44,352 nucleotides of DNA from a virus (Duplodnaviria > Caudoviricetes): positions 1 to 44,352 of the IMG/VR virus record IMGVR_UViG_3300025133_005691; one strand, given 5' to 3'. Position 1 is the stretch's first letter. Every line of letters starts with the position of its first letter. Positions 1 to 44,352 of this stretch are shown in pieces. The translations under genes were made by a program, and so were the position numbers. The notes beneath the pieces were generated by a model, which was not told the origin of the DNA, searched no databases, and saw nothing but the letters and a program-made list of their open reading frames with translations.

Positions 1-2
1 TG

Positions 3-119
3 TCGCAGAAGCATAACAACATACACAGCAATCTGTCCCAGTACGAGGGAACGACTGCCGCAGAATGGCAGGCTCGCGTGGATGCGTTACTAGCCAGTAC
101 TAATGGAATTGTGGAGTAG
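3..119 (+). CDS. 3' end of a truncated hypothetical protein
   Basis: Open frame from the window edge (SQKHNN...NGIVE) to TAG 117-119, followed by GGAG RBS and ATG 128. Confidence 0.6.
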   Translation, partial: SQKHNNIHSNLSQYEGTTAAEWQARVDALLASTNGIVE

Positions 120-127
120 GAGTAATC

Positions 128-3100
128 ATGTCGATCTGTTCAGAGACAACGCAACTGAAAGACACGGTGCTGCATCTGTTGGCATCGTCGGGTACTGCCG
201 ACGATCAGACCAACTACGGGAATGACGGCAGTTTTCAGGGCGGCATGGGTACGGCTGAAGGCACGCAGGGGCTGGAGTATGTGTTTGATGGTGCGGGGCA
301 GTATATTAGCGTGCCAGATGACATATCGCTAGACGTTAGCACGGCCTTGACAGTCTCGTTCTGGTTCAAGAAAGACGACCTAATCACATACGGTGCTTTT
401 GCTGGGAAGTACCTGTCTGGTTCTGAAAGGTCGTTTATCATTCGCACAGACAACAGTGCTGGAAAGCTAGTCTGGCTGGAGTATGACGGAGCAACCCGTC
501 CGATTCTCACATCAGATGCCGCGTTCGTCGCTAACGTGTGGACTCATGTGACAGTTGTGAAAAGTGGTGCGAGCGTGACGTTTCACGTCAACGGTGTGGC
601 GATTGGTGACGACAGCACGGCGATGAACGCGACACTTGCCGCCACGACGCAACCACTACAGGTTGGAAATTATGCGGATGGTGCGGGCGATCAGTTGGCT
701 GGCAGCATGAAAGACATCCGCATAATCTCCCGTGCAATCACCGTCACCGAAATTCGCGAACTTTACAACGCCACCGCACGCCCAACGCTCGACAATGAGG
801 TACTGAAACTCCAGCCAGCGACAGGGCTGGTGGATCAGTCGGCAGCGGGGCAAGCGAACAGCACGTATGTCGGTGATGCTGGAGTGGTTGGGCGTCGGTT
901 TGAGTTTGATGGTAGCGGGGATTACATCACGCTCGGTGATTCGATTGCGTTCTCTGGTGACAGGTCGGTATCGTTTTGGTGTTACCTGAACTCACGGCCA
1001 GGCATGCCACTAGGCGGTGCGTCGGGGAATTACTATCCGTACATCTCGGTGTCGCAAATTCAAATAGCTTCAACCGCTGGTAGTTCTTCGTGGGCCAAAA
1101 CAGTGCCTACCGGCGAATGGGTGCACATCGCGATAACTGGCGACGGAACGACGGCGACACTCTATTACAATGGAGTCAGCCAGGGCACGGCAACAGACCG
1201 CTCACCGACGATCTCAACGATTGCCGCATACGCGGCGGGCACAGAAGAAATTGACGGCTCCCTCGACGACATCAGAATTTTCTCATCCGCCCTAACCGCA
1301 GCCGAAGTCCTCCAACTGTACGAGGGTCGCCCCGGCTGGGAACCATCCGTCGCCCCGAGACAACTGCCCGGCACTGTCCTGCATCTGGAGGCCGCGACAG
1401 GCGAACGGGACCAGAGCTATTACGGGCGGAATTGCACGTTCAACGGGACCAACATTGCCGCAGATTCCAGCAGTGATGCTTTTGTGTTTAATGGGTCGGA
1501 CGATTACATCGATTTAGGTGGAGCACCGTTGCAGGGCGTAGACTCATTCGCTGTATCGCTATGGCTTAACCCTGATAGCGTATCAGGTAACTGGATAGGC
1601 AAATACTCTGGATTCGCAAACCCAGGCACCGACGTGCAGATGATGATCCGCAATGCCACGCAGCTATTCGTGAAAAACGTGGCGGGGTCAATATCGCAAG
1701 CTAACGGGGCAGCAATAACCACCGGAGCGTGGTGGCACATTGTGGGGGTTGGTGACGGAACAAATATTACACTTTACGTTAATGGGGTCGCTGGTACGCC
1801 AGTGGCACTATCGGGGCCATATTTCCCAACAACGTCTGATAGTTGGGTGGTCGGCAACGCTCACGGAACGCCTACAGACGGCTCCATCCGTGATATCCGA
1901 ATTCTCAACACCGCCCTCTCCGCAGATTCCGTCGCCCTGCTGTACAACCGTGGATGTGCGAACTACCGACCGCCAGGGCTGCTCGGCGGCGAGCAGTTGG
2001 CGTTGATGATGAGTCGCCACGAAGTCGGGGTGCTTCCTGGCACGGTGCTTCAACTCGATGGCAGCACTGAATATGCGGACCAGTCTGGGCTGGGGAATGA
2101 CGCGACGAACAGTGGGACGACGATCACGGATGGGAAGTTTGTTTTTGATGGGGTGTCGGATTATATCTCTCAAGACATGCCGTCGCATAATGGATTCGCC
2201 AGCGGCACAATAGCGGTATGGTTTAAGGCGGATGCGTCACAGGTAACGAACGCGAGGCTTGTCTCAATAGGCGAGGACGCGGCGAATCAGGTGGAGTTTT
2301 TTATTGATGCAGCGAAGAAGTTAAACGCATTTGCATATATAAGCTGGGCAGTACAGTTTAACTTCGTCTCAGATTCCACGGTCAACGACGACGCATGGCA
2401 TCACGGCGTGATGACGTGGGAGAGTAATTCTGCCCTCATGTATGTCGATGGCACGCTCCAGGCAGCAAGCGATACAAGCACAGCGGTCTCGCTAACGTCA
2501 GCGGCTGGAAAGTTGTCGATAGGAGAAAAATTCGACATTAGCGGCAAAGTGTTTAACGGCGAACTCGACGACATCCGAATCTTCAACCGTGCCCTATCCG
2601 CCGCAGAAATCACCACCCTTTACAACAACACGATTCAGGACGAATCAGCAAACGGAAACCACGGCGTGATGACGAACGGGGCGTATGTTGGGGAGGACGA
2701 TGAGATCGTTTTGGATGGGGTTGATGATTACGTGGACTGTGGTGCGTCGACCCCAGCGATTGGGACGGGTGATTTAACGATATCGGCGTGGTATTACCGT
2801 GAGACCTCAGACACGAATAACCGCAGACTGCTGGCGACTGGTGGAGCGACTGGGACGCAGGCAGGGTATGCAATAATGGCGAATCAGTCACAAGTACGAT
2901 TGCGGGTATCAGATGGGACTAACTCGGTGCTGGATGGACCGACTCTGACACTTGCGACATGGCAGCATATTGCAGCGGTGGTTGACAACACGACGAACGA
3001 GGCTTACGTGTATTTAGACGGAGCATTGGAAACCACTATCGACATATCGTCGCTCGGATCGGTAGCCAACACCACCAACCTGCTGATCGGGTATGGACAC

Positions 3101-3910
3101 ACGCCGGGGACAGAGTGGCCAGGCTCCATCCGCGACGCCAGAATCTTCAACCGTGCCCTATCAGCCGCCGAGATCCTCGCCCTCGCATCCGAATACGAAT
3201 TCCAGGTGCCGAACACACGCGGCAGCGTTCTGGGAATCGTGCCGAGCTATTTTGATACCGAAGCAGACGTGACGGCGATTGATTGGTCGGGATTTGGCAA
3301 TGCGGGCGTGCTGACGAATGGGCCGACTTATACGGCAGACGTTGACGAGGGTGGGACGCGGGCGATTGAGTTTGATGGGGTGAATGACAGAGTGGAGGTC
3401 GCCCCGCACTCCATCGCAGACGCACTTCCGTGGTCTGTTGCGATGTGGATATATCGAGCTACAGGCTATGAGTCGGTGGAAGGGCTGTACGGTAACGGGG
3501 GGGCAGCTTCGCGTGCTTTTTTCTACAACAACACGGTGCTGTATGTTTTTAATGAGGCCGACACCCAATCCACCACTTTTGCGGTGAGTCCGGCAATAGA
3601 CGGGTGGACTCATATCACACTCGTTTGCGACGGGACCGCAGCGAGCAACCTGTCATACTACGAAGACGGGGTTTTCGGTTCAACGAAAACGCTCGCCGCT
3701 TCTGATCACGTATGGACACACTTCGCTGCGTACAGCACCTCCTCGGATACGATAATCGGAAAAATGGACGACACCTACATTTTCGACCGTGCCCTATCCC
3801 TCGACGAAATAAAAGCACTGGCGTCAACACGAAATTACTTCAACTGTCCGGTAGCTGAAGCCAATCTGTTTGGAGACGCTATCAAGATATGGATGGGGCT
3901 TACTCACTAA
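128..3910 (+). CDS. Multi-LamG (concanavalin A-like) domain protein, putative virion adhesin/receptor-binding protein
   Basis: Six repeats of D-x-S-x-x-G-N...FDGxxDY...W-x-H...LYxNG...GxxDDIRIxxRAL; more GC-rich and CpG-rich than the backbone. Confidence 0.85.
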   Translation: MSICSETTQLKDTVLHLLASSGTADDQTNYGNDGSFQGGMGTAEGTQGLEYVFDGAGQYISVPDDISLDVSTALTVSFWFKKDDLITYGAFAGKYLSGSERSFIIRTDNSAGKLVWLEYDGATRPILTSDAAFVANVWTHVTVVKSGASVTFHVNGVAIGDDSTAMNATLAATTQPLQVGNYADGAGDQLAGSMKDIRIISRAITVTEIRELYNATARPTLDNEVLKLQPATGLVDQSAAGQANSTYVGDAGVVGRRFEFDGSGDYITLGDSIAFSGDRSVSFWCYLNSRPGMPLGGASGNYYPYISVSQIQIASTAGSSSWAKTVPTGEWVHIAITGDGTTATLYYNGVSQGTATDRSPTISTIAAYAAGTEEIDGSLDDIRIFSSALTAAEVLQLYEGRPGWEPSVAPRQLPGTVLHLEAATGERDQSYYGRNCTFNGTNIAADSSSDAFVFNGSDDYIDLGGAPLQGVDSFAVSLWLNPDSVSGNWIGKYSGFANPGTDVQMMIRNATQLFVKNVAGSISQANGAAITTGAWWHIVGVGDGTNITLYVNGVAGTPVALSGPYFPTTSDSWVVGNAHGTPTDGSIRDIRILNTALSADSVALLYNRGCANYRPPGLLGGEQLALMMSRHEVGVLPGTVLQLDGSTEYADQSGLGNDATNSGTTITDGKFVFDGVSDYISQDMPSHNGFASGTIAVWFKADASQVTNARLVSIGEDAANQVEFFIDAAKKLNAFAYISWAVQFNFVSDSTVNDDAWHHGVMTWESNSALMYVDGTLQAASDTSTAVSLTSAAGKLSIGEKFDISGKVFNGELDDIRIFNRALSAAEITTLYNNTIQDESANGNHGVMTNGAYVGEDDEIVLDGVDDYVDCGASTPAIGTGDLTISAWYYRETSDTNNRRLLATGGATGTQAGYAIMANQSQVRLRVSDGTNSVLDGPTLTLATWQHIAAVVDNTTNEAYVYLDGALETTIDISSLGSVANTTNLLIGYGHTPGTEWPGSIRDARIFNRALSAAEILALASEYEFQVPNTRGSVLGIVPSYFDTEADVTAIDWSGFGNAGVLTNGPTYTADVDEGGTRAIEFDGVNDRVEVAPHSIADALPWSVAMWIYRATGYESVEGLYGNGGAASRAFFYNNTVLYVFNEADTQSTTFAVSPAIDGWTHITLVCDGTAASNLSYYEDGVFGSTKTLAASDHVWTHFAAYSTSSDTIIGKMDDTYIFDRALSLDEIKALASTRNYFNCPVAEANLFGDAIKIWMGLTH

Positions 3911-4000
3911 TTTGAAACGAATAGATAATTAAAACTTACTGACTAGGGGTTCCCATATTCGGTGTTTCCCCATAAACATCCTAATTAAAGGACAAGAGCA

Positions 4001-4354
4001 ATGACTGAACGTAACGGAATGACCCTTAACGGGTACACACGGGAAGTAGATGTGCCTGATGGTTTTACGGATAAGATGATTGAAGCGTTTGCTGTATTAG
4101 GAAACTATACAGCTACGATAAAGAATCCAGTACCTCGCCCACCAGAGGGAGAAGAGGGTGACTGGGAACCTCAAATCCCTAATCCTCAGAATAAAGCTGA
4201 CTTTTGTATGTCAGAGGTTCGGGATTGGATGTTTCAGAAAGTCGAGCAAGCGGCACTGCAGGTCATCCACACTGCTTCTCGGGAGTCGCAGACTGAAGTA
4301 AGGCGGGCCGCCGACATAGCCAAAGAGAATATCGTGACTGTGGAAGTAGTTTAG
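4001..4354 (+). CDS. Hypothetical protein
   Basis: 117-aa ORF with AAGGA RBS, co-oriented. Confidence 0.7.
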   Translation: MTERNGMTLNGYTREVDVPDGFTDKMIEAFAVLGNYTATIKNPVPRPPEGEEGDWEPQIPNPQNKADFCMSEVRDWMFQKVEQAALQVIHTASRESQTEVRRAADIAKENIVTVEVV

Positions 4355-4389
4355 TTTCTAGTTAACCTCCTCAAGAAAGAAGAAGAACG

Positions 4390-4629
4390 ATGAGCACTCC
4401 TGAAAATGAAATGACTTGTGAACAGGCTATCGGTCTGTTGGATTCTGTGATCAGCAGAGTAACTGCTCCTGCCCTTAATAGGCAGGACCAAAATATGTTG
4501 AGTATAGCACTGAACACTTTGGTCAAAGCAACTACACAACCGACGCCTGTTAAGTCTCCTCCTCCTCCAGCGAAACCTTCTGGGAAGACCAGTAAGGTTT
4601 CCAAGAAGACTGCATCCTCTAAATCTTAG
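4390..4629 (+). CDS. Hypothetical protein with Pro/Lys/Ser-rich tail
   Basis: 79-aa ORF in operon context. Confidence 0.6.
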   Translation: MSTPENEMTCEQAIGLLDSVISRVTAPALNRQDQNMLSIALNTLVKATTQPTPVKSPPPPAKPSGKTSKVSKKTASSKS

Positions 4630-4637
4630 GATCTCTC

Positions 4638-5396
4638 ATGGCAACTCAAACAGTACTAATGGTAGCACCTCGTCTCCCTGGAACAGTTACAATGAAACTG
4701 TTTACAGTAGAGACAGATACCCTGATAGGTACTTCTGCGACTGCAACTCAAGGTACAAATGATCAAACCTTCTATACTGCAGACTTCACAGATGTAGCTG
4801 GGGCTACTGCATCGGGAGTTCGCTTCCGATGCGTACTGTTTGATGATGCCATTGAAATCGTTAGTGATCATGTGACCATCACAAACACCACTGACGATTT
4901 CCCTGTAGAGGGGCTTCAAGTTTCGGGTGGATTTACGGATGCGGATCTTGCTGCTATTATTGCAGGGGTAACTGCTGTAGCTGATAACATCCAACAAGCA
5001 CAATCAGGAGTACTTACGGCATACGAAAAGGCTACCTGGACCCAACAGTTAACTGACCTTATCGTCCTCACTGGTTACGATGAGATCGTTTTTACATTGA
5101 AACGGAATAAGTATGACCTGGATGCTGATGCTCTCCTTAAAGTATCAGATATCAGTGGTCTCCAGATTCTTAATGGGGTAGCACAAACAGTTCCTAATAC
5201 GGATGCTACCCTTACCGTAGATCAAGAGACTCCTACCGGAGAGGTTACCTTGGTAGTCAACTCTGACATCATGGCAAGTATCCCAGTCGGTACTTGGATT
5301 GATGGATTCAAGAAACTAGAAACTGCCGGTACAGACGATGTACTACGAGCAGGGAAAACAATAGTCAGAGATTCTGGAGTAGATGAGACTTCATAA
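4638..5396 (+). CDS. Putative virion structural protein (acidic, beta-rich; C-terminus reminiscent of BppU-like domains)
   Basis: 252 aa, Thr/Asp/Val-rich; fold assignment is an impression only. Confidence 0.5.
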   Translation: MATQTVLMVAPRLPGTVTMKLFTVETDTLIGTSATATQGTNDQTFYTADFTDVAGATASGVRFRCVLFDDAIEIVSDHVTITNTTDDFPVEGLQVSGGFTDADLAAIIAGVTAVADNIQQAQSGVLTAYEKATWTQQLTDLIVLTGYDEIVFTLKRNKYDLDADALLKVSDISGLQILNGVAQTVPNTDATLTVDQETPTGEVTLVVNSDIMASIPVGTWIDGFKKLETAGTDDVLRAGKTIVRDSGVDETS

Positions 5397-5425
5397 TAAG
5401 AGCTGACAAATGGAAAGAATAAGGA

Positions 5426-7342
5426 ATGACTCCCCCCAAGAAAAAGAAGGGTCGCAGACGTACCAGACCTGAATCATTGTTCATCGACGGGAAGGTTAGT
5501 ATCGACCTTCCTTGTCCCATCCACAAAGACGAGGAGTTAATTGGTTACGAATGGAAAAAAACAAACCTGATTGATCTGCTAAATCTAATCCCCATGTACT
5601 CCCCTTTCACGGAGGCTAAGGGATTTCATTTTAGTACTGAAGAAGCTGCCAGGATCATTCACTTTGTAGTCAATGAATGTGTATTCCCTGAAGGTAAGTT
5701 GACTGGTAAACCTTTCATCCCGGAGAAATGGCAATGGTCAATTTACCTCAACACTTACTGTTGGTTCAGTGATGATAAGCCAGACATCAGACGCTTCAAC
5801 GAAGTCTTCATATACGTGCCTAGGAAGAACGGCAAGACGACCGCCTTCGGGGCAGTTCCTGCTCTCATCTCTATCTTTGTCGATCCTGAACCTCGATCTC
5901 AGAACTTTTGTTGTGCAGCCGACGTGGAACAAGCCTCTCTCAACTTCAGACATGCTGCTTACATGGTGGAACAGAACCCTAGACTTTTGAACCGCTTGAC
6001 TCAAGGGAAAGTGAGGCACGGTACACGGTACATGGAACACAACAATGGTAAGACTCTTAAAGTTCTTTCTTCTATAGCGGAAACAAAGCATGGTCTTTCC
6101 CCAAACTACGTCGGAGTGGATGAGCTTCATGCACACAAATCCTCGGAACTCGTCGATGTCATGGAGACCGGAACTGCCGCCCGAGACAGTCCCCTCATGC
6201 TCCATACCACAACTGCTGACTACGACCGTCCGTCACTCTGCAACGATATTTACAAAAGATCTCTTGCCCTCGCCAAGGGGCTACAGTCCAACCCTCATTC
6301 ATTACCAGTAATATACGAAGCCCTACCCACAGATGATTGGGAAGACCCCAGAATCTGGAAGAGGGCTAACCCTAACTTCGGAGTAAGTATCAGAGAGAGG
6401 TACTTCCGAAAAGAACTGAACAAAGTAAAGAACAGTCCTAAGCTACTCAATCGTTTTCTAAGGCTTCACCTCAATGTACGCACTGCCGTTGAAACAACGT
6501 GGATCTACCCCCATGTCTGGGCAGGCTCGAACCCATCGGCTAAGGATGTTCTTTCCCCAGAGGAAATCCGTGCCAGTATGGAACTCTATCCAGACTGGTT
6601 CTCCGTACTTGAGACAGAGCATTGGAATTCCACTTCCATCGACATCTTTCTTCAAGAGTATTCCCAGTACTTCACTTGGTTCTTCCGCAAGGTTGAAGAT
6701 CTCCAGGGTTCTCCTTGCTTTGGAGGGTATGATAACTCGGCATCAAAAGATATTGCGTCTCTCACATTATGGTTCCCCGAAACTCATGATTTACTTAGTT
6801 GGAACTGGGTTCCTGCTGAATCTATTGAAACAAGAGCTATCGAGGATAACATCCCGTACAAGAACTGGCACTCCTGCGGACTTGTCAACAACACCCCTAT
6901 GCAGACCATCGACGAACAGCACATCGTCAATGCGATGCTCGGAAACAAAGGGACAGGTATCCTTGAGCACTTCGAAGATGTCAACACGGTAGCTTTTGAC
7001 GCATGGGGCGTTAACTGGATCATGGGTCAACTGGACCAATACGGATTAAATGTCAGACGATATCCTCAATCCTTTGCAGGAATGAATCAACCATGTAAGA
7101 CCCTTGAGACCTTTCTGGATCAGAAGCAATTCTTCCACGGAGGGAATCCAGTGTTGGAATGGATGATCAGTAACACAATGGTTACTCAGGACAACAACGA
7201 TAAGATTCGACCTTGTAGAAAGAACTCTACAGACAAGATAGACGGCATCGTCAGTAGCCTAATGGCCCTGGGTGCATGGATGTTCGACGAAGACCAGTTG
7301 ATAGATGAGATACCTGGACTAAACACTCAAGAGGCAAACTAA
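5426..7342 (+). CDS. terL: Terminase large subunit
   Basis: Walker A VPRKNGKT, Walker B VGVDELH, TTTA coupling motif, C-terminal KIDGIVS nuclease motif. Confidence 0.95.
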   Translation: MTPPKKKKGRRRTRPESLFIDGKVSIDLPCPIHKDEELIGYEWKKTNLIDLLNLIPMYSPFTEAKGFHFSTEEAARIIHFVVNECVFPEGKLTGKPFIPEKWQWSIYLNTYCWFSDDKPDIRRFNEVFIYVPRKNGKTTAFGAVPALISIFVDPEPRSQNFCCAADVEQASLNFRHAAYMVEQNPRLLNRLTQGKVRHGTRYMEHNNGKTLKVLSSIAETKHGLSPNYVGVDELHAHKSSELVDVMETGTAARDSPLMLHTTTADYDRPSLCNDIYKRSLALAKGLQSNPHSLPVIYEALPTDDWEDPRIWKRANPNFGVSIRERYFRKELNKVKNSPKLLNRFLRLHLNVRTAVETTWIYPHVWAGSNPSAKDVLSPEEIRASMELYPDWFSVLETEHWNSTSIDIFLQEYSQYFTWFFRKVEDLQGSPCFGGYDNSASKDIASLTLWFPETHDLLSWNWVPAESIETRAIEDNIPYKNWHSCGLVNNTPMQTIDEQHIVNAMLGNKGTGILEHFEDVNTVAFDAWGVNWIMGQLDQYGLNVRRYPQSFAGMNQPCKTLETFLDQKQFFHGGNPVLEWMISNTMVTQDNNDKIRPCRKNSTDKIDGIVSSLMALGAWMFDEDQLIDEIPGLNTQEAN

Positions 7343-9273
7343 TGTTCAACCCCTTGGCCCTGCTCAAGAAGAAGAAGAATGATCCATCTAAAGAGATCAT
7401 TCAAGCTGAAACTCAAATGGTTAACTCGGTATTCAATACCGGAGGGAACGCACTAACCTGGAAACAGATCTTTGGGAACTACAATCCCAAACAGATGAGA
7501 GGCACTTCTAAGCAATTGGAGTTGTCTGCAATCTATTGTGCAGTCAACATGTACATCGGATCCATCACTTCTTTACCTCGTTTCACTCAGCGAATAGCTC
7601 CAGGGAGTCAACGACCTCTTCGTTACGTTAAAACAACAGAACACCCTGCTTCTCGCATCTGGTCTCACTATGCCAATGACGAGTTGTCTGCAGATGATCT
7701 GATGAAGTTAATGATCCACGATGTCATGTGGGCAGACGGAAACTTCTACGCATTAAAACATAAGGATGTACAAGGACGAACTTCCCGTATCACCTACATC
7801 CATTACAGCCGCATCCCCCGAGGTAACATTAAAAGAGCAGAAGGAGGAGAGAAGATCTCCCGTGGACCTGCGGCCCGTAGAGGAGAACTTATCTACACTG
7901 TGCAGGCAGGAGAAGACTTCGAGACTGATGCTTATCTTATCCTTCGTAAGGAGGACTTAGTTCATATCAAAGGCAACGTACCAGACCCTGAGTACTTCCG
8001 GTCTATGGGAGTCATGGAGAATAATGCACGCTCCGCAGGGCTGTACGATGCCGCAGAAGAGATGGGCTCTAAGTTCTACAGTCGCGGCTACACTAACCAA
8101 ATGTTTCTCAGTACCGATGCCAAGCTCACTCCTAAAGCAAGGCAGGGTATGGAGGACACAATGAACAATACCCATTCAGATACTGCCTTGGAGGATATCT
8201 TCAAGACCCGTATCCTTGAACAGGGATTGAAACCAATTCATGTAGGTATGCCTCTGGAACAAATGCAGTTCATCGAAACCCGTGCTTTCTCCGTAGAAGA
8301 CGTAGGTCGATGGTTCTCCATTCCTCCTGTTCTCCTTCACATGGTAATGGGAACCAAGACCTCAGATCCTGACTACGCTGCTACCATGTCCTTCTGGGTT
8401 CAGAATGGACTGGGTAACATGATGACCAACCTTGCTAACGGTTTCCGTGATAACATCCTACCTCGTCCTTCGCAGACCTTATTCAGGTTCGACTTCAATC
8501 GTCTCCATCTCTACAAGACTATCCTCAGCGACTTCTCCGCAGCTCTAAGGAACCTCTTTGAGATCGGAGCAATTGATCGTTTGACGATGTCAGAACTTCT
8601 TGGTGTCTTCCTTGATCCTGGAGATAAAACCAATACTCAACGATATGTACCTTCCAACCTTGTCACTGTCGAACATTCCCTTCAACTGGAAGAGAAAGCT
8701 AAGAAGTCTATCGATGTCATGGACGAGCAGCTTGAAGACATGAAGGTAGACCGAGACCAGAAGAAAGAGACTCATGCTCAAGGGTTGGAGACTCAGAAGA
8801 AGATCAACGAGGGTATGGTCAACGCTCCAGTTGAAACACCGGGACAAGATTCTAACGATCAATCACAGGATGATACCAACCAGGACAAGAAGACCCGTGC
8901 AGTCCCCACCCGAGAGGACAACAATAAACCCAAGGTCAACAACCTGACTCGACTGGCTCTCTATAACACTCTGAAAGGTCTTAACGAATACCAAGTAAGA
9001 GTATTGAATCAGAAAGCCAAGTCTCGACCAGACGACCTGCCTGCTGCAATGAATGAATGGAACCCTAAGTTTCAGGAAAAGGTAAATGAGACTCTGAACG
9101 AATGGAACCCAATCATTGAACAGTTTGAAGACTTCCCTGCTCTTGACGATTGGACAACTCTCAATCTGGCATTAGAAGATGGAGTTAAATCCATGAGTGC
9201 CGCTGACGCTGCAGAGTTCACTACCACTAACTTCGAAAAACTATTCAGCTTCCTCAAAGGAGAATCAGAATGA
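7342..9273 (+). CDS. Portal protein (HK97-like) with C-terminal extension
   Basis: SAIYCAVN, GNFYAL, LVHIKG, QFIETR...VGRWFSIPP motifs; follows terL. Confidence 0.9.
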   Translation: MFNPLALLKKKKNDPSKEIIQAETQMVNSVFNTGGNALTWKQIFGNYNPKQMRGTSKQLELSAIYCAVNMYIGSITSLPRFTQRIAPGSQRPLRYVKTTEHPASRIWSHYANDELSADDLMKLMIHDVMWADGNFYALKHKDVQGRTSRITYIHYSRIPRGNIKRAEGGEKISRGPAARRGELIYTVQAGEDFETDAYLILRKEDLVHIKGNVPDPEYFRSMGVMENNARSAGLYDAAEEMGSKFYSRGYTNQMFLSTDAKLTPKARQGMEDTMNNTHSDTALEDIFKTRILEQGLKPIHVGMPLEQMQFIETRAFSVEDVGRWFSIPPVLLHMVMGTKTSDPDYAATMSFWVQNGLGNMMTNLANGFRDNILPRPSQTLFRFDFNRLHLYKTILSDFSAALRNLFEIGAIDRLTMSELLGVFLDPGDKTNTQRYVPSNLVTVEHSLQLEEKAKKSIDVMDEQLEDMKVDRDQKKETHAQGLETQKKINEGMVNAPVETPGQDSNDQSQDDTNQDKKTRAVPTREDNNKPKVNNLTRLALYNTLKGLNEYQVRVLNQKAKSRPDDLPAAMNEWNPKFQEKVNETLNEWNPIIEQFEDFPALDDWTTLNLALEDGVKSMSAADAAEFTTTNFEKLFSFLKGESE

Positions 9274-9998
9274 CCTGTATCGTACTTAACCGCGTAAGCG
9301 TTGGTAACAGCCGCTCCAAGGAGCAGGTGCTCAACGTAGTAGACGGGAATACCATTGAATTGTTCGACAACATCGTCAAATGGAAGCCTGATCAGGACTC
9401 AGGGGTCTCAGATGAGGCTGTAACGAACTTGATGGGAGAATTGGATGGAGATGTCACCTTTGCCGTAAACAGCCAAGGAGGGGACGTGGGAGCCTCTCTG
9501 GGCATCTACAATGCCATCAAGCAGTATGACAGAGGTAAAACCACCGGAATAGTCACCGGATATGCCTTTTCCTCTGCTGGATGGATACCTCAGGCTTGCG
9601 ACAATCGCCGTATAGCCACTGGAGGTATCTTTATGACTCATAATCCTCAGATGCGTCCTCCTATCGGTTCTCTGGACGACATTGAATCAGTAAAGAACCA
9701 GTGGATGGTCCACAAGAAGTCCATTGTAGACATCTTCCATGAGGCTACAAACCTCTCTACTGAGGAGATCTCGGGAATGATGGACGCCACCACCTGGTTG
9801 TCTGCAGAAGAAGCAGTAAACAAAGGGTTTTTCGACTCTATCGATAAGCAGGATGCCAATCTGGCAGCACTGAACTACGGTGCTCCTGAGGATATCCCTG
9901 AGAACCTATACCAAACACAGAATACAGTCGATCCATCGTCAGAAATACTGGCAATGAAACGACAACGGAACAACCTTCTCCTCCAGCGAAGAACTTAG
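9270..9998 (+). CDS. ClpP-type prohead protease
   Basis: VNSQGGDV, GYAFSSAG (Ser), FMTHNP (His), TWLSAEEAVNKGFFD. Confidence 0.92.
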   Translation: MTCIVLNRVSVGNSRSKEQVLNVVDGNTIELFDNIVKWKPDQDSGVSDEAVTNLMGELDGDVTFAVNSQGGDVGASLGIYNAIKQYDRGKTTGIVTGYAFSSAGWIPQACDNRRIATGGIFMTHNPQMRPPIGSLDDIESVKNQWMVHKKSIVDIFHEATNLSTEEISGMMDATTWLSAEEAVNKGFFDSIDKQDANLAALNYGAPEDIPENLYQTQNTVDPSSEILAMKRQRNNLLLQRRT

Positions 9999-10009
9999 GG
10001 GAATAAGGG

Positions 10010-10038
10010 TTGACATCCCCTAGGGGGGATGGTAAACT
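10010..10038 (+). promoter_or_regulatory. Sigma70-type promoter for the capsid gene with an inverted repeat over the spacer
   Basis: TTGACA-N17-TAAACT; CATCCCC-TAGG-GGGGATG overlaps the spacer. Confidence 0.75.
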
Positions 10039-10116
10039 CCCACTACAGATGTCTAGGAGCAAAAGCATACGATGACATCTCACACTGTTAATTTCACTTT
10101 ACCACGGAGTAAAAAC

Positions 10117-11598
10117 ATGAATCGTATGCTCAACGCAGTCGGAGCCTTGCTCACAGCATGGAACGACACCACTGTCAAGAAGGATGACGACCTTTCCAGC
10201 TTGTCTTTTGATGAACTGAAGGATCGTTTTGAAGCCGTCAACACCGGCATGGAAGAAATTGAAGGCAAATATGACGAAGGAGTATCCAATTACTCTGACG
10301 ATGATACTGATGCCTATCGAAAGCTGTTAGCTGATCAGTCTCGTATTCTGGAAGTCCAGAATGCTCATCCTGAGTCTCTCAAACGAGCCCGTCAGGTTAA
10401 CAACGTAGTTCCTAACGCTGCCAATGTATCTGAAGCCCTCAACACTTTGAGTGGTCGGATTAAGGTCGGCGTAGACAACAGCGTTTACGATCCTAAGGCT
10501 GGCTTCGAAGATGACAGGGATTTCCTGGGTGCAGTCACCAATGTGTACTGCGGTCAAGAGATTGATCCTCGTCTGGCCGCTTACGTACAGAATGCTGTCG
10601 GTACTGATGAGTACTCACGCGGTGACTGGAAGTCTGGTGGGGTTCTTATCCCTAAAGGTTTCCTGAATCGTCTGATTACCTCTCCTATCGAAGAAGATCA
10701 GCTTCTGGGTAAGATGACCAATGTTCCGATGCAGGTTCCTAAACTTGACATCCCGGCACTGGTTGACAAAGACCACAGCACTTCCTTTACTGGGGGTACT
10801 GTAGTCTACAGAACGTCTGAGACTCGAACGGTTGCTAACACCAAGGACCAGTTCGAACAGGTCAGCATGGAAGCTACAGAACTGGTTGGTCAGTCTGCTG
10901 CTACCAAGATGCTCATCAAGTACTCTCCTCTGTCCATCCCTGCTTTGATCTCTTCTTCTCTCCGTACTGCTGTTGAATACAAGCAGCGTGAAGAAATCAT
11001 CACAGGCGATGGTAAGGGTAAGTACCTCGGCTTCTTGAATGATGCTAACGGTGCATTGGTCTCTATCCCCCGAGGTCCTGGTACGGTTGCCAACTCTCTC
11101 ATTATTCGGGGTGAAGACATCCTGCGTATGCGTCAGAGAGTTCACGGTTATGATCAGGCTTGCTGGGTATTCAACTGGGACCTGTTTGAACATGTAGCTC
11201 AGTTGCACATTGAGTCTACTAACAACGCCGGTATCATCAAGTTGTACTCTCCTCCTTCTGGTGACGTACCTGAAACCCTTCTGGGACGACCAATCGTATG
11301 GACTGAGTTCATGCCTGGTATCCAAGCAGGTCAGGATGGTAACACGATTACCGAATGGGGTGACAGCACTTACAGTAGCATCTTTGCTGCTTGTGTTAAC
11401 ATGAGCAACTACTTCCACGGTCAGCTCTATACCGAAGAGAACCATAGTGTTCATGTTCGGTTTGAAGAACGTGAAGAAGTATTCCAATGGGTTCTGTCCG
11501 ATGACGCTCGACCTTCATGGTTGACTTCACTAACACCAAAACGTGGCATCACAGCACGATCACCTTTCGTAGGTCTGATCGCCAGCGACGTTTCATAG
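10117..11598 (+). CDS. Major capsid protein (HK97 fold) with N-terminal scaffold-like region
   Basis: GGVLIPK, IITGDGKGKYLG, TLLGRPIVWTE motifs; start placed at ATG 10117 after GGAG RBS. Confidence 0.9.
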   Translation: MNRMLNAVGALLTAWNDTTVKKDDDLSSLSFDELKDRFEAVNTGMEEIEGKYDEGVSNYSDDDTDAYRKLLADQSRILEVQNAHPESLKRARQVNNVVPNAANVSEALNTLSGRIKVGVDNSVYDPKAGFEDDRDFLGAVTNVYCGQEIDPRLAAYVQNAVGTDEYSRGDWKSGGVLIPKGFLNRLITSPIEEDQLLGKMTNVPMQVPKLDIPALVDKDHSTSFTGGTVVYRTSETRTVANTKDQFEQVSMEATELVGQSAATKMLIKYSPLSIPALISSSLRTAVEYKQREEIITGDGKGKYLGFLNDANGALVSIPRGPGTVANSLIIRGEDILRMRQRVHGYDQACWVFNWDLFEHVAQLHIESTNNAGIIKLYSPPSGDVPETLLGRPIVWTEFMPGIQAGQDGNTITEWGDSTYSSIFAACVNMSNYFHGQLYTEENHSVHVRFEEREEVFQWVLSDDARPSWLTSLTPKRGITARSPFVGLIASDVS

Positions 11599-11615
11599 TC
11601 TTAGGTTGAACCAAC

Positions 11616-11645
11616 GACCCCTTGAATTCTCAGGGGGTCTCTCTT
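11616..11645 (+). terminator. Probable intrinsic terminator after capsid gene
   Basis: GACCCCTTGA-ATTC-TCAGGGGGTC hairpin followed by a pyrimidine tract. Confidence 0.55.
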
Positions 11646-11673
11646 AACTCATTTTCTCATAGGAGAAACAATA

Positions 11674-12132
11674 ATGGTTTTGCGTTACACTGAAATGCAG
11701 TCCACATTGAAAGTCGAAGTTCAGGGCGAGACTGCCATGACTGCGGGTCCTGATGACATCAAGATCATCGACCTGACGGCAGCACCTTATGCCCACGGCT
11801 TTCATTACATCGCTCTGGTTATCCAGAACGCAGCTTTGACTGGAGTAGCTTCCTTGACCGTAGCAGGTAACACTGCTGCTAACGGAAGTGGTACTGACAC
11901 CGTACTTGCTACGATGTCTCTCCCTATCGATGCCGATGGTGAACACGTACTGGAAGTTACTCATGAACTCATGAGTCAGTTCTCAGATCGTGCTGCCGCC
12001 GGTACTGACTTCAAGTCCTTGGTGTTTGCCATCGATGGTACTAACACTGACACGATTGATTCAGTAACCATTGCTCGATGTATGCAGCGGGAAGACGGAC
12101 TGACTCCTGCAGATGTCACTACGGTTACGTAG
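11674..12132 (+). CDS. Putative capsid decoration/minor head protein
   Basis: Strong AGGAG RBS, Ala/Thr-rich, directly after MCP. Confidence 0.6.
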   Translation: MVLRYTEMQSTLKVEVQGETAMTAGPDDIKIIDLTAAPYAHGFHYIALVIQNAALTGVASLTVAGNTAANGSGTDTVLATMSLPIDADGEHVLEVTHELMSQFSDRAAAGTDFKSLVFAIDGTNTDTIDSVTIARCMQREDGLTPADVTTVT

Positions 12133-12160
12133 GAAGCAACCTCTTTGGAGGAAGCAAGTG

Positions 12161-12203
12161 TGGACGGTATGGGTTCGGGGAGTGCTCGTACCGTCCATTT
12201 TTC
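12161..12203 (+). terminator. Intrinsic terminator
   Basis: TGGACGGTA...TACCGTCCA stem followed by TTTTT. Confidence 0.75.
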
Positions 12204-12216
12204 ATAAGGGGTTACA

Positions 12217-12867
12217 ATGCCAGCTACCATCGACTACACAACTGAACCTAACCTCACAACCCTGTTCAACACAGTAGCCATTAATGAAGCTACGTTGTAT
12301 ATGGGCCTTGATCCTGCTGTAGCTAAAGAATTCCAACCAGCCGACGTTGAGAAGTACCTGCTGGAAAGCCTTCATACAATTGAAACATACCAGGCAAGTG
12401 TGATACTTCAGAAGACAGTCACTCTAGACCTGCCTTACAAAGCTCTGTGCCGACATGATGGTAAGATCTATCTGCCTTATGGGGTAATAGACTCAACTTC
12501 TGTAGTAGCCTCTTTCTATGAGACAACTACCGGAGATCCTGGAGACCTTGCCAGGACTCGCACTGCGATCACCAACGCCGACTTCGTAACAGACGCCAAC
12601 TACCCTGCTTCCCTCTACAGCGACAACTGGTCGGACTTGACTCCTGACATTGATAATGAGATGCCTCTCCCTTTCCGAGTGGTCTATACCGCAGGGTACT
12701 CTTCGTTCGCAGAGCTACCTGTCTCCATCTTTACAGCAATGAAGGTTCTCTCTTACTTCACTTTCACCAATCGTGGTGAGTCTAACATGGAACTCCCTGA
12801 CGCGTATCACCATTACGCTGACCAGAACATGCTCACCCATCGAGAGGTTCAGGAGTACATCTTATGA
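12217..12867 (+). CDS. Head-tail adaptor (gp6/gp15-like)
   Basis: VVYTAGY...LP..I..A...L..F.NRG motif and gene position. Confidence 0.75.
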   Translation: MPATIDYTTEPNLTTLFNTVAINEATLYMGLDPAVAKEFQPADVEKYLLESLHTIETYQASVILQKTVTLDLPYKALCRHDGKIYLPYGVIDSTSVVASFYETTTGDPGDLARTRTAITNADFVTDANYPASLYSDNWSDLTPDIDNEMPLPFRVVYTAGYSSFAELPVSIFTAMKVLSYFTFTNRGESNMELPDAYHHYADQNMLTHREVQEYIL

Positions 12868-13259
12868 AAAAGCGACATGCAAGAGTTCCTAGATACAGGT
12901 TCTTCTTCTATGCTCGCAATGAGGAACCTGATCAATACGGTGAAGTCGATGACACATACACTTGTATTGTCTCCGGCTTTTTCTCAAGAGAGAAGGCTCG
13001 TAGACCTTTGGAGATAGCAGACGCTTCTGCTACCATCAATGAAATACAATACGTTCTGGAAGGGGAGTACCTGAAGAGGTACTTCGATGTAGTTACAGTT
13101 GAGATGTTAGCTTGGTGCCCTCAGACTGACAAAGTCTACGAAGTCATCGGGGAGCCCATAGACAATATGGGAAACAACAGGAAGACCATGATCTATGTGG
13201 TGGACAATGTAAGACGAGTCATTGATACGTCAACCCTCTCTACGGAGTTCACCAACTAG
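12864..13259 (+). CDS. Head closure protein (SPP1 gp16-like)
   Basis: PDQYGE and YEVIGEP motifs, gene position. Confidence 0.6.
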   Translation: MKKRHARVPRYRFFFYARNEEPDQYGEVDDTYTCIVSGFFSREKARRPLEIADASATINEIQYVLEGEYLKRYFDVVTVEMLAWCPQTDKVYEVIGEPIDNMGNNRKTMIYVVDNVRRVIDTSTLSTEFTN

Positions 13260-13907
13260 ATGGTCCTTCCTAAGACAAAGATATCAATGGAAGTCCCCAA
13301 AGACCTTCTATTGAAACTGAGAGTTCTCAATGGGGCTAAGGGTAATGAACTCATGAGGAATGCTCTGAAGTCCGCTCAGAGACCTCCTGTGAAGTCATTG
13401 AAGGGTATGGTGAGGAGAATCAAGGATCACTCTGATCAGTCCACTGGGGCTACCTTCAGAGCGATCTCACAGAAGGTTAGCTTCCCCAGTAAGAAGACTC
13501 CTGGTAGGGGCTACATGCTGGCAGGAATCGACTGGGAGTACCTGGAGAAGCATCACAAGACTACCAGAGACATTGCTGCTCGTTCAGGACAGAAGAAATT
13601 TCGTAGGTTCACTGGAACGACAAACACAGGCAGGAGAGCAAGAGGTGTTAACCAGAAACTGACTAAGAAGTATGTCATCTCCTACCAAAAGAGGAGTCTC
13701 CGAAAGTACAAAGGACAGACATCTCAAAGAAACAGACCTGGAGCTTACTGGCATATCCTTGAAGGTGGTTGGAAGAACAGAAGAGTAAAACGTCCTTGGT
13801 CTGGTTACAAGTTCGTAGAGAAGGCTTTCAGAGATACTAAACCAGAAATGTTCAAAGCATTTTTTGGTAATCTACAAGGCGGGATGGAACGGGAGTTTAA
13901 GAAATGA
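13260..13907 (+). CDS. Tail completion/neck protein (HK97 gp10-like)
   Basis: Very basic, YWHILEGG motif, gene position. Confidence 0.7.
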   Translation: MVLPKTKISMEVPKDLLLKLRVLNGAKGNELMRNALKSAQRPPVKSLKGMVRRIKDHSDQSTGATFRAISQKVSFPSKKTPGRGYMLAGIDWEYLEKHHKTTRDIAARSGQKKFRRFTGTTNTGRRARGVNQKLTKKYVISYQKRSLRKYKGQTSQRNRPGAYWHILEGGWKNRRVKRPWSGYKFVEKAFRDTKPEMFKAFFGNLQGGMEREFKK

Positions 13908-14344
13908 GCCTGAACCTTAATCCTTTACTTGTAGACCTACAGACCCTCTTGGAGACTAACTCTGCCTCAGTAAAAGTCTATCGGGAAGAGTCTGTTCCTG
14001 TTACCTGCGACCCTAATGCTGGATATCTTGCTTGGAACTTTGATGTTAACCACTTTGATAAGTGTTCAGTTAAGTATACCAATCAGGTATACGCTGACTT
14101 TGAAGTGGTTATCTATGCTAGAGAAAGGCCGGTTCGTTCAACCTTAATTGATTCCATGCTGGATATACTTGCCCCTGAATCTGCAGGTGACAGAGATGAC
14201 TTCGCCCCGACCGCCTTAGCTTCTACGTTCATTCACTACTGTACTCTCTTCGATCAGTTCGAAGTCTTCACTGAAAAGACTGGGCACGGTTCCCCCGACG
14301 TTCCCGGCATCTCATACTCGTTCAACATTAAAGCATCACTCTAG
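13904..14344 (+). CDS. Tail terminator protein (putative)
   Basis: Size and position before the major tail gene. Confidence 0.55.
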   Translation: MSLNLNPLLVDLQTLLETNSASVKVYREESVPVTCDPNAGYLAWNFDVNHFDKCSVKYTNQVYADFEVVIYARERPVRSTLIDSMLDILAPESAGDRDDFAPTALASTFIHYCTLFDQFEVFTEKTGHGSPDVPGISYSFNIKASL

Positions 14345-14355
14345 GAGTTAAAACA

Positions 14356-14850
14356 ATGGGATCACCCCGTGACACAAGCCGTGCAACAATTGATTTTCCT
14401 GATGTAGACATCACAGGTTCAGGTACTATCGAAGGTGGGTTTGAAGCCTGTGTCTTCGCTGGTCCCACCTGGTCTGGATTCAGTAAACCAGAAACTGAGA
14501 TTACCTGCTCTGCAGATACTGTAGACGTATGGGGTAACCTTATTCGTACCTTCCGTAATGGTACGATGATTGATATGGGTACGCTTACCGTAACCATCGA
14601 CTGGGACATTGACAACACCACAGGTGGAGACGCTTACGGTATGTTCATGTCTATCCCTGGAGGCAACTTTGTCTTTACGCTTCCTGCAGAAGGTGCAGAG
14701 ACTGCTGGTCCTATCATCACCATCCCCGGTATCATTACTAATATGACACCTCAAGGTGAGTTGGTATCAGAAGGTGAAGCCTCTCGTTTCCTGGCTGAAG
14801 TAGTTATCAAGATCACCGGAGCCATCAGCTTCACTGCTCCAACCTCGTAG
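14356..14850 (+). CDS. Major tail tube protein
   Basis: AGGAG RBS; IDMGTLTVTIDWD and terminal IKITGA motifs; precedes the chaperone frameshift. Confidence 0.75.
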   Translation: MGSPRDTSRATIDFPDVDITGSGTIEGGFEACVFAGPTWSGFSKPETEITCSADTVDVWGNLIRTFRNGTMIDMGTLTVTIDWDIDNTTGGDAYGMFMSIPGGNFVFTLPAEGAETAGPIITIPGIITNMTPQGELVSEGEASRFLAEVVIKITGAISFTAPTS

Positions 14851-14898
14851 TCGGAATGACTCCCCTACTCCCTCTCCTTTTCTCCCTGAAAGAAGATC

Positions 14899-15354
14899 AT
14901 GATTCCTCAACTCAGAACTGTAACCCTGGATGGCAAAGAAGTAACTGATGAGAAAGAGTTCCTCAAGGAGTTCTCTACCTCGGTATACATCGCCCTCTAC
15001 GACAAATGGAACAGTTGTGACGATGCTAACATAAGAAAGCTAACCACTCTCTTGTACCGTTCCACTTGTCTCCTGTTGTCTCTCTGGAAGGATAACAAAC
15101 CTTATCTCTGGGAGTTTGCCACTAAGTGGTACGAACAACAACCAGTAGCCGAAGGTGACGAAGATAAAACAGTGAAGATACTACCCTTATCCTTGCCTGC
15201 CATGATGAGGGTGATTACTCCTAACGACTTTGTTAAGATGGTAGACGACTTCGCAGACGAACTTCCTAAAGACTACCTGGAAGCAAAATGTGCAATCCTG
15301 GATGAAACCATAGCTCCCCTGTCTGACGAGAAACAACAAGCGGAAAAAAACTGA
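14899..15354 (+). CDS. Tail assembly chaperone (gpG-like)
   Basis: Ends GAA AAA AAC TGA; lies between tail tube and tape measure. Confidence 0.8.
   Translation: MIPQLRTVTLDGKEVTDEKEFLKEFSTSVYIALYDKWNSCDDANIRKLTTLLYRSTCLLLSLWKDNKPYLWEFATKWYEQQPVAEGDEDKTVKILPLSLPAMMRVITPNDFVKMVDDFADELPKDYLEAKCAILDETIAPLSDEKQQAEKN
15345..15351 (+). other. Programmed -1 ribosomal frameshift site
   Basis: A AAA AAC slippery heptamer; the -1 frame is open (LIRPGDDEWFR) into ORF 15384-15701. Confidence 0.85.
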
Positions 15355-15701
15355 TACGCCCTGGGGATGACGAATGGTTCCGAATGTTCCTTTCGTCTCG
15401 CTGGGGCAAACCTGCTTATGAGATTGATCTTCTTCCTACCAGCGAATTCATACGGCAGAAGGTTTTCTGGGAGAAGTTCAAATGGGGGCAGGAAGATGAC
15501 ATGTCTGCAATGATTATGTCACAGGTTCTGGGAATCAGATCAGGTAAACCTCCCTCTGGTGATGACTTCAATTGGAAAGATCTTGCTCTGGACCATTCAG
15601 GTAAGAAAATAAGGACTCTAGCATCCAGTAACCCTTCGGCTATTCGTCGAGGGTTTATGGCAATCAGAGGTGCTCTGTCCTCATTAGCAGGTAAAAAATA
15701 A
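15351..15701 (+). CDS. Frameshifted C-terminal part of tail chaperone (gpGT-like)
   Basis: Open -1 frame from the slippery site to TAA overlapping the tape measure ATG. Confidence 0.75.
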   Translation: MIRPGDDEWFRMFLSSRWGKPAYEIDLLPTSEFIRQKVFWEKFKWGQEDDMSAMIMSQVLGIRSGKPPSGDDFNWKDLALDHSGKKIRTLASSNPSAIRRGFMAIRGALSSLAGKK

Positions 15702-17380
15702 TGGCCGCACCTTCTCTTGCTGAAATATCTGTTAAGTTTACCGTTGATCAACGGGACGCTGTAAACGGATTTCTAAACTATGAAAAGAGAATCAAGAGAC
15801 TGCTTCAGGTCAAGAAGACCTTAGAGGCAGCTCAAGGTGATACTTCTGAGATTGATGCTGAGATCGCGGCACTGCGGGATCTTCAATTAGAACTTGCCAA
15901 GACCAGTAACCTGTCTGGGAACTTTGGCAAGACGAATAAGAAGATGACCGAGGACATGAATGCCGCTACCGAGGGTAGTGGGAAGATGTCCCAAGCATTC
16001 GGTCAGGCCGCTTTCGGGGTGGAAGACTTCTTTGCTGGCTTTGAAACAGGAGGGCTCAAAGGAGGTCTCCGAGGTGCAGCGAACAACTTCTCTATGGTCG
16101 CCCGTATTCTTGCTGGTCCTCTTGCCGGTGGTATGATCGGTATCGGTCTCGTATCCATCCCCCTCCTGGTTAAAGCCTTTGGAGGAGCTAAAGAAGCAAC
16201 TGACGACTGGGCAGCTTCTCTTGAGAATCTCATCAAGGTTAAACAACGCCAGATAGATCAATTCGATAAGGAGAAGGATCATGAGAAAGAGATCCAGAAC
16301 CTGAAAGAAGAAACAGGATCTGTAGCTGCTCTTACCAAAAAATTGGAAGAACTGGAGACAGAAAGAGAAAAAGCATTAAACTTCTTGAAGAAGCAAAAGG
16401 AACTTAGGGAAGGTTTAGCTACAGCGAAAGGAGTCAACCCTATTGACTTTGGTTTCGCTGGAGGGAAACAGATCCTCTCGGATGAAATCAATGAAGCATT
16501 AGGTATAGGAGGATTAGCAGACGGCACGGGGCTTTTGGCTGGAGAAGAAACTAAGAAGATAGCAGAGCAACTTAAATCTGATCTACAAGCTGCGATAGAC
16601 ATTGCTGCTCAGAGTTTAGAGTCTACTCCAGAGAACGCGGTTTCTATTGGTAAAGTTCTTGCTGCTGATTATGATAGAGCATTCGATGCTGCACAAGCAG
16701 AGCTACGACGCACTGGAGGAGACGGTCCTGCAGGTTTATTTGCCCAACTAGCTGGGCTGGAAGGAGTTCAACACGGACTTGGTTTAGATCATGCAGTAGA
16801 TTCCTCCTTAGCCGTCTTGAATAATTTGGAGAACCTTCAAGAAATTCAGGATAAAGCAAGAGAGTCATCAGAGCAATCTGTAGAAAAACAAGATGAGCTT
16901 GTTAAGATGACAGAGAAGGAGAAAACCCTTCGAGAAGAGATCTTACAAGCTAGAGAAAGGGAAGCTGCTGTTGCTCAAGAGAGCTTAGACGAACTTATCA
17001 TAGCTGGACAATCTCCTCTCCAGCAAATCATTCAGAAGGTTGTTGATGAAAGGAAGAAGCTAGAAGAGATCTTTGATAAGACCTCCGGCTCTCCTGAAGC
17101 ACAGGACGCTCTCCTCCGTGCCAGCAACGCCAGCCTTTCCCGTCATCTTGATTCTCTAAAGAAACAAGTAGAGAAGAACAACAAAATCATTTCCAGTAAA
17201 GGGTTGTCTGTCTCCGGTCCTAACAAAAGAGAGACTGCTGCTCTAGCTACTATTCTGGCTAAGTCTCAAATGGAGAAAGCTAAAGATGATACAGACAAGA
17301 ACAAAGATGTAGTCGATGCCATTACTCACCTGGAAGACGTAATGGCAAACAGAACTATTCTTGCTGTACCTTCTCCTTAA
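15701..17380 (+). CDS. Tape measure protein (short, 559 aa)
   Basis: Ala/Glu/Lys-rich helical protein with a Gly-rich hydrophobic segment, directly after the chaperones. Confidence 0.85.
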   Translation: MAAPSLAEISVKFTVDQRDAVNGFLNYEKRIKRLLQVKKTLEAAQGDTSEIDAEIAALRDLQLELAKTSNLSGNFGKTNKKMTEDMNAATEGSGKMSQAFGQAAFGVEDFFAGFETGGLKGGLRGAANNFSMVARILAGPLAGGMIGIGLVSIPLLVKAFGGAKEATDDWAASLENLIKVKQRQIDQFDKEKDHEKEIQNLKEETGSVAALTKKLEELETEREKALNFLKKQKELREGLATAKGVNPIDFGFAGGKQILSDEINEALGIGGLADGTGLLAGEETKKIAEQLKSDLQAAIDIAAQSLESTPENAVSIGKVLAADYDRAFDAAQAELRRTGGDGPAGLFAQLAGLEGVQHGLGLDHAVDSSLAVLNNLENLQEIQDKARESSEQSVEKQDELVKMTEKEKTLREEILQAREREAAVAQESLDELIIAGQSPLQQIIQKVVDERKKLEEIFDKTSGSPEAQDALLRASNASLSRHLDSLKKQVEKNNKIISSKGLSVSGPNKRETAALATILAKSQMEKAKDDTDKNKDVVDAITHLEDVMANRTILAVPSP

Positions 17381-17398
17381 TAATTCAAGAGAGATCAA

Positions 17399-18505
17399 AT
17401 GCCTACTATCACTAAAATACATGGGTATCAGAGAAATGCTACTTCCATATCAATAGGACCTCAGACCAATGTGTCTAAAGAGGTTCTCTTGGTAGAGGCT
17501 GAGTCTCCGTTGTCTTCAATGGAAGACATTAGACTAGCCTTGCCTTCCTTCGCTTCAGGTCCAGGTACAGTAGCCTTAAACCCCCTTCAGATTACCTTCA
17601 CCTTAAACCAGTCCCGGCATTACGACAACGGCCATGTTCTGGAACAAGTGTCAGCAGGTAAACGTACCAACACTCATGGTAACTTCTGGGAATTCCCTTT
17701 AACCTATTCTGTGGGTGGAACTGGGGCTATCCACCTCCTCACCCCTCAGACTATTCCTAATGAAAAGAGAAAAGACCAGAAGGTAGAGAAGCCTGACTCT
17801 ACTACCGCTGCTGATAACGATCCTATTATAGATCCTACAAGCAGACCTCCTATCTTCACTGGAAGTAGTAAGATCGTTATGAGGAAGTCTCTTCATGATT
17901 TGGACGGTAAGATCATCCGACATACAAATGGTCTCCCTATCACTAAGCCTATAGCTATCCCAGTAGTCCACAAGAGTTGGTCCTGGGAGTGGAACATACT
18001 TGCTTCGGCTTACGATGAAGCAGACTTCGATGTCATTGCTAACAAAACCAATTCAGTAGCTTTAGTAGTTCCTCAAGGTACTGGGGATACCTATACCATC
18101 CCTATCAATCGTATCAAATGTATGGGGTTCAGTCAGAAGGAAGTATGGGAAACACCAGACGGAGGAGCCCAGGAGTTTCACTACGTTAAGATCACAGGGA
18201 ACTTCGAAGTCAAAGACGATCCGTATGACCTACCTCCTGCTTCCCTCCATACTAAACAGTTATTCAACTCCCTATCTGATGAGCTTCGTCCTATCGAGAT
18301 AAACGAAAGAGGGGATAAGGCTAAAGATCCTTGGCCGCTTGATCCTAACGGAGTAGCTGTTAGTTACGCAGACCTTCCAACAGCAGTGGAAGCTGATTTT
18401 GGAGTACTCCAAGCTGATGGAGCAGATCTGGTAACTGTAAAGTCAGTTAGCTTTAACGCTTTCTTTTCAACTCATGCTCTTGAACTTCCTGGAGATCAGT
18501 CATGA
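17399..18505 (+). CDS. Putative tail tip/baseplate protein
   Basis: 368-aa ORF immediately after tape measure. Confidence 0.6.
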   Translation: MPTITKIHGYQRNATSISIGPQTNVSKEVLLVEAESPLSSMEDIRLALPSFASGPGTVALNPLQITFTLNQSRHYDNGHVLEQVSAGKRTNTHGNFWEFPLTYSVGGTGAIHLLTPQTIPNEKRKDQKVEKPDSTTAADNDPIIDPTSRPPIFTGSSKIVMRKSLHDLDGKIIRHTNGLPITKPIAIPVVHKSWSWEWNILASAYDEADFDVIANKTNSVALVVPQGTGDTYTIPINRIKCMGFSQKEVWETPDGGAQEFHYVKITGNFEVKDDPYDLPPASLHTKQLFNSLSDELRPIEINERGDKAKDPWPLDPNGVAVSYADLPTAVEADFGVLQADGADLVTVKSVSFNAFFSTHALELPGDQS

Positions 18506-19155
18506 GCTTTGGTCTCTACAGCAAAGACCGTGCTGATGCGATGGCACGATGGTACGATGCTCAACAGACAGGAGAAGAAGGTCCGTACTTTGAAGAGGTA
18601 CATGATACCTTTGAGTGGTACTACGTTAAGTTAAAACAAGATCTGGATGCTGCCTCTGATCCTCTTACCGGATACACAGAAGCGACTGCTCAGATAGTCA
18701 AGTACGCCAACACGGCTGATAACAAGGACCGTGAACTGGTAACCAATGCCAACTTTGACATCACGGTCACCAATCGTGGAACGGACATCTCTGCTTCCTC
18801 CGGCGACTACTTCTGGGTAAGAGAAATTGGAGCAGAGTACGTTCCGTTCCTTGGGGGTGGTGGAGGTGGTGGCTCTCAAATTGGTTTCGTCATTACGGAT
18901 GCGGATTGCGTCCCCAGTGCTGGAACAGTCTATACTGAACTAGCCTCCATTGATAGATACACTGGATGCGGAGACCCTCCAGGAGTAGACGACTACACTG
19001 GAGAATACGAGATTGAAGATTACTTCAACCTCATGGGAGATCTCACTGACGAACAGTTGATAGGGAAGAAAGCCTTAGCTATCTACTGGAACAACAATCC
19101 TGCTTGTATACCTCATTGGGAGCTACTAATGGTAGATTGGACTGGAGGCTGTTAA
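18502..19155 (+). CDS. Putative tail protein with Gly6 linker
   Basis: ATGA-coupled, acidic, LGGGGGGGS hinge. Confidence 0.6.
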   Translation: MSFGLYSKDRADAMARWYDAQQTGEEGPYFEEVHDTFEWYYVKLKQDLDAASDPLTGYTEATAQIVKYANTADNKDRELVTNANFDITVTNRGTDISASSGDYFWVREIGAEYVPFLGGGGGGGSQIGFVITDADCVPSAGTVYTELASIDRYTGCGDPPGVDDYTGEYEIEDYFNLMGDLTDEQLIGKKALAIYWNNNPACIPHWELLMVDWTGGC

Positions 19156-19156
19156 A

Positions 19157-20584
19157 ATGCCTATGAACCCTTTCAAAATAGGGCTTGGTACACGCAAGTA
19201 CCAACAGGACAAAGAACCTTTCCTCAAGTGCTCTGAAGGATTAAAACAAGGATGTGGATGTTGTCGTATTGGCCCTTGTGACATCTGTCTTGAATGGGAA
19301 GTGTACGGGGAAGACGCCGAACATGGAACAGCATTAGATAACGGATCTACTTGGACAGGTTCTGCGGGAGGTATTGTCTTTGTAGCCGGATGGGATGAGT
19401 ATACCTGCATCTTCTCAGTTACTCTTGACGGTGAAGAAGTTTACTCTGCTGTCCTCTGCGGCGAATACGGAGAAGAAACAGTCACTTGTAGAGACTGGGA
19501 CAACGAGGTGTCCTTCACTAAGGATGCCGGAGGTTATAACGAACAGTCTGGAACTTTCCGTTGGGCTAAGAAAACCCGATTGGAAATGATGGACCGCAAA
19601 GGAAGTAAGGACTACGGTTCTGAGAATGCCTGTGCTCGTCCCTTCTGTGGCGACGACTGCGACTGTACTCCAGAAGTACTCTGTGTTTCCATCGGTACTT
19701 CTTCAGACTACTTTGATTGTACGGGAGAGGTTCCTTTCACTGGAACCAAATGTGATGGTAAAGTAACAGAAGCGGAATGGTCAGGAGACATAGCGTGTAG
19801 CTCCGGCGATACTATGTCTGTAACTCTAACTCTTACCCGTAATGAGTATACAGATGAATGTGAACTCTCAGGTTCAGCCTCAGGAACTGTAGACGAAGAA
19901 GCCATATCTTTAGACTTGGAAGCTGAAATCATTTACGACTGTGTGACCATGTCTGCTATCTTCCTTGTTACTATCGGATACGAAGAGTATACCATCTCAG
20001 TCAACTCTTTAGAGTGTGACACTTGTGATCCTGGAGTCTGTCTAATCTGTTGCGACTCTGTTCCTCCTTTTCCTCCTTCCAACCTGGTCTGCCGTATCTC
20101 CTTAGGAGAAGTCATTCACCCAGAAGACCCGGAGCCTCCTATCGATCTAAGTTGTTGGTCAGATCTGGAGTTCAATCTTGCCTTCCTTTACGACGTAGAC
20201 GAGGATGACACAGGAGCATGTGAAGGATTCGGAACCACCAGGAGAGCTGATTGTATCGGAAACCTACTTGACGGAGAATTTGACGAGTCATGTTGTGCAG
20301 GAGGTCAATGGGTAGGAAGTGGAAGTAATAGTTGTGGTAACATAAGCGTATGCTTCATCCCCTGTGCTACTGTTATCTGTCCTCCTGACACAGATGAAAT
20401 CACTTATGTTGCATGGGATGTTCATATTGCAATCAGTGGAGGTCAGTGTGATGCTGAGGGAATGTGTTTAGTTTGCGGAGATACTATCGCATGGTCCAGG
20501 GAAGGGTTCCTGGTCTGCGGAGATACTCTTTTCACCCCCGGAACAGGATCTGTCGCATTGATTGTCGACATATCGGAAAGCTAA
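19157..20584 (+). CDS. Cysteine-rich acidic putative tail protein
   Basis: 38 Cys in 475 aa by my count; GCGCC, CDC and CC clusters. Confidence 0.7.
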   Translation: MPMNPFKIGLGTRKYQQDKEPFLKCSEGLKQGCGCCRIGPCDICLEWEVYGEDAEHGTALDNGSTWTGSAGGIVFVAGWDEYTCIFSVTLDGEEVYSAVLCGEYGEETVTCRDWDNEVSFTKDAGGYNEQSGTFRWAKKTRLEMMDRKGSKDYGSENACARPFCGDDCDCTPEVLCVSIGTSSDYFDCTGEVPFTGTKCDGKVTEAEWSGDIACSSGDTMSVTLTLTRNEYTDECELSGSASGTVDEEAISLDLEAEIIYDCVTMSAIFLVTIGYEEYTISVNSLECDTCDPGVCLICCDSVPPFPPSNLVCRISLGEVIHPEDPEPPIDLSCWSDLEFNLAFLYDVDEDDTGACEGFGTTRRADCIGNLLDGEFDESCCAGGQWVGSGSNSCGNISVCFIPCATVICPPDTDEITYVAWDVHIAISGGQCDAEGMCLVCGDTIAWSREGFLVCGDTLFTPGTGSVALIVDISES

Positions 20585-20585
20585 C

Positions 20586-23165
20586 ATGCACGCTTCAACA
20601 AAAGAACGTCTCCAGAAAATGAAGGAGAGAAGAAAAGGACGCACCTACGTGAAGACTCGCGTAGTTGCTCCTGCTGTTATCTCCCAGCGAAAGAAGGCCG
20701 CAACAGTAAGAGGGTTTACTGGCACATACCTGGCTAAGGATATCAAATGGTTAACAGGCGTAGGAGGAACCCGAAGCAAAGGTTGCCGTTGCAAAACCCT
20801 TGCCAATGAAATGGATAAAAAGGGGGCTGACTGGTGCGAAGAGAATGCTGACTACATCGTTGACAGGATGATGGAGAACGTAGAGCTTTTGGCTGAATCC
20901 CTTGGGGTAGCAAAGAGCATCTTGAATACAACAATAGGGAAGCTCTCTCTTAGGTCTGGAGCCAAACTTCTTCTCTGGAACGCTATCAGAAAAGACAGAG
21001 CTAAGAGATCTCCTACGAATAAAAAGAGACACAGTAGAAGACTTCCTAGAAGAAATGTCAATCCATCTTCTGAGCCTGTCCTCTTTGCCGACACTATCAC
21101 ACGAAACTTAATGGTTCATATCTTCCCAGTGAAAGGTAAATGGGAATGGTTAGTCAAAGTCCTGAAGGAAGCAGACAAAAGTTTCAATGGTAGACGTTTG
21201 ATATCCATTGTCCAGGAACCAAACAATAGGGTTAAGTATAAGACCAGGGTACTCAAACTGGACTCTCCTGATACAGTTAAAACAACTCTAGAAGGGTTTG
21301 ATTGTGAAGTCTCAATCAGACCTAACAACAAGGAAGAAGGAGAATACGTATCATTTGTCCCGATGCTGAAGTCCTTAAAAACAGAAGACAGCAACCAAAT
21401 TACTTTCTACTTGCATAGCAAAGGAACGAAGCATTCTAACTCTGAATTTGATTCCATACAGAAGTGGAGCCAAGCAATGCTTCTTCCTTTGCTGGATCTT
21501 CCAAGCGTAGACGCTGCCTTTGTAAGAGGTGCGAACCTGGTTGGAGCAATAGGAGGAGACGTTTTTAGTTCTGGTGATGCTCCTATGGGGTCTTTCTACT
21601 GGTTTAGAAACTCTGCTGTTCCTTCTCTAACTTCTGGTCATCGTCCTTTTTACTTGTCTGAATACTGGCCTTCTAAGTTTGATTGTAAGGAGTTTCTATT
21701 AGGTATCCTACCAGGGGAGAAACCTTTCAAATCGATGTACAAGGAATCCTTCTGGAGAAAAGGACAAGGTGCTCTTTGGGTTTCTGAATGGAATAAACGG
21801 AATGTCTTCAAGATAGACAATCCTTTGATTACTTTGATTACTCCGACTGGGGATCGTCCAGAAGCCTTCAAACTCTGTGAACAATGGATATCCAATCAGA
21901 CCTACAAAGGGGACATTCAATGGATTATTGTAGATGATGGAAAGACACCAACAAGACCTTCTCTTCCAGGTCAGGAAGTAATAAGAAGAGAACCTTCTAC
22001 TACAGATGCTCATACTCTTCCACAGAACCTGTCTGCTGCCTTTTCACAGGTACGAGGTGACTTCATACTCATCATTGAAGATGATGACTACTACCCTCCT
22101 GAGTATCTTGAACTCATGGTGTCTCAGTTGCAAACGGCAGAACTTGTAGGAGAACAAGGAGCCCGGTATTATTATCTTCCGTCTTCTACCTTTAGGCATT
22201 ATGGAGAGCATACTCACAGCAGTCTTTGTCGTACTGGGTTTCGTAGCTCAGTACTTCCTTTAGTTAAAACCATCTCTGCTACCTCCAACGAATCCATAGA
22301 CTTAAAGCTATGGGAACAATGGAAGGGAACCAAACAACAATGGCAGTCAACGACTATTGGCTGTATTGGGATGAAAGGATTACCTGGACGTAAATCTCAT
22401 AACTCAGTAAGACCTGAGACGCCTGATGACCACCTGATTACTTTGAAACGATGGATCAAAGACTGGGATCAGTACCTCCCGTATTTACCAACTCTTCCAG
22501 ACCCGATAGGAGCAGTAGTATCAGTAATAGTCAATGAGTACGATCCTCCTAGGCCGACAATAGTAGATAAGAACTTTCCCTCCATTCTTCTAACCGATCA
22601 TTCAATAGTGATATCTGGTTGGAACACTAAGGTAGTTAAAACAAAAGAACACCAGCCGAGAGAGTCTCGAAGGCTAAAGATTCTGGCTTGTAATGAATTC
22701 CCAGAATACGAATGGATTCTTTACTATGATGGTCAACTGCAGTTACTGAAGTCACCTACTGAATGGTTTAACTCTTGTAGGGCTCATGGAGATTCAGACA
22801 TTTATCTCTACCAGCATCAAAATAGAAATTGTATCTATGAAGAAGCAAGACAAATAGTTAGAATAGGAAAGGATACGGCTAAGAACGTAAATCCTCAAAT
22901 AACCAAATACAAACAACAAGGTATTCCTACAAATGGAGGTCTTTATTTGGGGGGCATTCACATAAGGAAGAACACTCCAGAAGTAAGGGCATTCGAACGT
23001 CTCTGGTGGGAAGAAGTTTCTTCTGGTTCTGTCCGAGACCAACTTTCTTTACCTGTCGCTCTCCATCGTAGCAAGGTAGACTTTATTGTCATGCCTCCTA
23101 TGCTCTGGTCAACTCAGTTCCAAAGATACGAACACGGTTCCAATATTAAAATAGAAGAGAAATAG
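20586..23165 (+). CDS. Multi-domain glycosyltransferase (GT-A/GT2-like plus DUF616-like C-terminal domain)
   Basis: LITPTGDR...IIVDDG...IEDDDYY; C-terminal IYEEA...RDQLSLP; central YLHSKG segment; ATG 20586 follows the upstream stop. Confidence 0.8.
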   Translation: MHASTKERLQKMKERRKGRTYVKTRVVAPAVISQRKKAATVRGFTGTYLAKDIKWLTGVGGTRSKGCRCKTLANEMDKKGADWCEENADYIVDRMMENVELLAESLGVAKSILNTTIGKLSLRSGAKLLLWNAIRKDRAKRSPTNKKRHSRRLPRRNVNPSSEPVLFADTITRNLMVHIFPVKGKWEWLVKVLKEADKSFNGRRLISIVQEPNNRVKYKTRVLKLDSPDTVKTTLEGFDCEVSIRPNNKEEGEYVSFVPMLKSLKTEDSNQITFYLHSKGTKHSNSEFDSIQKWSQAMLLPLLDLPSVDAAFVRGANLVGAIGGDVFSSGDAPMGSFYWFRNSAVPSLTSGHRPFYLSEYWPSKFDCKEFLLGILPGEKPFKSMYKESFWRKGQGALWVSEWNKRNVFKIDNPLITLITPTGDRPEAFKLCEQWISNQTYKGDIQWIIVDDGKTPTRPSLPGQEVIRREPSTTDAHTLPQNLSAAFSQVRGDFILIIEDDDYYPPEYLELMVSQLQTAELVGEQGARYYYLPSSTFRHYGEHTHSSLCRTGFRSSVLPLVKTISATSNESIDLKLWEQWKGTKQQWQSTTIGCIGMKGLPGRKSHNSVRPETPDDHLITLKRWIKDWDQYLPYLPTLPDPIGAVVSVIVNEYDPPRPTIVDKNFPSILLTDHSIVISGWNTKVVKTKEHQPRESRRLKILACNEFPEYEWILYYDGQLQLLKSPTEWFNSCRAHGDSDIYLYQHQNRNCIYEEARQIVRIGKDTAKNVNPQITKYKQQGIPTNGGLYLGGIHIRKNTPEVRAFERLWWEEVSSGSVRDQLSLPVALHRSKVDFIVMPPMLWSTQFQRYEHGSNIKIEEK

Positions 23166-23244
23166 AAGTACTCTCTCCTAATTTTCTTTTCAAAAAACCC
23201 TCTGTCCTTTCCCGTCACCTACCCCCTCTAAAGAATTCCTACCT

Positions 23245-23625
23245 ATGAAGACCTTAGTGATAATCTCATGTCTCGCCCCTGGGGTGGGTTGGTTATACAC
23301 CTTAGCTCAAACAGGGTTCAACCCTCAAGATGCTGCTCCCTGGTTGGATGGGTTAGCTTCTCTCGGCTTCGCAGGGTTTGCTTGGTTTCTTTTGGCAGTC
23401 AGAGACCCTCGTAGAGACCGAGAACATCGAGAAGAAAGGAGTTCCCAGTTCGATGCTTCCAATGCTCTTATGAGGGAACATAGAGAAGAGAGAGATCAAT
23501 GGCGGAATACCATGAACACCATCTCAGAAAGGTCTCACGCCTCCGCTGCGGAAGGACATAGAGCAGCTAACGATTTGAACGTCCAACTCCAACGAATTGT
23601 CGATCTGAAAGTTTCTCACGATTAA
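23245..23625 (+). CDS. Holin-like membrane protein
   Basis: Two N-terminal hydrophobic segments then a charged coiled coil, at the end of the late operon. Confidence 0.45.
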   Translation: MKTLVIISCLAPGVGWLYTLAQTGFNPQDAAPWLDGLASLGFAGFAWFLLAVRDPRRDREHREERSSQFDASNALMREHREERDQWRNTMNTISERSHASAAEGHRAANDLNVQLQRIVDLKVSHD

Positions 23626-23628
23626 ATC

Positions 23629-23657
23629 TTGACACCTGAGGTTCCTTCAACTAACCT
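23629..23657 (+). promoter_or_regulatory. Sigma70-type promoter of the replication module
   Basis: TTGACA-N17-TAACCT. Confidence 0.65.
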
Positions 23658-23715
23658 TCTGACATGCCGGTCACAACCCGTGACTGGAATCAGGTACTCA
23701 GAAGAAAGCACTCCC

Positions 23716-25248
23716 ATGCCTTGTCTCGTAGTAAACGCTGGTCCCGGTACTGGTAAGACTTCAACTCTTGAAGCCGGTATCAACCTTGTCTTCCAAAACA
23801 TTGAACCAGAGTACTCTCCTTCCTCCCAGCAACAGGAGATTTGGGGATGGATGGAAGACAACTGCCCTAAGGACAACGTCCTTGCAATGGCATTCAATAA
23901 GTCCATTGCTACTGAGCTGCAAAGCCGGTTGACGTTTGGTGAAGCCAAGACGATTCACTCTCTTGGTGCTTGCCTGCTGAATCCTTATCTCCGTCGTCAA
24001 GGTCTACGTCCCAAGCTGGACACCTGGAAGACTGCTAACATCTTCTGTGACCTTGTAGAAGCCAGGAACACCCATGCCTTGAGTAAGGATCACCGGGACA
24101 TTCTGGACGACGTTAAGAAGGCTGTCTCTATCTGCAAAGACTTCGTTATCGGATATGATGACCTAGATGCAAAACGTCTGTTCGATCTTCTCAACATCCG
24201 AGACTTCACTCCGCAGACCGACATCACAACTCTTGCCGGTTACACCAAAGACGTACTGCGTGTAGGAATTGAAACAGAAGAACGAATGGCAACATTCGAC
24301 TTCGACGATATGATCTATGTCCCTAACCTGTTCGACCTGAAGGCTACCTACTCCAACATTATGGTGGATGAGGCTCAGGACTTGAGCTACGGACGACGTA
24401 AGCTCATCCTGAATCAGAACTGTGAAACCTACGTCTTCGTTGGTGATCCAAACCAGGCAGTGTACGCCTTCGCCGGTGCAGACTCTGAATCGATGTCCAC
24501 CATTGCAAAGGAAGCAGACGCTGATGAGATGCCTCTATCCATCTCCTACCGTTGTGCTTGCTCTATAGTGGAAGAAGCACAACAATACATCTCCTCAGGT
24601 CAACTGGAGTCGGCTCCTGACGCTGCGGAAGGTGAAGTCCATCGAAACTACCCTTTCAATAAGATGGTGGAGGAACTGGTCCCTGGTGACCTTCTGCTGT
24701 GCCGTATCAATGCTCCTATCGTTGGTCTGGCATGGAAGCTCATCAAAGAACAGAAACCTGCCTGCATCGTAGGTCGCAACCTTGCAGCTAACCTGAAAAC
24801 CATCGTCAAGAAACTCCTGAAGAAAGACAACCCGAGCCTATCCACTTTCTTCCAGCGACTAAGCGAATGGGAAACCCGTCAGATTGAAGTTCTTGACAGT
24901 AAGAATTACGATACGACCGACGCTAAGGTCCGGTTGTCTGATCAGGTGGATTGTATCACTATTCTTGCAGGAGAAGCTGACGCGGTCTCTGAGCTGCCTC
25001 AGATGATTGATCAGATCTTTGCCAAGAAGGACGATGGTAGCAAGATTCGCCTGTCTTCCATTCACCGAGCAAAGGGGCTTGAAGCCGAACGAGTATTTTG
25101 GTATGCTCCTGAGAACACTCCTCACCGTATGGCACAAACCCCGGTAGCCCGAGCACAGGAGAAAAACCTACAATTCGTAGCTACTACACGTGCCAAGTCT
25201 GAACTGTACCTTGTCCCCGCACCAAAGAAGGACAACCTTGAAGATTAG
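23716..25248 (+). CDS. UvrD/Rep-like superfamily 1 helicase
   Basis: AGPGTGKT, VDEAQD, VGDPNQAVYAFAGA, SYRC, SIHRAKGLE, VATTRAK. Confidence 0.93.
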   Translation: MPCLVVNAGPGTGKTSTLEAGINLVFQNIEPEYSPSSQQQEIWGWMEDNCPKDNVLAMAFNKSIATELQSRLTFGEAKTIHSLGACLLNPYLRRQGLRPKLDTWKTANIFCDLVEARNTHALSKDHRDILDDVKKAVSICKDFVIGYDDLDAKRLFDLLNIRDFTPQTDITTLAGYTKDVLRVGIETEERMATFDFDDMIYVPNLFDLKATYSNIMVDEAQDLSYGRRKLILNQNCETYVFVGDPNQAVYAFAGADSESMSTIAKEADADEMPLSISYRCACSIVEEAQQYISSGQLESAPDAAEGEVHRNYPFNKMVEELVPGDLLLCRINAPIVGLAWKLIKEQKPACIVGRNLAANLKTIVKKLLKKDNPSLSTFFQRLSEWETRQIEVLDSKNYDTTDAKVRLSDQVDCITILAGEADAVSELPQMIDQIFAKKDDGSKIRLSSIHRAKGLEAERVFWYAPENTPHRMAQTPVARAQEKNLQFVATTRAKSELYLVPAPKKDNLED

Positions 25249-25251
25249 TCA

Positions 25252-25279
25252 TTGACATATCAAGCCAACTTGTTAAACT
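25252..25279 (+). promoter_or_regulatory. Sigma70-type promoter
   Basis: TTGACA-N16-TAAACT with TG extended -10. Confidence 0.65.
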
Positions 25280-25321
25280 TGTCTACCCATTAACCAATCT
25301 CCCTTGTTGAAAGAAGAAACG

Positions 25322-26464
25322 ATGACTCTCCAATCTCTGATCGAACGTGACGAAAACCAGGAAACTTCTGTGGTAACCAGCAGTGTTACCATCACCCCGG
25401 AAACGGCAGCAGAATACCTGGTTGACTACAATGATGAGAACCGACCTCTCTCCAAGTCCTTGGCGAAACAATACGCCAACGAGTTCCTTCGAGGTGAATG
25501 GAATGAGACTGGAGAGAATTTGATCTACGGCGTCGATGAGGCAGGCGAAACTCACCTTATCTCTGGACAACATCGTCTGGTAGGGTTATTGCACGCTCAG
25601 GAAATCTTTGATACTGACTCGAAATTCTGGAAGAACGCTGTACTGGTCTTGAACACTGAGATCACTACTGGCGTATCAATGGCCGCTGCTGACTCTGTCG
25701 ATAAAGGCAAGTCGCGGTCACATGTCGATGTGCTTTATCGCTCGCCAGTTATCGACGACACCATCCCCGATGCCTGGAACAGCTCTCAGGTACGCCGGAC
25801 CAAATGGTGTAAATGTCTTGCCACTGCTGCCCGTCTTGTATGGCAGCGAGAAGGTGGTAAGGCTGTATCATCCGCCGAGAAGTTTGTTCACTCTGAGATG
25901 CTTGACTTCATCGCCACACGTCATCCCGAACTACACCGATTCGTGACAATGGTTATGGATGCTCAGGACAACGATGGAGGGAACAAAGGACTCAAGGTAA
26001 GTCTCGCCTATCTTGCAGGTTTTTCATACCTGGCTTGCCTTGGGGCGGATGGTAAACTGATCGAGGACAACATGGATGTTGTTGAACAGTTCCTCGATCA
26101 GGTTGCATGTGGTACAGGCTATGACAAAGGTTCAGCCGCCCATGCAATTACAGGGTACTGGAACTCTCTGGACCCTGGTAGTAAGGATCGTGACTTAGAT
26201 GTCTCTGGTCCTTTGGTCAAGTGCTTTAGTTACCTGCTGGAAGGTGCAACAGGAGTCACCTCCCGTAAACTCAAGTTGAGTAGGAAGGAACGTACAGAGT
26301 ACAAGACCTTCCCTCTTCTTCTCCCCGGATGGGATGAGGCTTGTTTTGAGGCGATAGCTGAAGTAAAGGCAGAGGAAGCCGCAGACCAGAAACGGGTGGA
26401 TGATGAAGCTGCTGAAGCTCTTGCAGCCGAACTGGCTAATGAAGCAGCAGACGAAGTCGCTTAA
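25322..26464 (+). CDS. ParB/Srx-like N-terminal domain protein
   Basis: ITPETAAEYL...NRPLS...GEW...LISGQHRL pattern. Confidence 0.7.
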   Translation: MTLQSLIERDENQETSVVTSSVTITPETAAEYLVDYNDENRPLSKSLAKQYANEFLRGEWNETGENLIYGVDEAGETHLISGQHRLVGLLHAQEIFDTDSKFWKNAVLVLNTEITTGVSMAAADSVDKGKSRSHVDVLYRSPVIDDTIPDAWNSSQVRRTKWCKCLATAARLVWQREGGKAVSSAEKFVHSEMLDFIATRHPELHRFVTMVMDAQDNDGGNKGLKVSLAYLAGFSYLACLGADGKLIEDNMDVVEQFLDQVACGTGYDKGSAAHAITGYWNSLDPGSKDRDLDVSGPLVKCFSYLLEGATGVTSRKLKLSRKERTEYKTFPLLLPGWDEACFEAIAEVKAEEAADQKRVDDEAAEALAAELANEAADEVA

Positions 26465-26466
26465 TC

Positions 26467-26820
26467 ATGAAACCTCAGTCTGCCAAGGGCAAGGGTCGCC
26501 GCCTTCAGCAGTGGGTCCGAGACCTTTTAATCGAGGTCTTAGGGCTCCATGTTGAAGATGTCAAGAGTACGTCAATGGGAGCAGGGGGTGAGGATCTAAC
26601 CCTCTCCCATGAGGCTCACCAGGCGTTCCCTTGCTCGATTGAGTGTAAGAATGTTGAACGTGTAAACGTCTGGCAGACTTACGCACAAGCAGTTGCCAAT
26701 TGCGGTAACTATGAACCTGTCTGTGTAATAAAACGGAACCATCACAAGCCTCTTGTGGTGGTGGATGCTGAGTACTTTGTAAGGCTACACCTCGATGACA
26801 ACTCCCCCCAAGAAGCGTGA
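26467..26820 (+). CDS. Putative Holliday junction resolvase (PD-(D/E)XK)
   Basis: SAKGKGRRLQQ, GEDL and SIECKN motifs. Confidence 0.75.
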   Translation: MKPQSAKGKGRRLQQWVRDLLIEVLGLHVEDVKSTSMGAGGEDLTLSHEAHQAFPCSIECKNVERVNVWQTYAQAVANCGNYEPVCVIKRNHHKPLVVVDAEYFVRLHLDDNSPQEA

Positions 26821-27775
26821 ACCGTGGGACCCACGTAAGCATGGTGTATCGGTCTCCTGCCTTAACCTCTGGTTACAGGATAAACATGCCTGCTACCTGT
26901 CCTACATCGAGAACTGGGAAGCAGTAGAATCCTGGAACTCCAAGATGAAGTACGGCAACCTGGTTCAAGCTGGACTGGAAGGTTACATTAAAACCAGACA
27001 GGTCAAAGGTGCTTTCCGGTTCATCCAGACCGAGTATAAGCAACAGGTTGACGAGTACGGAATGGATAAGGACATCACCTGGCATTCCAAACTAGCCGAG
27101 CATACTGTGTCTGCTTTTATCCAGCGATACAAGTGCGACAAAGCCCTCCCCCTTTCCATCGTTAAGAAATCTGAGGAGAACTTACGTGCTGAAATTACTC
27201 TACCGTTCAGTAATCGCAACATTGTCCTCAACATGTATATCGATGGTGAATGGGATGACGGCATTATGGAAAACAAATGCAGGGGCTCATGGAAAGCAGA
27301 ATCCATCGCCAGAGAAATCAAGTGGGACCTACAATACAATTACTACCTGCTTGCCAAGTACCTCACCACAGGAACTATTCCCTCCAAGGTCTGGTATCAA
27401 CATATACTCCGTCCCGGATCATTTGGTTACCGTGGACCAAGAAAGAGAAAAACGGAGACGACGGACCAACTCCTCGGACGAATCGTAGTCCACATGAAGG
27501 AGAACCCTGACACCTACTTCTACCGCTTCATTGGTCGTCCCACAGAGGTAGACATCTCCCGTTTCAGTTACGGTTGTCTGTACCCTATCCTGGAAGCCTT
27601 CCTTGATTGGTACGAGTTCGTGACTGACGAAGACCGATTCTCCAAACCCAATCATTGTGACTGGATTACTCCCTACGGACTCTATAACCCATTCGTCATG
27701 GGAACAGAAGAAAGATTCCGTAACCACAGACTGACAGGTTCCACTGCTGGTCTTCGAAAGAAGGTGTTCAGATGA
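26795..27775 (+). CDS. PD-(D/E)XK exonuclease (RecB/Cas4-like fold)
   Basis: IDG...IMENK...QYNYY motifs; adjacent to Sak4-like ATPase. Confidence 0.7.
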   Translation: MTTPPKKREPWDPRKHGVSVSCLNLWLQDKHACYLSYIENWEAVESWNSKMKYGNLVQAGLEGYIKTRQVKGAFRFIQTEYKQQVDEYGMDKDITWHSKLAEHTVSAFIQRYKCDKALPLSIVKKSEENLRAEITLPFSNRNIVLNMYIDGEWDDGIMENKCRGSWKAESIAREIKWDLQYNYYLLAKYLTTGTIPSKVWYQHILRPGSFGYRGPRKRKTETTDQLLGRIVVHMKENPDTYFYRFIGRPTEVDISRFSYGCLYPILEAFLDWYEFVTDEDRFSKPNHCDWITPYGLYNPFVMGTEERFRNHRLTGSTAGLRKKVFR

Positions 27776-28689
27776 AAAAGAAAGTAGCTAAGAAAAAGGT
27801 CAGCAAGAAAGCTACCACCAAGAAAGTAGTAAAGAAACAGGTAGCCCAACTGGACAATCCTTTCCCCGTCCTGACTGACTACCAGGAACCAGGTAAGTTC
27901 ATTCTCATCCATTCCTCTCCCGGTGAGGGGAAGACAACGATTGCTGCCCATGCTCCAGATCCACTCTTCATCTTCACCAGCGATGAACAAGGCATTAAGC
28001 AAGCTCTCAGAGCTGGAGTTGTCCCAAGTTCAGTCAAGAAGTATCTTGTTGAACTCGATCCGGTCTGTCCTCTCGACGCCATCCCAGTGGATACAGGACA
28101 TCCCGGCTGGATTAAATGTATTGATACCCTCTTTACCTTCGAGAGTCAGGAGCACGACAGACGATCAGTAGTAATCGATTCCACTTCAGGTCTTCAGAGT
28201 TTATGCCACCAGCATACGGCATCTTTGCTGTTCAATGGTGACATGGTTCGTGATGACGGTTTCATGAACTACTACAAGGGCTACATCAAAGCAGCAGAAC
28301 AGTATTGGCAAAGAGAGTTCATGGCAACCTGCAGCCGCATCGTGGCTAAAGGTATGAACGTCATCCTCCTCTCCCATACCAAACTGTCCACAGAACCAAA
28401 CCCTGCTGGACCTGAAGTTAAGATGTACACCCCTGACCTGGATGCTCGTATCTGGGGCTTTACCAAGAAAGCTGTTCAAGGGACGTTGTTCCTCGGCAAG
28501 AACCGTAACTATAAGAAGGATCAGAATACTAAAAAAACAGTAGTGACAAATGAGACTCGTTTTGTGGGCGTTAACAACACCACATGGTACGAGGCCAAGA
28601 ACTGGTTTGACCTCCAGGATGATATCGAAGTCGGTGGTTCCGCTAAAGAAACATGGAACAACATCGCCACTGCACTGGAAATCAACTAA
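27772..28689 (+). CDS. Sak4-like AAA ATPase (ssDNA annealing protein)
   Basis: SPGEGKTT, VVIDS, VILLSH, AKN motifs. Confidence 0.8.
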   Translation: MKKKVAKKKVSKKATTKKVVKKQVAQLDNPFPVLTDYQEPGKFILIHSSPGEGKTTIAAHAPDPLFIFTSDEQGIKQALRAGVVPSSVKKYLVELDPVCPLDAIPVDTGHPGWIKCIDTLFTFESQEHDRRSVVIDSTSGLQSLCHQHTASLLFNGDMVRDDGFMNYYKGYIKAAEQYWQREFMATCSRIVAKGMNVILLSHTKLSTEPNPAGPEVKMYTPDLDARIWGFTKKAVQGTLFLGKNRNYKKDQNTKKTVVTNETRFVGVNNTTWYEAKNWFDLQDDIEVGGSAKETWNNIATALEIN

Positions 28690-28729
28690 CCCCTTTACCA
28701 ACTTTTATTCCTCACTGGAGATAAAACAG

Positions 28730-29434
28730 ATGTCAGTATTAGAACAATTCGCCAAGAACACTCGCATGAAGTCTCACCTCAAGCGAGCTTCTGAGTCCAC
28801 CCCCAACCAACGCATCAGCAACAATGACTTCGAAGGAGAAGACGGCGAGTACTTCATGGACTTCGTTAAGCTGAACGAGTTCGAAACCAAGGAGAAAGTC
28901 CAATGTGCAGAATTCCAGTTCCGCTTGGTCAACTGTGAAGGCCAGGAGGAACTTGCAGGTTCCATGTTGAACGTGTTCCTGATGTTCAAGGATGACGACT
29001 ACAACACCATCGAAGAGGTCATGGATACCTACATGCAGACCTGTCAGCTCATCGGAGTTGAAACCAAAGGTGGGGACATCAAGAAGATCACCGCTGGTCT
29101 TAAAGGGGCTGTTGGTACTTGCGTTAAAGGTGCTGTTGTCACCGGCAAGTCTGCCAAGAAGAACAAGTCTCTCTATCTTCGTGGTCCTGCTGAAGCTCCT
29201 GGAGCCTCTGAGGAAGTCGAGGAAGAAGTCGAAGAAGTAGAGGAGGAAGAAGTAGAAGTCACCGACTGGGTAGCCGTAGGAGCTGCAGCAGGAGAAGGTG
29301 ATGAAGAAGCTGAAGCTCTCCTCCTGCAGAACTGTCCTCGGGACCAGGATCCTGATGAACTTGAATGGGATGAACTCGCTGCCCTCATCGCCACGGTTCA
29401 AGGTGGAGATGAATGGGAAGAAGAAACTTCCTAA
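28730..29434 (+). CDS. Putative ssDNA-binding protein
   Basis: After Sak4-like gene; highly acidic C-terminus; GGAG RBS before ATG 28730. Confidence 0.6.
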   Translation: MSVLEQFAKNTRMKSHLKRASESTPNQRISNNDFEGEDGEYFMDFVKLNEFETKEKVQCAEFQFRLVNCEGQEELAGSMLNVFLMFKDDDYNTIEEVMDTYMQTCQLIGVETKGGDIKKITAGLKGAVGTCVKGAVVTGKSAKKNKSLYLRGPAEAPGASEEVEEEVEEVEEEEVEVTDWVAVGAAAGEGDEEAEALLLQNCPRDQDPDELEWDELAALIATVQGGDEWEEETS

Positions 29435-29461
29435 GTTAAGATAGGAAGTTTACTGACCTAC

Positions 29462-29497
29462 CAGGGCCTGCAGGAGTCAAATCCTCAGGCCCTGTTT
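29462..29497 (+). terminator. Probable intrinsic terminator
   Basis: CAGGGCCTG...CAGGCCCTG stem followed by TTT. Confidence 0.6.
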
Positions 29498-29513
29498 CCC
29501 TCTGGAGTCTACG

Positions 29514-31568
29514 ATGATCGCAATCGATACGGAGTGTACTGGACTATGGTGGCAGCACGGGACACAGGCGTTCGCTGTAGGCACTTACGACGGCACTGAG
29601 TACCAATCGTCACACAGACAGATAAACCACCGCACAAGGCGTCCTAAGGAGCCTCTCAGCTCCTCTCAGCGAGAGCATTACAGGGATATCCTGCTGGGAG
29701 ATGATATGGTTGTCTTCCAGAATGCCAATTATGACATAAAAGCCTTCTGTAGCATGGGAGTCCTTGACTGGGAAGAACCTTCTCACCATGACTTCTGGGA
29801 GAACATTTATGACCTCGGCAGCATCAACCACCTATTCGATTCCCGAGACTCTGGGGTCAGGCAGTCCTCTCTAAAGTGCCTTGCTCCCAAGTACCTGGAT
29901 GGTGACTATGAATCACAAGAGGTAATGGAGAAACTAATCAACCGTTGCCGTAACTTCTGCCGCCTCAGGAATGCACACTGGAAGATCGGAGATAAAAAAA
30001 CAGTTCCACAAGCTCTCAAAGAGTTTGGGAAAGGTGACATGTGGTTGCCTGCTGCCCTTCTGAAACAGTACCCTGACCAGAATGAACTCAGACTCTATAT
30101 GAACAAGGAAGGTAAGCACGACTACGAACTACTGGGTACTGTCTGTGACACTTACCTCAGAGACGACTGTGTCTACACCTACCGATTGGCTGAAGGGTTC
30201 CTCAAAGAGATTCTGGAAGAACAAGGACCTGAAGAAGCAGAACAACATCTAGAGATGAATCATGCTCTTCATCCAGTAATCTGGAAGATGGAAACTCAAG
30301 GAGTACACGTACACCATGACCACCTCGAATCTTCAATTGCCACCTGTGAACACTGGATCAAAAAGACCCATGCTCGATGCGTTGACCTTACAGGTAAAGA
30401 CGTACAGAAGTTTACTGCCTCTATCCTCCGCAAATACCTGTTCGATGAGTGTGGCCTGGAACCAATTACCTTTACTGCCAAGGCAAAGTTACCTCAGGTG
30501 GATTCTGACAGACTCCTCCTCCTCAAAGAGCAGTGTGAAGAACGAGACTTAACCGAAGCAAATGAGTTCTTATCAAACCTGTTAGCAAACACCAAGTACA
30601 CCACAAAGAAACAATACCTGGAAGGCTACCATCGAGTACAACAAATAGGAAACAAGGTTCCATACGAAGCTGACTTTGATCCTCACCAGTGGTATCTTTT
30701 TCCTTCCCTCAAGTCAACCGGCACAGGTACTACTCGCTTCTCCAGTTCCAACCCTAACAGCCAGAACATCGAGAAAGCATCCAACCCTTTTGAGGACGAC
30801 TTCGACGACGTAAAGGAGATGCTGGAACAGTCCCCCAAACTCCGCTCCATCTTCGGTCCAGCGAAAGGGGATTGGTGGTTCCCAATGGACTATAAACAAC
30901 TTCAGCTTAGGATCTTTGCTGCCCTGACTCAGGAAGATTCTCTAATTCAATCCTTTAGAGACGGATGGGACTTCCACAACTTTATGGCTCATGCAATCTT
31001 TGACCTCCCAGAGAACCAGAAGGCTACCTCAGCTCAACGAAGAGTAGCCAAGGCAGTCAACTTCGGATTCATCTTCGGAGCTTCAGAAAAAAAGATAGAT
31101 GAAACCACAAAGAAGCCTGGGCTCTATCAGGAACTCATGATCATGTTCCCTAACGCTAAGGACTTCTTAGATGAAACAAAGGAACAGATCAGAGAGACCG
31201 GCATCGTCTACACAATGGGAGGTTACCCTCTGAAGATTCCGATGAGGATGTCCCCCTGGGACGGACGCCTAAACTACGCTGCACACATGGGCGTCTGTTA
31301 CCGAGTACAGGGAACTGAAGGTGAGATAGTAAAGAAGGCAATGGTAAACACAGACCAGTACTGCACCACCTTTATGGAGGATAGTCGTATCGTTATGCAG
31401 ATCCATGACGAGATTGTCTTTAAGACTCCTGAACGTCCTTCCAAGTCTCACATCAGAAACCTTCGAAGTATCATGGAGAATGCAGGTACTCACTTCGGAG
31501 TTGAAACACCAGTCGATGTAGAACTCTGTCAACACTCCCTCGATAGAAAGGTAACGGTGATCTTATGA
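29514..31568 (+). CDS. polA: Family A DNA polymerase with 3'-5' exonuclease
   Basis: Exo I IDTE, Exo II NANYD, Exo III YLRDD; TTRFSS, motif A DYKQLQLR, motif B AKAVNFG, motif C IHDE. Confidence 0.95.
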   Translation: MIAIDTECTGLWWQHGTQAFAVGTYDGTEYQSSHRQINHRTRRPKEPLSSSQREHYRDILLGDDMVVFQNANYDIKAFCSMGVLDWEEPSHHDFWENIYDLGSINHLFDSRDSGVRQSSLKCLAPKYLDGDYESQEVMEKLINRCRNFCRLRNAHWKIGDKKTVPQALKEFGKGDMWLPAALLKQYPDQNELRLYMNKEGKHDYELLGTVCDTYLRDDCVYTYRLAEGFLKEILEEQGPEEAEQHLEMNHALHPVIWKMETQGVHVHHDHLESSIATCEHWIKKTHARCVDLTGKDVQKFTASILRKYLFDECGLEPITFTAKAKLPQVDSDRLLLLKEQCEERDLTEANEFLSNLLANTKYTTKKQYLEGYHRVQQIGNKVPYEADFDPHQWYLFPSLKSTGTGTTRFSSSNPNSQNIEKASNPFEDDFDDVKEMLEQSPKLRSIFGPAKGDWWFPMDYKQLQLRIFAALTQEDSLIQSFRDGWDFHNFMAHAIFDLPENQKATSAQRRVAKAVNFGFIFGASEKKIDETTKKPGLYQELMIMFPNAKDFLDETKEQIRETGIVYTMGGYPLKIPMRMSPWDGRLNYAAHMGVCYRVQGTEGEIVKKAMVNTDQYCTTFMEDSRIVMQIHDEIVFKTPERPSKSHIRNLRSIMENAGTHFGVETPVDVELCQHSLDRKVTVIL

Positions 31569-31858
31569 AACATTTTAACCCTTTTGAATGTGAAGAAGGT
31601 AAATGGTACGATTGCATCAACTTAGAATCTTTTGGTTTACCTGGTTTTATGAATAAAGGTCGTGTGCTCTGCGTTAAAGAAGAGAACGGAGAGTCCGATA
31701 CCCTACCTGCGTTCGCAATCTGGGCAACTCATTCCAGTTTTGAAGGTGGGGTCTGGAGAGACTTAGAACCAAGATTGGAAATCTTCTATCTTTCAGAATT
31801 AGAATCTAGTCAAGGTGGTAATCTTCTTACTCTTTCTCCAGTTCAAGGATGGGAGTAA
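31565..31858 (+). CDS. Hypothetical protein
   Basis: ATGA-coupled to polA, 97 aa. Confidence 0.65.
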   Translation: MKHFNPFECEEGKWYDCINLESFGLPGFMNKGRVLCVKEENGESDTLPAFAIWATHSSFEGGVWRDLEPRLEIFYLSELESSQGGNLLTLSPVQGWE

Positions 31859-32607
31859 TGAAACTACTTGAATTCATAGATTACAACTATGATGAGGACG
31901 GAGACAACGCCAACACTGAATGTCTCTACTGCGGTAAGGACAAACTCTCCATAGCATTAGAAACCCCTCACCAATTCTCCTGCTGGTCCTGTAAGCAGTC
32001 AGGCAACGCCTACACTCTCATCCAACAGTACTACGAGATGTCTACCCCTCTGATGAAGTCGGATGGAATGAGACTGGCAAAGATGAAACCAGGTATCAAA
32101 CCTATCACCTTCAAGAGACTTGGCATTCGGAACTCTTCAGTCGGCTACATCTGGCCTGTCTACAACAAAGAGGAGAAGATAGTTGCACTCTACAAACTGT
32201 CAAACTCTGGTGTCTGGTACTCTTCCCCTAAACCTACAGCCTTTACCTTGCTCGGGATTCAGAACCTCAATGACACCGGACCAGTATACATCTGTGAAGG
32301 TCACTGGGACTATGCTTGTTTTTTGGGGCACATTGCCACCGATAAGATCAACACTCTCGGACTCTGTGGTTCTACCTTCCCTTCCCAGCGACTCAGTGTT
32401 CTCGAAGGCAGGGACGTAGTTTTCCTTGCTGACAACGATGATGCAGGAAGGAAAGGAGTACAGTCTATGGCTTCTAAGATGAAACAGACTTCTACCCTTC
32501 CTAAGTCTCTGAAGTTCCTCGACTGGTCTTCCATGTCTCTTCCCAGCGAAGGAGAAGTGCCAGACAAGTTCGACATTCGTGACCTCGTATTGGAGTACTC
32601 CCGATGA
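31849..32607 (+). CDS. DNA primase (Zn finger plus TOPRIM)
   Basis: CLYC...CWSC zinc ribbon; ICEGHWD; DNDDAG. Confidence 0.88.
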   Translation: MGVMKLLEFIDYNYDEDGDNANTECLYCGKDKLSIALETPHQFSCWSCKQSGNAYTLIQQYYEMSTPLMKSDGMRLAKMKPGIKPITFKRLGIRNSSVGYIWPVYNKEEKIVALYKLSNSGVWYSSPKPTAFTLLGIQNLNDTGPVYICEGHWDYACFLGHIATDKINTLGLCGSTFPSQRLSVLEGRDVVFLADNDDAGRKGVQSMASKMKQTSTLPKSLKFLDWSSMSLPSEGEVPDKFDIRDLVLEYSR

Positions 32608-32900
32608 AAATAAAACTACTTGGTAAGATTTGGCAACTACGCTTCATCTATATCAAGAAGACCAAAGAGGAGAAAGCTGCACACGGTAGTTGTGATGCTC
32701 CTCACATCAAAGGTAAGTCCATCCGCATCAACAACAAGCTCAAAGGCAAACCAATGCTGGAGACCCTCATCCATGAGATGATGCACGCTGCTGACTGGAC
32801 CAAAGATGAGGAGTTCGTAACAGAAGAAGCAAGGGACATTACTAACGTCCTTTGGAGGCTTGGATACAGGAGAATAGGTCGTGATGTCAAGGTTCCTTAA
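32604..32900 (+). CDS. Small HExxH metallopeptidase-like protein
   Basis: ETLIHEMMHA...EE. Confidence 0.7.
   Translation: MKIKLLGKIWQLRFIYIKKTKEEKAAHGSCDAPHIKGKSIRINNKLKGKPMLETLIHEMMHAADWTKDEEFVTEEARDITNVLWRLGYRRIGRDVKVP
32868..32900 (+). repeat. 33-bp direct repeat, copy 1
   Basis: AGGAGAATAGGTCGTGATGTCAAGGTTCCTTAA identical to 33867-33899. Confidence 0.95.
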
Positions 32901-32919
32901 ACAGCCGTCAATCATTTAG

Positions 32920-32947
32920 TTGACAGTGAGATAGACCACCTTGTAAT
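32920..32947 (+). promoter_or_regulatory. Possible promoter of the inserted gene
   Basis: TTGACA-N16-TGTAAT just inside the left repeat. Confidence 0.45.
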
Positions 32948-33046
32948 CATATCTGTAACAGGATATAAGAGTGTGGCAAATCTTAACCTATATGTTTAAC
33001 CCAATTTAAAAGCGACTAAGTTCGCATTGAGTAGGAGAAATAAAGA

Positions 33047-33883
33047 ATGATAATAGCATGGTGGAGTGCGGGTGTAACTAGTGCAGTGGCAACCAAGTTA
33101 GCCATAAATGAATTTGGTATTGATAATGTTGTACCTATTTATTTTAAAATAGACAGTGCTCATGAAGATAACGCCAGGTTCAAGTCTGAATGTGAGGAGT
33201 GGTACGGTAAAGAAATAGAGACGTATCAATCTGAGAAGTATAAGGATCAGTTTGAAGTTATAATCAACGATAGATATGTGAATGGCCCAGGTGGTGCAAG
33301 GTGTACGCTTGTACTAAAGAGAAGAGTTAGGCAAAAGATTGAACATGAACTCGACTACAATGGACAAATCTTTGGTTTTGAGTACAGTAAGAAGGAAGTT
33401 AATAGGGCTATAAGGTTCAGTGAACAGTACCCTACAGCTAAACCTTTATTCCCTTTGATAGAACACAAGATGAATAAACCTGAGTGTTTATATTATTTAG
33501 AAGATGCAGGTATTGAAAGGCCTGAGATGTATAAGTTAGGTTACAAAAACAATAATTGTATTGGTTGTGTCAAAGGCGGTGCAGGATACTGGAATAAAAT
33601 ACGTGTTGATTTTCCTGAATCCTTTAAGAAAATGTCTGAGGCAGAGAGAATTGTAGGTCACTCATGCTTACGTGGAACATTTCTTGACGAACTTGACCCC
33701 AACAAAGGACACAAACAAAAAACGATTATGCCTGACTGTGGTAATTTTTGTGATCTTGAGTTTGAAGATATACTTCACCCAAAGGTAGATGAAATATTTG
33801 ATGAACCAACTAAACTAAGACATCTTCCAAAAGATATGAAGTTGACTAAGTTCCTAGCAAGATACGAGGAGAATAGGTCGTGA
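33047..33883 (+). CDS. PAPS reductase-like (PP-loop) protein, moron
   Basis: WWSAGVTS PP-loop variant, CTLVLK, NNNCIGCVKGG; AT-rich relative to flanks. Confidence 0.8.
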   Translation: MIIAWWSAGVTSAVATKLAINEFGIDNVVPIYFKIDSAHEDNARFKSECEEWYGKEIETYQSEKYKDQFEVIINDRYVNGPGGARCTLVLKRRVRQKIEHELDYNGQIFGFEYSKKEVNRAIRFSEQYPTAKPLFPLIEHKMNKPECLYYLEDAGIERPEMYKLGYKNNNCIGCVKGGAGYWNKIRVDFPESFKKMSEAERIVGHSCLRGTFLDELDPNKGHKQKTIMPDCGNFCDLEFEDILHPKVDEIFDEPTKLRHLPKDMKLTKFLARYEENRS

Positions 33884-33899
33884 TGTCAAGGTTCCTTAA
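33867..33899 (+). repeat. 33-bp direct repeat, copy 2
   Basis: Identical to 32868-32900. Confidence 0.95.
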
Positions 33900-34014
33900 C
33901 TTCCTTATAGAACCTCTTGTTATTATCCTTGCTGGGATAGTTGGTTGGGGTATTGCAGTTCTTGCTACCAAACTAGCAGGAGTAATTGAGTTGTTTATCT
34001 GGAGCATAAAATGA
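33883..34014 (+). CDS. Small membrane protein (43 aa), absent from the ORF track
   Basis: AGGAG RBS; MSRFLNFLIEPLVIILAGIVGWGIAVLATKLAGVIELFIWSIK. Confidence 0.6.
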   Translation: MSRFLNFLIEPLVIILAGIVGWGIAVLATKLAGVIELFIWSIK

Positions 34015-34036
34015 ATCAGTGGGGAGAACTTGAACC

Positions 34037-35413
34037 GTGGAACTTATAAAGCTAATCAATGAACACTTGGTCTCTGTTGACTTTAATGTCATCACCACGG
34101 TACAGGCTAAAGCATGTCGTGACTTCAACACCCTCATGGACATCTATCGAAAGAACATGACCCTCACCCCTTCCATCGAAGACTGTGCTGCAATATGTTT
34201 TGCAGTCCACATAGCCACCAAGCTGGACGGAGATCCTCTCTGGTTCTATCTTGTTGGTGCTCCCTCAAGTGGCAAGTCCACCCTTTGCGAATTGGTATGT
34301 GCTGATGAACAAAACACCAGACCTCTCTCCAAATTCACAGGACTTGTGTCAGGTAGTACACAAGGACAACACCTTATTCCAATGCTGCACAACAAATGTG
34401 TTGTGGTCAAGGATGGAACCTTACTCCTGGAGTCAACTCCGATTCAGCTTGCTAATGTCTACGGTGAGCTTAGAGATATCTACGATGGGAGTCTCGAAGC
34501 CCATTACCGAAACGGCGTATCTGCTTCATACACAAACATCAGCTTCGGTATGCTCATTGGAATTACAGAGAGAGTCTATGCCCTCAATATGTCGGCACTG
34601 GGGGAAAGATTTCTCCATTGTAGACTCGAATCGGATCGAGAAACGGAACTTGTCCGTAATCAATCCGCGATACGTAACGTCCTCTCAGGAACTAAGCGGA
34701 CAATGGCCGAAGGAGAGGATTCGGGTGACAGCAGATCGTTCCCTCTTCAGCGAGAGTACACGGCAGGGTTCCTCTCCCATCTCCATACTCGCATACGCAA
34801 TGAGCATATTCTACAACCTGAATTCACAGGAACAGATGAAACACTTATCCAGGCTATTGCAGATGTCATCGCCTGCAGCCGAGCCCAAACCCACAAAGAC
34901 TTCAAAGACAACATTCTATTCGACTCCAGACCTGAAACTTCAACCAGGCTTTGTAAGCAGATAGCACGTCTTGCCTTGTGTTTATGCTACGTTCTGGGGG
35001 TCAAGAAGATCACCCCTAGGATAAGAGAACTTCTCACCAAAGTATGCCTTGACAGTTCCTTCGGAAAACAGTACCATGTGATACGTGCTGCTGCTCTCTC
35101 CAAGCAGGGCCAGAGTCGAAGAGGAACAGCCGCTTCAGCAAACATCCCCCTCTCCTCCTGCATCCTTGTCATCGAAGACCTTATCTCCTTGAAGGTCCTT
35201 AGAGAAGGAGATGGGGCAGGAGATAGGTCAGTAGGAAGAAAAACCAAGATCCTTACCTGTGCTCCCTGGGTGGAACACGCATTCAAAACAGTAGAACAAC
35301 ATGGGCAGAATATTCCCCAGCATCCGTATCCCGAAGAGGAAGTACCACAAGTCGTCACCAGTCCAAAGAAGAACCGCTGGACGACGAAGAAGAAACGTCT
35401 TGTTAAGAGATGA
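34037..35413 (+). CDS. AAA+ ATPase, putative replicative helicase (MCM-like)
   Basis: GAPSSGKST Walker A, LRDIYDG, LGERFL arginine-finger-like motif; near primase. Confidence 0.7.
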   Translation: MELIKLINEHLVSVDFNVITTVQAKACRDFNTLMDIYRKNMTLTPSIEDCAAICFAVHIATKLDGDPLWFYLVGAPSSGKSTLCELVCADEQNTRPLSKFTGLVSGSTQGQHLIPMLHNKCVVVKDGTLLLESTPIQLANVYGELRDIYDGSLEAHYRNGVSASYTNISFGMLIGITERVYALNMSALGERFLHCRLESDRETELVRNQSAIRNVLSGTKRTMAEGEDSGDSRSFPLQREYTAGFLSHLHTRIRNEHILQPEFTGTDETLIQAIADVIACSRAQTHKDFKDNILFDSRPETSTRLCKQIARLALCLCYVLGVKKITPRIRELLTKVCLDSSFGKQYHVIRAAALSKQGQSRRGTAASANIPLSSCILVIEDLISLKVLREGDGAGDRSVGRKTKILTCAPWVEHAFKTVEQHGQNIPQHPYPEEEVPQVVTSPKKNRWTTKKKRLVKR

Positions 35414-35567
35414 GTTCAAATGTCAAGGATGTTGGAACGTCTACCCTGAATCAGAACTTGAATGTGATCACATCATCCCTCTCCAGCAAGGAGGACCTGA
35501 CCATGAGATAAACTGTCAAACCCTCTGCATCCCTTGCCACCGTAAGAAATCAAAGAGTGAATCATGA
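35301..35567 (+). CDS. HNH endonuclease (gp74-like)
   Basis: RDEFKCQGC...DHIIP...GG...NCQTLCIPCH. Confidence 0.88.
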   Translation: MGRIFPSIRIPKRKYHKSSPVQRRTAGRRRRNVLLRDEFKCQGCWNVYPESELECDHIIPLQQGGPDHEINCQTLCIPCHRKKSKSES

Positions 35568-36400
35568 TCTCTGCTAAGAACCTTCATCGTGCAGCAATGC
35601 TCTCCAATGGAATGTACACCTCCCGTGCTCTCGGACGGAAGTGGACATGTGAGAACCTATACAACGACACCCATCTCTACACTCGAAGTGTGGATCTCTC
35701 TCGCAACCTCATCGGAGATGTTGGTCATATTAAGGTAGCAGTAACCGAACTGGGGAAAGACCTTTACTTCGGTTTCAGTGGAACCCAGGACGCTGAGTTT
35801 TGGCTCTACAACATAGACGGAGATATTGATAAGACTCCCTACACTGTCCTCTACGGTATCAATTACGATGCTCATGCTGGCTTCCTTGATCTGGCAAAGA
35901 CTGTCTATACCTTAGCATTGCAACACCTGCCAGAACACATCAAAGACCTCTCTCAATACGACAACCTTTACTTCACAGGTCACTCAGCAGGTGGTGCAGT
36001 TGCTGCCTTGATGCCTTTCTTCGTTAGACAGAAACAATTACTCCTTACTCATGACAAACTGAAAGTCATTGACTTCGGTTCACCTCGTATCTGGGCAGAC
36101 TCCTGTGAATACCCCTTTGAACGACACCGCTTCCAGCACGTCTTCGACCTCATCCCGTGTGCTCCTTTGCATTGGAGGGGACCTTTACCTGGCTTCTCCC
36201 ACAGTGGCGAAGTGCATTGGACGACCACCAAGTACCGAGTACTCAACAAAGCTCCCTGGTTCCGTATTCCCCGAATGCTCTGGGAGTACGGCAAAGGAGT
36301 AGCTACCCTCTCAGCAGCACAGAAAGCATTGAAATATCACTCCTCCCATCAGTACTCCTCAACTGTACTGGCTAACTACTTCATGGACACAGACCTATGA
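35564..36400 (+). CDS. Class 3 lipase (alpha/beta hydrolase)
   Basis: FSGT, AHAGF, TGHSAGG nucleophile elbow, FGSPR, DLIP, C-terminal His. Confidence 0.88.
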   Translation: MISAKNLHRAAMLSNGMYTSRALGRKWTCENLYNDTHLYTRSVDLSRNLIGDVGHIKVAVTELGKDLYFGFSGTQDAEFWLYNIDGDIDKTPYTVLYGINYDAHAGFLDLAKTVYTLALQHLPEHIKDLSQYDNLYFTGHSAGGAVAALMPFFVRQKQLLLTHDKLKVIDFGSPRIWADSCEYPFERHRFQHVFDLIPCAPLHWRGPLPGFSHSGEVHWTTTKYRVLNKAPWFRIPRMLWEYGKGVATLSAAQKALKYHSSHQYSSTVLANYFMDTDL

Positions 36401-37776
36401 AAAGGAAAATAATCACCTTCATCCTGGCCTTCCTGATACTCACCTTAACGTCCTTTGGTGCTCAAGGGGTCTACTCCCTCCAATCTCGTACTCCCTGCCC
36501 TCCGGGGTCAACCTGAGGACCCTCCGCAAGACCTGGTACAGGTTTTGAGATCGGACAGGGGTCAGCAGTAATGGTCTCAGTCAAGGACGGCTTCGGATGG
36601 TTCCTCTCCACCGGCCATGTATTCGGACAGTACAACGCAGTATGGATAGAAGACAGATGGTACGAAGTACAGGTATCTCACCGATGGATGAATCTCTCCC
36701 TCAATGAGCACCTCATCCTTCTCAAGACTGTCCAGAAGCTACCAGAGAAGAACTTCCCTTTCTTCCGCATAGCAGAAGAAGAATTAAAACCAGGAGACTC
36801 AGCCGTCTACGTTGGCTTCCCTGCCAACCATTACAGAGTTCAACCTTTAAGAGTATCACCATACGGTGGCAGTTTACTCCACACTATACCTCATCCAACA
36901 CAAGGCTTCTCAGGAGGAGGAGTAGTCAAAGGTGGCAACCTCTACGGAATCATCCACGGGTATCACTCACTGTCCCTCATAGGGAGTAGTCACTCTCTAC
37001 CTCCTATCCTCCAGCGAATGAAGCAGGACGCACCTGGAGTATTCTCCACCAATCGTCCTGAGTTAAAACCAAAGATCGTAGCACCTGCACCTCTCCCCAC
37101 CATACCAGAAAAGGCGAAACCATCATGGCCTCCATTCCCTGTTCCTGTGGAGAAGAAAACCCCTTCTACTGTACCTGTACCGAAGAACAACTCAGAATCA
37201 GAGAAGAACAACAAGGACTCCAAATCCTCATCGAAACCACCCTTAAAGAACTCTCCAAAGAAGGAGCCTTCATCGACAACGGAGATGGTTCCTTCTCCAA
37301 AGGACCAGACTACGAATTCTACAAAAAGTTACTCCTTACTAAAAGCAGTGAGGGAGAAGGTATCTAATCCAACCTTATGGCTTAACCTTGCCACTATGGC
37401 TGCCTTGGGACTCACTGGCGGTGGCACTGTCTTCGCTGGATGGAAAGGAATCAAATACGCCTCTACTGCCATGAAACTATGGAAGGGGGCTAAGGCTGCA
37501 AAGGCTTGCTTTCCCTTCAGCGAACCAATGCTGCCAAGAGACGACACAGAAATCCAACAGATCCTTAGTTTACGACAACAGGAACAACGCTCACCTCTAC
37601 ATGACGGCTTTTACGGAATCGCTCTCGAAGACGAACTCAGAGCTGACCCTAACCAAACCATAAAGGATGCGTTCGAGAAAGCTACCGCTCGATTCAATTC
37701 GGTGGCTCCCCTATCGGTACAGACAACGTCGTCTGCACCAATCACCAAACCTCCTACTACGGAGACCATGACATGA
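36397..37776 (+). CDS. Exported trypsin-like serine protease with an in-frame TGA at codon 40 (candidate selenoprotein, 459 aa)
   Basis: ATG 36397 coupled to the lipase stop; signal peptide MKRKIITFILAFLILTLTSFGA; same frame as ORF 36571; STGHV and QGFSGG motifs; Pro/Ser/Lys linker and hydrophobic segment. Confidence 0.7.
36514..36563 (+). promoter_or_regulatory. UGA plus bacterial SECIS-like hairpin
   Basis: TGA 36514-16; GACCC-TCCG-CAAGACCTG-[GTA]-CAGGTTTTG-AGAT-CGGA-CAG-GGGTC. Confidence 0.6.
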
Positions 37777-38435
37777 CACTTCAGGTAGCACAGGGACAGT
37801 TCACGGGAATGATCACCCGATTCAAGAACCAGACGATCATCTTGGCGATGCAACCTTGCATCAATCTACTCACTGAACTGGTTGGCAACGATGAGTTCAA
37901 GAACCGTGCAGGTACAGACGACAGTACCAAAGAGCACCTAACTCAGTTGTTGGCTGGTTGTGACAAACGTCGTCGCATGGTCACCTACAACAAAGACTCT
38001 GTTGACCTGCAATCGATTCTGGATGTAGACACCTCTCTGGAGTCTTCTATGAACCCGATTGCACTGGACGGCATTCAGCTTGGCTCAGGACCTGAGGTAG
38101 AGATTCCCTGGAACTTCGATGGGACAGATCCAAACATCCCTCTCCATAAGGATCTTCACTTCCGCAATGGAGTTGGTGGGATGCTTTACGATGTAGCCTG
38201 TAGGATCCTGGTGAACTACACCCGTCTTGAGTCACGACATCGTACTCAGATGATCACGGTCAATGACAGTAAACGCATGTACTCTTACATGCAGACGTTT
38301 CATGACCTGAGCAACCTCTTGCTTGGATCTGACAACCAGGTTGATGTAGCTCAACCACTGGCAACTGATGAGCCTGCTAACTCCTCTGCACCTAACCGTG
38401 TAGGAGAGACCTCAGTAAACCTTGGCTCAGTATAG
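37773..38435 (+). CDS. Hypothetical protein
   Basis: 220 aa, ATGA-coupled to the protease, last gene before the terminator. Confidence 0.75.
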   Translation: MTLQVAQGQFTGMITRFKNQTIILAMQPCINLLTELVGNDEFKNRAGTDDSTKEHLTQLLAGCDKRRRMVTYNKDSVDLQSILDVDTSLESSMNPIALDGIQLGSGPEVEIPWNFDGTDPNIPLHKDLHFRNGVGGMLYDVACRILVNYTRLESRHRTQMITVNDSKRMYSYMQTFHDLSNLLLGSDNQVDVAQPLATDEPANSSAPNRVGETSVNLGSV

Positions 38436-38453
38436 TCTGCGAAGTCTGGACGT

Positions 38454-38494
38454 AAAGAAACCCCTGCAGGTATCAACTTCTGCAGGGGTTTTTA
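38454..38494. terminator. Bidirectional intrinsic terminator between convergent blocks
   Basis: AAACCCCTGCAG-N10-CTGCAGGGGTTT with A-rich left flank and T-run right flank. Confidence 0.85.
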
Positions 38495-38502
38495 TCATTG
38501 GT

Positions 38503-38889
38503 CTACGAGTGAATGTGAATGTGGATATTGTAGGTAACAGTACCATCCGTGTTGATGACTACATCCTTACCAATCTTCAGCCCTTCCTCTGCTTCCTCCA
38601 GCAACTCCTGAGCCTCTGGGTCTACCGTGTGAACCTCTTCCACCACCTCTTCCACCAGATCACGGAAATCTTCTCCTCCATCGTAGTATCTACCGTCCCT
38701 CTTCCACCAGTTCGCTCCCTGTTCAAGGTAATCATCCTGGTTGCATGTAGGTTCAAATACCCACTTTGTTCTCTTTCCCATCTCGAATGTTCTTTCCCTC
38801 ACCTGTATCTGTATCGATTTCTGATCAACACCATCATCATCGACACCTCCACGGGTCCAGTACGTCTTACCTTCTTCAATCATCATCAC
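38503..38889 (-). CDS. Hypothetical acidic protein
   Basis: AGGAG RBS on the minus strand; ends next to the terminator. Confidence 0.7.
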   Translation of the reverse strand: MMMIEEGKTYWTRGGVDDDGVDQKSIQIQVRERTFEMGKRTKWVFEPTCNQDDYLEQGANWWKRDGRYYDGGEDFRDLVEEVVEEVHTVDPEAQELLEEAEEGLKIGKDVVINTDGTVTYNIHIHIHS

Positions 38890-38932
38890 TCAGCTCCTAA
38901 CAGAGAGTTAAAACAAACCAACACAGGTATAC

Positions 38933-39340
38933 TCAACACCAATCCCAATAGAACTTACTCCAACCCTTAACACCAGTACAGTTCATGTAAGCACTGGTCA
39001 GGTTCTCTGGTCCTACATCACAACTCATCAACCAGCCTTGCATCTCCTCCATGTATTCATGAGGACACCTGAACAGCATCTTCCTGAGGTTACGTCTCAG
39101 TGCCTTCTCTGAGGCAGGTCGTCTACGTACAGCACTCCTCACCAGCCACGTCCTGATAAGACGCCTCACCACTGGAGGCAGGTTATTCCAATGATGCTGC
39201 TTCCACTCCTGAGGCGTCTTGCCTGTATCCTCCAGCACCCTCTCATCGTTGGTCAAGGCACGTCGCCTCTTCCTCTCAGCCTCATCAAAGGCTACCCGAT
39301 TGTCCATTGCTTCAGTCGTGCTCATCATCTGGTCAGTCAT
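38933..39340 (-). CDS. Hypothetical protein
   Basis: GGAG RBS, 135 aa. Confidence 0.75.
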   Translation of the reverse strand: MTDQMMSTTEAMDNRVAFDEAERKRRRALTNDERVLEDTGKTPQEWKQHHWNNLPPVVRRLIRTWLVRSAVRRRPASEKALRRNLRKMLFRCPHEYMEEMQGWLMSCDVGPENLTSAYMNCTGVKGWSKFYWDWC

Positions 39341-39385
39341 AGTCTCTCTCCAGTGAAAGGGATAGGGGGCAAAGGGTATACCCCT

Positions 39386-39414
39386 TTTCTACCCACCTGT
39401 GGGGAATAAGTCAA
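39386..39414 (-). promoter_or_regulatory. Possible sigma70 promoter with palindromic spacer
   Basis: TTGACT-N17-TAGAAA; spacer contains CCCAC-AG-GTGGG. Confidence 0.45.
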
Positions 39415-39419
39415 TCGAT

Positions 39420-39674
39420 CTATTTATCAAATTCAGTACACAACCTATGAACACAACCTACTATAGCAAATGAAGCACCTCTATCAACACTACCATGTCC
39501 TGTTATGAGGTCTTGGTCGATGTAAGTAACCTCCTGCATATTACAGTCGCCACACTTAACTATCAACTTAATACCAAATGGTTCTTTATGGAACTCTACA
39601 CTTGTGACATTGGAGTTCACCATAGCACTCAGTATCGTATCTACCAAAGTACTCTCTACAGGTATTTCTATCAT
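39420..39674 (-). CDS. Hypothetical protein with CxxC
   Basis: Start moved to ATG 39674, downstream of the 39733-39761 promoter; AT-rich. Confidence 0.55.
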   Translation of the reverse strand: MIEIPVESTLVDTILSAMVNSNVTSVEFHKEPFGIKLIVKCGDCNMQEVTYIDQDLITGHGSVDRGASFAIVGCVHRLCTEFDK

Positions 39675-39732
39675 TGAAACAACTTTCTCTACAGGAGGAG
39701 GGGCCGGGCCGCAGCAAATTACTGCGATACCC

Positions 39733-39761
39733 ATCGTAAATTTTCCCATTCGCACTGTCAA
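39733..39761 (-). promoter_or_regulatory. Sigma70-type promoter with upstream A-tract
   Basis: TTGACA-N17-TACGAT; A9 tract upstream on the minus strand. Confidence 0.75.
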
Positions 39762-39827
39762 GGGGTCTAATTTTTTTTTGAAAAGGAATGAGTCCTTTCC
39801 TTTCCTTTCCCCCCCCAACTTTTTCAG

Positions 39828-39983
39828 CCTAGGGGCAATTTTTTATTCACCCTAGGGGTGACCTCACCCTACGTACCTAGGGGCAATTTTTACATCACCC
39901 TAGGTGTGTAGGGGGACCATCACCCTAGGGGCGTAAGGTCAATTAAAACCTCACCCTAGGGTATTGTCAGAAATCACCCTAAC
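39828..39983. repeat. Phased CCTAGG/TCACCCTA repeat array (iteron/operator-like)
   Basis: CCTAGG at 39828, 39851, 39876, 39899, 39924, 39955; two near-identical CCTAGGGGCAATTTTT...TCACCCTAGG units 48 bp apart. Confidence 0.85.
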
Positions 39984-40348
39984 ATTCTGGTTGTCAAAGA
40001 TCGGTCGGTGCGTACCGTCCACCTCTAAGGGTAGGGTATCCCCACCCCCTAGCGGCGTGCTCTCAGTTCCCTCTCAGCGAACCAGAACGGTTGCCTATTG
40101 AAACTGAATCTCAATTTGTTGCCTCTCAAGACTCTCAGACTCCCTATAATAGGTAATCTACTGAGAGTCCACCAGATCGTCTGTAAGGGCCTCAAATCCA
40201 AAACAGGTAGTTTACCCTGTCTGGAAAAGCAAGCCCTTACAATCGATCCTGAGAGGTCTGACGATATGCTGGATTCAGACTATAAGGACTCCCTGTCAGC
40301 TTGTACCGATCAATCTGAGAGATTGAACACTATGTCCAACTGCCAACG

Positions 40349-40419
40349 AAAAAGCCCCCAGGCAACCGAGAGTCAACCTGAGGGCGTAAAGAAACCCCCT
40401 GGACATAATCCAGGGGGTA
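40349..40419 (-). terminator. Tandem minus-strand terminators
   Basis: ACCCCCTGGA-CATAA-TCCAGGGGGT and GCCCCCAGG...CCTGAGGGC hairpins, each with an A-run on the + strand left side. Confidence 0.7.
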
Positions 40420-40447
40420 TCAATCAAACTGAATTGTTAGCCAACCC

Positions 40448-42007
40448 TCACGCACATGGTGCCAAATCCATTCTTTCCCGGTTGGTTCTCAGCTCACAAC
40501 AATTGATTGCTTTAAGAAATAGACTATCAGCAACCCAGTCAGCATTCTTCCACAGCCTCAGAAGATGGCGAGCATCGATCCTGGTGTCTGTCCAATTCCG
40601 AGAGGGGAGATGGACTCCTATTCGCTCGCAAAATTCCAGAGTCCCTGGAAGACAATTATGTGCAGCTTTGGAGTCCAACATCGAGAGTTCACCAGCTACT
40701 CTCAGTTTGCGGGCATACTTGGCAATTTCTCTGCGTTGCATCCGTTTTCTGTCCTCAATGCTGGCATTATATCTCGCCTGGTATTCCCTCCTCTCAATAG
40801 CCTGGTGGACTCTCCCTCTCATAACTTCTTGGACGTGACTGAGGACATCTCCAGTGATTGAATCGTCCTTGCAAGGGTGGTTGTGAGTATGATACCAGGT
40901 AACCTGTGAGGCGATCTCCTGCACTACTTCGCTGGCAGGACGACCTAAGAACCAAGCGTAGGAATCAGTAAGATCGTCTCCAGCTAAACAGCGAACTCGG
41001 AACAGCTCCACACTCACATTATCGATGTTAACTGAGCCTACCAGTTCAGGACGATCTACTATCCAGGACTCAGTACCGATTTTTGATGTCTGGTGAGTAG
41101 AGGCAAACTGGCGACACAACCGGGCATAAGCTGCACAACGGTTATTAGTCTTTCGGAGCTGTTTAACGTCTGCCAAGTCTAGACCATTGCAACCGATAAT
41201 CGACCGAACAGCCTGGGGAAATCTTCTAACGAGTTGTTGCTGATGTTCTGGCTTCAAACTCCAGAGTGGTCGATGTCCTCTACTGGTTGTTTTGCTCGCT
41301 AAAACGTCCTGAGGTTGACTCCAGGGAACTGTATACCCTCTCCGGGATGCTACATGCTGTTCCCCTAGTTTCTGAGATACCCTGCCGATACCCGTTATCC
41401 TCTTTGCTGGATAAGCCAGTTTGAGTAGTGGCTTAAACCTCTCCAGAGTCCGACAATTGATCCGAGACAAACAAGCTCCACACAATCCTTCAAACGATTC
41501 ATGTCTATCGACGCAACCATCCCAGGCCTCAACACGTTTGTTGACTAGTTGAAGAATCGATTGAATCTCTACCTCTTGCCTGGTTCTAGGCTGAGATTGA
41601 CATGCCGTATCAATAACAGCATGGAGAGAACGGGCATACTCCCTGAGAATCACATAATCGGAATTGTAGAGGTCAACAGCTTTTGCCAGTTTGACGATTG
41701 CAGCTTGTTGCTCTTGGTTTGGCTTATCTAATTGCCTGGCAGCGAAACAACCGCCCTGAGAAGCTCCCCCCCAGCCAGAACCATATGTTGACCTATACCC
41801 TTTAACATGTCTTGATACCCGATCGATCTCCTGAGCAATCCTGGTCGACTCTGAGGACATCTCAGCTTGTCGTCTTTCCATTCCTTGCAGCAACTCTCCA
41901 ACCGTACACAACAGAGCAAGAGTCCAATACAACCTTTGATGCTGGTTCGCTGATCTTTCAATCTGGCGAGTGATAGACTCAAGACGTTTTTGTAGTTTAC
42001 TTCTCAC
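40448..42007 (-). CDS. Hypothetical protein (about 519 aa)
   Basis: Long ORF; GTG 42007 preceded by AGGAG; C-terminal DS..AHNC..GT..F segment. Confidence 0.75.
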   Translation of the reverse strand: MRSKLQKRLESITRQIERSANQHQRLYWTLALLCTVGELLQGMERRQAEMSSESTRIAQEIDRVSRHVKGYRSTYGSGWGGASQGGCFAARQLDKPNQEQQAAIVKLAKAVDLYNSDYVILREYARSLHAVIDTACQSQPRTRQEVEIQSILQLVNKRVEAWDGCVDRHESFEGLCGACLSRINCRTLERFKPLLKLAYPAKRITGIGRVSQKLGEQHVASRRGYTVPWSQPQDVLASKTTSRGHRPLWSLKPEHQQQLVRRFPQAVRSIIGCNGLDLADVKQLRKTNNRCAAYARLCRQFASTHQTSKIGTESWIVDRPELVGSVNIDNVSVELFRVRCLAGDDLTDSYAWFLGRPASEVVQEIASQVTWYHTHNHPCKDDSITGDVLSHVQEVMRGRVHQAIERREYQARYNASIEDRKRMQRREIAKYARKLRVAGELSMLDSKAAHNCLPGTLEFCERIGVHLPSRNWTDTRIDARHLLRLWKNADWVADSLFLKAINCCELRTNRERMDLAPCA

Positions 42008-42053
42008 GATATTGACTCCTAATTGAAACAAGATACTAAGGGTAGCAAACAAA

Positions 42054-42179
42054 CTACCCCAAGAACGAACAGCGAACAACATCCAAAACAATGGTGAAGA
42101 TTCCACAGAGGACATAGGCGACCGAACCACCTACCCCCAAAGCAATCGCACAAAACAGCTTGTCCAGTAACTCAGACAT
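42054..42179 (-). CDS. Possible small membrane peptide (41 aa)
   Basis: MSELLDKLFCAIALGVGGSVAYVLCGIFTIVLDVVRCSFLG fills the gap; weak RBS. Confidence 0.35.
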   Translation of the reverse strand: MSELLDKLFCAIALGVGGSVAYVLCGIFTIVLDVVRCSFLG

Positions 42180-42203
42180 ATTCGACCCAGACCATAGAAG
42201 GTT

Positions 42204-42233
42204 AAAAAGAATCCCCCAGGAACAACCTGGGGG
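42204..42233 (-). terminator. Intrinsic terminator
   Basis: CCCCCAGG-AACAA-CCTGGGGG with a T-run on the minus strand. Confidence 0.75.
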
Positions 42234-42247
42234 AACTGATAGGCAAC

Positions 42248-43018
42248 CTAACGGGTCAAAGTCAAAGTCCTCAACCGATAGAAGGAATCACGACAACGGG
42301 CAAACTCACCTGTTGCTCGGTCATAATCTCCTACCGTTGCTGCGGACTCGCAACGCAAACCAGCAGACTCCAAGATATCTAATTCCATCCCGATGATGTC
42401 CTTCAGCGAACGGACTAACGTTTCCGCTTCCGCCCTAACGTCTTCAATCGTCAGAGGTGCCCCGTTAACCTTAAACGCCTCAGACTCTGCTGTTGGGGTC
42501 AATAAACGAACGTCACCAGAATCGTCCAACCGAATAGCGTCCGCTGGGGGAATCTCGCTACCGTCTTCCATCACTAGTTCAAAATCGTCCAATTCAATGT
42601 CTGAAGGATCAAAGTACTCAGCAACCTCAGAAGCCCCCACCGTACAACCAAGAGCATAAATCTCGCCTTGCATCTCAGATTGCTTAGTCTTCAATTTGGA
42701 AACCTCAGAAGCAGCATTCCCAACAGCAGCAGCGATACGCCTGGTAACCTCAGAACATGCTTCGCTGAATTCATCTTCAAGGTGATTCAGTCTTGAAGCA
42801 TGATTCAGCGAAACGGATTCCAAAGACTTCAGACGCAAACTGCCATCTTCCAGGAATGAATCTACTGAGGCAATCTCACCCCAAACTGAGGTGATCTGAC
42901 GATTGATATCCCTGCGGACTCTGGTGATATAACCAATCACCAGGATCAATCCTGTAAACGAACCAACGAAAACGGCAAGCAACTCTCGGACAGTAACTAC
43001 AGCATCAAAACCGGACAT
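42248..43018 (-). CDS. Hypothetical protein with N-terminal TM helix and coiled coil
   Basis: ATG 43018 after AGGAG; LLAVFVGSFTGLILVIGYI. Confidence 0.75.
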   Translation of the reverse strand: MSGFDAVVTVRELLAVFVGSFTGLILVIGYITRVRRDINRQITSVWGEIASVDSFLEDGSLRLKSLESVSLNHASRLNHLEDEFSEACSEVTRRIAAAVGNAASEVSKLKTKQSEMQGEIYALGCTVGASEVAEYFDPSDIELDDFELVMEDGSEIPPADAIRLDDSGDVRLLTPTAESEAFKVNGAPLTIEDVRAEAETLVRSLKDIIGMELDILESAGLRCESAATVGDYDRATGEFARCRDSFYRLRTLTLTR

Positions 43019-43080
43019 AGCAAACACTCCTAATTGAAACAAACTACCTAAGGTGATAACATAACCACCCTTAAAACTCT

Positions 43081-43518
43081 CTACAGTCCCAATGCCCAAA
43101 CGGGTTGAGATTCAATCCAATTCCCTATTCTCTTTTTGGTCGTCGAAGCCAAAACCAGGCAAAGCGTATCACCTCTTTGCACAACCAGATTGATCCGAGC
43201 CAAATCTTGATACTCAGCTCCCGGATGCTCGCAATCCATGATTGACCAACCAGGCGGTTGTCCTACATACAATCGCCACAGTGGCCCGAGAATCGGCTCC
43301 TCCTGTATATCGACTAGACCTCCCTTTCTTATGGCAATCTCTCCTGCGGACAATGGCCGAAAGCAACAATGAATCGGCATCTTATCCGTATACCTTGTTT
43401 CTCCAGGTCCAAAGCAGGATGCCGGTATGTCTCGGGGCATCCTCTTTGACTGAATCAATTGCAACCGATTCTTTTCTTTTTCCTCTGCTGTCATATGTTT
43501 CCCTTTCGGACTGTTCAT
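43081..43518 (-). CDS. Hypothetical protein
   Basis: ATG 43518 after GAGGT RBS. Confidence 0.6.
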   Translation of the reverse strand: MNSPKGKHMTAEEKEKNRLQLIQSKRMPRDIPASCFGPGETRYTDKMPIHCCFRPLSAGEIAIRKGGLVDIQEEPILGPLWRLYVGQPPGWSIMDCEHPGAEYQDLARINLVVQRGDTLCLVLASTTKKRIGNWIESQPVWALGL

Positions 43519-43699
43519 TCTCACAACCTCAATAAAACCAGAAACCAGGCCCCCTACACTGGGGACCAAACAAAACCGTTTTTGAGCTTAGTTTCGACGA
43601 TGGAGCGACCTACCACCACCTCCAGTCCGGCCTATTCCAGGAATAAGCTGAAAATATCGATTTGTCCTCAGTCTGAAGACAATCCAGGGATTCTGGTGT

Positions 43700-44352
43700 A
43701 GTCAAACACGCACCTATGATGCCGGACGATAGAAACTACCCTTCTGAGAAACCAGGCCCGTAGAATCGATCCTGTGGACTCTCAGAGCATCCCTAGGGGT
43801 AAGGGTATATAAAGGGGTCTCATATAGGGTAGGAATCAACCTGATCTACCCTGTGTCTGAATGAATACCCTTTCTGCTGTACCCCCCACTATAGGCCACC
43901 CTAATAGGGTACTCTCCCTATAGTACCACTGTATACGCCTACCCTATATTGACGGCCTGTCTGTATAGGGTGGACGCTAGACCACCTATGCTGAGAGGTT
44001 GCCTATCACCCTGGAATGAGGTCGGTCGTCTCTTAGCATCCATCGTGCCAATCAGGACCATTCCCCAACATTGATCACCACCAGAGGACAGGGGACCAGG
44101 GAGGTACACCAGGGGCATGATGGTTTGACCTACCCTCCTAGGGTATCCTCAGCGACCACCCCCTGGGGTGAACTATCAATACCCCCTCGATTGCCAGCAA
44201 CCTACCAGCCGATCAGTCCCGGATTATAGGTCCACCCTAGGTGGTAGTGAATTGACCACCACACCCTGGGGGTAGGGAATACCCTCCCCCTAGGTACTAC
44301 CTCACCCTAAGCCCCTAGGGGGGGCGAGCCCTTACGGGGGCACGGGCCGTAC
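43700..44352. other. Non-coding CCTAGG-rich region, probable genome end/packaging or control region
   Basis: No ORF in the track; CCTAGG at 43792, 44137, 44236, 44289, 44314; many G/C runs and short palindromes. Confidence 0.5.

Follow-up and report, generated by a model that had tools for sequence, protein, structure and literature searches.

The protease gene at 36397-37776 of a tailed phage from marine metagenome data is probably a phage-encoded selenoprotein gene of an unlisted family. Its frame is interrupted by one TGA at codon 40, which is real and is a genuine feature of the gene. It is quite likely that SelB and tRNA-Sec of the host insert selenocysteine (Sec) at this UGA, so that an exported protease with a Cys34-Sec40 loop would result. 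It is also reasonably probable that this is a true phage selenoprotein, in which a Cx5C motif of an exported protease became Cx5U in one clade and was kept by selection, and that the phage envelope enzyme depends on the selenium and the Sec machinery of the host. An initial annotation of the sequence had proposed a selenoprotein here, and this interpretation is supported by our analysis.

Phage genome and gene locus

The window is the whole stretch of DNA that was analysed (record G000), 44,352 bases of a linear tailed phage genome that is about 85% complete. Six runs are listed for this DNA; all are labelled as marine metagenome, and three of them are possibly its source. Genes for the terminase, portal, Clp head protease, capsid, helicase, DNA polymerase A and primase are present. 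No tRNA genes were found across the whole window, and family profile searches of its 44 ORFs gave no Sel match. As no Sec machinery was detected in the phage, the insertion of Sec would depend on a Sec-using host. TGA is the stop of 16 of the 44 listed genes, which indicates the standard code, with TGA as a normal stop in this phage, as the initial annotation had stated. Promoter and terminator scans remained at chance level, and no match was found among annotated phages and plasmids. The host may be a member of the Planctomycetota, which is our guess from CxxGxC-type motifs; the terminase, polymerase and capsid matches in the host search were at most 31% identical. According to the accessible text of PMC4807772, some planctomycetes have the full Sec gene set and others do not.

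The features of the locus are as follows:

35564..36400, + strand: class-3 lipase gene, the upstream neighbour (PF01764, E 5e-16; its stop overlaps the protease ATG)
36397..37776, + strand: whole protease gene, 459 codons including one in-frame TGA (frame translation)
36397..36462, + strand: predicted signal peptide, aa 1-22 (basic N-terminus; 19-residue mean hydropathy 2.02)
36463..37041, + strand: trypsin/HtrA-like protease domain with the predicted triad His74, Glu104 and Ser172 (PF13365, model, alignment)
36496..36498, + strand: TGC codon of Cys34, with which the Cx4-5C loop motif begins (sequence, alignment)
36514..36516, + strand: codon 40, the in-frame TGA, where the motif has its second Cys; likely Sec (frame, contigs, alignment)
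36518..36563, + strand: SECIS-like hairpin with the upper stem 36527-35/36539-47 and the apical loop GUA at 36536-38 (folding, bSECIS model)
36571..36573, + strand: ATG (Met59), first start codon past the TGA and gene callers' start for this protein and its close relatives P0002 and P0003 (frame, gene calls)
37054..37356, + strand: Pro/Ser/Lys-rich linker, variable among relatives (alignment)
37372..37452, + strand: Gly-rich, possibly membrane-spanning segment (family alignment; hydropathy)
37519..37731, + strand: conserved C-terminal tail, no Pfam family (alignment; thioredoxin fusion in P0039)
37773..38435, + strand: 220-aa gene, a conserved downstream neighbour (62-64% identity in L005-L007)

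The lipase stop and the protease ATG share the sequence ATGA (36397-36400), so the overlap described in the initial annotation was found as claimed. Three other phage loci (L005-L007) were reached via the downstream 220-aa gene. There, too, a lipase gene immediately precedes the protease, and the order lipase-protease-220-aa gene is kept. No family was found above the cut-off for the 220-aa gene, which is far better kept than the adjoining protease in L005-L007. Elsewhere in the window, a 1260-aa protein with six laminin-G-like repeats (128-3910) is probably a virion adhesin, and accessory genes (20562-23165 and 33047-33883) encode a two-domain glycosyltransferase and a PAPS-reductase-like protein. 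Two neighbouring genes without family matches (18502-20584) were also observed; the first ends in GGC and the second opens with a Cys-rich stretch.

The in-frame TGA

The TGA at 36514-36516 is the sole internal stop of the frame 36397-37776. It lies six codons after Cys34 (C-x5-U), and both points agree with the initial annotation. The peptide quoted there had omitted two residues, the correct reading being FGA-QG-VYSLQ; however, its conclusions are unaffected. There is no in-frame start codon between the TGA and the ATG at 36571, and the collection's own call for the window gene also begins at Met59. The frame is a sense frame with homology on both sides of the UGA, since the relative P0004 matches residues 6-215.

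A sequencing or assembly error at the codon is hardly credible. The same TGA occurs in L001, which differs from the window at 7 of 6658 bases and at none in the protease gene, and in L002, which has no differences. (All seven differences fall within a 200-base part of the 220-aa gene, at 37856-38048.) It also recurs in contigs of other runs: the X2 contig (depth 42.6), possibly the source run, and the X4 contig (depth 4.5, covering 36416-36577), from a run that is not marked as a source, agree with the window at the TGA. Codon 40 is covered by these two contigs; those of X5 and X6 do not span it. The recurrence in another assembly and in a contig of another run shows that the codon is not a read error, and the error is refuted as far as the contigs show. 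These DNA copies are near-identical; they establish that the codon is real, and do not thereby show its conservation.

Distant relatives and the Cys motif

A search of the full library gave 19 matches, of which 15 were kept. Among the four dropped, P0014, P0017 and P0021 are repeat proteins, and P0020 is a distant protease with a match confined to residues 50-190. NCBIfam and PHROGs gave no match for the protease. In 12 of the 15 relatives, an N-terminal Cx4-5C motif precedes the GS/GT strand, and its second Cys is the residue to which codon 40 aligns; the other three (P0013, P0019 and P0022) lack both cysteines. At the protein level, this is in line with the expectation of the initial annotation of Cys at this position in homologues. 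The distance to the catalytic His is also similar: in P0004 and P0005, the nearest Cys forms, the second Cys lies 32 and 34 residues before it, and codon 40 lies 34 residues before it. P0016 has a C-x5-C motif, with the same spacing as the C-x5-U of the window gene.

An N-terminal signal-like segment, judged by eye, is present in all 15 relatives. The L005-L007 proteases also have an unbroken frame and a signal segment, and do not contain the Cx4-5C motif. Since the relatives and these loci keep the signal-bearing 5' segment, this segment belongs to the protease gene; no candidate was found for the upstream short peptide as a separate protein. The alignments indicate that the Cx4-5C motif is common yet dispensable in the family. 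Proteins without the N-terminal Cys pair, namely L005:3390-4973, L006:3389-4972, L007:3392-4972 and P0013, were observed to have an inserted Cys-rich segment that follows the protease domain.

Close relatives

A word-indexed search revealed two close relatives, P0002 and P0003, among 356 candidates. Both begin with MVSVKDG, which corresponds to Met59 of the window gene. The pairwise identities of the protease domains within this trio are 120/167, 108/166 and 121/166 (65-72%), and all three have unbroken frames of 375-401 aa with His and Ser kept. In a tree of 21 rows, the trio formed a single branch (99/99), with P0004 and P0005 as its weakly supported sister group (80/63). A start at the Met59 position was found in none of the 15 other relatives, and Met59 is not conserved outside the three-member clade.

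That P0002 and P0003 were called from Met59 is expected if both share the stop at codon 40. We infer that they do, and that one change from Cys to TGA may have occurred in the ancestor of the clade and been kept over 30% divergence. P0003 lies on a 34.6-kb contig; the contig of P0002 is only 1743 bp. The DNA of both was not found by scans of viral, metagenome and genome collections. The viral scans used the protease, its alignment, the tail, the lipase and two degenerate motifs as queries, and gave either nothing or the records L003-L007 alone, of which L003 and L004 matched by chance, in frames that are unrelated. The metagenome scan returned two copies of the same phage, and the scans of genome collections gave no match.

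The SECIS-like hairpin

The hairpin at 36518-36563 folds as the initial annotation described, with a 9-bp upper stem and a GUA loop which begins 19 nt past the UGA. Its folding energy is -22.6 to -24.3 kcal/mol. Three folding windows gave z-scores of -3.25, -2.69 and -2.31; a 100-nt one gave -0.26, and in it alternative lower stems are favoured and the upper stem alone persists. The bacterial SECIS model of Zhang and Gladyshev, as given in the accessible text of PMC13188914, includes a loop of 3-9 nt, an upper stem of 4-16 bp, G in the first two loop positions, a spacing of 16-37 nt and an MFE of at most -7.5. The hairpin agrees with all these published constraints (GUA, 9 bp, 19 nt, -22.6), in keeping with the initial annotation, which had called it SECIS-like; the comparison was made with our own script on the published constraints. 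Rfam gave no meaningful match.

The bSECIS model is permissive, as 248 of the 1829 TGA triplets on both strands of the window pass. Only 4 of the 1829, the codon-40 TGA included, pass at the energy of this hairpin, and 14 of the 1829 combine a G[GU] loop with a stem of at least 7. One of the 16 true TGA stops is a weak fit to the model. When the limit on the loop is relaxed, 3 of 1112 TGY positions pass at the hairpin's energy. Among 5000 synonymous randomisations, 1742 pass the looser model, 86 equal the hairpin in folding energy, and 31 combine the two. As evidence for Sec, the hairpin gives good support but no proof.

Protein fold and architecture

The initial assignment as a trypsin-like protease was confirmed by Pfam and by modelling. 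PF13365 matched aa 55-185 (E 7.6e-7; 30.4 bits versus a cut-off of 27.6), and the model of the mature domain has a chymotrypsin-like fold (pLDDT 90.9). Model residues 1-192 were compared with HtrA1, DegS, Deg2 and DegP, giving Z of 20.5-21.1. Of the predicted triad, His74 and Ser172 are conserved, and the alignment places Glu104 at the acid position. This position (36706-36708) is Glu in P0001-P0005 and Asp in the other aligned relatives.

In the model, residues 25-33 form strand 1 and residues 50-63 form strand 2, with Cys34 and residue 40 in the loop between them. The fold and the Cys-Sec loop are thus predicted features, and the model confidence of the loop is low (64-70). We take this predicted loop to be the place of the disulfide-bearing loop LA of DegP. 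The segment before Met59 contains strand 1 and most of strand 2, and lies inside the range aligned to the HtrA domains. An ORF started at Met59 would therefore lack strand 1, most of strand 2 and the signal peptide, in agreement with the initial annotation, which had noted the loss of the export signal and a strand. A model of the domain from Met59 onwards is just as confident (pLDDT 93.3), so that folding does not discriminate between the two starts.

No PDZ domain was found in the 460-aa protein; Trypsin_2 is the only family that Pfam finds in it. The hydropathy of the Gly-rich segment is above 1.3 in five of the eight proteins tested and below it in P0001-P0003, and the evidence for a membrane span is therefore weak. 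The Gly-rich segment and the tail (37372-37731) make up a module that is also joined to a thioredoxin (CPPC) domain in P0039. Both partners of this module, the protease and the P0039 thioredoxin, each bring a Cys pair.

Comparison with known systems

The gene resembles bacterial selenoprotein genes (SelA/SelB/SelC/SelD and bSECIS) in having an in-frame UGA at a conserved Cys position, followed 19 nt downstream by a 3-nt loop with G first, on a 9-bp upper stem with an energy well below -7.5. Unlike them, it is borne by a phage without its own Sec machinery, and it encodes a hydrolase rather than an oxidoreductase. Moreover, the C-x5-U spacing is absent from the selenoprotein motifs tabulated in the accessible part of PMC9312934.

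The initial annotation knew of no described selenoprotein of this family. This was not correct for trypsin-like proteins in general, as GOS reads had already yielded nine trypsin-like sequences with predicted Sec (PMC2398784; also listed in PMC9312934, both as far as accessible); however, the phage protein belongs to another subfamily with another Sec site. In the GOS trypsin-like selenoproteins (COG5640), predicted in 2008, the motif is GDSGGP and U lies close to the C-terminus of the domain (PMC2398784, accessible text). Like them, the phage protein combines a trypsin fold, predicted Sec at a conserved Cys, a predicted SECIS element and a marine origin; but its motif is GFSGGG, its best structural matches are HtrA-like, and its U is N-terminal to the catalytic His. 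The different catalytic motif and Sec site indicate, by what is accessible of PMC2398784, that the phage protease is not of the GOS family. The text of PMC2398784 mentions neither phage nor virus.

The protease fold is also that of the periplasmic proteases HtrA, DegP and DegS (PF13365; PDB 3tjn, 2qf0, 3cs0), with Z of 20.5-21.0 and rmsd 2.5 over 162-169 aligned residues, and export is predicted here as well. The phage protein differs from HtrA in that no PDZ was found, the identity is about 20%, and a Pro-rich linker, a Gly-rich segment and an unnamed tail are present. Glu also replaces the triad Asp in P0001-P0005. No phage selenoprotein was reported by title or by the start of the abstract in the searched literature, which is without most subscription journals. 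The main texts of PMC12013277 and PMC13326102, and the accessible part of PMC13188914, do not mention trypsin, protease, peptidase or phage; the accessible part of the BSepDB supplement does not mention trypsin, protease or peptidase. The preprint of Haft and Gwadz and PMC9402790 describe no phage selenoprotein in their accessible portions.

Alternative explanations

A plain nonsense mutation from TGY to TGA might have broken an accessory gene, with the hairpin being due to chance or a leftover. Only a single base separates TGA from TGC or TGT, every DNA copy is near-identical, and the Cx4-5C motif is dispensable, being absent from P0013, P0019, P0022 and L005-L007. Besides the permissiveness of the SECIS model (248/1829), hairpins also follow Cys codons in the Cys-type relatives of other selenoproteins (PMC13582414, accessible text). 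A dead gene, however, would be expected to decay across the divergence of P0002 and P0003, which are 65-72% identical and start at the same Met59 with intact frames and both His and Ser, and the hairpin is among 4/1829 at its stability; a nonsense mutation is thus improbable. It is highly unlikely that the UGA is a true stop of a split gene, with a signal-less protease made from ATG 36571. Such a product would lose the signal peptide that is present in 15/15 other relatives and in L005-L007, together with strand 1 and most of strand 2, and the location of the stop on a conserved Cys would be left unexplained. The GGGG tract about 10 nt upstream of this ATG, which is consistent with such a start, is paired within the lower stem of the hairpin. 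Met59 is common to all three clade members, but it is not conserved beyond the clade. The pLDDT of 93.3 for the truncated domain also accords with a split gene.

The UGA might also be read through, not as Sec, by SECIS-dependent insertion of Cys by tRNA-ReC or by leaky readthrough. According to the accessible text of PMC13582414, tRNA-ReC decodes UGA as Cys given a SECIS, and Cys is the family residue at codon 40; but about 17% of Sec-type genomes contain tRNA-ReC, in the described cases together with tRNA-Sec, and the phage has no tRNA. Such decoding is very doubtful here. Genome-wide reassignment of UGA is excluded by the 16 TGA stops, most of which are followed by only a short open frame.

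Proposed mechanism and implications

For selenocysteine, the preferred reading, the following mechanism is proposed. SelB of the host would bind the hairpin just past the UGA and deliver Sec-tRNA to codon 40. Readthrough would give the full-length exported protease of the trypsin fold; whereas failed readthrough would leave a 39-residue peptide. The predicted Cys34-Sec40 bridge would close an N-terminal surface loop, and might stabilise or redox-tune the loop or the enzyme. The TGA might have arisen once from a Cys codon in the clade ancestor and then been kept. The full protein would be exported and probably membrane-anchored, and the lipase-protease cassette may act on the host envelope; this role is conjectural, being suggested by the neighbouring lipase gene and by the predicted export.

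Gene callers start such proteins at Met59, so that such genes would be hidden in databases. If the interpretation is true, phages use the 21st amino acid of their hosts, and the UGA and SECIS would constrain the host of this phage to a Sec-using bacterium. It would also add a selenoprotein family which is not an oxidoreductase and has a new Sec site. A single family with Cys, Sec and Cys-less members would then provide a natural comparison of the role of Sec in an exported protease.
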